Below are positions 1 through 64,000 of a stretch of DNA of 64,000 nucleotides, in pieces; position 1 is the first letter of the stretch; every line of letters begins with the position of its first letter. The stretch is from the NCBI GenBank assembly GCA_043228905.1, contig JBHGNT010000001.1, forward strand, positions 5,766,001-5,830,000, read 5' to 3'. The position numbers and the translations under genes were made by a program. The notes under the pieces were generated by a model, which was given only the letters and a program-made list of their open reading frames with translations, ran no database searches and was not told where the DNA came from. This DNA is from Azolla caroliniana. Its lineage: Eukaryota > Plantae > Polypodiophyta.

Positions 1-1608
1 CGGGTCTACGACGGATGAGGTGCGTAATACGAAGTATGCACTACGGCGTAAAACGGAGCAGGCACTACGGCCAGCGAAGGGCCAAGAAGTAAGCATGCAC
101 CCGGAAGAGCGGCAACGAGTGACCGACAACGATGGACCTGTCGAGCCTTTGAGAGACAAGCACGCGGCGAGAGATGAAGCCGTAAGGTGCCGAGATCGGC
201 GGATGGGTGGCGAGAGTGAAGGATGGTGCGCGGAGAACAACGGGGTACACACCGGGAAGAGAAAACGCAGCGGCTTCCCGGAGGACATACAAGGCCAAGC
301 GGGCCAAGAGGGCGCAAGCCGAGGCGAGGCGGTAATGAGAGCCTCGAGGGACACCGACACGGAGGTCGGGAGGACGGTACGCTCTACGGTGAGAGAGCAC
401 GACGGGCAAAGGAGAGGCAAGGAACGCGGAATGGGGTCGCCTAAGGGCCAAAGAATGAGCGCATATTCGGGGGACAACATCGGCGCACGAGAAGAGCCCA
501 TGGAAGGCAAGCGCGGAGCAGGAAGAGTCGACACGCCGAGGTGTTCGGCATGCGGAGACGATAAAACCAAAGGAGGAACATACGCGGCACGAAAAGGGCG
601 GAATCCGGAGTACGATCGGAGAGTTCAGGAGCGCACCCGGAGGACATACGAGCCTTTGCGAGGAATGCGCGCGGCGAGAGATGGAGCGGTGAGGTGCCGG
701 TATCGGCGGATGATCGACGAGCGTGAAAGGCTATGTCTTGAGAACCGGAGGAGGTGCGTGGAGAGCAACGGGCTACGCGCCGGGAAGAGGAAGCACGACT
801 TCCCGGAAGGCATGCGAGGCCAAGCGGGCCAAGAGGACGAGAGTCAGGATGAAGCGGTAACGGGAGTCGCGAAGGACATTGACATGGTGGTCGGGATGAC
901 GGTACGCTCTACGGCAAGAGAGCACGACGAGCAAGGGAGAAGCAAGGAGCGCGTAATGGGGTCACGTAAGGACCGAAGAACGAGCACGCATTTGATGGAC
1001 GACAACGACGCACGGAAAGTGCCTACGGAAGCCGAGTGCAGAACGAAGGGAGTCGGTACGAGGTGTTCGGGGCGAGGAGAAGGTCGAGCCGGAGGTGGAA
1101 CACACGCGATACGCGAGGAGCGGCACCCGACGAGCAATCGAAGTAATCGGGGGTCTAACCGGAGGACATGCGCGGTGAGCGAAGGAAGGGAGACAGGATC
1201 GGCAACGGTGTTCGGGATGGCCAGTCGAAGAAGAAGGTGCGTGCGCTGGACGTGGTGGATCGGATGGAGCTGGCGGGTCGGGGCCGGTAAGGAGCTGGCA
1301 AGACGGATCGGCTCCGGCAAGGGACCGGCAAGAAGGTTGGGTGCTGGTAAGGCGAAAGACCCGGTTGATCACCGTGGCCGAAATCTCTCACCCTTTTCCC
1401 TTCTTGGCACATACCGGTGGATGTGCAGTTTGGTGGGGGTGGATGTCGTGAAGATTTTCGTCCATAGGCGGAAACCGGGGTGGAAGGGGCAAGTCGGTGG
1501 TGTGCAACATGTGCACATGTATACTAGGATATGGTGTATAGAGAGAGAAGGGGAAATTTTTGTCCCAGTTTGTAAGGTCCCTCCCTCCTTGGGCTATAAA
1601 AGGAAGGG
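1..1608 (+). mobile_element. 3' end of a tRNA-Trp-type Ty3/Gypsy element: GC-rich 3' region with a ~507-bp tandem duplication, PPT-like tract and a truncated 3' LTR (1444-~1608)
   Basis: 1378-1460 matches the pre-LTR motif and LTR start (TGTCGTGAAGATTTTCG) at 14408-14487; repeat units start near 142 and 649; the LTR breaks off just after TATAAAAGGAAGGGGA. Confidence 0.75.
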
Positions 1609-2212
1609 GAAGAAGTTTCCGAAGACTACTTTGCGTCGGAGCACATATGCCGAGTGAACGTAATCCGAGAATTCCGGGAAGAAGAATACGAGGGAGAAAG
1701 CTTGATGATCGGAAAGATGTTACAAGAGGCCAAGGACTCAACAAACGATAAAGGAAGAAGAGCTGAGATCCGAAGGAAGAAGAGGCAAGTCCAAAAGTTC
1801 TTCTTGGAAAACGGATTAATATGGAGGGCGCCGAAAAGACCGGATGGTATACCACTTCGAGTAGTCGGGACAAAATAGCAACGAAACTGGATAATGTCTG
1901 AGTTTCACGAATCCAATTGGGCTGGACACCGAGGAACATGGGCAACATTTGTGAAGATCAAGCAAAAATATTGGTGGAAGAAAATGTACAAAGATGTCGC
2001 GGAGTTCACGGAAAGCTGCGAGAAATGTCAAGTCTACTCCGGGGTTCGACATCGAGATGAGTTACATCCGACATTCTCACCGACAATCAACTTCAAGTGG
2101 ATGGTCGACATAGTGGCCATGCCGACCGGGATCGGACAAAAGAAATACTTGGTATTAGCTCGGGAAGATCTCATGAATCAAGTAGAAGGTCGAGCGCTTC
2201 AGAGGAAAACGT
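1609..2212 (+). pseudogene. pol: Gypsy pol fragment (RNase H-integrase linker, HHCC zinc finger, start of integrase core)
   Basis: EEEYEGE..., HESNWAGH...CEKCQ, KWMVDIV...LAREDL homologous to 13040-13560; stop codon at 1876-1878; ends at an LTR insertion. Confidence 0.9.
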
Positions 2213-2778
2213 TGTCGTGAAGAATTTCGGCCAGAGGCAGAAACCAGGAAACATTGGCTACCTCGGCGGGGTGCAGCGTGTGTACGCACCCATGTACATT
2301 TAGTGTGAATAACGAGGGGCCTTTATGGCGCCGAAGAGTAGTCAAGTCGGGACAGACGATCCCATGTAAGTCGGGATTTGTCCCACATTGTAACGCATCC
2401 CTTTCCTTGTTCTATAAAAGGAAGGGAACGCCCTTTGTGAAAGGGTTGCCCATTTTGCATTAGAGGGTATACCATTAGTTTTAGAGTTAGTTTCTTCTTC
2501 TTCGTCTTCTTCTCCTTCGTGTTCGCTTAGGGTTTGCTTCAGCTCATCTCCTGCGCAAGACCCTGCTCGGCGTGACGAGCCCGTGAGCTACCCGACGACG
2601 GCTTGGCAGCTGACGACTACTGTAACCTGCCTTGTAATGGCTCGAAGCCGGGAATGTATTCTTCTTTTTATATACATATATACGTTTGCGTCTGTCTGTG
2701 TATATTCGCGTCTTCGTTGGTGTCGGGTGCTTCCCCTTTCTTGCACTTCTTGTACTTAAGGGTGTGAGTCGGGTTGGC

Positions 2779-2841
<63 letters not shown>

Positions 2842-4440
2842 AGTCGGTGTTAAGCGCTCTCTCTCTCTCTCTCTCTCTCTCTCCCTTCGGTTGCTTCCGG
2901 TGTGCTTCTGGGATGCCCCGGAAACGGTGAAGCACGACTTCCTACGCTCCATCACTCCCTAGTCCAAGAACCCCGTGGTCCCGCCTTTCTCCACGCACGC
3001 GCATAACAACGCGACATATTTGGTGAACCTGACGTGAAAGGCGGCAAGGGAGGATGGAGTCGGAAGACGACGACCTTGCGGAGATGGTGGCCGAAGTGGT
3101 GTTGGAGTCGGCACGAGTGGTGATGAGGCGAGAAGCAGCGCAACAGGTGGTTGAGCGAGTGGTCGAAAGAGTCGGCCGTTTCAACGGGGACAAAGTCCCA
3201 TCTTACTTGGAAGCCTACAACGCGGAAATGGAGGAGCGTGGCGTAGATGAGGCGTTGAGGCTGGAGTTCTTCTGTTGGGTCGTGGCTGTCCGGATGCATG
3301 CGGAAATAAAGGAGCTCCATGAGGCTCATAGTGCGTGGGAGGCCTTCGAAGAGGCGCTCCTGAAGGCATATGGAGGACGGCGGAAGAGCCGGGGACGACA
3401 CGACTTTGACCAGTGGGTAGCATCGGCAAAGACCCACCGGGTCGCGACCAAGGCGTTCCGAGAGTTCGAGCGACGGCTTGCTCAGCTCCCGGAGCGGGAA
3501 CAAGGTTTGGTGGGGGCGGACAAGGTCCTATTGTTCGTCAGGTCGATCGACCGAACGGAACGAGAGGCCAACGGGATTGAGCTCGAAGACGATGATGGAG
3601 CGAATGGGCTTACGGAGGACTGGTCGAAGGTCGGAAGGGTGTGCCAACGGCTAGACAACGAGCGAGCCAAGAAGGCTAAGAGGAAGGGACGCGACGGCGT
3701 GCCATCACAGCGGGAAGAGGCCAAACGGCGAAGAGAGTCGGCAAGGGTCGGCATTGGGGCCAGGATTGCGGAGGCGTATGTAGCTCTCGAGGCGATGCTC
3801 AAGGAAGAGGAAAGATCAAGGTCGCGAGCCGAGACTGAGGAGACGGACCTGCCCCACGTGACGGCGGAAGATCGGTACGACGGTACCACGAGGGAGGGCG
3901 CGAAACAAAACGCCTTCTCGACTTGCAGAGATAGAACGACCAAGGACAAGGCTGAGATACCGATCGCGAGATCGGAACGTTGGGACCAGCGGTTTCGGCC
4001 GTGTCAGCCCGTGATCCCGGAATCGGAGAAGCAAGCCCAGGCGGGGCTTGCGCGATCGGTAAGAAGACGACCGCCGACCATGGAGAGTCGGTGGCTACGG
4101 ACAAAAGCGTAAAACGGACGAGCGATTCTTTGTGCCTTCCCACACTTGCTCCCGAGACGATGGCAGTTGGGCCCGAGTGCCCACGTAAGTCCCAAACGGA
4201 GGAAGGCGGCGGCGAGAGACCAAGAATCACCGGCGAGACGATACGGGGAAGGAACGGACGAAAGCCCACGGACCCGATTCCGGAGAACTCAGCATTCGGG
4301 CCTGTATGCCCATGTAAGACCGAGGAGATGGATGGCGGTACCGAGGAGTCCTGGCACGATGCCAGCGAAGTCGGATGGGAAACGGCCTGCAAGGAGGCCG
4401 AGGACGGACGCGACACGAGGAGATCGGCATTCCGATACGG
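2213..4440 (+). mobile_element. 3'-truncated tRNA-Trp Gypsy element: 5' LTR 2213-3016, PBS, gag-like ORF
   Basis: TGTCGTGAAG...GCGACA LTR containing (TG)n and (CT)n tracts; PBS TGGTGAACCTGACGTGA at 3021-3037; right junction approximate. Confidence 0.85.
3054..4112 (+). CDS. gag: Gag-like protein with a divergent C-terminus
   Basis: ATG just after the PBS; GRFNGDKVPSYLEAY and ELEDDDGANGLTEDW align with the gag at 8846. Confidence 0.75.
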   Translation: MESEDDDLAEMVAEVVLESARVVMRREAAQQVVERVVERVGRFNGDKVPSYLEAYNAEMEERGVDEALRLEFFCWVVAVRMHAEIKELHEAHSAWEAFEEALLKAYGGRRKSRGRHDFDQWVASAKTHRVATKAFREFERRLAQLPEREQGLVGADKVLLFVRSIDRTEREANGIELEDDDGANGLTEDWSKVGRVCQRLDNERAKKAKRKGRDGVPSQREEAKRRRESARVGIGARIAEAYVALEAMLKEEERSRSRAETEETDLPHVTAEDRYDGTTREGAKQNAFSTCRDRTTKDKAEIPIARSERWDQRFRPCQPVIPESEKQAQAGLARSVRRRPPTMESRWLRTKA

Positions 4441-4443
4441 GTG

Positions 4444-4889
4444 GAGCTCCACGAATCATCCTCAATCCCATGAATAGACAAAACGAGTTAATCAAATTAT
4501 TGAGGACATGCTTCGAGCATACGTTGGTGCAAAACCAACAAAATGAGAACATCATCACCCAATTTTGGAGTTTGCTTATAACATCTCTAAGCATACGTCG
4601 ATGAGATATAGTCCTTTTATATTGATGTATGGTTTTCAGCCACGAGCCCCGATTGATGTTAATATACATCATGATGAGTTGCGAAGTACGCAAAGCTTTC
4701 TTTAGGATATGCAAGATATGTTGCATATTACACGAGATAATATAAAAGCAACTCAAGATAAAGCGCATTTTGACGCCGATCATAACATGCAACCTCGTGT
4801 ATTCAACCCATGGACAGAAGGTATTTTTACGTGTACCTCACAATTCTAAGAGATTGTCTACGGGTAAGCGCGCTAAGTTAGCCCCACAA
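4444..4889 (+). pseudogene. pol: Chromovirus integrase, left part (host of the nested insertions)
   Basis: SSTNHPQ..TKRVNQIIEDMLRAY ... KRAKLAP; the reading continues at 16326. Confidence 0.85.
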
Positions 4890-5135
4890 TGTCGCGTTGT
4901 TACGCGTGTGCGTGGAGAACGAGGCGGGACCACGGGGCCTTGGACCGAGAAATAACCGAATGAGAAGAGGGGAAGGAAACTACCAACGTAATCCGCACGC
5001 GCATGGACACACAGATTCGCAAGAGTTGCAACTAACTCCGAACAATGGGGACAAAATGAATGTAAGTGTATATATATATCAAGGAGTTACAACCAGCAAG
5101 CCGGCAAGTGAAAGGCTCCAACGCCTGCACACACA

Positions 5136-5181
<46 letters not shown>

Positions 5182-5538
5182 ACACGACATGGAAACTCTA
5201 CCAGAAGCACTCGGACGTTCCGCGGAGCAGAGTCAGCCTCCAGAAAACCTGCACAGAACGATTATCGAGAAGAGAGAGGAGAAGAGCTCAGTTCCAGCAC
5301 GGCAGCACCTCGTCCTCCCCAAAACGCGATCCCCCCCCTTTCTTTTTTTAATACCTCTCCCTCTCCTTTATAGCCCAAGGAGGGAGGCCGTTACCACCTG
5401 TTACATCATGTTTATTCCCTGTCCTTTCGGACATGGATATGCCTCGATTCTCCCCCTACTAAATGCGTGCTACCTAGGATTTCACCTCAGCAGATTTGTA
5501 CCTACCTACGTACTATACAACAAAACTTGTGCCCACGT

Positions 5539-6240
5539 TGTCGTAGTGTATTCCACACACTACGTGAAAACCATAAAATAATATATCCGATTTTAGATAC
5601 ATATAAATAAATAAATAATATATCAAAATATTTATCACGTGCATAAGGGCAAGATTTGAACCCTATACCTCCACGTAGCCAAACCTCAACTTTACCATTA
5701 TGCTACCTTATCTTTAGTGTTCTATAAATAGATTTAATAACTATAAGTGCTTTATTTGCGCCTACCTTTATTAAAAGGTAAATCATGCATTTTCAGAGTG
5801 CGTGAATATTTTATTGAAAAACGCAAGCAACTAAAAAGTGACTCATGCACATCTAGCGTGCATGAGCACTATATTTAGCAAATAAAAGCAAGGATTAGAA
5901 AAGCATCACATGCACATTTAGTGTGCATGAACATATTAGAAAAAACCATGTAGCTATGCTTAGTCTCTCCCATCACTATATAAGGATGGGGAGCACATTG
6001 TAGTTTTTGTTGATTATTTTTCTATAATGATCAATCAATCTAAAATATTCGTGGGATTCACGAATTTGCTAAAACAATTCTCTCTTACTACCTAAATATT
6101 GACTAAATATACCAAACTCGTGGGATTCACAAGATTCTTATCTTATAACTCTTTATACCTATTCTTTACTAGCCTTATTTGTATTTTTCTTCCTCCTAGT
6201 CCAAAACCTCGACGGTTCCCACCCGACTCACGCAACGATC
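5539..6240 (+). mobile_element. Truncated AT-rich LTR of a related family inserted into the 4890 LTR
   Basis: Starts TGTCGTAG after ACGT; architecture and U5-like motif (CCAAAACCTCGACGGTTCCC) parallel the 7615 LTR; fused to gag by a deletion. Confidence 0.7.
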
Positions 6241-6244
6241 CGGA

Positions 6245-7540
6245 GCCGAAACGCCTCTTCCTCTTCACCAAGTCTACGATGGAGTCGTGGAACTTCTTGG
6301 CGATTCTGAGCACCTCCCGCAACGACAGTTCTACCTTGCTGTCGAGGATTCATTTTTCTAGGACCTTTCGTAGGTCCGTGGTCCTTTCGATCTCTGTGCC
6401 CAACCGGTATCCGCCCTTCTTGTGGTTATCCCGGGCACTGGTCTCACCGGCCTCGTTCCGTTTCGGCCCGAATCGGGTTTCGTATCTTTGTGAGGGTCCG
6501 GCCCCTCCGGTTTTACCTACCAGTTTGTCTTCTACCAGAGCCTCGTAATTCTGGCAAGCCGTTTCGACGAAACCCGTCTTTTCTTCGACCGGGTCATTCC
6601 ACCCGGTTACCTCCTGGACCCGCTTCTCCACGCGGTCCGCCTCGTCTTTCTTTAGTCGGGCACCGGCAAGGCCTTCCAGCACCGTCGGCCAGAACCCGGC
6701 TTTGCTCTCCTTCCGGGCCTCGCTGCCTCCGACCCGAATACCGGTTGACGCTGAATAGTGGACAGTCTCCGCGTGTCGGGCCGCCGCCTCTTCCATCAGC
6801 ATTTTCATTCCTCCTCGCCCGTCGTTTCGGTTTAGGGCCCTCCGAGTATCGCTGGTGTGCACCCGACCTTCCCACAGGTACACTACCTGGCTTCTCAAAG
6901 CCTCCGCAAAGTCCCCGCAATCTTTCCGGATGTGGCCGACCTCGTCGCACCACATGCACCTATTTCCTGCCGGAGGCCGTCGGTCACGAGCCTGTTCGTC
7001 GCCTTCCCTCTGAGCCTGGGCGATCTGGAGATCCTTTACCGCCCGTGTCAACTCCTCCAAAGTTGTTCCCCCGGACGAGCCTCTGACCACGCTTGTCGAA
7101 GCCCTCCCTATTGAATGCGTGCTACCTAGGATTTCACCTCAGCCGACTTGTACCTACCTACTTACTATGCAACAAAAGGCGTGCTCGCGTGTAAGGGCCG
7201 ATTTACACATGCTAAACTCGGTTTCCACCTAGGGACGGTTTTCTTCACGACACCGTATTTTTCAAGGAGCCGACCTTCAAACTCTTCCCTGGTCCGACTC
7301 TTAGCCCGTACCTCAAGCATCTCCGCATGGATGCCCGGGATCGCCACCCGAGGGAACCCGGCCAGCCGCCTGTCCTCCGGGATGTCCCTCATCACCATTT
7401 CGGCTAGCTCGTGGCGTCCTTCCCACCGAACTGGCCTATCGTGTCGACGACTGCCTCAATAGCCTTAGCGAGGGCGCCTGTGCCTTTGCGCGCACTCACT
7501 ATCCGATCCATAGCCGAAGCCATGGCTTCTGCAAGATCCA
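6245..7540 (-). pseudogene. gag: Gag remnants with CCHC knuckle (CMWCDEVGHIRKDC), interrupted by an LTR fragment at 7105-7252
   Basis: ORF 6350-7090 is homologous to the 8846 gag; N-terminal piece at 7253-7540. Confidence 0.85.
7105..7252 (-). mobile_element. LTR fragment (same family as the 4890/16325 LTRs) inserted in gag
   Basis: Matches about 16175-16325; ends ...CTTCACGACA followed by CCGT. Confidence 0.8.
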
Positions 7541-7999
7541 ACCCTCTCATCTTTCTATTCCTCTACCGCCTGTTCACGTCGGGTTCACCAAATATGTCGC
7601 GTTGTTATGTGCGTTGTCGTGAAGATTTTCGGCAATAGTGTGAAAATCCCATAAAACGTACGAAATCGAGTATGAATCACATAGTACAATAATTGTGAAG
7701 ATAACATTTTAAATAGATTTAATATCTAAGTACAAAATGATGGAGGTTTCGAATGCACTTTATTACACGAGAAACGGACAACTAAATGTCAAGATATGAG
7801 GGTATAAAGTTTGTGAAAGGAAAAGAGAAAATTGTGAGATATCCCACATAGGCACGACAAATACAGCTCTCATCATATATAAGGTGGAGCAAAAGATATT
7901 ATCTTTGTGTCTATGTGTGAAGCATAGAGAGTTCAAAGTAACTTGAACTAAGAGTGGAGGTGGACTAGCTACTCGTAAAAGGTTTTGGCCAACCAAAAC

Positions 8000-8236
8000 C
8001 GGACCGGCGATGGAGCCGGTGAGGCACCGGTAACCGACGGCAACCGGCGAGGCACCGGTATCCGACGGCATCCGGCGAGGCACCGGTATCCGGCGGCATC
8101 TGGCGAACGACACTAGTAACCGACGGCATCCGGCGAGGCACCGGTAACCGACGACATCCGGCGAGGCACCGGTAACTGACGACATCCGGCGACGGCACCA
8201 GTAACCGACGGCATCCGGCGAACCGGCGTCCGACGA
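8000..8236. repeat. GC-rich ~25-28-bp tandem array (CCGGCGAGGCACCGGTAACCGACGGCAT) inside the LTR; second copy at about 14853-15085
   Basis: Direct inspection; unit order differs between the two LTRs. Confidence 0.9.
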
Positions 8237-8295
8237 CTAGATAAATAAATATATAAATATATAAATATATATACATATTTACATATACAAGGAGG

Positions 8296-8361
8296 GCAAG
8301 TAAGGATTCGAACCTCGCACCTCCAAGTTAGGAGTCAATTGGCTTACCATTAAGCCATGCT
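8296..8361 (-). promoter_or_regulatory. tRNA-like Pol III cassette (A box TGGCTTAATGG, B box GGTTCGAATCC) in the LTR; identical copy at about 15151-15216
   Basis: Near-consensus boxes 32 nt apart, with a tRNA-like variable-loop and T-arm sequence. Confidence 0.65.
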
Positions 8362-8845
8362 ATTTAGTTGAAATTACATTTCTATCATTGTACTTTTACA
8401 TGTAAATTCTCATACATGAGAGCTAAAATGAGTGACATGGTTATCATGCACCACATGTAATACTTAAGCGCCAAATGGCAAACATGCAATTTATGCATGT
8501 CTTGTACCCTCACATGCATCATATGCATGAGAGCATCTATAAAAGAGGGAAGGGGGAGGAAAAAAAGACGGGTTTTTTTTATGAAAATTAAGAGGAAGAA
8601 ATTCGTTATCAAATTGATCATGTAACTTGTTTCTTAAATCTAAAGTTAAAAGTTCAATCAATCTCTCTCAATCGTGTAATCTCAACTTCTCTCTTTCCTA
8701 ATCTATCTTAATTACTTTCTCGCTAAAGCTTGCGCTAAAGCTTGTACCAACTTTGAATCCTTCTGGTCCAGAACCCCGGCGGTTCCGCCTCACGATCCGC
8801 GCGTAATGACGGATCTTCACGACATAATTAAGTGGTGAACCCGAC

Positions 8846-10921
8846 GTGAAAGAGGCGGTAGGAAGGAACGTTACGAAGTTCCTTGATGCATATAGAAGGG
8901 AGATGAATCAGAGGGACATGTCCGAGGCACGTCAAATCGCAAGCTTCAAGAGAGTTGTCGCCAACAACATCCAAAGACGCGTCATCGAGCTTCAAGAAGG
9001 TAAGACAACATGGTCCGAGTTCGAGAAAACGATACTAGCGGAGTTCGTGACTGAAGACTCAACGAGGATGACTCGACATGCCCTGATGAAGTGGATAGAG
9101 AAGAAGAATAAGAAGATGAGCGTCTCGAGGGTGTACGACGAATTCGACCAGATGTTTAGTCGTCTCCCCAATACGGACCAAGTGTTGCTTGAAGAGGACA
9201 AGACTTTGTACTTCTTGCAGGCCGTGGACATAAAGGATAGACGGGAGTTGGGGACTCTTCTCGAAGATGATACCCAAGCAAATGGGCTCGTAGCGGACTG
9301 GATCGCGGTGAAGCGGGCATGCAATAGGCTCGACAAGCGTCGCCAATGGGTTGATGACACCGACTTGACGGGATCGACTACCACGGAGAAAGCAAGACCG
9401 CCGAAAGTAGCTGAGCCGCCAAGACAAAGTAACGTGGAAGAAAAGAAGATTGATGACGACATCATTGAAGAGCTAGCGAAGAAGTTCGAGAAGGTCACGC
9501 TAGCCAACATGAATCGTCGGGGCCCTAAAGGAAAAGAACCCTTTAGATGCGTGTGGTGCGATAGCATGGACCACATGAGAAGGGATTGTGCAAGCCTTCG
9601 AGAGGCGATTCGACAAAATATCGTATACATAGAGGACAACATGATCTGCTCAAGCGAGACTAGAAGACCCCTACGGGTGAATTTCGGAAGAGGAGGAATG
9701 AAGAGATCTATGGAGTATGCCGATGCGACTCATGTGGATGCGATGCACTATGCTGCGTCGGCCGGAATAAGAGTCGGGAAAGACAAGACTGAAGCTGCTA
9801 GAGCGGGAGCAAAGTTTTGGACTTCTGTTCTCGAATATGAGAAGAAGGGAAAAATCACATCGAACGAGGTAGAGCTTGCGGACCGAAGCGGGCAAAGCAT
9901 AACCGGGTGGTCGGATCCGGTGGACGACAACACCATACTCGCAGAGGTGATGTGCAACAACCACGAGGTGTTCGTCGAAGAAAAGAGAAAGAGAATAGAA
10001 GAGCAAGGCCCATCTAAAAGACATGAAACAAGGAACGCGAAAAAGAAGGACGATGCGGAGACGAGTCAACCTTTACAATCGGAGGAACGAGAATCAAGCC
10101 GAAAAGGGGAGCCGAGCATACGAGTTGAAGAAACAGTGCGGCCTGTGAAGGTTGGTGTCGAAGACCCCGCTCGGAGGACAAGAACTATACCTACCTATAA
10201 GCTAAGGTCGGACATAGAGCAGACGACGGACCTAAAGAAGATTCTCGAAGAACGAGTTCTTGATAGCCACGTAACTTTGTCCTTGAGGGAATTGCTTGGC
10301 ATTACGAAGAAGGAGTTCCATGACACGATCGTGGACCTTGTAAAGAGAAAGAGACAACAATCGGACGAGGAAGAAGAGAAGCCGCAAAAAGCAAAAAGGA
10401 ATGCCATAACGATGGCAAGAGACGAAATCGATGAAGATATGGTGGACAGCCACTACACTCGACCTCATTGGGCACGAGCGACAACGGAGACGCCGGTGAA
10501 GATCAGGGAGAAGAAAGAGACCGTGGTAGCCTTGATCGACCACGGCTCGGAGATCAACCTCATGTCAACCGACTTCTACAAAAAAGGAAGATGGCCAATC
10601 AATACAAAACACGGATGGAAGATTCGCGCGGCAACAAAGTCTACGGAGGATTTGTACGGAGCTTGTCCCAATGTCAGAGTCACGATCGGGGATGTGGAGA
10701 TGGAACAACACTTCTTCGTACAATAATCGGCGTCGCATCCTGTCATCCTAGGGCAACCTTATATCACATCATCTCGGATGGAGACCAGAGTGTTCGATAA
10801 TGGAGCAGCCTTCGCACGAATAAAGAGTCTTGAAAACCAAAGATCGGTCCAATTCCTAACGGTGCGAGCCAATCATGAAAGGAATCGAGATAGTCTCGGA
10901 GGCGAATCCTCGGATTTTTAG
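8846..10921 (+). pseudogene. gag: Gag-protease ORF (CCHC knuckle, aspartic protease LIDHGSEIN); premature stop at 10724; N-terminus deleted relative to sister gags
   Basis: Frame continues past 10726 (HPVILGQPY...) to GAT TTT TAG at 10913-10921; no ATG after the PBS. Confidence 0.9.
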
Positions 10922-13900
10922 AGCGGACTATTGAAGCATGGGGCACAAATAGTCCGAGCAATCACAAGACCCCACAAGAAAGAAGAGTGCGTGGATTGCA
11001 AGGAGAAGCAACATGTGTCACACCTAGTGGCGCATGTAAACTAGTACTATCCGACAAGAAGCACAAGCGCCGGATACAAGAATTCGAGAAGATGCTGAAA
11101 GAAGAGAACATAATAGAAGAAGGAGAGTTCGTGACTCATATTATGGAAGAAGCCTCATTTAACGACACCAGCGACGAAATCGAGGACGTCGTGGACTTGA
11201 GCTATCTTCACAACTAACGCGTGATTTCGGTTAACTCCGTCAACATGTACGCTATCATCGATGAATACCGTCGTGGCATCTCGATGAAGGAAGCTGACAT
11301 CAACACGAAATATAAAACGGTGGATAAGAAGATCAAGCCAGTTGCGGTTCCGCTACCGGAAGATAGCTGGCAAAAGATGAAGGAAGTCGCTAACGATCCA
11401 AGCTTAAGAGATCCGAAGAAGATAGGTCATGTCTTCACCAAAGAGACGAAGGGGAAGCTACGAGTTGGAAAGGAGAATTTCCTTCTCCCTAAAGAGGAGC
11501 GAATATTTCGCAATATGCTTGAGAGACATGGGAAGGCTTTCGCATTCTTCCCACGAGAAATCGGATGCGCCGACCCAAAGGTTATAGAGCCGATGGTGAT
11601 CTTCACGGTGCCTCATGTTCCTTGGAATTTGAAACCGATACCGGTACCGAGAGCACACCTTCCGAAGCTGATCGAGCTCTTAAAGGAGAAGGTGAGTATG
11701 GGAATTCTAGAACCGTCGAATGCTCCTTATTCCAATAGGTGGTTCACGGTGCCGAAGAAGAATGGATCATTGCGATTCATCCAAGATCTTCAACCCGTCA
11801 ACAAGGTGACAATTCGAAATGCCGGTATCGGTCCGAGCGTGGACGAATTTGCCGAAGCGTTTGCGGGCCGGTCCATCTACTCCATTGGCGATCTCTACTC
11901 CGGATATGACCAATTCCAATTGGCGATCGACAGTCGGGACATTACAACCATGAGGACTCCGATCGGGCTTTTGCGGATGTGTACCTTACCCCAAGGCGCA
12001 ACGAACTCGGTGGCTCATATGGTGAATGCCATGAATAAAGTCTTGAAGGATTGCATTCCGGACATCACGATGCCATTCTTGGATGATATTCCGATAAAAG
12101 GATGTTCGGATGAGGAGAAAGATGAATCGAAAGATAAGGAAGGTTGTAGAAAGTTTGTTGTGGATCATATGAAAGATTGCGAGAAGGTGCTTCAAAGGCT
12201 CGAAGATGCGAATTTGACATTTTCGGGAGAAAAATCCGCATTTGGGCAACCGGAGATCTTGGTGGTAGGTCACTTGTGTGGAGCATACGGCCGGAAGCCC
12301 TCACCATCCAAAGTGAACGCAATCCAAGACATGAAAGAAGAATGCGAAAACCAAACGGAGTTTTGAAGGTTCCTTGGAGCGTGCGCGTTTTATCATATAT
12401 GGATTCCTCACTACGCTCATGTCGCCGAACCGTTATATGGACTACTAAAGAAAAGAATAAAGTTCGAATGGCGAGACGAGCACACAGCGAAGATTAAAGA
12501 AACTGCTTCTTGAAGCTCCAACACTCAGGAAGGTTGACTATGCCGAAGGGAAGCCAATTTACGTGACCGTAGATATGAGCCCAACCGGAATCGGGTGGGT
12601 CATCAATCAAGAAGGTGAAGATAATGCGCGATATGCCGTCCGGTTCGGAGCAAAGGTTCTCAGCGAACGGCAACAAAGATATGCCCAAGTCAAGCGGGAA
12701 CTTTGGGGTATTGTGTCGGCAGTGAAGACGGACAAAGATTACCTGATTGGGTCAGAAGTGATAATAGAGACAGATTGTCTCCCAATTCTCTGAATGGTCT
12801 CGGGATGTGCGACCCCAGATCTTGCTATGCTAAGGTGGATCGCCTACATCAAGTCTTTAAACCCAGAGATCCGTCACATTGCAGGGAAGAAGAACGCCAT
12901 GGCTGACATGCTGTCGAGGGCAAGATTTTCAAACGGAAGTAACATGGTTTCGGAAGATGAAGATGTCGCCCTCGACTTCTTCAAGATGGCTCGATTGTCG
13001 GCGGAAGACCAGGACACACAAACCCTCCACGCCTTCGACGAGAACGAGTACGAAGGAGAGTGGTTACTCATCGGTAGATTCCTAAGAACATTGACGACAT
13101 ATGCTTCGTTGACAAAGGAGGAGGCCCTACGAATCCGAAAGAAAGCTTACCGATACTTCTTGAAGGGAGGATTCCTTTGGCGACATCCAAAAAGAAGGAC
13201 AGGAATACCACGATGAGTGGTGGTAAAGAAAGAAGATCAAGAGACGTTGATGACCGAATTCCACGAGAGTGCTTGGGCAGGTCATAGAGGAACATGAGCG
13301 ACGTTCGAAAAGTTGAAGGAGAAGTACTGGTGGCCAAGCATGTACAAAGATGTACTCCATTTCGTGTCCACATGCGAAACTTGCCAAATATATTCAAATA
13401 TACGTCATCGTGATGAGTTAAAGCCGACATACCCACTCACCATACACTTCAAATGGATGGTGGATCTGGTCTCGATGCCAATGGGAGTGGGACAAATGAA
13501 GTACTTAGCGCTGGCAAGGGAAGACTTGACAAATCAAGTGGAAGGACGAGCCTTGAAAAATAAGACGACTTCAGCTGTTTGTAAATTTTTACTTGAAGAT
13601 GTTGTTTGCCGATATGGATGTGTAGGGAAGATAGTGGCCGACTGAGGGGAGTTGGACGCGCACGAAGCGACAGAGCTCTTCGAAAGACTAGGCGTGAAGC
13701 TCTCCCTCACGACTGCCTACAATCCAGAAGCAAATGGGAAGATCGAGCGAGGGCATGGACCTATCGTTAAAGCCATCGTACGGGCATGCAACGGTCGAGT
13801 CGGGAATTGGCCATGACTATTACCCTATGCCTTGTGGGCCGATAGAACGACACATAGCTCGGTGACAGGGTATATGCCAACGGAGCTTATGTATGGACAA

Positions 13901-14398
13901 AAGCCGATTATGCCCATCGAAAGGACGATCGCCTCATGGGTAGCGATACCGTGGGAGAACGAGATGAGCCGAGAAGAGTTATTAGCGGCGCGGATAAGGC
14001 AACTTGAAAGAAGACCTGAAGATTTAGAAAAAGCGCGAAAGATGATGAAGGCAGCCCGAGTAAGGAACAAAGTTCGGTTCGACAACACGCATCGACTTCG
14101 TCCCAAGAAGATTGAAGAAGGGGATTGGGTTTTGGTTTACGACGGCACCCTTGACAATCAACACAGTACAACAAGGAAGTTCGCAAGAAGATGGTTCGGG
14201 CCGTATGTGGTGACAAGTGCCAACGATAATGCCACATACCACCTTGCGGAACTAGACGGATCAAGGTTGGTCGTACCCATTGCGGGAAAAAGAGTAAAGC
14301 TTTTCAAGAAAAGACAAGACAAGGATCCTGACCTCGATTACCTCGACGATGAACATAATAGGCCGGATGAAAATGAAGACATGGAGGAATCTAATTGA
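10918..14398 (+). pseudogene. pol: Pol (RT with FLDD, RNase H, integrase) starting in the -1 frame; several stops and a frameshift near 12490
   Basis: LPQGATNS, PFLDDIP, TVDMSPTGIG, HESAWAGH...CETC, WFGPY motifs; several stops are consistent with CGA>TGA or TGG>TGA changes. Confidence 0.92.
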
Positions 14399-16325
14399 TC
14401 ATCGTAGCCGAAATCTCACTTCTTCTCTTCTTGGCACGTACCGGAGGACGTGCAGTTTGGTGGGGATGGATGTCGTGAAGATTTTCGGCAATAGTGTGAA
14501 AATCCCATAAAACGTACGAAATCGAGTATGAATCACATAGTACAATAATTGTGAAGATAACATTTTAAATAGATTTAATATCTAAGTACAAAATGATGGA
14601 GGTTTCGAATGCACTTTATTACACGAGAAACGGACAACTAAATGTCAAGATATGAGGGTATAAAGTTTGTGAAAGGAAAAGAGAAAATTGTGAGATATCC
14701 CACATAGGCACAACAAATACAGCTCTCATCATATATAAGGTGGAGCAAAAGATATTATCTTTGTGTCTATGTGTGGAGCATAGAGAGTTCAAGGTAACTT
14801 GAACTAAGAGTGGAGGTGGGCTAGCTACTTGTAAAAGGTTTTGGCCAACCAAACCGGACCGGCGATGGAGCCGGTGATCCGGCGAGGCATCGGTAACCGA
14901 CGGCAACCGGCGACGGCATCCAGCGAGGCACCGGTAACCGACGACATCCGACGAGGCACCGGTATCCAGCAGCATCCGGCGAACAGCACCGGTATCCGGC
15001 AACGGCATCCGGCGAGGCACCGGTAAACGACGGCATCCGGCGACGGCACCAGTAACCGACGGACGGCATCCGGCGAACCGGCGTCTGACGACTAGATAAA
15101 TAAATATATAAATATATAAATATATATACATATTTACATATACAAGGAGGGCAAGTAAGGATTCGAACCTCGCACCTCCAAGTTAGGAGTCAATTGGCTT
15201 ACCATTAAGCCATGCTATTTAGTTGAAATTATATTTTATCATTGTACTTTTACATGTAAATTCTCATACATGAGAGCTAAAATGAGTGACATGGTTATCA
15301 TGCACCACATGTAATACTTAAGCGCCAAATGGCAAACATGCAATTTATGCATGTCTTGTACCCTCACATGCATCATATGCATGAGAGCATCTATAAAAGA
15401 GGGAAGGGGGAGGAAAAAAAGACGGGTTTTTTTTATGAAAATTAAGAGGAAGAAATTCGTTATCAAATTGATCATGTAACTTGTTTCTTAAATCTAAAGT
15501 TAAAAGTTCAATCAATCTCTCTCAATCGTGTAATCTCAACTTCTCTCTTTCCCAATCTATCTTAAGTACTTTCTCGCTAAAGCTTGCGCTAAACCTTGTA
15601 CCAACTTTGAATCCTTCCGGTCCAGAACCCCGGCGGTTCTGCCTCACGATCCGCGCGTAGTGACGGATCTTCACGACAGCGTGCGTGGAGAACGAGGCGG
15701 GACCACGAGGGCCTTGGACTGAGAAATAACCGAATGAGAAGAGGGGAAGGAAACTACCAACGTAATCCGCACGCGCACGGACACACAGATTCGCAAGAGT
15801 TGCAACTAACTCCGAACAATGGGGACAGAATGAATGTAAGTGTATATATATATATCAAGGAGTTACAACCGGCAAGCCGGCGAGTGAAAGGCTCCGACGC
15901 CTGCACACACACACACACAAAACGCGAGATGGAGACTCTGCCGGAAGCACTTGGGCGTTCTGCGGAGCAGAGTCAGCCTCCCGAAAACCTGCACAGAACG
16001 ATTATCGAGAAGACAGAGGAGAAGAGCTCGGTTCTAGCCCGGCAACACCTCGTCCTCTACAAAACGCGATCCCCCCCCTTTCTTTTTTTAATACCTCTCC
16101 CTCTCTTTTATAGCCCAAGGAGGGAGGCCGTTACCACCCCTTACATCATGAAAGGACAGGGATACACCTTGATTCTCCCCCTACTGAATGTGTGCTACCT
16201 AGGATTTCGCCTCAGCCGATTTGTACCTACCTACATACTATACAACAAAACTTGTGCCCACGTGTAAGGGCCGGTTTACGCACGCTATACCCAGTTTCCG
16301 CCTAGGGACGGTTTTCTCCATGACA

Positions 16326-17177
16326 ACGGTTTTGTAGACCTTTTCAAGTCCTCAAACACATTGGTTCATTAGCCATCATCTCACTCTTCCCGATGGCGTT
16401 GAAATTCATCCAGTTTTTCATGTAAGTCGTCTAAAAGAACTTCTAGGTCCTGGCGAGAATACAGTTACAACCTAAACTCTGGTTACTTCTGAAGAATTAT
16501 CTTCTAAACCACATGTACTAGAATGAATTCTCAATGTTAAAACAAAAAATCTGCGTACTAAAATAATCCGAGAATTTAAAATTAAATGAATAGATAAATC
16601 TATCAAAGATGCCACATGGGAACGCGAAAATACTCTTAGAACTAACTTCCCTAACTTTCCATTGCAAGAGTACAATGTTTTACAGAGGGGGAGTATGTTA
16701 CGGGCATGACCATATAATATCCCGTGGTGAGAATTTACCGTAGTATTATATACACGTGGATAAGTGTGAGGGTTAAACGAGAGTGTAAAGAAGGGGATGA
16801 TTACTTTTAATCCTTGGGATTGAGACAACCCATTAGGCCAAGTGTGAACTTGCTTGGGGGCCTTGGGTCTCACAATAAATATGAGGTCTAGCTACCCTCA
16901 TTTCATCATCTCTTGACTATGTCGAGACTCTGTTTCGTGGTGGGTCAACTCTTGTAGCGAGCACGCCAGCACCAGGTACGACTCGACGCCACGACGATGG
17001 TATGGGACGTCAATCGAGGCTCGAGTCCATCTCGATCCCTTCACTCGGGGGCGGTGGGGAGGATCGACACCCTTCTTTCTCTCTCTCCTTTCTTATTTCA
17101 TATATAGTATATCCTTATCATATGCTTACATTAGATCATCACTCTTAACGCTTACTATGTCAAAATAGAGCATTACA
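16326..17177 (+). mobile_element. Chromovirus 3' end: integrase GPY/F region, chromodomain, PPT, 3' LTR about 16696-17177
   Basis: EIHPVFHVS; EFKIK*IDKSIKDATWERE chromodomain; AGAGGGGGAG followed by TGTTAC; LTR right end tentative. Confidence 0.75.
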
Positions 17178-18012
17178 ACTTGAGTTGCGATCCATGAAAA
17201 GAAGTGCTAGCTAGCATACTGCAACACTAGAGAAGAAGAGATATATCTTTCCCTCGATTGATATCAATCAATTATCCAACCATAAAATATCATGGATTAA
17301 CCACTTCTGCATATAAAAGTGTCATAGAAATTAAAGGGAGCATGAAATTGGATCTCAAACACCTCTTGATAAACTGAGAACATTTAGCTCATGTGGCATC
17401 TGAGGACATAGATTTCCTCTCTTTGGCAAAGAGACCAGACATTGATAAGGAAGCTAATAATGACAACAATATGAAGAAATGTTGTTAAAAACAACGAAAG
17501 AAAAAAAAGGAATTATCAAAATAATAATAGTAATCCATGAATTTATTATGTTATATTGTTGGTTATTGTTTTGTCCTAATATGCACTATTGAAAATTAAG
17601 TGAATAAATAACAAAACAAGAAGTCTATAATAAATCAATAATATGACTTCAAAAAGTCTAAAACAAATCCACCATAAGAAGTCTACAACCTACAAAGAAT
17701 TTGCCTCTGTGAACGAATCTAAAATAAATACACATGAAGAAGTCTACAACAAATCAACGATTGATTGGAATAAATCTAATGCAAATCCACAAGACGAAGT
17801 CTGCGACAAATTGAGAAGACTACGCACAAGTCAACTATTGGTGTCAACAAGTTTGATACAAATCCATATGAAGAGAAGTTCAAAATGTTTTGAAAAGCAA
17901 ATGGTTTTCGCAAACTAGGAGTTTTGGGTTACATAGAAGTCTAACAAACCTTAGCCACCATGTGGTGCCATGTGTCAATGGTCAACTCATAAGTTATTTG
18001 AAGAACGAGCAC

Positions 18013-18016
<4 letters not shown>

Positions 18017-18052
<36 letters not shown>

Positions 18053-18078
18053 CATACATACATACATACATACATACA
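18017..18078. repeat. (TG)n followed by (TACA)n microsatellite
   Basis: Direct inspection. Confidence 0.95.
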
Positions 18079-18689
18079 AACATAATTTATAGTTAAAAAG
18101 AAGTAGATATTCCACAACCAAGGAGCCGTATAAAGGACATATTTTTCATAGTTTTGTTGAGTTGATTAAAGATAAATGGATTTAAAAGAAATAGATTTCT
18201 AACGATTCATATTAAAATGAAAATCTCTTCTACTTGCTTGTCATCACATTCATTGTATATAGCAGATATTGCAACATCCTCGTTCGTGTCTCCTAACATT
18301 CTTAGTTCCCTTGGCCCATTGCACAAAGGATGTTGGTAGGAACTTCTCAACATTATCCTCTGTGGTACTTATGACGTTGCTTGCATGATGTCTTTCTTTA
18401 TGACAATGAAATTGCCAAACTTGTTTGACAAATGAATAGTTAAATTCCTAATAGTAGAAAACATTGCTTTAAAAAGTTATTCATGATTGAGAACTAAATA
18501 TTAAGATCATATCAAGTTTATAATACTTAACAATCAAGATATGAGCTCAATGAGTTTGTTTATCAGTGATTTTTGATAGGGTTTGACTATTTATGAGTTG
18601 CCTAATACATGTTTCAATTTCGTAGAGATTGCAAGAAATTGAAACACATTTGAAGCCATCTTTTGTGCAATGTTAGCATTAACATTCAA

Positions 18690-19155
18690 CAACGGTTCGG
18701 TTCGAGAGTGTCAAACTCTAAACTGTTTAAAAATATGAAACTTAAACCAAACCGAACCGAACTACGAAACTATTTAATCAAAACCGTTCAAGCTAAACCA
18801 TTACAAAAAATTCAACCTCAAACCAAATGGATTTAGGGATTCTCAAACCGTTAAACCTTTAAAACTGCGTGTCATGGTGAAGTTTCGGTTTTGAAATTAG
18901 TTTAAAATTCAAAAAATCAATTTTCAATATTTCAAATTTAATTTTCCAAAATTTCAAAGATATTTCCTAGAATGTCAAAATTAGATTTAGAATTAAAAGA
19001 TTGTTCAAAAATATATATAAGAAAATATTTAAGCAACAAATTCAAGTGTCAACCCTAAACCTTCAAACGTCGTAAACCTTTTAAACTGGAAACTGTTAAG
19101 CAAATAAAGGCTCAAACTGAGCCGAACTGAATTGTTTATCCCCAAACCAAACCAA
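18690..19155. repeat. AT-rich segment with repeated AAACCG/CGGTT motifs, possibly a non-autonomous DNA transposon relic
   Basis: Clustered AACCGAACCG-type motifs; no TIR or TSD identified. Confidence 0.3.
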
Positions 19156-20007
19156 TATTGTTTCTCCCTTTTCAAGCTCTACATAGCTTCTTTGCCTTTT
19201 CTGGCACATTTAAGTTTCCTTTAAAACAAAACAAGCTCAATAAGCATTGAAACAAACAAATTTTAATGTGATGGAAATCTTGTAGCTCGATTTACCCAAT
19301 TCTTAAATAGAATATAATAATATTTTAGACCTCGATTAAAGTTTGAAGTGGGATATTATTTAGTAACTTCATCGAACATCACTTCTTGGATTTTCAAGAA
19401 CACATTACAACTAAGACAAACAATTAGATACATGAATTGTAAAATGCAATAAGGATGACCACCTATGTTTGTAATAACAAGTGTGCCATATTTGCAAACA
19501 AGTGTGAGGTATCTATTCGCTAGGTGGGCCTAGCTTCATTGGCAAACTCGAAATCCCAAACCTAGTCTTAGGTTGAATCTGTCCAAAATGAGATTTATTT
19601 ATTTATTTTGGAAATATATGATGCCTTATTACATTCAAATGACATATTTATATAATACCTCTCCCTTAACTAGATTCAATGTACTTTTCTTTTTCTTTTT
19701 CTTTTTTTAAAAGAAGGTTCACCTTGGTATTAATGGAAAGATGCCGAAAGGCTACAGCGAATTCATACAATATATTACAACCCTCATATCCACATCAACC
19801 AGCATGTCAAGTATCAAAAGCCCTCATGTAGGGTTGTTCTAAGATGGGGGGATGGAAAAGGCCATCTTGGTAGAGCATATCTCCACTTTATTCTTTCTCC
19901 AAAAGAGGTGAAGACCTCAACGTTTTGCCAAATTTCGCGAAACTGTTGTTGTTTACGAATCACAACCTCAGGTTCACCAACTATTGCATCATATTGACCT
20001 CTTAAAG

Positions 20008-23000
20008 TGTTGGGATTTCGGTCCCTCCGGATGGGATGTCCGGAGATGAATGACGGCAAGCCCGGTTGCGGTTACGGAGCCGGATGACGAATGTACCCGG
20101 AGAGAGATCCGGATGACGGCAAGGCCGGTTCCGGTTACGGAGCCGGATGATGAAGACCCTGGCTACGGAGCCGGATGCTGAAGACCCCGGTAACGGAGTC
20201 GGATGACGAATGTACCCGGAGAGAGATCCGGATGCGGGGACATATTTGTGAATATGTTTTGCCAAGAGCCCTTTGAGGCTATATTTGTAAATAGCCCGAA
20301 AGTCATATGTGTATAAATATGACTTAGGGCAAACAGTTTAAATGTTGTTGCTTATTTTTCATGCGAAGTGAGAGCAGCCGAGAGAGAGAAAGAGAGAGAG
20401 ACGAAGAGGTCGTTGCCTCTGTGTATTACCGCCGCCTGTGGCGAAGACAGTGAGCTCAAGGTTGTTGCCTTGTAGCTTCACCATCGTACATCTCTGTTGT
20501 CTTCGTGCATATTGTATTTCCCGTTTTCTGTGAGTTGATCGATCCAGTTCCTCGGTTGTGGCCGAGCACTGTCTTTCAACAAAGTGGTATCAGAGCGACG
20601 GTAACACAGAAAATGGAAGGCGGCGGTAGTGGGCCTCCGGGCATGATGGTGCTGAATGCGCAGAACTACGCCGACTGGAAGATAAAGATGGAGGATCTGC
20701 TCATTGTTCGGGACCTGTATGAACCGATCGACAGGTCGGAAATACCCAAGGGGGTACTTGAGACGGAGTGGAGGCTTCTGAACCGGAAAGCCGTTGCAAC
20801 CATTCGGCAATACGTCGACGTGAGCGTTCTACAACACGTGGCGAACGACACCAACGCATATGAGATGTGGAGGAAGTTGTCGGGCCTCTACGAGAGGAAG
20901 AATGCGTTGAACCGGACCTCCCTGATGAGAAAGATAGTGAACCTCAAGTACCGGGACGGCGAGAGTATGGTGGAACACGTAAGCACGTTCATGGGATTTG
21001 TGAACCAGCTTGCGGCGATCAAGTTCCCGTTGGAGGATGCAATGCAAGCCATCATCCTGATGTGTACATTGCCGGACAGCTGGGAGAACTTGGTGGTGAC
21101 TCTCAGCACCTCCTGCACCGAAGATAACTTGTCTCTACAAACGGTAAAGACAAGCATTTTGAACGAAGAAGCGCGTCGGAGAGATAAAGAACCGGCCTCC
21201 AACTCGAAGGCGCTGCTTACCGAATCGGATCGGGGAAGACAATGGAACCGGAGTCCGCAAAGACGGGAGAAGTCGGGGACCCGGTCGCAGTCAAGAGGAA
21301 GGCCAACATGCTTCCACTGTGGGAAGCCGGGGCACTTCCGGAAGAATTGTCGGCATTACCGAAAGGACAACGGAGCCGACGACACCGATTCGAAGAAGTC
21401 ACCGGAGAGAAACGGTGCATACCGGGGAGCCACGGACCGGAGAGGTCCGGATCGGCGAGGGCAGGACCGGAAAGGAACGACGACACTCGCGGCAAGTGAA
21501 GAAGAGATAATGCTCATTACCGAAGAGAGGGAGCTGAACCTTGCCGGCGATGAGATGACCTGGGTGGTCGATTCCGGAGCGTCGTTCCACCTGACCCCGG
21601 AGAAGAAATACTTCTCATCCTACACAGCCGGTGAGCATGGCTGTGTCCGGATGGGAAATGAAGGTACATGCCGGATTGCCGGCATAGGAGACGTGTGGCT
21701 GATGACATCAACCGGATGCAAGATGCTGCTGAAGGATGTTCGACACGTTCCGGAGGTCCGATTGAACCTGATCTCGGCCGGGAGGCTAGACGATGAAGGC
21801 TACACGGGCAGCATCCGGAACGGTGTCATGAAGTTCAGCAAAGGGAGCCTGATAGTGGCTCGGGCCCGGAAGGTCAACACACTATACCTGATGAATGCCC
21901 GGTTATGTCCGGAAGAGCTGAATGTGGCAGCCGACACTGCCGGTGAGCTGTGGCACAAAAGACTGTGCCACATGAGTGAGAAGGGGATGAAGAGGCCTTA
22001 TTCCAGTGAAGCATGTGCACCTGGAGAAGTGCACCGACTGCCTGGCCGGTAAGCAAAACCGGACCTCCTTCCACTCAAGGCCACCGACGAGACGTAGCGC
22101 ACCATTGGAGCTGGTGCACACTGATGTGTGTCAGGTAGAAACGAAGTCACATGGCGGAGCCCAGTACTTCGTGACATTCATTGATGATCACAGCCGGAAG
22201 CTGTGGACGGCACCGTTGAAGACAAAGGACCAAGTGTTGTCCGTCTTCAAAGAACTCCACGCGAGAGTGGAAAGGGGATCCGGCAAGAAGCTGAAAGCGA
22301 TACGAGCGGATAACGGAGGGGAATACCGGGGGCAGTTCCAGGAGTACTGTCGCTCGAAGGGAATCCGGCTCGAGTTTACTGTGCCGAAGACGCCGGAACT
22401 GAACGGGCTGGCCGAGAGGATGAACCGGACCATAATGGAGAGGGTCCGGAGTATGCTGGCGCATGCGAAATTACCCAAGGGATTTTGGGCTGAGGCAATG
22501 TCGACGGCGACGTATGTGATAAATAGATCACCCTCAGTACCTTTGGACGGAGACACGCCGCAGAAAGTGTGGACCGGTAAGGAAGTGTCCTACCGGCATC
22601 TGAAGGTGTTCGGGTGTCTCGCATACGTGCATGTGGCAAAGGACCGGAGAGGAAAGCTGGATCCAAAGACCCGGCCATGCATATTCCTCGGTTACGGCGA
22701 CGACGAGTTCGGCTACCGAGTATGGGACCCGGTCGACAAGAAGATATTCAGGAGTCGAGATATCATCTTCATGGAGAACAAGACACTCGCCGACTGGGAG
22801 TCGGAGAAGAAGATGAAGAGCTCCAAGTCGACCGGTGAGGATCAACTCTACGAGGAGCAGTCCCGACCGGCAAGGGACCGGTGAGCACTCGAGGATCCGG
22901 CCGAAGACGGTGAAGAAACAGAACCGGCCGAAGAAGATGAAAATGATACCGGAACCGGCCCCGATCCCGAAATGGATTCGGATGAAGAAGAATCGGAAGA

Positions 23001-25256
23001 ACCGGTTACCGAAGCTCCGGAACGGAGATATCCTCTAAGAGAGAGAAGGGCCCCCCGGAGATTTCCGGAACCAGAGCACGTGCTGCTAACCGACGAGGGG
23101 GAGCCGGAGAGCTTTGAAGAAGCAAAGCATGACACCCATAGCCGCAGGTGGTTAAGTGCCATGCAGGAGGAGATGGATTCCCTGCATGAGAACCACACAT
23201 ATGAACTTGTGGAGTTGCCGAAAGGAAAACGGGCACTCCGTAACAAGTGGGTGTTCAAGCTGAAACCGGGAGATGCCGGAAACCCCCCGAGATACAAAGC
23301 CAGGATCGTGGTGAAGGGGTTCCAGCAGAAGAAGGGCGTCGACTTCGACGAGATATTTGCCCCGGTAGTGAAGATGACCTCCATCCGGACGGTGTTGAGC
23401 ATAGCGGCAAGCATGGACCTCGAGGTAGAACAGATGGACGTGAAGACGGCATTCCTTCACGGTGACCTCGAAGAAGAGATCTACATGCAGCAACCGGAAG
23501 GATTCGAGAAGAAAAGGAAGGAGCACCTGGTATGCCGGTTGAAGAAGAACCTTTACGGACTGAAGCAGGCTCCCCGGCAATGGTACCGGAAGTTCGACTC
23601 CTTCATGACCGACGAAGGGTATCTCAAAACGCAGTCCGACCACTGCGTGTTTGTGAAGAAGTTTGAAGGAGGAGACTTTCTAATACTCCTCCTGTACGTG
23701 GACGACATGTTGATCGTCGGACGGGACCAGGTCAAGATACGGATGCTGAAGAAGGCTCTTCACCGAACCTTCTCAATGAAGGACCTGGGTCCGGCGAGGC
23801 AAATACTAGGGATGCACATCATCCGGGACCGGAAGAAGAAGCAGTTGTGGCTGTCACAGGAGAAGTACGTGACGAAGGTGCTTCACCGGTTCAACATGTC
23901 GGAAGCAAGACCGGTCGGATCGACCCTCCCGGCAAACTGCAAGCTGTCCAGCAAGCAAAGTCCCAAGACAAAGGCTGAAAAGGAGGATATGATGAAAGTG
24001 CCGTATACCTCAGCCGTCGGGAGCTTGATGTACGCCATGGTGTGTACGAGACCGGACATAGGATATGCAGTCGGAGTGGTGAGCCGGTACATGAGCAATC
24101 CCGGCAAGGAGCACTGGAACGCGGTCAAATGGATACTCCGATACTTAAAGGGCACTTCGAACATCTGCCTCCGATTCGGCTCCGGTAAGCCCGAACTCGA
24201 TGGATTTACCGATTCGGACATGTCGGCTGATGCGGATACCAGCCGGTCTACATCAGGGTATGTAATGACCTATGCAGGGGGAGCCGTTTCGTGGCAGTCG
24301 AGGCTGCAGAAGACGGTTGCGTTGTCAACCACGGAGGCGGAGTACATGGCAGCTGTTGAAGCCGGCAAGGAAATAATATGGATGAAGGACTTCATTAGAG
24401 AGCTCGGGATCCGGCAGGAGGAGTACCGACTCTACTGCGATAGTCAGAGTGCCATCCACCTTGCAAAGAACGCGGCCTACCATTCCCGGACGAAACACAT
24501 CCAGCGTAGATACCACTGGATCCGGGAAAGGATAGAAGACAAGGAGTTCGTGCTGACGAAGATCCACACGGACGAGAACGGGTCGGATATGCTGACCAAG
24601 GTGCTCACACCCGACAAACTGGAAGCATGCCGGAAGAGGATCGGGTTGGAGAGACATCCCATGCCGAAGTGAAGGGGGAGTTTGTTGGGATTTCGGTCCC
24701 TCCGGATGGGATGTCCGGAGATGAATGACGGCAAGCCCGGTTGCGGTTACGGAGCCGGATGACGAATGTACCCGGAGAGAGATCCGGATGACGGCAAGCC
24801 CGGTTCCGGTTACGGAGCCGGATGATGAAGACCCTGGCTACGGAGCCGGATGCTGAAGACCCCGGTAACGGAGTCGGATGACGAATGTACCCGGAGAGAG
24901 ATCCGGATGCGGGGACATATTTGTGAATATGTTTTGCCAAGAGCCCTTTGAGGCTATATTTGTAAATAGCCCGAAAGTCATATGTGTATAAATATGACTT
25001 AGGGCAAACAGTTTAAATGTTGTTGCTTATTTTTCATGCGAAGTGAGAGCAGCCGAGAGAGAGAAAGAGAGAGAGACGAAGAGGTCGTTGCCTCTGTGTA
25101 TTACCGCCGCCTGTGGCGAAGACAGTGAGCTCAAGGTTGTTGCCTTGTAGCTTCACCATCGTACATCTCTGTTGTCTTCGTGCATATTGTATTTCCCGTT
25201 TTCTGTGAGTTGATCGATCCAGTTCCTCGGTTGTGGCCGAGCACTGTTTTTCAACA
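20008..25256 (+). mobile_element. Young Ty1/Copia element (Tnt1/Tork-like)
   Basis: 574-bp LTRs 20008-20581 and 24683-25256 with about 2 visible differences; TSD TAAAG; PBS TGGTATCAGAGC (tRNA-iMet) 20585-20596; PPT 24671-24680. Confidence 0.97.
20613..24672 (+). pseudogene. pol: Copia gag-PR-INT-RT-RH polyprotein with a frameshift near 22000 and an in-frame stop at 22882
   Basis: CFHCGKPGHFRKNC, WVVDSGAS, LVHTDVC, LYVDDML, TKHIQRRYH. Confidence 0.93.
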
Positions 25257-28200
25257 TAAAGTGTGTAAGAGCATTAACCATACTTCTTTGACTAACTCAA
25301 CTGCATTCTGTTTAATTTTCTGAAATACACATTTACATCTAGCCTTCCACAATACCCAACCTACTAGAGAAGATATCGTAGACCAGACCATATCCTCTTC
25401 CAAACAATAGATTGTTGTAGTATCAGAGACCTCCAATACCTGTCTTCCATCGGAGAGGAGAAGAAAATGACCAAACTCCTTTTCATAGTTCTGAATTTCT
25501 TTAGCTAATCTTCCCCATCTCACAAAACCCCATGTGTACACTTGCCTACCATAAATAGGATATAACATTCTCAACATTCTTTTCCAAACTGCTCTAGCAA
25601 TAGGAGATATCCATAAAACATGGTAAACTGGTTCAATGGGAGAACTACAACTATCACATTTTAACTCCTAGTCGTGTCCCCGATCCATGACTTCACAGGA
25701 ATGCCATAATGTGTCAACAACCATCTAAATAACGCAACGTTTTTAGGAATTTGCATGGCCCATAACCATTTCCAACAAGCATTCATCCGAGAATTTGTCA
25801 CATTACCAAATCTCCAGAATTTACAAGTTGCTGGTGTAACAGTCACACCTCTCCTTAGCATTTCTATACCCATTTTTACCGAATACTGAAAAAATGGGAT
25901 TTGCTTACCTAGCATTCCTTGCGCTAATCTGATTTGCCATTTCCACTCACCAGGATCCCACAAAAGGCGATCAATGGGCTTATTCTCATAGACCCATAAA
26001 TTAGAGAGATTGTTTACATCATTTGGATGTGGATTCAATATCCATTTTTTATCTTTCTTCCACAATATACGAATAGGGAACCTATTCCCTTGAGTTACAA
26101 TTTCATCTTCCACAAAGAGAGAATGAAGTCGTCTAGAAGGCAAAACATCGAAGTAAAGGCATTCATGAGCGTTTTTATAGCCCCTAACCCCCAATAAGAC
26201 ATGTAGGGCTGAAAACATACCATACCAAAACACACTAGTTTGAGAAGGCTGAAAGGAAGATATTGTAAAGACTCAATCCATTTCTGCATACATAATGTCC
26301 CCTCCCCAAATTGTACTACAAACATGGGTTTTGTTTTCCATCACTGAAGAAGAAAAGGTCAGCCAATTCCAAACTGACTTTGTTTCACCTTTATCAAAGT
26401 CAGCCCAATTCAACCTAGTTCTCTTCCCTAACATTACCCCCTCTTCTGATGTAAATAGTGGGTTCAATATGAGGGGTTGACGCAACCATTCCTCCTTACA
26501 TGATGGTAGAGATTGGACTAAGTTATGTTTCAAATCCCACCATGCCTTCATGCTACCCCTAAAAAACTTATCTTGGCGAAAAATATCAATGGAATGGTTA
26601 AAATCTCTTAAAAACCAGCATCTAATACTATCTTTCCAATTGCCACCAGTAGAAGGCATAACTTTAGCCATTCTCTGCCTTAAGATTTTTTTCCAAGGCT
26701 CCCCACCAAGCAACAAACCTCTGATAATAAATTTTCCCAATAAAGCCTTACATTGTAAAAGAGGCTCAATCAATCCAAGACCACCGTCTGTTGGAGTTGT
26801 AATAACTTTCCAAGATACATTGGCTCTCACATAAGAACAATCTTTAGATCCCCAAAGGAAATTTCTAATAAGCTTTTGTACTTGCGATAAAGCCGAACGT
26901 GACACAACCAAGCCAATAAAATGTACCACATGGAAGCCAACAATACTTGATTGGCAACAACAACACTTCCTGTCAATGACAATTTAGCAATATTCCAATA
27001 TAACAATTTCTTCCTTATAGAAAGCAATAGAGGAGCTACATGATCTTCTAGTGAGAGATTAATACCTACCTAACATCCCAAGTATCTTATAGGTTTACCA
27101 TGCGGAATCCATTGAAACCCTTCTTGTGGACACCACAAAGGGTTTATTGTGTTACCTACCCAGAACCCTACCAATTTATTCCAATTTATTCCAATTAATA
27201 ACAATTCTAGAAGCATAGCAAAATGTATCGATAGCCTGTTTCTAGAAAGATTATCGTTAGAACCTTGCAAATACAAGGTTGTATCATCAACAAATTGACA
27301 ATCCACAACTTGTTCCTCTAACCATGGCCATTGTAGCCCTTTTATATTCACAGTATTACTTGTAAGCAAACTACTAAAAGCTTCTCCGATCATCAAATAT
27401 AAAAAAGGAGCCAATGGACATCCCTGACTCACTGACCTCGAAATTGCGAATGCTTGGCCTAACTCTCCATCTACGAATACCCTACTAGTAGCAGAGTTGT
27501 AAAGAGTTGAGACAGTCGTTAAACATTGATTAGGAAAACCCAACTTTTCCATGGTACCCCTCAAAAAAGACCAATCTACTCTATCATAAGCCTTTTCAAA
27601 ATCCAACAACAAGATTGTTAAATCCTCTTGCCTTTCTTGTGAAATTGTAACCGCTTCCCAAAATAAAAAAATGTTATCTAATATACTCCTATCTTGTAAG
27701 AACCCTGTTTGGGTGTTATGAATAATGTCTGATAAAAAAGGTTGCAATCTCATAGCCAACAACTTAGCATATATTTGTAAAATAGTATTCAATATAGTTA
27801 TAGGTCGCCACTTCCTAATATCTGCCACTACCCCTTCCAGCTTAGGAATAGGATAAATCATACCTTCGGTCCACTTACTTGGCATAAATCCAATGTACTT
27901 TTCATAGATCATATGCATGGAAAACCATGCTCTTGAGTCTTAACCCATGGTTTTGTGCATTTTATGTTTTTTGATAGTTTTGTGGTTTACAATTATAAGT
28001 AAAATACCCCTACTGGTATTCATATATGTTTATATAAGCTAGGGTGTGACCCATATATACACATTTCTCTTCCTATATCTATCTATATATAATTGTGTGC
28101 AAATAGTATTTGATAAGCACGATTGTGTACAATCATATTTTATAGGCGACAACTTTTGTTTTCACACCACGTGCCAAAGGCAATACAACATCGCCATGCT

Positions 28201-28599
28201 AATTGAACTCATAGTAGTCCTTATGAGAAGAAGCATAATGTGGAACAATATGTACGCGAGCATGACCATTTGAATAAATGTATGGACAAAGAGAGTCAAG
28301 GAGACTCAAATCTTTAGGACATGCATGAACCACTCTCAACTAAGAACTTGCATTTTATGTTAAAAGCCACTCTCTTGGTTGACATATTAGATAGGAGAAT
28401 TGAGCCTTATGCTTACCACATTTGTTTTGCCTTATTGCTTCCCTAGGTAATATGTGATTATGAAATTGAAATATGTTTAAAAATACGTCCAACGAGCTTG
28501 TTGATTCAGAACTCGAGAATTTCAAAAGTATGTCAAGTTTATGTGATCCTTATCATGTATAGGTAATAATTTAATGAGGAGAAACATCTACAGTTTGGC

Positions 28600-28884
28600 A
28601 TTATTGGTCAAAGCATCAACAAATAACCCTCACCTCTTTAGATTTCTCGCACTATGAATTTTCAAGAATGAAAGGTGACTTGATGCAATTGTCAAATTTC
28701 CCCAATCTACACCAAGATGCATCCAAATGCAAAATCAAATCCTCATCTTCCATGAAGAAGAATTTGTCAAGACTCTAGATTAAAATGGAGCATAATAGTT
28801 CAAACGTAGTGGTTTTCTGTAAATTGACAAATATATTAGCTAACTTGAAGTCCATGAAAATAATTGGTTCCTTTGTGTGTATTG
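28600..28884 (-). pseudogene. Highly decayed chromovirus RT/RNase H relic; continues at 35230-35420 on the other side of the Copia
   Basis: MDPM...VQDVQCFL (about 35300-35365) and a TQ..NQ-like segment resemble 41281-41871. Confidence 0.5.
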
Positions 28885-31800
28885 TGTTGAGAATCAAGCT
28901 CAACTTGTGTTAACATGTGCTTATGAAGAAAAGGACGATGTGTGAAAAAGTGTGTGAACACACTTTATTGTAATCCGTGTAGTTGTTGAGTGTTAGTGTG
29001 GTCAAAGAATATTAGATATTCTTATGACAAAATCGTACTCAAGTGGATATCTTGGTTAGATTCCACCAACACATTTAATAGGGCAATCCCTTGAGGACTT
29101 GTATATAAAACCCCCTTTGGCCATTTAGTTTAGTTGATGATCTTTAGATCATTAATATAGCTCTCTTAAGTGCATAAGTTGTCATCCCCCTACTGTGTGT
29201 TTTCTTATTTTTTTGGTTATTCTCTGTAATTCCTTCTCTTGCTTATACATTCACTCTCTCTCTCTCTCTCACACACACTACGCTTTTGAATACTAAACTC
29301 TACTAGAGTTAGATTCTTTACATGGTATCAGAGCGTGAGGGTTAGAGATCCTTCACTGAGCTCTACCATTGAAACTGTGTGAGCAGCTAGAGACGTTGTT
29401 TTAAAACCTGCTATCATCGCTGCAGTTTTGCACAACAAGAGGCTCACCTTAACAGGATTATACGATTCAAGCTAAATCAGAAAAATGAATGCACAAATGG
29501 GTAGCGCACTTACAACAGAGAAGTTGGACAGGCACAACTACGCATCTTGGGAATATAAAATGCAGTAGTACTTAGTTGGGAAGGGTATTGGAGTTATATC
29601 GAGGGAGCTCAGGAAACAACCCCCGATATTACAAGTCCCAACTACCCCACATGGCAGCAAGGCGCTAGTAGGGTAATGTATTGTTTGGCAACATGTGTGC
29701 AAGATCACATGTTAAGCTATATTCGAGATGCGAAAGCCCCAACAGAAGCGTGGAAAAACTTGAAGAAGATTTTCGCGGCTCCAACCACAGCGAGAAAACT
29801 TCAACTCCGGAAGGAGTTGAACAATATTCGGCAGGGGGATATGTCTGTGACGGACTACACCCTCCGGATCAAAGACTTATGCGATTCACTTGGCTCCATC
29901 AATGTCGTAGTTGATGATGACGAGATGGTGCATATTTGTCTTGGCGGCCTTGCACAAAAATATGGCTCATTTCGAACTGCCATAACAACAAGGGAGAACC
30001 CCCCAAGCATTTTCGACTTGCAATCCATGCTAATGGTTGAGGAGAACCATACACAGTCGACGAGCACAACATCTTATGGGCAGATGCTATATACACATGA
30101 TGATCTCAGTCGAGGTCACGGTCGTGGTCGTGGAAATCGGGGGAGGAATGGCCGACGAAGAGGTGGACGAGGTCCACAACAGTTTAATTCCGAGCAACAA
30201 GAAGGTCGAAACAACCGAGGGAATTCCGATAGAAAGGGGAGTTTCCACCAGCTTGCATCAACTAGGCAGAACCAGCAAACCAAGTGTTGGTATTGTGGAA
30301 AGCCTAGCCACTTTGAAGCCGAGTGTCGGAAGAAGAAGAATGACTCAGCTGCCTCACCCCGACAACAAACAAACTATGTTGTGTTGGCTGACCTAGAAAA
30401 CAAAGTGACGATGTTTGTTATGCGACACCGGGCGAATAACATGATAACAAGTGTTTCCCAACCTGATGATGTATGGTTCGTGGACTCAGGTGCCTCAAAT
30501 CACATGACAAGTCATCAAGAATGGTTCATGAATTTGAGGGAACTCGAGAGACCCGGCGTGGTGGAGACCGGTGATGACTCCACACACATGATTGAGCACA
30601 TTGGAGATGTGGCCCTTAACAATCACAACAACAAGGGCTACATGAAGGATATATTGCATGTCCCGACAATCACAAAGAATTTGGTCTCGGTTGGCCAAAT
30701 TGTTGAACTCAACCAGGAAGGTTGCTTCATCGAGGATAAAGGCCAACTTATCGCTCATGCAAGAAGAGAAGGTCGCATGTTTATTCTTGATGCGACGGAG
30801 ATGAACACAGCAATGTATGCAAAGGGACTCAAGGCCGAGTTTGATATTGAGTTGTGGCACAAAAGGGTTGACCATGTAAACCTCAGTAAACTCCGATCAA
30901 TGCAAACAAAAGGGGTTGTGCACGGATTGCCACAATTTACATCGAAACATCGTGATGATGTATGTGAGGCGTGCCAACTAGGCAAGCAACATAGGCATCC
31001 ATTCCTAAGCGAAAGAAATGTGAGTAAAGGCTTGTTGGACGTCATCCACTTAGATGTATGGGGCTCAGCTCAGACAACGACAATTGGTGGGTGTAGGTAC
31101 TTCGTTACCTTCATTGACGACTATTCGCGGCATACCTGGATATGCCCGATGAAGTCGAAAAGTGAGGTCTTCTCCCACTTTCTCAAGTTAAAGAATTGCG
31201 TGGAAAATGAGACGAATCGCAAGATTTGATGCTTACGGTCTGATGGTGGCCAAGAATACTTCTCAACCGAGTTTAAGGCCTTTCTAGAAGAGAAGGGGAT
31301 TCGCCGGGAATTCTCTTGCCCGTACACACCACAACAAAACGGTGTTGCTGAGTGGAAGAATTGCACAATTCTTGAGATGGCCCGTGCCATGCTGCATGAG
31401 AAGAACAAGCTCAAGATCTATTGGGCAGAGGCAGCAGTTACGGCTGTGTATCTCATCAATAGGTGCACAACCGAGGGTGTCTATGACATCACCCCTCACG
31501 AGAAGTATTTTGGGACAAAGCCAGACCTTTCGCACTTGAAGGTTTTTGGTAGCATTGCATTTGTGCATGTCCCCGATGAGAAGTGGAGAAAGCTTGAACC
31601 AAAATCAGAGAAGATGATCCTCGTTGGTTACTCACTTGAGCAAAAGAGTTACAAGTGTTTTAACCCCATCACTCGACAGTCACGAGTAAGCCGAGATGTG
31701 GTATTTGATGAGGTGACATCATGGTATGGCCCAACATCAGTGACCCCCACCATGCTCGAAACAAGCAGATCTGGAGCAGATTCTTAGAGTGAAGAATAAG

Positions 31801-34800
31801 AGATGCTAATGACCATTATGGGTGGAGAAGCAGCTGAGAGTCTGCCCACACTCCAGCTGACTGGACCTGAGGTGTCATCTAGCAATCAGAGTCTTGCACA
31901 ACATGAAGAAACCTTTGATGTGTTGTCACCTTTGTGCTACACCCATAGAAAGAAAGAAAAGGGCAAGATGCCTGAGCAAGAGGCCAAGGACATGACATCC
32001 AGTGAAGACTCAGATCATTCACCCCGATCAGTCCACAACAAGTATGAAATGAAGAAGGCCCCAGAAATGACCAAAGGAAAACTCCATCAATCGAACCGAC
32101 AAAAGAGCCTGATAGTTAGGTTCGGGTACAATGAGTACATGGCCCACCACTATGCATTCATGATGAAGGTCGCAACAGACCAAGAACTTGAGACTTACAA
32201 AGTGACATGAACTACACACTCCCGATGAACAACGCTCGTCCACAACCAAGTCTAAAATCAAACACAGAAAACGGATAACGAACACACGACACAAAGGAGA
32301 GAAGAGTACACAGGATGTTTAACGTGGAAAACCTTGAGAGGGGGAAAAAACCATGAGAGTCCACAGACTCCAAACTATCACTATATCACAATGGTTACAA
32401 CAGCGAGCTCACGGAGGCAACGACCTCGCGCTCACGATCTTCACCACAGGCGGCGGTTACAACAAAGGCAACGGCCTCTTCCTCTCTCTCTCTCTCTGTA
32501 CACTGTTACGCGCTCTCTAGTCTTGCGCCAACAAGAATAACAACAACAACCTTCTAAATTTGCCCTAAGTCATATTTATACTAATATGACTTTTCGGCTA
32601 TTTACAAATATAGCCCCGATGGACTCTCAGAAAACATATTTACGAATGTCCCTTTATCCGGTGAGCACTTCTCATCGGGCCTTCATCATCCAGCTCTTGC
32701 CAGGTACTCCTCATCCGGTTCTCACCGGGTCTTCCGTAGATGGGTACTCCTCATCCGGTTCTCACCGGGTCTTCCGTAGCCAGATACTCCTCATCCAATT
32801 CTCACCGGGTCTTCCGTAGCCGGGTACTTGTCATCCGGTTCTCACCAGGTCTTCCGTAGCCGGGTATTCCACATTCGGATTCGGCCTCGGCCGAGTTTAC
32901 TCATCAATACTATTCTTCTCACTTCCCATCCGGAGGGACCTGTTTCCTAACACTAAGAAGCTGCCCAAGATCCCCGGTGGATCGAGGCAATGAGGGAGGA
33001 GATGCGCGTGTTGTTTGACAACGATACTTGGGATTTAGTCCCATCCTCTGAAATCAAGAAAAAGCCAATCGGTTGCCGCTGGGTGTTCAAGATAAAGCAT
33101 AATACGGATGGCACGGTCAATCGGTTCAAGGCTCGGCTAGTCGCCAAAGGGTATGCTCAAACCCATGGCATAGACTATGAGGAGACATTTGCCCCGGTGG
33201 CAAAAATGACCATTGTGAGGACAGTAATTGCTCTCGTAGCAGCGAAAGGATGGTGCTTGCATCAAATGGATGTGAAGAACGCATTCCTCCAAGGTGAGCT
33301 CGAGGAGGAAGTTTACATGATGCAACCACCTGGCTTCGAATCAAACAAACATCCACATGTAGTTTGCTGATTGAAGAAGCCACTCTATGGACTGAAGCAA
33401 GCCCCAAGAGCATGGCATTCAAAGATCACATCATATCTTCACGACATTGGCTTCCGGATGTCAAAATCGGATAACTCGTTGTATGTTCAGAAAAATCCCA
33501 AAAGCCCCATCTTCTTAATCTTGTATGTCGATGACCTTGTCATCGGTACAGAAAGCCTCACCGAGACACAAAAGATTAAAAAGCTGCTTTTGCAAAAGTT
33601 CGAGATGAAGGATCTGAATTACTTACATTATTTTCTCGGCATCGAGGTCATTCAAACTCCAGAAGGGTTCCTACTCTCACAACGACACTATGTGTTGAAC
33701 TTGCTCTACAAGTTCGGAATGACCGAGTGTAAGTCCATCTCGACACCCCTTGATCGAAATATGAAGCTAACTGCAGATTTTGGAAAATTCTACGAGCCGA
33801 AACAGTATCGCCAAATAATTGGGAGTCTTATCTACCTAACTATCACCCGACTAGACCTCAGCTATCCGGTCGGGGTTCTTAGCTAGTTCATGGCAAACCC
33901 CCGCGACACTCACATGGATTATGCTAAGCAAGTGTTACGTTATATTAGTGGAACACTTAATTATGGTATCTTCTATAAGCGTGGAGCACCACTTCGACTC
34001 GAAGGCTTCACGGATGCTGATTGGGCAGGCAATGCATCTGATAGGCGATCCACTTCGAGATTTATGTTTTCACTCGGTAGTGGAGCAGCAAGAAACAACC
34101 AACTGTGGCTCTATCCAACACTGAGGCGGAGTATAGAGCCGTTATTGTAGCTACTTGCGAAGCTGTATGGCTTAAAAGACTGTTAAAAGACTTCAACAAA
34201 TTGGTGAATAAACCAATACTGATCCATTGCGATAATCTCAGCAACATCCAGCTTGCAAAGAATCTGGTGTTTCACGCCCGGACTAAGCACATCGAGGTGC
34301 ACTATCATTACATCCGTGAGCGCATATTGGCCGGTAACATTGACCTCCAATACATTGGCACCAACATGCAAGTGGATGATATTTTCACTAAGGCGCTAGG
34401 TCTCGACAAGCTACGACAATTCTCATTGGATTTAGGCCTTAGACCACTCGATATATTGAGCTTGGGGGAGAGTAAAAGTACAAAGATGAAGGAAAACATG
34501 GAGAATCAGCACGATACAAGAGGAAGAGTGAGACCGGCATCAGCAAAGTAAGGCCGGCACATCTAATCGACTTGTCCCGGCAAGTTAGAGGAAGACTTTC
34601 CAAAGCCCGGAATTTTTGAGGCTCGAAATTTTGGATTAGCAAGATCGACATTGCTAGATCAAGATCGAGTACATAGGAACAACGGGAAAACCACAGTCTA
34701 GTAGTCTGACCAACTGCATTTGGGTCTTCAACTACACCAAAACACTCAAGCTTAAGAGGACACACAATTGACCTTGAGGGGGCGTGTTTAGAATCAAGCT

Positions 34801-35224
34801 CAACTTGTGTGAACATGTGCTTATGAAGAAAAGGACGATGTGTGAAAAAGTGTATGAACACACTTTATTGTAATCCGTGTAGTTGTTGAGTGTTAGTGTG
34901 GTCAAAGAATATTAGATATTCTTATGACAAAATCGTACTCAAGTGGATATCTTGGTTAGATTCCACCAACACATTTAATAGGGCAGTCCCTTGAGGACTT
35001 GTATATAAAACCCCCTTTGGCCATTTAGTTTAGTTGATGATCTTTAGATAATTAATATAGCTCTCTTAAGTGCATAAGTTGTCATTCCCCTATTGTGTGT
35101 TTTCTTATTTTTTTGGTTATTCTATGTAATTCCTTCTCTTGCTTATACATTCACTCTCTCTCTCTCTCTCACACACACACTATGCTTCTGAATACTAAAC
35201 TCTACTAGAGTTAGATTCTTTACA
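28885..35224 (+). mobile_element. Ty1/Copia element, degenerate
   Basis: LTRs 28885-29322 and 34785-35224 (about 10 substitutions); TSD TATTG; PBS TGGTATCAGAGC 29323-29334; gag, PR (WFVDSGAS), INT, RT (LYVDDL) and RH fragments with stops. Confidence 0.95.
32223..32952 (-). mobile_element. Solo LTR related to the 20008 Copia family, inserted between INT and RT; contains ~40-bp tandem repeats (32701-32866)
   Basis: Minus strand starts TGTTAGGAAACAGGTCCCTCCGGATGGGA and shares the TATA region with the 20008 LTR; left boundary and TSD unclear. Confidence 0.8.
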
Positions 35225-38200
35225 TATTGTGTGAGAGATCACACAATCGTCGAATAATTCTTGATGAACTTGTGTTAAATTCATGAATCTTAAGAAACAT
35301 TGCACATCTTGCACTCAAGATGGTATGCAACAATCAAGAACCATTTGAGCATTCATTGGATCTATAAAGATTCTTCTTTTTAAGATTACATAAGATAGGA
35401 GCATTGTCTCTCCATGTCCATAATTTGGTACCAACATTAAAATAAGGGAAAAGTAAAAAATATCCTTGCGTGTTTTATTTATTTCCGTAAATTTGCCATT
35501 AAGTTCTCCTATAAACCCATAAAAAGAGAGAAAAATGGGATGAATTCATAATATAGTTTGCTGAAATAGCACACATTTTTGAGATCGTCTTAAACAAGCT
35601 TAAATAATATATATGTAATTCATCAAGAGGAGGTTGACCACTTATAAAATATAAATAAAGAAAACTCACCTGCACTTGAGTAAGTTAAAATATAAAAAGT
35701 CACTTCAATTCATAGACCAAATATAAGTTTTCTTTTTCACATGTTTACAAAGTCGTTCCCGATTTTATTATAATTTATTACATATGAAAGATTGAAAGTT
35801 TTAATGGAAATAAAATATTTGCCTATGGTGTTACTCAAAAGAGGGATGGATTTAAAATAAAGTTAAGAGTGGGATCGGTTGACCTCTCTCATCATTAAAA
35901 TGTGATTTTGGATGTTGATTTTGTTTAAAATCTTTTTATTTGTCTTTGGCATGCATTTTGGTAATATAAACTTATTGTCTTTATCATGTATTGACATAGA
36001 TAGTGCATTTCAATGGACTACGTAATGTTGCGTTCATACATAGGTGGTTCGTGAAGTTCTAGAACATGGCTTTTGTAATATTGTGTCAATGACGCAACAT
36101 GCACCTCCACAACGTGACATTGTTGTTTTTGCATATGTCTTAATGGTAAAACCAATCTTTTCTTTTTCTGATGTATATAATGAGGACATACTTATGACAC
36201 TTACAATGATGTAAAAAGTTGAATGTACACATTTACTTGTCGATTGCATTCGATAATTCCAAGCCTCTCATCATGTGTACATCATTCAATATGTTTTCTA
36301 ATTGTATGCACTTATCATTCATTTTTAAAGTTTGCCTACTGTTGACAAATTAAAACATTTACTACATGCATTGTAGATTCATGACCTTTTTATTGTTGAA
36401 CCTTTACATCTTCAACCCTCCAATCGTAAAGTGTTGTTCAATATTATGCTATTCATAGTACGTAAGCCACATTGTTTAAATAAATGGTCAACATATACAC
36501 ACACAAATAGACTATTCATATAAGACCCCAAACTTCTGAGGGTTTGACATGATACATGTGACTTTAAACCAAGAGCATCTTTTCCATGAATGTGTACTTA
36601 ACAAAACAAAAAAAAAGTGTTTGTGTTTCATGGGAGCTATTCATTATTGTGTAAAGAAATAGGAATCCATGTGAATTGACTCCATTGATTATCATATTGA
36701 CTTTTGTGTTTCATGATAATGCCCATAATCTAGGATATTGAGCACTAGGTTAAAATGCCTTTTCTTTGATCCTTAATAGATTAGGTGAAACATAAGTGAG
36801 ATCTAGTAATATACAACATGTTAGGTGACCATGAACTCACCATTAGACGAGATCTATCATATAGTCCATTTGCATAAACCTACAATCGAGTCTAGTAAGT
36901 GAAATAAAAGTGACACCACTTAAATATACATTGGTTGTAGGATATTGTTCATACTCATGTTTATGATATTCCATTTAAAAAGGAAATTCATCAAAAGTAA
37001 TAATTAGTTAGTTCAAGCCTGAATATTGTCACTTCATTGATTTTTTAGGTCAAAAAGGTTCAAAAATGAAAATAAAGCAATGGAGGGTATAGGGGGCTGA
37101 TAAAGCTTATATTTTAAATCTTATATAGCATGACCCCAAACCCAAAAAACCCAAAAACCTAAACCTTCTGTTGTAGATCCATTTCTCTTTATTCTTAGTG
37201 CTAGAACCTTTTACCGTTTTCATTACAGTCCAAAACTCCAACAATATAATCATCGGAATTTCCAACACTTTTTTGATACTATTCGTTATTGTCCACATTA
37301 CTACAAAGGTGCAAGAATTTTCAGGAATTTTGCTTAGAGCTAGAATTTCCGACAGTTTTCATCAATGCTAGAATTTCCCACAATATAAAATAATGTTGGA
37401 AATTGTTGCACTCTCGTGACATACTTTGGTACAATGATAGAATTTTGTTGCATGTATTTCAGAATTGTCAAAACTACTCATTGGTATTTCATTGTAGTGA
37501 AGGTGGAACTTTAGATTGGGAGAATGTTTGTGATTGGTTTCTTTCTTCCTTCCATAAACCACACAAGCCCCATACTACTATATTGGTTTCAATCAAAATT
37601 TGGAGAAACAATCTAGAAATAGTTGTGATGGTGGATCCTTTGAATAATATGGTTTGACAATATGACATTGCAAGTTTCAACTTTCAAGTACGCATAAAGC
37701 ACATTTGTATGATTTATAGTATGTAGAAATTTGATATGATAGTGACCAAGCTAAAGGTAACTTCACATGTCCAATATTCTTGCTTTATATTATGCCAATC
37801 TCATAAATCAATGATATCTCTAATTTTAATCTTGAGTGGGTGAGCATTAGATTTGTGTGGAAAATAAATAGTACTAAGTATTATGGACCACCAACTTGCT
37901 TGTCATTTTGCCAATAAGAAAGTGGCCAAGCAATAGATCATATCTGAAAAATGTACATGAACGTATTATCTTAAGAGAGAGATCATGCTGATTGGTTCTC
38001 TTGTTTGGAATAGTGAGGGAGGTCTCTCATTGCATGCAAAGTTGGATTCAATAGTTGCAAACAAAGTAGACAAATATATATACATATAGCCTATAGGCAT
38101 GTGACTCTTAAATAATGATAGATCAAGTGTTGCCAATATTGGTAAGAAGCTACCTTTGATAAGAGGGTACTGATTTTACCACTATTGGAATATAATTTAA

Positions 38201-39101
38201 AGTTGGTGACAACAAAATTAAAGATATTTCATTTTCATTCTATATATAAATATGATTAAACAAGATTTATTGGAACAAGATCCTATTTTTTTAAGATGAT
38301 TGGCTTTATACATCACATAAGAAATTATTTAACATGATCTACCTATCCTATACTTGTCTCTTTTATACTACATATAAGAAGGTTGGAGTTTGCATATTTG
38401 GTTTGCAATATTTTTGTTGAGAAGCAAAACACAATACTTAATAATGTAAAGTTTAAACCATCTTTACGTGAAATAAACCACATTAAACTGCAAATAAACC
38501 AAATTCCTTGAGAATCCAAGTTCTCAAAATAATATATAGTAAAACCTCCAACGAGCCGACAATTGCAATATAAGTTTCTTCTATGTAATTGTTTGTTTAG
38601 CCAACAAGTTTCTTTGTACGGAACTCGCCTCATAGAAAGCAATGCTTCACACTTAGTGTCTTCCTCACATGAAGACCCCCCTCTTCACACAAATCATTGC
38701 AAGTTTTTCTGCATGCCAAGCAAGCTTTCTTCACATTGACTCTTCCTTGCTCATACAATCTAACAATGATTTTAAAAAATTCAATTGGAGTAAAAGCAAA
38801 TTCAATTTATGTTTCTTTTTCCCTTCTAAACATGTTCGATTTTAATAATATATTTTCAAGTTAGAATCTCTAAGGAATTCGAGTTAATTTTGCACTCCCC
38901 AAATGTAACTTACTCTCTCTGTAGAAAAATCTAGCTCAGTTCAGCTAAGAAGTTGCCAACTCTCTATCATCAATTGTATGAGGCTCACGTGGAGGGTATG
39001 TTGTCGAGTAATATCGAATAATGTTGTGTTTTGGAGTTTCTTTGTTGATTCCTTTACACATGTTGTTTTCTTTTCGACATGCAAGTTGGCATGTAAGATA
39101 T

Positions 39102-42100
39102 TGTCAAGAAGAGAGAAAAAGAGAAGAAAGAGAGAGAAAAAAGGGAAAGAGATACATTGATGAGGCAGAAAGAGAGAATTGAAAAGAAAGTATTGTATTG
39201 CGATATAAGATGGAGTACACAGAATAGGCAATAGGGAGCTATAGGATGGCGTTGAACCAATTTGGTTCTTGGATGGTTGATAGTTCCTTATTTATAACTC
39301 TCTATAGAGTAATCTAGAACACTCTAGAATATTCTGGGGTAATCTAGTAATCTAGAAGGTTTATAGAGTATTCTAGAAGGTTCTAGCGTATAGAACACTC
39401 TAGAATACTCTAGGACATTCTAGAATATAAAGTAATTCAGAATTTCCTTATGATATTAGATTATATATTCTAAAAACAATAAGCATAAACTTGTTATTAC
39501 AATGGTTGAGGATTTGACATGTGTATAACAGGGTTGTGGTGACCATGTCCGCGACATTGGAAAGATTTGCAGCAGGTTCCCAAGTTCGATCGTTGGGGGT
39601 ATAGCCTAGCCAATCAACGAAATAATACAACTTGTTGCGCACGATTTTAGAACCGAGAATGGCGGCAACCTTAAATTCGGGTCCTTCCAAGAACTCAACT
39701 GGTGGCTGAGGAGCCAAAATACGGCCCGTAATTGAACTGTTGGTGTAAGGTTCTAATAGGGATACGTGGAAGACCGGATGGAGGCGCATGTGTGGAGGGA
39801 GGACAAGACGATATGCAACATCACTTATCTTACCAGTGAACATGTATGGGCCAAAATGTTGGTAATCCAATTTACCACAAGACCGAGTAGTCTTGATGTT
39901 GTGTTGGAGAAGCCATGCACGATCCCCAACACAGAATTTTTTGGAGGAATCGAGGCGATGACGATCCGCAAGCCTCTTGTGTGTAATTTGTGCATCATGT
40001 AAATTGTGAAGAATGGAAACGTGAATTTCTTGGAGGCGACTAAGACGATCCGCAACAGCAGGGTTAGTAGGCACTTGTGGATGTGCATTCATTGTCCACC
40101 GAGGATGGTGGCCCGTATTTGCGAAAAATGGGGAATAACCCATATGGACCGAGTTGTTGTAAGCGAATTTAGCCAAGTGCAGAAAATCAACCCAATCATC
40201 TTGTTGGTAGTTGATGAAACAACGAAGATATTGCTCCAATGTCTGGTTGGTACGCTCAGTTTGGCCGTTAGTCTCAGGATGATAGCCCGAAGAAAGCTTA
40301 GCTGAAATTCGGAGAAGTTTGAGGATATGCTTCCAAAACTTGGAAATAAATTGTGGACCCCGATCACTAATAATATCATCTGGAAGACCATGGTGCTTAA
40401 ATACCTCCCGCATAACTAGATCGACCACCTCTTGACTAGTAATAGACTTCGTACATGGCACGAAATGTCCCATTTTGGTAAGTCGATCAACCACTGTGAG
40501 AATTGCATCATAACCTTTTGAAACTGGGAGATCGGTAATGAAATCCAAGGATATAGACTTCCAAGGATTTTCCGGAATGGGAAGTGGTTGTAGTAAGCCA
40601 TAGGATCGGTGTCAAGGACTCTTTGATCGACAACAGGTATCAGAACTGCGAACATACTCCTCAACAAAATGACGAAGGCGAGGCCACCAATATTGTCGAG
40701 AAACTAATTCTAGAGTTTTGCGAACTCCAAAATGTCCAGTCATTGGTGAGTCATGGCAATGTTGTAGAACTTGTAGTCGTGGGGGACCATCAGGAGCATA
40801 CAATAGGTTTTGTCGAAATAGAAAACCACCATGCCAATAGAACAAACGATAGTCATGTTGAGGGTTTTTCGACTACGAACTAGAAGCACGATCTGGGACA
40901 ATATGATCCAAAACCTCCTTGGTAAATTCATCAGTGGCCATATGATCTCGAATGGAATCAAGAAGAGTGGAATCTTCAAGTGTTGTTATGGCATTAACTA
41001 CCATTAATCGTAGGCAATTAGGACCCAAAAGGATTTGTTTTTGATGCTCAAATGCAAGTTCCCCTGGACGAAGTTCCATATAAGAGCGTCGAGAAATCGT
41101 GTCTGATTTACCTTGTTGCATCCCAGGGCGATATATGATTACAAAGTCAAAGTGACTCAAAAATTGTGCCCACCGGGCTTGTCACTGACTCAATACTTGA
41201 GCATTTTGGAAATATGTCAAGTTCTTATGATCATTGTAGACAATGATCTGCTGAGAAGAGTCTTCTAGAAAACGTCGCCATTATAGATAAAAGTCCACGA
41301 TTGCAAGAAGTTCTTTGTCATGGATCTCGTAGTTGATCTCTGCAGTTTCAAATTTCCGGGAATGAAAGGCGATAGGATGTAGCTCTCCGTCATCTCCAGT
41401 CTGCGACAAGACACTTCCTAGTGCAAAATCGGATGCATCAGCTTCAAGGATGAAGCGTTTTGTTGGGTCGACATGTGCTAAGATCGGTGTCGTTGTAAAC
41501 GCCTGTTTTAAACTTTCAAATGCCTCGGCTGCATCCGAACTCCAAATGAATGGTTGATTTTTGTGTGTGAGTTGAGTGAGCGAAAGCACGACCTTAGAAT
41601 AATGTTTAATAAATTTCCGATAAAAATTTGCAAACCCGAGAAAACATTGCACGTCGCACACTGAAAGGGGAGTTTGCCACTCTAGAATTGCTTGAACCTT
41701 CATGGGGTCCATAGAAATACCATTTGAGGATACAACGTACCCCAAAAATTCCACTTGATTCTGGCCAAAACTACAGTTCTCTAATTTTGCATAGAGACCA
41801 TATTCTCGTAGCCGACGTAGTACCTGACAAACATGTTCATCATGTTCCTCTTGGGTCTTCGAATAGATCAAAATGTCATCTAGGTAAACTATAGTGAAGA
41901 CATCGAGAAAATCTCAAAAAATATCATTCACCATATGCTAGAAAACTGCAGGTGCATTCGTGAGACCGAATGGCATCGCAATATACTCGAAATGTCCATA
42001 GCGAGTGCGAAAAGCAGTCTTCCATTCATCCCCCGGACGAATCTGAACTAGATTATATGCACCACGAAGGTCCAACTTCGTGAAATATTTTGCTCCACTA

Positions 42101-44211
42101 AGACGTTCCAAAAGATTCGGGATTAACGGTAAAGCATATCGATTCCGGATGGTCACTTTGTTTAGCCCTCGATAATCCACGACCAACCTAAGAGACCCAT
42201 TCTTTTTCTTAACGAAGAAGATAGGTGCACCAGCAGGGGATCTAGAATGCCGAATGAATCCATTTGCGAGATTCTCGTCGATATATTCCCGCAAAGTCTC
42301 TAGCTCTACAGGGGAAAGATTATAAATTGGGCCCCATGGAGGTTCTAAACAAGAGTTGGCTCCAGAATCTAGGAGGGTAGAGGCTAGGACTCGATGACAT
42401 GTAGATGTGGTAAGCTCAACTTGCGTAGAAAAAACTCTACTCACTTGACTTGATAAAATGGAACCACGACTAGGGACTAACTCTACATATCTAGGATGGT
42501 CCAACCAAATGGCTCCTATTTTGGCCGGACTTACTCATTTAACACATCCTCTAATTGACTCAAGACGTCGAACCTATTCTCATGGCATGGACTATTAGGC
42601 TTATTGACATTACTAGAAGTAACAATGGAGCTCAAAGTAGGAATATCATGTGCACTTAATTGGTATACTTGACGTCTAGGTTTATGTGGACAATTCACGA
42701 CTATATGTCTTGGACCACCGTAATATAAACATAGGCAATGCGCCCGACGTCGTTGTTTCTCAGCATCAGATAAAGGCCCTCAACGTTGAGTTGTCTCTAT
42801 TTCCATCAGAGTTGGGCCATCCCTTGTAACGGGTCTGGAAACTTGTGGGGGCATTGCGATTACGGAAGCATACGTTTGTTCTGGTTGGTGGCGTGACATT
42901 TGTTGGCGCTCAGAACGTCGCTCAAAAAGACGATTATCACATCGCACAACTCAACTAATGGCCTCTGTTAGAGACTTCGGATCTTCATGGAAAGTAAGTA
43001 GAAGATCTTTGATGTCATTACGCAAAACTTGACGGAATTGATCCATTAAAGCCGCCTCATCGCAAGGGATATCGCATGCCAAAAGGCGAAAATCAGTTGT
43101 ATACGCTCATGCAGGACGATCTCCTTGCCGGAGTCTTCGAATCTTGTTTATCGTCGTCCTAGTGCTGTCGGTGTCTCCAAAACTAGCCTGAAACTCCTTA
43201 ACAAATGCCTCAAAATCGTCTAGCAATGGTGATTTCTTCTCAAGAAGTGGTGCAAACCATGCTAATGTTGTACCACATAACAAGGTTCCTACTAATCCCA
43301 CACGGGCCATGTCAGTTGGGTACCGATTGGGATGTAACTGAATAACCAAACAGACTTGATTCAAAAAACCTCGAAATAAAGACCTCATACCATCAAATTT
43401 GGCAGGGAGACTAATCTTTGGTTCTCGAGGGGAGTTTTGAGCCCCCGACGCTTGTTCCCGTAATGACAATATAGTAGCCTCGAGTTGGTGAACCCGTTGT
43501 GATAATTCTTCAACTTGTTGAGCTCTTTCGGTACTCACTTGTTGTAGGTCGCCCAATAGCCTTTGATTTTCATGCTCTAATGCCACAAATTTATTCATGA
43601 GCATGTCGAGCTCAGAGAGAACACAGATATATTCTTGTTTGCTCACGAACTCCATGATGAACGAGGGGAGAGGAGAAGAAATAAGAGAACTTGTGGAAGA
43701 GGGAGAAAATGAAGAAAAATTGGTTCAAACTGTCAAGACAAAGAGAAAAAGAGAAGAAAGAGAGAGAAAAAAGGGAAAGAGATATATTGATGAAGCAGAA
43801 AGAGAGAATTGAAAAGAAAGTATTGTATTGCGATATAAGATGGAGTACACAAAATAGGCAATAGGGAGCTATAGGATGGCGTTGAACTAATTTGGTGCTT
43901 GGATGGTTGATAGCTCCTTATTTATAACTCTCTATAGAGTAATCTAGAACACTCTAGAATATTCTGGGGTAATCTAGTAATCTAGAAGGTTTATAGAGTA
44001 TTCTAGAAGGTTCTAGCGTATAGAACACTCTAGAATACTCTAGGACATTCTAGAATATAAAGTAATTCAGAATATCCTTATGATATTAGATTATATATTC
44101 CAAAAACAATACGTATAAACTTGTTATTACAATGGTTAAGGATTTCACATGCGTATAACAAGGTTGTGAGTTCAATTCCTTTCGAGACAAAATATGAGTG
44201 TCGTCATGACA
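39102..44211 (-). mobile_element. Tcn1-like chromovirus (Ty3/Gypsy), degenerate. 5' LTR 43731-44211; 3' LTR 39102-~39538 truncated on its inner side
   Basis: Gag (PAKFDG), partly deleted PR (LLDSGA), RT, RH ([10 protein letters not shown]), INT, chromodomain (YFVDWLGYTPNDRTWEP); flanks GATAT/AATAT; no tRNA PBS. Confidence 0.92.
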
Positions 44212-44892
44212 AATATGAGTTGTATATTATACTATGTACATTGCCTTAACTAATGGAAGTAGTTTTTTTTGGAAAAAAAACAACTAGTGTTGCAACTTAT
44301 TCTTACAGAGAAAAAACCTTCGAGAATGATAACCCGTACATATCGGTGGGTTCATTTAGTCCCTGGGGTAGTGTATTCTACGGTAGATTGAGGAGCATTT
44401 GTGGGAACTTGTCATTGTTTTTTTTTTTTCAAAACAAAAGATCTCTCCATTAGTTTTAAAAAAGGCATATTAGCTACAACCTACAAAATAGATGGAAAAG
44501 AAACGATTATCCTTCCCAAGCCCGTCTTGCGTAAGACAATGGCTAACCATGGATCCTTCGTTTAACTGAGATCCATCGCAAAATCTAATTTAATTTCAGT
44601 ATGTAGTACCAATTCTCCCATGTTGCCACATGCTTTCAACATACCAAAAAATGTCATCAAATTAGGTAAGAGACCTTAGACAAGCATTCGAGGATAGAGT
44701 TGTATAGCATCCTCATTCTTATCATGCTCAATATAGCCTAATAACATGGCAGTCCATTGTACCACATCTCCAACCAGCAATCAATAATAAAAAATATCTC
44801 AGGCTTTAATTATTGCTCCACATTTATAGTACCAACAAAAGGATCTTTTTCCAATCCTTCTTTTGCATTCACCAAAGCATTGTTAAACACGA

Positions 44893-45176
44893 TGTCACGA
44901 ACACACCAACCACGGACTCGAATAGAGCACATATGATGGGGATAATAGTGTGGAACTTAAGAAGCTTGGAATGACACAAGAGCATGAAGACAGAGATAAA
45001 GATCAAAGAGACAAGATGGGGTGAAACGAGAACACTAGATTGCTGTATCAATGATTGGTGTTGAATCCCCTGAAACGAGAACACTAGATTGCTGTATCAA
45101 GGAGGTTACAAGTATTTATACAAGTTTTGAAATTGAGTATCTCTAGAATATACCTGACAAATACCTCTACACGACA
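44893..45176 (-). mobile_element. Solo LTR (internally deleted) of the same family as 45413-47163
   Basis: TGTCAC...ACGACA ends; perfect TSD CACGA. Confidence 0.85.
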
Positions 45177-45412
45177 CACGATATCCTCCTCCATGAAGAG
45201 ACATTTATTTATACTCTCATCATGAATTTTTTCCTCTTTTACAATAGATCCAGTGTTTCCACAACCCATCAGGATGCAAATATATGTGATCATATTTGGT
45301 GAGACCTATCTAGTGAGAGACCCTCACTTTGCATCTTCTGGAAATAGTTCATCGCTTCGTAACTATTTCTGTGTTGAGCATACCTAGTAATTAGTGATTC
45401 GAAGAGTATAGA

Positions 45413-47163
45413 TGTCATGGACACACCAACCGCAGACTCGGAAAAAGCATGGATGATGGGGCTAAGAGCGTGGAACTTAAGAAGTTGGGAACGACACAAA
45501 AGCATGAAGACAAAGATGAAGAACGAGACAAGATGGAATGGAACAAGAATACTAGATTGATATGTTAATGACTAGTGTTGAATTCCTTCCAACTGGAAGC
45601 ATCACCCGTTTTCGTCGCCGCCCTTGCTTCTAAAGTTACCATCATCACCATCCTTGCTTCTAGAGTTACTGGCATCAACATCCTTGTCTTCAACATCATC
45701 ATTTTCAGCACCTCTTTGCCCAACCTTCATCTTCATCAACACTACTTTTCATGGTCTTTCATTATCATCATTGTTCTACCCTCTTCATTGGCATTGTCAT
45801 AATCCATAGGTATCATTTTGCATCATGATTTTGGTGAGGATTGATTTCGATCTCTCACCTTCATAGTTCTAGTGGGGGTTACAACCACTCACTTTCGTGG
45901 TGGGGATCGAAACTCCACTTTCCTTTGACGAGGATCGATTTTCATCGCTCACCTTCTAGTTCCAGTGGGGGTCAAAACCGCTCACTTTCCTGGTGGGGAT
46001 CATGTCGGTTTCTTGCTAGTGCTACTGTTTGTGCTGTGTTTTGGGTCAACCTTGACTATTTACCCTCTCATGATAGAAGAATTCAAGTCGACCGCTTCAC
46101 TTGTACTACTTCGCTCGTTGTTGTTCTAGTTCCCCGTGAGGGCCGCACATGGTTGCTCACGCCCGTTGGTGTTCTAGTTCCTGGTTTAGGGCCACACATG
46201 GTCGCTCACACCCATTGGTATTCGTGTTTCGAGCAAGGACCGCACATGGTCGCTCATGCTTGTTGGTGTTCTAGTTCCCGGTGAGGATCGTACATGGTCG
46301 CTCACGTTTGTTGGTGTTTGTGTCTCCGGTGAGGACTACACATAGTCGTTCACATTCATTTGTGCTCCAATTCCCGCTCACCCCTACACCACGCTTTCGA
46401 AAAGGCAAGGGAGGATAATTTCATGACACAATGACATAAAATACATAGTTTGTGAGGATTGAACCTGCAACCTCACATCAACAAAATGTCATGCTCAAGC
46501 ATTTGGATATGAATATGTATTTGTATATAATATTTCAATATTATATAGTCTAGCATATATAGTACATTCCAGAATATTCTAGCCTAAGTTAGTATATTCT
46601 AGAAATATTCTATGGTGTATTCTAGACGGGTATATTCTAGAGATATTCAATGTCAGAACTTGTATAATACTTGTAACCTCCTTGTTCCCTTTCAAGGGAT
46701 TCAACACCAGTCATTGACATATCAATCTAGTACTGTCACTGACACACCAACAGCTGACCCAAACGGAGCACGGATGATGGGGCTAAGAGAGTGGAACTTA
46801 AGAAGCAGGGAACGACACAAGAGCATGAAGACAGAGATGAAGAACGTGACAAGATGGAATGGAACAAGAATATTAGATTGCTGTTTCAATGACTAGTGTT
46901 GAATCCCTTGAAAGGGACCAAGGAGGTTACAAGTATTTATAAAAGTTCTGAGATTGAATATCTCTAGAATATACCCGTCTAGAATACACCATAAAATATT
47001 TTTAGAATATTCTGGAATGTATTATATGCTAGACTATACAATACTGAACTATTATATACAAATACATGCTCATATCCAAATGGTTGAGCATGACATTTTG
47101 TCGACATGAGGTTGTAGGTTCAATCTTCACCAACTATGTATTTTATGTCACTAGGTCATGACA
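45413..47163 (-). mobile_element. Non-autonomous LTR element (TRIM-like) with an inverted internal segment
   Basis: TSD ATAGA; full LTR 46734-47163; LTR part 45413-45590 in the same orientation and LTR part 46420-46732 inverted and preceded by a PPT; ~50-bp tandem repeats 46110-46380; no recognisable coding domain. Confidence 0.8.
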
Positions 47164-48162
47164 ATAGAGTCCTAACAAGAAGCTCACAATGCACTTTTTG
47201 TGCTTTTTCAAGCATACCATAGTTGACATACATATCTACCGACGCCTTGCCCAACATAACATCCTTCTCACAAATCCCCTTCTAATAATCTGAGCATGAC
47301 TTTGAAATAAACAAATACCTTATCACAATTGTGAAATTTAGTATAACCAGTGCACAATGCATTCCAAGAGACTACAAATCGAGCAGGAACATGGTCCAAA
47401 AACCTACTTGAGAAGTTTCAAGTAATCCAAATGTTGCATACATATCAATGAGCATATTACTGATTACAAGATCATGTTTTAAACCTTGTTTGCATATACT
47501 GTTGTGCACTTCTTGTCCTTTTTCTACTGCTGGAATACTGGCCATGGCATTTAGAGATATACCTTCTGAATGCCTACGTGAGCGGCATATAAGACCATCC
47601 TCCCCACACTCATTTCTAGCATATCCTGAAATCAGTGTTGTCCAAGAGACTATATTTTATAATGGAAGTCTTTTGAACACATTGACTACCTCTACAAAAA
47701 AGCCATATTTTGTATACATATTCAACAAGGTAGTATACCTGTTTCAATATCATCATTGTTATTTTAAAGATTGAAGTTGAAGGTTAACAATGAAGATTGA
47801 GCAACATGTTCTTCATTTTTAGGTAAAGTTAAAGTTGAAGAGTTAAATGCATTTGCATAAGTAGTTTCAAAGGTTTGTAATGGCAACAAACATTTTTCAT
47901 TTACTACAATGTTATTATTTTATTTGCTAATTTTCTTATATTATAGAGCCTACATGTAGTTTCTTATCAATATTATTATAGAGGTTGCATGATGTTGTTA
48001 TCCTTGAGGTAGCCACATTAGGTGTTCTTTTGAAGAAATAATGTTTGCCTAAGACCTTAAAAACCACTCTTGAAGTTAGGTACAAATTTCTTTTTTTTCT
48101 TTTTTTCTTTTTTCCAAAAAAAAACTCCTTCCATTAGTTATAAAATTTTACAAATGAGACGA

Positions 48163-51100
48163 TTATGTACAAATCCCTAAAGGGACGCGATAGTTCCATC
48201 TAATGTGGAAGCCCACTGACTCAAGAAAGGGAGAGGACGACCATTGTTGGATGACGGCTATGCATTGTCTTTCAACTCCCTCGGAGCCACCTTTAAGGCC
48301 ATCATATTGGCTCTTCAGAGTGGCTACAATTTCACTCCATATCTCTTGCAGTAACCTTGTTGGATGGGCGATTTGGTTGGACAAGACTCGCCTACATCGT
48401 TGTTTCCATAGAATCCAAAGGGTTATTGGGCTGACCAATTCCAACACCTCTTGAGATTTGTCATTAAGAGGAATAGAGTGGACATTGCCGCTGGAAGAGA
48501 AAAGAACCTCTTGTGCTTTTATCACCAAAGTCATCCCCTCCTCCTGATGCTCGTATCGGCCAATTGCAGCCTGCCATGATAGCCAACATATATTTCCCCA
48601 GTTGATTGAACCTTGCACCTGGCATAATTGCAACAAGCGGCCAACCCCCCGCCATATTCTATGGGACGTTGGGCAGTCCCACAAAGCGTGTCGTATGGAT
48701 TCTACTGCATGTGGGAACTCTACACAATTAGGAGAGCTCAGGTTCCCACGTTGCCATGCTCCCACCGGTAGGGACTTATGTATTAACAACCATTGGAAAG
48801 TGGTAATTCGCCTCGCGTGTTGTTGCTTCCTGATTTTCTGCCAAAACTTGGTGATTATTACGGAGGGAACTTGAAATGTGTGCCAGACCTTCGCAGCAGC
48901 CAGTTCTCGGGCGGCTTGAGCAGCTAGAATGTGGCGACCCAATCTAGTTGTGAATTGGAAGAAAGGGATGGGTTTGCTTCCTTGCCCCGCGTAGGGATCA
49001 CGCCATGTCCATTGCAAAGGGTCCCAACTAACCTTACGTAGCCATGTGTTTTCATGAGTACATATATGCCAATCGGGTTGTACTTTGATCGGATCAGGAT
49101 CTACAATCCATTTATGACCAGTGTACGTGAGTACTCGAATGGCGTTATTCTGTGTGGGTGTCTCAATGTCTCGCAATTCATGGCCTTCGAGCCTGTCTGG
49201 TGATCCCCTACCTCTCGGGATCAGAGAGCCCTCCTCCTCGTGGCCTATCCATTTCTCCATTGTCGTCCTTTGAGTAGCAGATTCCCTAATCAGTAGCACG
49301 TTAATGATCTCCGATCTCATAGTCCATCCGCCCCTGATTCCATGGAGTATGTTCGCTTGATCTTGTAGTGGCATTGACATAAACCGTCGCCAACATTCTA
49401 TACTTTTGCATGGACCTTTTGCAATGTATCCCCATGACAACCCCTTACGTGATCCCAGTAGTTGATTAGATTCATCCTTGAGACATGGGTTCCATAGGAT
49501 ACATTGACTAAGCCAGGCAGGTTCGGATCTCGGTTGATCACACTAGAGCCCTCTACGAATGTCACACCATGCCTTCCACATGGATGCACTGAATCTGTCC
49601 TCCAAATGGCGGGAGAAATTAGGTTTGAGATCCATGTTTAAAATCCATCCCATTTGGGGGGCCCAATTGACCCCTTTTCGTGGCCTAAAGTAAGCGAAAC
49701 GTAACCTCAGTAGCATTTTCCAACAATCATTTCCTGGTTGGAGTCCTCGCACCACAAATTTGGCAAGTAAGGCTTTCGATTGTGAAAGGGGATCAATAAG
49801 ATCCAATCCCCCTCTCGACTTAGGCGTTGTGAGTATAGGCCACGCCACCCTGGCGCGAGCTACATGGTCGTCTTCCTTACCAGACCAAATGTAGTTGCGG
49901 ACCAGTTGTTGAATCTGATGTATACTTTCCTTGGAGATTGTCCAACATGATAGACTGTACCATGTTGTTGCGAGGAGTACCTGATTTGCCACTATGATGC
50001 GACCTGCTAGCGACAATTTTTTAGAGCTCCAATGTATCAACTTTTGTCGAATGGAAAGGATAACAGGTGCAATCATAGTCTCCGGCGGTATGTTGAAGCC
50101 AATTTGGAAGCCCAAATATTTGGTGCTTGCTCCTTGATTGATCCACTTGAAAGCGGGGTGTGGGTGCCACGCTAGATGTGTTTCCTAAGAGAGCCATATT
50201 GCATAGGATTTGTGCCAATTGATCATGGTGTTGGATCGCTTGCAAAATAAAACTAGCCCACTTTCTAGCTTTTGGAGGTTTTCCAGGTCCCCTTGCAGGT
50301 AGACTGTTGTGTCATCTGCAAATTCTATATCCAGGATGCTTTGGTAAGAATGAGGTATGGTAAGACCACGTAGGTTGAGATGCCGCGAGTTGAGAAAGCA
50401 AGAGAGTGCTTCGGCGTATAATAGAAATAAGGATGGAGCTAGTGGGCATCCCTGTCGTACAGAGCGGGATATTCGGAAAAAGGGGCCCCTTTCACCTGCC
50501 AGTGAAACGCAACTGCTGCCATTCCTATAAAATCCTGCAATGCCTTTGATCCATGTCTCTTGAAAGCCTAGTTTCCTCATCACACTTTCTAGAAAGTTCC
50601 AACATACCCTATCATATGTTTTCTCAAAATCTAGTAGCACCACCACTACCTTCTTGTTGGTCTGCTTGGCAAGGGCTATTGCTTCCCAAAATGAGAAGAG
50701 GTTGTCTAGGATGCTCCGATTTCTAACGAAACCTGTTTGGGACGGATGAATGAGTTGAGGGAGAAGTGGAGTTAAACGGCGTGCCACGATTTTTGCGAGC
50801 AACTTATAGACAGTATTGAGAAGAGTAATGGGCCGCCACTTGTGAATGTCGTTGGCATTCCCACCACTTTTAGGAATGAGATGTATCATCCCCTGTCCAA
50901 ATTCCTCTAGCATGCTTCCAAAGGTGATGATCTCCTCATATGCCTGGAGGAGGTCTTCTTTAATAGTGCCCCAAAGGCATGTGAAAAAGTGCGGGGTGAG
51001 ACCGTCAATTCCGGGGCAGCTCTTGGCATCTAAATCAGTGAGGGCCTCCCATATCTCAATGATTGATAGGGGACGCACAAGCCAGGTATTCATTTCCGGT

Positions 51101-52460
51101 GTGACTTTCTCGGGTATGCTTTGGAGGATAATATCATCGCTTATGTCTTCCCCTGTAGCTATCATGTCTTCGGTAAGTAGGCGGCTATAATACCTTGTGG
51201 CAATATTCCTCATTTCGTCGCCATCCTCAGTGGTCATTCCATCCTCCCGGTTGAGGCTGCGCATCACAGTTCTAGCGTGCCTCGGGCCTTTGGAGCGGAA
51301 GAATTCCTTTGTGGTTTTGTCCCCTACTCGAATCCATCGCGCCATGCTGCCATGAAACTCCATGTCATATATTGCCTTTTCTGCCATGCTAAGTTCCTGT
51401 TTGGCCGTGGCGACTTGTCCTGCGATCCAATTACAGGATGGGTATCTCTATTGGAGTCGTAGGCTATTAGTCCCCGTTTTGTCCTCTGTCGCTTCTCCTG
51501 AGCATCCTTGCGTCTGGTCTTGACAATCTCATGTAGGAGAGTAGAGACTCTTGTTAATTTAGCTAAAAGTTTGTCCGATGTTGATGAGCCATTGACGGGT
51601 AATGACCATTGGTTGGATAGTTGGTCCTTCACGTCTATAAGTGTGTAAGTAGTGTGTGGGATGCGAGTCTGGAATGGGCCCCATTTTCGGTGCAATTGAA
51701 AATGACCAACTATCGGGTAATGGTCAGAGAAAGTCGTGCCTAGAGTTATGCGACACCACCCTCCCTTCGCTTCTAAAGCCTCCCCCACATAAATGCAGTC
51801 AATGCGAGATAGGGTGGGTCCACTATTCCGCCCGTCTGATCGGGAGAATAGGAGAGAGTCCCTTTTCCGTTGGAAGTTGGTAGAATGCCAGATGTCTCGC
51901 AGGTTAAGGTGGACACATAGCTTCTCCCATTTTTTGTGTTCCCTTCCTTGTAGAACTATGGGGTTGTTGTTGGAGCTATCATGAATGGATTCGATCATAT
52001 TAAAATCCCCTCCAATGCACCACTCTTCCGCACCCACTACTTGTAGGCGGATGCGGTCCCAGAATGTTGCTCTTTCTGTTCTGTTATTTGGAGCATAAAA
52101 ATTCATGAAGTTCCATCGTTGCCCTTGGATGGTCAGCGTGCAAAAATGTGCCCTACCAGGTATAAGTGATTCTTGGTGTATTAAGCCTTGGGCTAGATGT
52201 TCCCGAATCAAAGTGCAAATACCACCATGATTTCCATCCTCCCCAATTGCTGGTTCCCAAATCGTTCGCCATGATCCTGGTAGAAGGTCTCCGACTTCCT
52301 TTAACTGTGTGCTATCGAGGTGGTGTTCCTGCAACATGATGATGTCAGCACCACTCCCTAGTAAATGTTCTTCAAGATCCCTTCTCAGTTTCCATCTATT
52401 TTGCTGGTCTAGTCTACTTCTGAGTCCTTGCACGTTCCATGTTATAATCTTCATACTCAT
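48163..52460 (-). pseudogene. LINE ORF2 (APE endonuclease, RT, zf-RVT), disrupted by frameshifts
   Basis: TWNVQG, MLQEH, GGDFN, SDHYP; QGCPLAP, EFADD; ESIRHALWDC. Confidence 0.92.
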
Positions 52461-53815
52461 GGAATGGGGTGGGAGGTTGCCAGTTGTGCCTGGTGCTTTG
52501 TACAACAGGTCGTGAGTGGGGAGCACTCACCATTTAGACATCCAGTCATTTCCAGGGATGGAATAGTGGTCCACATCCATGAGTGGAGTTTGTGGGCTAT
52601 CTTGTGGGCTTCAATCGCCCCTTCATGCTTCTCATAGAAATAGACAAAGCTTGGAGTTAGTTGGGTGTTTATGATAGTCCGCAGGTGGATGTGGCAAAGA
52701 TGGGGGTCCTCTTCATCCATGGTGCACCAGAATTCAGTGTTATGCCAATGTGGCTTTAGTTCATTCATGAGCTCTTCATCTCTTATTTGTGCTACAAAGC
52801 ACGTTGCTTGGCTACATAACATATCTTTAATCTTGGATTTCGACCAATCTTCCTGAGTCAGAAGCAAGAGTGGAAAGGAGATTGAGGTCGTCGGAACTCC
52901 GTTATTGTGCACCGCTGATACATGTACCCTTATTTTTTCCACTGTCTTGAGCCCTATACCTAGCCATTTCAAGGCGTTTTGTGGGTGTCGTTCAAGGTCT
53001 TGGCTAGAGGAAGCACACTCATTTGTGTCCGGGACGACTATGATTTGAGGCGTGACATTCACACTTCTGCCTTGGGTTGTTGCTTCTGCATTGGGTGTCG
53101 TTCCACTCAAGCTCCTTATTAGGGTCTTTACATGACTTATTCGTCTGCATTTCCCTGTTTTGTAAGCTTTAACGAGAACTTTCTCTTGGGTGCTTGGTGT
53201 CACCTTAGGTCGTTCCTTGGGGCTTACGAAAGAGCTAGGGGAAGGCTCATATGTGGGGGGGAGCTCTTGTAGTAGATCAAAGCGATTGGGGCTCATAGGC
53301 GATGGAGGATTTTGTGCCGGTGATGTTTTTCGAAGGACATGGGTTTTTTCCACCACTCGCCATTCCATCACAACCTTGTCGGGTCGTGGTGGGGGAGGCT
53401 TTTGATGTCTTATGGTATCCTGACCTTCCAGAGTCTCCTTTGTAGGATCTTTAATACGTCTTGTGGGGCAATTCTTTTTTAAATGACCAAGTTTTTTGCA
53501 TGCAAAACATTGCCCCGGTGCGCCAATCACTTCTATGCGTTGTTCAATTCGCATTCTGTTTTTCCCGGGAATGAGGATCTTGGAGGGAAGTTTATTGATG
53601 TCTTGCACCAAGAGGCGGATAGAGGGAGGGCCTAGGTGCTTCTTTAGTCTGTTTGCTAGCGTTAGTTCCTCATCCAACATCATCCCAAAGGAGTTGCCAA
53701 TAGTAGGAAGTAACATGTTGTATTCTAAGGATAGTCCAGGAAACAACATTGTTACCTTTTTCATGGAGTCATCCTGTTGTGCGGCTTTCTCTGGGTTAAA
53801 TCTATTGTTTAACAT
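52457..53815 (-). CDS. LINE ORF1 (partial) with CCHC zinc knuckle
   Basis: CFACKKLGHLKKNC; lies directly upstream of the endonuclease. Confidence 0.8.
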   Translation of the reverse strand: MLNNRFNPEKAAQQDDSMKKVTMLFPGLSLEYNMLLPTIGNSFGMMLDEELTLANRLKKHLGPPSIRLLVQDINKLPSKILIPGKNRMRIEQRIEVIGAPGQCFACKKLGHLKKNCPTRRIKDPTKETLEGQDTIRHQKPPPPRPDKVVMEWRVVEKTHVLRKTSPAQNPPSPMSPNRFDLLQELPPTYEPSPSSFVSPKERPKVTPSTQEKVLVKAYKTGKCRRISHVKTLIRSLSGTTPNAEATTQGRSVNVTPQIIVVPDTNECASSSQDLERHPQNALKWLGIGLKTVEKIRVHVSAVHNNGVPTTSISFPLLLLTQEDWSKSKIKDMLCSQATCFVAQIRDEELMNELKPHWHNTEFWCTMDEEDPHLCHIHLRTIINTQLTPSFVYFYEKHEGAIEAHKIAHKLHSWMWTTIPSLEMTGCLNGECSPLTTCCTKHQAQLATSHPIP

Positions 53816-54129
53816 ACCAAATATTTAGACCTTAACTTTGACATAGAAAATGAAATAAAGCATTTAATGTACTCTACGTAAAGTACATATTTCATAAGTA
53901 TTTAACAAATACAAAAAATGCATTAAAAGTACTTTTAGCTTAATAGATAACCGTATTCATCACCTCATATTGCAATCTTGTTAAGGATTATGTTTATATA
54001 TACATACAATGTAAATTGTTAACATAAGATGCCTAGACATAACCCATACAAGTTGCTACAACTATTATAGGTTGTTGCAACCTGAATCCTAAGTATCCTT
54101 AGAAACCATTTTCTTTGGTTTTCATTCGC

Positions 54130-54440
54130 ACAATGGTGGATCAAATTACAAATATGACACATTTTCTTCCATGTCTCAAGATCGTCAATAATAAAAGTAT
54201 TATACCATCATGGTTTTCTAATGACAATATCTACAACTAAGGGCTTGAATTTATCACAAAAGTTTGGAAACGTTTGCTCAAGTTGCTCCAGATTTCTTGT
54301 AAGCTCTCTTCAAGCAATAATTCAAAGAACAACGCTCAAACAACGAATATAAACAAAACGCTGGAGCAATATGTTCATTGTTTCATCAACTACAACAAGA
54401 TGATTAGGTTGAGTTCTTCCATTTTATAGAGTTTCAAGAA
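54130..54440 (+). pseudogene. Decayed chromovirus integrase fragment
   Basis: Resembles 40130-40480 (FITKVWKRLLK, NKTLEQYVHCFINY). Confidence 0.6.
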
Positions 54441-55819
54441 ACAATAAATATTCTCAATGGGATGGAAACTTGGGGACACAATCTTTATAGGGCACAAAAC
54501 TACAGAAATTTGGTCTAGATCTTTAGACCTAATGAAATCTCAATGTTCCAAGAATAATCCTTATTTAGATAGGAACATACTAATAGTGTTTGAAGTGATA
54601 CAACAATTAGTGATTGGTATTGAACAAATTTGGAAGCTCCCAAGGAAAAGGTACACTTCTGTCATGAAACATACTATTAGCATAACATGGACATAATTAT
54701 TGAAATTTGGATGGTTCTAAAGAGGTAGCATAAAAATAAATACACTACCTTTGTTCCAATATATTGTATCTTAGATTATCCACAATTTGAAACATGACAC
54801 AAGTGGAAAGAAAAGAGTGTCACTGATCTAGGTATCATTGATTTGGATAATGAAAGAATGAGGCATGTGGTATTTTTCTATTACATGAGTTTTTGTATTT
54901 TAGGAAAATGTTTTTGTACTTTTGTAATGTATGAAAAAGTCTTTACGTCTATGTTAGCTTTTGCCCAAATATTCTTGTTCGTCTTATCCCAAGCTAGATC
55001 TTAAATATTGAGGTATGTGACCACCTCTTTCTATTTGTTAAAAAGTGGAATGTGGTTAAATTATAACATGTGTTGTAAACTTGTATCTTATGTTACATCA
55101 TGTATATTATATTAGAATCTAGTTCTTTAGAGTGCATTGTTGAAAGAGTTCATAACATTGGCGATCAATCCTACTCCATTGGCAAACCCAACTTTAGTGA
55201 AGATTTGGAGGACAAAGATTACGTGGTTGAGAATTCCAATGAAGAAGATATCACAATATCTCATGTCGGTAGTTTCCAAGCCCAAAAATTTGACCCATTA
55301 ATTGATTCCCCTTAAATGAGTTTTTGTTATGTACTCTTAGTGTAAACTCTTTATATGTATTTCTTTTATAGATATCAATTTCTTAATTCCATTGTGTATC
55401 AAATTCAAATTGAAATTACTTTGAGAATTCTTTCTAATGTAAAGATATCTGGTTATACATCATAAGGAAAAGAAAAAGAAAGACTTATGCCACCTGAAAT
55501 TGGTGGGTTTCTTTATTATTGGTAGTAATTTTGGATTTTGCTGCAATACTAAAAATATACATCACCGACACATACTTCAATAATGTTATAACATATGTAT
55601 ATTTTTGGTGAAAAACTACAATTTTTTAAATATCTCCCAACATTCCTTTCACTCTAACCCTCAGCCACAATGCAAACATTGACAATCTTCTCTAACACAA
55701 ATCCAACAATGATGTTATACTCTTCGGTTGGTGTTTTTCTTGTCTCTTCTCTTATTTGTTGTATGGTTAGTATTTTCTTACAAATACCGACAATAATGCA
55801 CTAGTGAGGAATGTTGCAA

Positions 55820-56600
55820 ATGCGTGTAATAATACGTTAGTTTAGGAATTCACGCTACAAATATTCCTAATATTCCTAACCACTTATTGTTAGAATATTT
55901 GGCATGCACGTGATCCTGCCCATTTTATAGTAGTGGATGGCCTACACAAACATAGGAGCAGCAAAATTCTTCACAAGGCTTGGTTCTCCCTACAAAAGGT
56001 TGTGTGCGCTGGAGTTTCTCATGTAAATGCATAATTGGCGCCCTTGAATGACAATATGCACAAGTACAATTTCAAAAACCACACACAAAATTGAGGTTTC
56101 TTGATATAGTTGTAACTCCAAATCTTCTCTACGGGGCAAACACTTGGGGAAGGGACATTTATGGACACATAACTAGAAATATATTTAGTTTTGATGATTT
56201 CCCACATGATCAAAGGACAATATCAATGCTCGTAGCTCAACAATATAACCTTGCTTGAGATTGGAGGATCTCTGATTGTGACCTAGGCATTCTTCCAATA
56301 AATGACCAATATCAAACATATTTGGATCTTGATAGAGCAAATGATTGACACTTACGTGTTGAACCCGAATAGCAAAACATGGATTGAATAATTGCAATTG
56401 GTATGCTATAAATGTGAGAATGGTTTCAATCATATGGCTCAAATATAAATACTCACCATCATGCTCCAATATGGCTTGGGATGTTTGAGTGCATTAAAAT
56501 AATAAACCGCTCTCAAGTAATATCATTAAATTGTATCAATAAAAGAACAATGTACGTGGTATTCCTCTTAAAGATGGATTTATACCGTTTGCAGTTTATG
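55820..56600 (+). pseudogene. Decayed RTE-like LINE RT C-terminal region
   Basis: TKLRFLDIVVTPNLLYGANTWG motif at about 56085-56150; boundaries approximate. Confidence 0.45.
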
Positions 56601-57865
56601 AGGTAAGCCTATATGTATATATAGTTTTTTGTTCAAATGTCAATGTTGATTTTATCCTTAGGTCGTTTTCTTTATTATAACATGTGTTGTATGTTATGTT
56701 ATATGTTTTGCATATCATGTCAAGATCATGTTCTTCATTAGAGTATACCTCTAAAAGGAGCTTGCAACTTTGACGATCGGCCCCAACACTACCAACAACC
56801 ACAAGGCCAAAAAAGGTTACGAGAAAGACTACATGGTTGAGGCTCTCAAAGAAAATAGCACGATATCTCTCATGTCGGCAATGTTTGAACACGACATTGA
56901 CCCATTAACTTTTTCTTCTTAGATTAGGTTTTTTGTTAGTCATGATGCAATCATTAAACGTTTCTACATGTATGAATTTATAAGTACAAATATCTATATT
57001 TGATTAATTGTTAAGAGTACAATGTGGTTTCTCTATTATTCATTATTTGCATCAAAGTTTAATTGATTATTCTCTATGATTTTTGTTTCTACAGAGATAC
57101 GTTGATGTATATCAACAATTTTCTTTTGACGGTCACAACCCACCACAAACTAGTGGAACAAATGTTTTTCAATATAACTTATAATTATCAATTTTGATAG
57201 TAGAACAAGTTTGCTTATGACTTTAGTGTTCTTGATGTGTCCAAAATCTCAAAAAAAAAAAAAGTGGAATTTCCTATAATATTTGAAAATTGACTAAAAT
57301 TTCAATGGTACTTCAAAACATTGAATTTCCAAACATTATTGTTGGAGTTTCCAATATGTTAGAAGTGCTAATCTTTAGTGTTATAAGATATTGAAGCACT
57401 TGGTGAACTTTTTAACACTTAGACAGGATGTTGGTAGATAGATTATGCGTAATGCTAGAAATAACTTATTATCTACAATAGCGCACATAACCACCTTGAA
57501 AATGGTTGGTTATGCACATAAATAATGAAGCATGGACCACTCTAGATATATTAGCAAAGTATCCAGCAATATAGTACACCATCCTTCTCAATATCTTAAC
57601 ATACAATCGAGCTCATGTAGAATTTCAATCCTTGAAGTTTTGTTGATATGGGAAATCATTTCAACTTTTGTGGTAACACTATTAGTTATCCTTCAATAAG
57701 GTTTCTTATGGATCTTCACAAAGGGAATTGAAAAGAATAGGTGGTTGTTGAGTGTCGATTATAGATTAAAGTGTGGCCAAGCAAAACTATACTCTTGGCA
57801 TCATACTAAGTGAGACACAGAGTAAATCCCATCATAAGCCACACACTTTCTATCTCCCCTCTTGT

Positions 57866-57902
<37 letters not shown>

Positions 57903-58614
57903 TTTTATTTTTATTTTTATTTTCGATGATTTTGGGTAAACACCCCATTTTGTTGTAAACCAATTGTCTCATGGGCCAAATTTGGTCTTAGAAGACATTA
58001 ATATATTTTCTTTCTTTCTCTCTCTCTTTCACTTGATGTTATGAAGTATGTGATTGTTAAGGATACATTGTTAGAGGCACTACGGATATAATGGCAAGAT
58101 GCTAAAATGTCAAAATTAGAAAATGACATGTAACAATTGCTAATTCCCAACGTTGGATCCAACCACGCCTTACACCCCCATGAGCCTTGACTTCAAAGAG
58201 CCATAGCACTTCTTCAAATTGGCATACACAAGTTAGATTTCGAGGTTGCATCATGGAATTGTCACCCAAGTATGAAGTTATGCAAGATAAACAATGAAAA
58301 CCTCATGAAGGATGATTTTCACTTGTTGCATGCCCAACACTTAAGGTAATTCACAAAAAGTTTGATGACTTATGTAGGGGTTGAACACATTACATTTTGG
58401 TCTCTACCATATACCATTTAGCTTAATAGACAAATAAGTAACCCAACAACATTCTCACTACATGTAGAATTACATGAAGATATGCTCTCAACATAGGGTT
58501 AATATCCATTACACTCTCCCTATGCCCACTCACAAAAGGTCATATCTTGAACCAATAAACATGTCTATTACATTGTACATTCCTTCTTAAATTATTAGAT
58601 GCCATTGCGCTAAT

Positions 58615-58745
58615 GTGGTGGTTGAACACATGACCTTCTGGCATATGCCAAACAACCTTCTAGTATTGTAGTGGTTGAACACATGACCTTCTAGTATATG
58701 CCAAACAACCTTCTGGTAATGTAGTGGTTGAACACATGACCTTTT
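58615..58745. repeat. ~53-bp tandem repeat, about 2.5 copies, flanked by a ~110-140-bp imperfect direct duplication (58415-58560 and 58795-58905)
   Basis: GTGGTTGAACACATGACCTT occurs three times. Confidence 0.8.
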
Positions 58746-61700
58746 GGAAATTATCTTCAGGAAGCATCTTACACACAATGCAACTACTTTCTTATTAGCT
58801 TAATAGAACAATAAGTAACCCACCAACATTCTCATTGCCTATAGAACTATGAGGGATACATGAAGATATGCCCAACTACAAAAGGTCATATCCTAAACCA
58901 ATAAACCATATGGCATCACTCTTGTGTTTCCGTATCTAGAGACAATCGTGGTCCATCTCATCATGCCTTCTCTTTATGTTTCCCTTTGTTCATTCAGAGT
59001 TCCATTGCCCATCCTTTTGTAAGAACTTTAAATTGGGCCTTCCCTTGATGAAAATTATGATGAAGCAACACCTACCACTTGTTAATTTGCATGCCTACTT
59101 GAATTTGATGACCCTTGATTAGTGGTCATTGTATAATCCTTAATCTTTTTCCCCTTCTCTTTATGAGTGTAGGCATCAACTTAGACATTCCTTACATTTC
59201 GTTCTCTCTAAGCAATACTCTATCATTTACTCTCAAAATGGTTCTTGTATAAAAAACACCTTGGTTGTCTCAAGTGAGTTTAGCTAAATTATTGGAATAG
59301 GCTTGGAAAACTTGTCTTATGCCTTATGTTTCTCATTTAGAAGATAATCTTCTTCATTCCCCTTCACCCCTATTGTGTTTTGGTTGTTGCATGCATTTGG
59401 TTGGTCGTATCTAGGTTTCTCACATGAGAACATGTCCTTTAAGAGACCTCTTATAGGAAACAATAACGTATACTGTCTTTCCTAGTTGAGGAACATCAAG
59501 AAACCAAAACCATTGGGCTTTCTTGTTGTGAATGTTCCCCAATTTAGTATTTAGGACAAACATAAGTATTTAGCACACTCACCTCCTAACATTGATGCAT
59601 TCTTGCAACTTGGCTAACATGCGTGCATGAAACTTAGAAATCATACATGGTTATCACATAAGGTCCTATGATAACTACATATACACATGAATGTGAGCAT
59701 GTACAATTCTCCTATAAGAGATGATGCATTGGCAAGATTCTTGGTACTCTCCCATGTTATACTACTTTGTTAATCTAACTAATTGAAAATCTAATCAATT
59801 GACAAGGTAGTAAAACTTGCCAATTGCCAATAGGGAACTTGAACTTCGGTCCAACAAGAAGTCAATTTTGAGTTGGGCTAGAACCACATGATCTAGAATG
59901 GAACTAGAATGATCAAATCCAAGAGATAGATAATCTAACTTGTTACATGACCTTTTTCTCTTCTCATTACATTAAAATGGGCCACAGTTAATCCCCAATG
60001 TGAGACATATGTTTCTTTAGCGAAACACTCCCCTCCATCACTAATCATTTTGAATGAAAATGCAAACGGTTGGTTCTCAATGTTTAGTCTTTTGCCATCC
60101 ACACCAACTCCAATAATCCAACCACAATTCTACAAAGGAAACTAAGATAGGACTTTATCACCTCACAATAAATTGATGAGTGCTTCTTCCATTCACATTA
60201 AAAGATGATTATTAATTCAACCATCCACCCACCTTTGTTCAAAATCAAACCAACATAAGAGTTATTGGCACACAACTTGATGTGAACAAATTTCTGAACA
60301 ATAATCAATACTTTACATAGAAACAATTTAGGAATGCCTAATTGTAGCATTTAAGTTAATCGTGAGTTCAAAGGGTTCTTTGAGTCACCTTTCTCACCCT
60401 TTTACATGTAAAGAGCCTTACATAATATAAAGTCACAATATCACTTTCAAGAATCAGAGACACGTAAAGATTAGAATTCTAATCATCCCATAATTCATAT
60501 TTGGTGATTATAACATGGTATTATTGTCCTTCCACACATGAGCTACGTAAATTTATGGCATTATGTCATCAAATAGTAGAATCATATGACATTATCATAC
60601 TTCTGTAAGTGTCAAAAGATCTTATCCATTGTTCAAAGGCCATAGTTAAGGAATTTAAATATGAATGTGGCATCATTTTAAGTCTTTATATGCCAAAATA
60701 TCTTATTTGTTAAAAGTTCTCATAGTTGAAGAATGGGGATATAATTATATGTCATTCATGCTTAGACCTAAAATATTCAAAGAAATATTAGTGGTTGATC
60801 CTAATTGTCAAAGATATATAGTTGACACCCTTGTGTTACCTTGAATGATTTAGTTTTTTATCCATGCAATCATATCTACATTATTTATAGATCGACATTG
60901 TTGTGTTATGCTACCTCATCATCTGCAAAACTCAAGTTTGAGCACACTTCATCAAGTAGAGGGCATCAATCTAACACAACAATGTTGAGGTTGGAGTCTA
61001 TCAATCAATCACAAATTGTGTGATAATGGATCATGAGTTTGCATGTTGTGGTGCTAATCTAAAGAGTTGGATCTTTTCATTAAAAGTTTTGGAAACTACT
61101 ACAAAAGAACAAGGTACATGCTTAACTAGAAAATTGTACAAAATGTGATTTCCAATATGGAGAGTTACAACACAAGTAATGAAGTACCATCCACATGCAA
61201 AAATCATGAACCTACAACAATGAAGTGTAGCATTTGAATCTCAAGTGTCTTGAATACAACCCACTTTATGTCCATAAAAACTAGAAAAACATTTGAGTAA
61301 CACCATAAAGAGATGACAATATGAAGTTGATTTATATGAAACTTGAGCACTATGCATATGGGGAGAATGTTCGACTCCAATATCGTGGATTTGTATTATA
61401 TGATCTTTGGTAGCAGGATTCCTAAAGACTTCTACAAGCTCAAGCATAGTCCAACGATCATGAAAACTTGTGTTTGCAAAGAAAGTATGAAGCTCAACTT
61501 GTGCAACAAAAATTCAACTAACTCAATTTAATTAAATATAAAAATTATTATGCACTATCTTTACATATCCTTGATTGTCCAACCAAATCTCTCTTATTTT
61601 CATCTAACGTGTTTTAACACATCTTTGAGTCACCTTATAACTTTAAAAATTACAGTTGATAGTTGGTTTGAAGGACTAATTTGATTGCTATAACTTATAA

Positions 61701-61775
61701 GCAATGGGGGAATTGGAAACAAGATTATCTATTACCTTACTCTCCCAAATAGAAAACCCAATCAATAGTGGAGAA

Positions 61776-61850
61776 GCACTTTTAGTTCAGTTAGGTAAGA
61801 CGTGGGTCTCCAAAAACCCGATGGTGTAGGTTTGAATCCTATAGGGAGTG
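61776..61850 (+). tRNA. trnW-CCA: Plastid-type tRNA-Trp(CCA) pseudogene, likely organelle-derived
   Basis: TTAGTTCAGTT.GGTA..ACGTGGGTCTCCAAAA(A)CCCGATG..GTAGGTT..AATCCTA resembles land-plant chloroplast trnW from memory; T-loop mutated and an extra A present. Confidence 0.75.
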
Positions 61851-62029
61851 TTTATGATCCGTGAACTAACAAAGATTGATGAGTCTGCTTGTTTTTGGAA
61901 TGGCAAGAGAGGTGTTTCCTTGCTTCTGTCATGATAAAACCCAACAATATATAAGCTATAATCCAGGGTGTAACATCTATTGGTACTCAAAAGTGCCACA
62001 CAAGTTTAACGTGATTACCATATTGCACA

Positions 62030-62740
62030 ATTTAGCTAGTTGCATTTATAACATATTTGGGGTCTTCATGAAAGTAATCAAGAGGCAAACCCTTCAAATA
62101 ATTGCATAGCCCATGATAGATTTGGTCCATTAGTGCTTCATTATCTAAAGGAATATCATATGCAAGAGGTGAAAATCTACTATTTAAAATGAGGTAAGCT
62201 AATTTACTTATCACAATATGCATGGTTCTCTAGAAAATGTTAATGCGAGAAGGAAGAAGCTTCTTCTCTTATGGAGAAAGTTGCCCCTCTTTGCAGTGTC
62301 AGATCAAGGGCCTCAATGGAACTATTGACTTCCATGGACCCTTCCTTGAATATTAGTACACCATGGCAGTGTACATCAACAAATTCCAACACCCGTTACA
62401 AGTTCCTATATTTGATCTTAGGATTATTGTACATCATTGTACATTTTAAAAGTTGGCAGCTTCTGGGCAGATAAATTCAAGTTATAGCCTTCGGGCGTCT
62501 TTTTAATACTATTGAAGAAAATCTTTCAAAAAAAAACTTATCACAATCTTTGAATCTTGTTTATCTCTATTCTCATAATATATCTAAAGCTTCTTGATAA
62601 AAACCATCAAAATTTCTAGCAATTTCAACTTCTTTTCTGGAAATGATGCAAACCAAGTTAGTGACATCACTCTCAATAAGGTTTAGCTAACCAATGGCCA
62701 CATTCAACTCCATTACCTTGAAATCGGATTTTCATCAACT
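62030..62740 (-). pseudogene. Decayed Tcn1-like gag relic
   Basis: LAYDIPLDNEALMDQIYHGL resembles LACDIPCDEAALMDQF at about 43040-43085; extent approximate. Confidence 0.55.
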
Positions 62741-63429
62741 GTTGGATTTTCTTCTTTGATACTCTTCCTTGGCTCTTCTTTAACTCAACTTTCTGATTTT
62801 TCCTACTAAGTCTCACACATTTTACATATCGCATGGTGCATCACATACCTTCATTGTATTTCTTAAATGATCATGTTAAGCTCCATCAAGAAAGTGTGCT
62901 ATGATATTTGTAATGTGCACATGAACATCACGACTTGAAACTTGGGGTATAGGCTCATCTTTAGTCCCTATCTCAGATAAAAGATGTCAACAAAATATTT
63001 TATGTAATCATCGACCAAATCAGATCCTTTCTTCAAAATCCCATACAATCTTATCATGTAAAACTTCGTTCAATGCAATGTTACTCTCATGTTTGTCCCA
63101 TAAATTCTTCCACATCTTCACTTACATTCACATTTTAATTTACCAAAAAGTAAACACTATCCCCAAGTTGGTCACATTGTCGTGTGTATTCCTACCGATT
63201 GCATCCATTCTTGCATCTAATTCTACAACTTGAATCTAATTCTTCTATATGGAGAATTTTGTGCAATGAAACATCGGGATTTTTAAGCTTCCACTCACTA
63301 GAGTTGTGAGGTTCCCTTGTGAACTCCCTATGTGCGAAGAGCTACTCATTAGTTCATATTGACAACATGGTATTTGGCTCAGACTCGTGAGATATATTAA
63401 GTCTTGCAATGTGTTTTTCTTCTTATCCC

Positions 63430-64000
63430 GTTTTAATACCACTAGTTGGATTTAGGTAACTTGGAAATCCAACTAACCCCTTAAGACATAAATATTTAAA
63501 ACCATAACTACACAAAAGAAGATATAACAATGACAATGTTATGATAATGCGAAAACACTCAAAGATACAAATTATAAATAAAACACAATACCATCAAAGA
63601 CAGAGTCTTAACCATTTACAATGTTGTGGACAAGAGATCTCTCTCTTGGTACACAAGATGAAAAGGACCAAAAAGATCAATGCTCTCCAAACCTAAGTTC
63701 CTCATATATATTATACTTGGGCATTAAAGATTCACTATAGCCTCTAAGTTTTCCTCTATACATCACTTACAAGGTTCACATCGATTAGCTTGAGTTAATA
63801 GGTTATCCATACTAATAGCGTGAGACATTTATTCTCCTTAGTATATATTCTACACCTTTTCATGTTCCTCATATTTCGATTGAGCTAGAAGACATTGGCT
63901 TTCATTTGCCGCATGTAGTTTTCAAAGCCCCAAAAATGAAAGGTTGATTTCTCCTCAACCCTAGAGATAGAAAGTTGCATTTTTAATCACTATGTCCACT
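63430..64000 (-). mobile_element. Possible decayed Copia PBS and 5' LTR running off the window
   Basis: TTTAATACCACTAGTTGG resembles a mutated tRNA-iMet PBS/LTR junction; no partner LTR seen. Confidence 0.35.

What the first reader, a model, noticed from the sequence alone, without database searches (positions are those of the whole stretch)
8296..8361. tRNA-derived Pol III cassette embedded antisense in Gypsy LTRs, recurring in four LTR families
Seen: the minus strand reads TGGCTTAATGG-32 nt-GGTTCGAATCC, with CTCCTAA (a CCT anticodon-loop-like string) and GGAGGTGCGA before the B box. It is identical in both LTRs (15159-15212), so it transposes as part of the element. Equivalent A-box/AGGT/B-box cassettes with 32-33 nt spacing occur at 5652-5705, 44125-44179 and 47073-47127, always antisense to the element. 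Established: Cassandra TRIMs carry 5S rRNA-derived Pol III promoters in their LTRs. Inference: a tRNA-based analogue shared by unrelated Gypsy lineages, acting as an antisense RNA source or a TFIIIC-type chromatin barrier. I do not know of a description of this.
Basis: partly seen in the sequence, partly recalled or inferred. Interest (0 to 1): 0.8.

Follow-up and report, generated by a model that had tools for sequence, protein, structure and literature searches.

The report
Backward tRNA promoters in Gypsy LTRs
Several families of protein-coding jumping genes in a non-seed plant carry, backwards inside their terminal repeats, a decayed tRNA gene with its internal promoter boxes, which is copied along with the element and likely serves as an optional shield for the element's own promoter, though it may be only a passenger.

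Summary
Element A (7615-15678) is a Phygy-type Gypsy (tRNA-Trp PBS, 4-bp NCGN TSD). Both LTRs carry an identical antisense tRNA relic (A box 8347-8357, B box 8304-8314), 181 bp upstream of the TATA box, without cloverleaf. The four families are two lineages (Phygy A/C; chromovirus D with E-like LTR). In 33 complete Gypsy LTRs (17 clusters) 5 clusters have an antisense cassette, 1 a sense one; A's closest sisters have none. A non-autonomous family shares A's cassette (78%) but no other U3 sequence. Function is unproven: across A copies the boxes vary as much as the flank (3/22 vs 16/71 sites) and about 30% lack B-box C56. Best reading: repeatedly captured tRNA/SINE head, likely an optional TFIIIC-bound U3 module (0.45); passenger 0.35. 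Closest known: Helenus/TRIMp3 (sense, non-autonomous), so the tRNA analogue of Cassandra is published; the antisense form in coding elements was not found in print. This scan noted similar antisense tRNA relics in Gypsy internal regions of other genomes.

The parts
8294..8357 (-). tRNA-derived cassette in 5' LTR of element A (tRNA positions 8-72): A box 8347-8357, anticodon-loop-like CTCCTAA 8328-8334, B box 8304-8314
   Evidence: no acceptor stem
15149..15212 (-). identical cassette in 3' LTR of element A
8240..8293 (-). AT-rich tract following the cassette (SINE-tail-like); part of the 105-nt island shared with L002
8004..8237 (.). GC-rich 28-bp tandem repeats in U3, downstream of the cassette on the minus strand
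7995..7998 (-). first T4 run after the B box (305 nt on; 322 nt in the 3' LTR): predicted Pol III stop
   Evidence: function inferred
8538..8544 (+). TATA-like TATAAAA of the LTR Pol II promoter, 181 bp from the A box, divergent
   Evidence: function inferred
7615..8824 (+). 5' LTR of element A (TG...CA, 10-bp terminal inverted repeat; TSD GCGT at 7611-7614)
8833..8850 (+). primer-binding site, tRNA-Trp type
   Evidence: Phygy PBS type from PMC6317226 supplement; the Trp label of this 18-mer is recalled
8828..14398 (+). gag (open, 632 aa) and pol (RT, RNase H, integrase; several stops and frameshifts in this copy)
14471..15678 (+). 3' LTR of element A (98% identical to 5' LTR outside the repeats: 381/390 and 576/584); TSD GCGT at 15679-15682
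5642..5705 (-). cassette in LTR C (Phygy-type LTR 5540-~6245, 3' end deleted); A box 272 bp from TATA; 6 of 7 acceptor pairs
44125..44179 (+). cassette in 5' LTR (43731-44211) of minus-strand chromovirus D; B box about 40 bp from the LTR's outer end, 199 bp from TATA
39494..39538 (+). A-box half of the cassette in D's truncated 3' LTR (39102-39538); B box, PPT and end of chromodomain deleted
47073..47127 (+). cassette in LTR E (46734-47163, minus-strand by its TATA; same TGTCATGAC start as D), 132 bp from TATA
46421..46732 (-). inverted partial copy of LTR E with its cassette (B box 46455-46465)

Best explanation
These LTRs carry a decayed, backward tRNA gene head with A and B boxes in U3 that is copied with the element, and it likely acts as an optional TFIIIC-binding module that would keep the Pol II promoter 130-270 bp downstream open or insulated. 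Shown: tRNA-like boxes and spacing, loss of the cloverleaf, fixation in both LTRs and in a very high-copy family, the same divergent geometry in Phygy and chromovirus LTRs, patchy distribution. Inferred: at least three separate captures (A/L002 type, C/L012 type, D/E type) from tRNA genes or SINE heads; spread of the A type between distant families by LTR recombination or template switching; TFIIIC binding in the few active master copies; a boundary or open-chromatin effect; backward orientation tolerated because Pol III then reads away from the Pol II promoter. It cannot drive the genomic RNA, which the TATA promoter would make.
For: Top-ranked tRNA-like sites lie in LTRs (6 of 7; LTRs are 15% of the window); no free-standing copy elsewhere in the window except one tRNA relic. 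5 of 17 Gypsy LTR clusters antisense, 0 of 2 copia. A box to TATA 181, 272, 199, 132 bp in A, C, D, E and 161-260 bp in L040, L053, L002, L012. A and L002 share only the cassette plus tail (105 nt, 76%, E 7e-14) and the first 56 nt of the LTR. A versus C: A-box region 9/13 and B box 9/11 but middle 7/20 (ascertained on the boxes). In family A the A box is invariant at 10 of 11 sites, its one variant fits the consensus, the four bases just 5' of it all vary, and a diverged subfamily leaves the alignment at 8357. A CAA triplet lies at -6 to -4 of the predicted start in A, L040, L053 (motif from PMC13578239 passages). TFIIIC barriers are established in yeast and tRNA insulators in animals (PMC9540200 passages).
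Against: Within family A variable sites are 3 of 22 in the boxes against 16 of 71 in the flank (Fisher p=0.55). B-box C56 is T in 29% and 31% of contig depth and in L053, a near relative with open gag; another LTR CpG decays about as much (38-40%), so most copies look methylated and unprotected. A's sisters L051, L069, L072 (starred gag clade) and the abundant B family lack the cassette. L077 and L012 have decayed boxes (L002 vs L077: cassette 50/68, flank 72/88), although these may just be old dead copies. Orientation bias is not significant (3 of 4 captures, p=0.63; 5 of 6 clusters, p=0.22). A sense cassette exists in U5 of L056/L043. No barrier function of tRNA genes in plants was found in the passages read.
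Confidence: 0.45

Rival explanations
1. Neutral passenger: SINE heads or tRNA pseudogenes fell into U3 of a few active elements, were homogenised into both LTRs by reverse transcription and amplified by hitch-hiking; backward inserts survive only because they are harmless.
For: No excess box conservation in family A and 30% loss of C56; patchy presence; decay in L077 and L012; AT-rich tail after the cassette; tRNA genes lie next to Phygy insertions in L057 and L035, a possible source.
Against: Same side and distance to TATA in all antisense cases; cassette persists between A and L002 where all other U3 sequence is unalignable; no free copies seen in the window or as mixed loose ends; no convincing TSD.
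Confidence: 0.35
2. Antisense small-RNA gene: Pol III makes an uncapped RNA of about 370 nt in A, complementary to the U3 part of the genomic RNA, that tunes the element's own silencing, by analogy with Pol III miRNA genes in foamy virus LTRs.
For: Boxes, upstream CAA and a T4 run 305 nt on in A; Pol III genes in LTRs of autonomous retroelements are proven for foamy viruses (PMC3993851 passages).
Against: Distance to the first T4 is 305, 322, 23, 83 and 13 nt in A5, A3, C, D, E: no shared product; the downstream sequence is not conserved between families; cassettes fold no better than shuffles (z 0 to -1.5).
Confidence: 0.1
3. tRNA-pairing element: because the cassette is backward, the genomic RNA carries the complement of a tRNA near its 3' end and could pair with the primer tRNA to help minus-strand transfer (precedents recalled, not read: HIV-1 U3/R tRNA-Lys3-like sequence, Ty3 bipartite PBS).
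For: Orientation and U3 position fit directly; from recall the plant cytosolic tRNA-Trp resembles cassette A in D loop and anticodon arm, which I could not test with a tool-supplied sequence.
Against: Cassette positions 59-72 match the primer's 3' end (from the PBS) at only 3-7 of 14 sites in 9 cassettes; D has no tRNA PBS; most Trp-primed families lack it; Kojima found no such complementarity in Helenus.
Confidence: 0.07
4. Helenus/Cassandra-like: the cassette is the promoter that makes the element's genomic RNA.
For: tRNA-derived boxes inside both LTRs.
Against: It is antisense, the element is 8064 bp and coding, and a TATA box lies downstream on the sense strand; Helenus is 311-1263 bp with sense cassettes in the 4 LTRs seen.
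Confidence: 0.02

Closest known systems
Helenus / TRIMp3 (Kojima 2024, PMC10886601; parts 1-4 of 6 of the text and supplement passages read)
   Same: tRNA-derived sequence with A and B boxes inside both LTRs, cloverleaf mostly lost, proposed origin by SINE insertion into an LTR, repeated independent births; one plant family (Selaginella). The paper remarks that 'not a few LTRs' in Repbase hold tRNA-like pieces but analyses only TRIMs under about 1 kb.
   Different: Here the cassette is antisense, sits beside a TATA promoter, and lies in 5-8 kb coding elements; Kojima argues autonomous elements must use Pol II. Orientation or antisense cases are not discussed there.
Cassandra TRIMs (10.1101/2023.07.14.548913, passages)
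   Same: Small-RNA-gene Pol III promoter carried in plant LTRs.
   Different: 5S type 1 promoter, replaces the Pol II promoter, non-coding element.
Foamy virus LTR Pol III miRNA genes (PMC3993851, passages)
   Same: A/B-box Pol III units inside the LTR of an autonomous retroelement, coexisting with Pol II.
   Different: Those make defined hairpin products with terminators and are proven by experiment; here a tRNA relic, antisense, no conserved product.
tDNA/TFIIIC barriers and SINE boundaries (PMC9540200 passages; PMC8136502 search listing only)
   Same: Proposed mode of action.
   Different: Shown in yeast and animals at host loci, not as a built-in part of a plant LTR.
Phygy (non-chromovirus) and Tcn1 (chromovirus) lineages (Neumann 2019, PMC6317226; passages and supplement rows)
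   Same: Element A fits Phygy; element D fits Tcn1 by chromodomain, 5-bp TSD and lack of tRNA PBS.
   Different: No LTR-internal tRNA-like sequence is mentioned in the passages read.

Membership tests
Helenus (TRIMp3) | tRNA-derived sequence with A and B boxes in the LTRs | tested here: met
Helenus (TRIMp3) | short non-coding element (311-1263 bp) | tested here: not met
   A is 8064 bp with gag-pol; D about 5.1 kb coding; L002 internal part about 1.95 kb with a 623-codon ORF
Helenus (TRIMp3) | cassette in sense orientation, able to transcribe the element | tested here: not met
   antisense in A, C, D, E, L002; sense in the 4 Helenus LTRs seen
Phygy (element A) | 4-bp NCGN target site duplication | tested here: met
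   GCGT; definition
Phygy (element A) | tRNA-Trp PBS, 7.7-10 kb, no chromodomain | tested here: met
   PBS 8833-8850 (Trp label recalled), 8064 bp, no chromodomain hit in the three A ORFs scanned
Phygy (element A) | RT/RH/INT groups with reference Phygy elements in a tree | not tested
   no REXdb references held; closest named RT hits are Riccia, Adiantum, Calypogeia proteins
Tcn1 chromovirus (element D) | chromodomain, 5-bp TSD, no tRNA PBS | tested here: met
   PF00385; GATAT/AATAT, one mismatch; no tRNA PBS; definition
Tcn1 chromovirus (element D) | placement in the Tcn1 clade by tree; self-priming duplex | tested here: inconclusive
   no tree built; a one-mismatch 10-nt complement of the post-LTR sequence was found in the LTR, not evaluated further
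functional tRNA gene | cloverleaf with acceptor stem | tested here: not met
   ARAGORN 0, Rfam no hit, 1 of 7 acceptor pairs in A
independent SINE insertion | own TSD and tail, free copies elsewhere | tested here: inconclusive
   AT-rich tail present; only 5-8 nt AT-rich direct repeats; no free copy in window or loci; no genome held
type 2 Pol III promoter / TFIIIC site | TFIIIC binding or Pol III transcript | not testable with these tools
   no raw RNA reads or ChIP available

The most novel reading that the evidence does not exclude
Coding Gypsy retrotransposons of two distant lineages have convergently domesticated host tRNA promoters as portable TFIIIC boundary elements, placed backwards just upstream of their own Pol II promoter to resist heterochromatin at each new insertion site, and families trade the module by LTR recombination.
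Probability: 0.3. Interest if true: 0.8.

Novelty: new variant of a known kind. Interest (0 to 1): 0.52.

Why it matters
If functional, it is a cis-acting anti-silencing device built into autonomous plant LTRs and a thousands-of-copies test bed for whether TFIIIC sites act as barriers in plants, a question the review passages I read leave open. It also shows the SINE/tRNA-into-LTR capture proposed as the birth step of Cassandra and Helenus occurring in coding elements, several times in one lineage of plants. If a passenger, it remains a source of spurious tRNA and SINE annotation.

Tried and rejected
No whole genome held, so no genome-wide census. ARAGORN and Rfam do not call the cassette. IMG/VR holds no Phygy PBS or RT match. 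Sequencing runs: no RNA holder listed; two runs guessed to be RNA each give one contig over the cassette at depth 6-8, which shows neither strand nor ends and is not used as evidence. One search showed only 40 of 168 variants and was not used for the conservation count; one search gave the full table. BLAST of the cassette against phages gave only E>=2 hits, several on tRNAs: no isotype assignment; the loop is CCT in A and L002, CTT in L040 and L053. Searches for a plant-type tRNA-Trp to test the pairing rival found none; papers on it were not held. The strong fold of the predicted 369-nt A transcript (-158.7 vs -125 +/- 5) comes from palindromic tandem repeats that my shuffle destroys; rejected as evidence. 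The 6-of-7 acceptor pairs in C is 1 of 8 cassettes tested and may be chance. PWM was trained on the cassettes and is circular; only searches are used for significance.

Full report
Setting. The window is repeat-rich plant DNA; no genome is held. Element A runs 7615-15678 with 1.2-kb LTRs, a GCGT duplication, a PBS at 8833-8850, an open 632-aa gag and a broken pol. Its RT's closest named relatives are from Riccia, Adiantum and Calypogeia. TSD, PBS and length fit Phygy as defined in Neumann 2019 (4 bp NCGN, tRNA-Trp 81%, 7656-9968 bp); that this 18-mer is the Trp PBS is recalled. LTR C (5540-~6245) is a truncated Phygy-type LTR. D (39102-44211, minus) has a chromodomain, a 5-bp TSD with one mismatch and no tRNA PBS, as in Tcn1. 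E (46734-47163) is an LTR with D-like termini and no coding part in the window. RT of A and D are 33% identical over 136 aa. The species was not determined.

The cassette. Read in tRNA numbering, A keeps positions 8-72: A box, a short D-hairpin, a CT-NNN-AA loop in register, the AGGT variable loop and the T loop, but only 1 of 7 acceptor pairs. ARAGORN and Rfam therefore miss it. To test tRNA-likeness without circularity I took 13 tRNAs (12 annotated phage tRNAs and one plant tRNA-Arg from L057; the three phage tRNAs hit by BLAST with the cassette and one long-arm Ser were left out, but the records were found with the cassette as query). Their HMM gives A 18.0 bits, E 1e-4, against at most 9.0 in 20 shuffles; C, D and inverted E fall within the shuffle range. 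Their two-box model puts A3, A5, D, the relic at 61776-61850, inverted E, C and E at 19.2-24.5 with the next site at 12.4; 0-10 of 100 shuffled windows reach each score, and the reversed window gave one 21.4. So A is solid alone, and C, D, E are credible as a set. Six of the seven sites lie in LTRs, which make up 15% of the window; as two or three independent events that is roughly p 0.02-0.004, ignoring amplification bias.

Distribution. For 27 I could place the LTR start (24 of the 25 listed, L075 dropped as unlike Phygy, plus L012, L052, L057 by eye). With six window Gypsy LTRs these form 17 clusters; scored with the tRNA-trained model, 5 clusters have an antisense site of 19 or more (A/L053, L002, C, D, E), 1 has a sense site (L056, 27.8, in U5, two tandem copies), 11 have neither, and 0 of 2 copia LTRs score (the cut-off was set after seeing the gap; L017/L018 score 15-18 in sense at a U5 motif common to Phygy LTRs). 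L040 is a further A-type carrier. L077 (sister of L002) and L012 (C-like) hold decayed cassettes at the homologous place. In a gag tree of 21 rows A and L053 sit in a starred clade (100/99) with L051, L069, L072, which lack the cassette. L002, a non-autonomous element with a 623-codon non-gag ORF, shares with A only the cassette plus AT tail (76% over 105 nt; 53/68 in the core) and the first 56 nt of the LTR. A/C versus D/E cassettes share no more than tRNA features. I infer at least three captures plus a sense one, and transfer of the A type between families. Whether these loci come from the same species as the window is not established. All antisense cassettes point away from a TATA-like box 132-272 bp off; in D and E the B box is 43-47 bp from the LTR's outer end.

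Conservation. Logan contigs show family A at very high copy number in two coded organisms. The full variant table for 8270-8455 (two DNA runs) gives sites varying at 1% or more: A box 1/11, B box 2/11, spacer 7/32, flank 16/71; boxes versus flank p=0.55. The A-box variant and one B-box variant fit the consensus; the other turns C56 to T in 29-31% of depth. It is a CpG, and the CpG at 7661-7662 decays at 38-40%, so post-insertion deamination suffices; L053 also carries it. These data cannot separate decay of dead copies from change in master lineages, so the test has low power, but it gives no support for selection. Loose ends at 8357 are homogeneous (agreement 0.73-0.75), unlike those at LTR ends (0.35), which points to a diverged subfamily rather than dispersed free SINE copies (105 loose-end rows not shown). 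L002 versus L077 is 50/68 in the cassette and 72/88 in the flank, with 11 versus 4 lineage-specific changes, compatible with L077 being an old copy.

Mechanism. The cassette cannot make the genomic RNA. Distances to the first T4 differ from 13 to 322 nt, so a shared RNA product is unlikely. Recurrent geometry and persistence of the module amid fast U3 turnover favour a DNA-level role, most simply TFIIIC binding that keeps the adjacent promoter open or bounded (0.45); patchiness, decay and the flat conservation profile favour a passenger (0.35). An antisense RNA (0.10) or pairing with the primer tRNA (0.07; cassette matches the primer's 3' end at 3-7 of 14 sites) are less likely. Every functional step is inferred.

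Literature. Helenus/TRIMp3 (PMC10886601; parts 1-4 of 6 and supplement passages read) already is the tRNA analogue of Cassandra, but short, non-coding and sense. Foamy viruses carry Pol III genes in LTRs (PMC3993851, passages). Passages were also read from PMC6317226, 10.64898/2026.03.01.708851 (46), 10.1101/2023.07.14.548913 (63), PMC13578239, PMC9540200. Searches returned no description of antisense tRNA cassettes in LTRs of coding plant Gypsy elements; the library lacks most subscription papers and Repbase, and bioRxiv supplements are closed, so this is not proof of absence. The HIV-1 and Ty3 precedents are recalled only. Earlier notes of this scan describe antisense tRNA relics in internal regions of Gypsy elements in other genomes; unchecked, and not used as support.

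Verdict. Real feature, new variant of a known kind, function unproven; interest 0.52.

Noticed in passing
window 61776-61850 (+): Degenerate tRNA (Rfam 34.8 bits, CCA-type loop), outside any LTR; looks like an organellar trnW relic (label recalled).
   Followed up: partly
L056 (364 and 213 bp upstream of PBS) and L043: Sense-oriented tRNA-like A/B cassettes, tandem, in U5 of another Phygy family; would be transcribed into the genomic RNA's 5' leader.
   Followed up: partly
L035, 870-1800 bp upstream of PBS: Tandem array (about 370-bp period) of degenerate initiator-tRNA-Met-like genes (label recalled) directly flanking a Phygy LTR.
   Followed up: partly
L057 1150-1224: Intact tRNA-Arg(CCG) about 200 bp outside a B-family LTR, divergent; with L035 a hint of insertion near tRNA genes (2 cases only).
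   Followed up: no
L002 whole; window 1-1467 similar: Non-autonomous Phygy derivative with a 623-codon low-complexity ORF and the 3' internal end of family A.
   Followed up: partly
window ~8765-8790 and U5 of most Phygy loci: Conserved U5 motif about 65 nt before the PBS that resembles a sense B box in some families (L017, L018 score 15-18).
   Followed up: no
window 46421-47163: LTR E fused head-to-tail with an inverted partial copy, forming a 740-bp imperfect palindrome, next to 48-bp tandem repeats and two further LTR 3' fragments.
   Followed up: no
window 4890-16326: Nested Phygy cluster: A inserted in one LTR of minus-strand element B, C in the other, F and G upstream; insertions at NCGN sites inside other Phygy LTRs.
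   Followed up: partly
L009, L027, L032, L066, L075, L089: AT-rich elements with the same PBS but TGTAAACA LTR ends, probably from other organisms; L032 and L075 have strong tRNA-like hits about 2-2.5 kb upstream.
   Followed up: no
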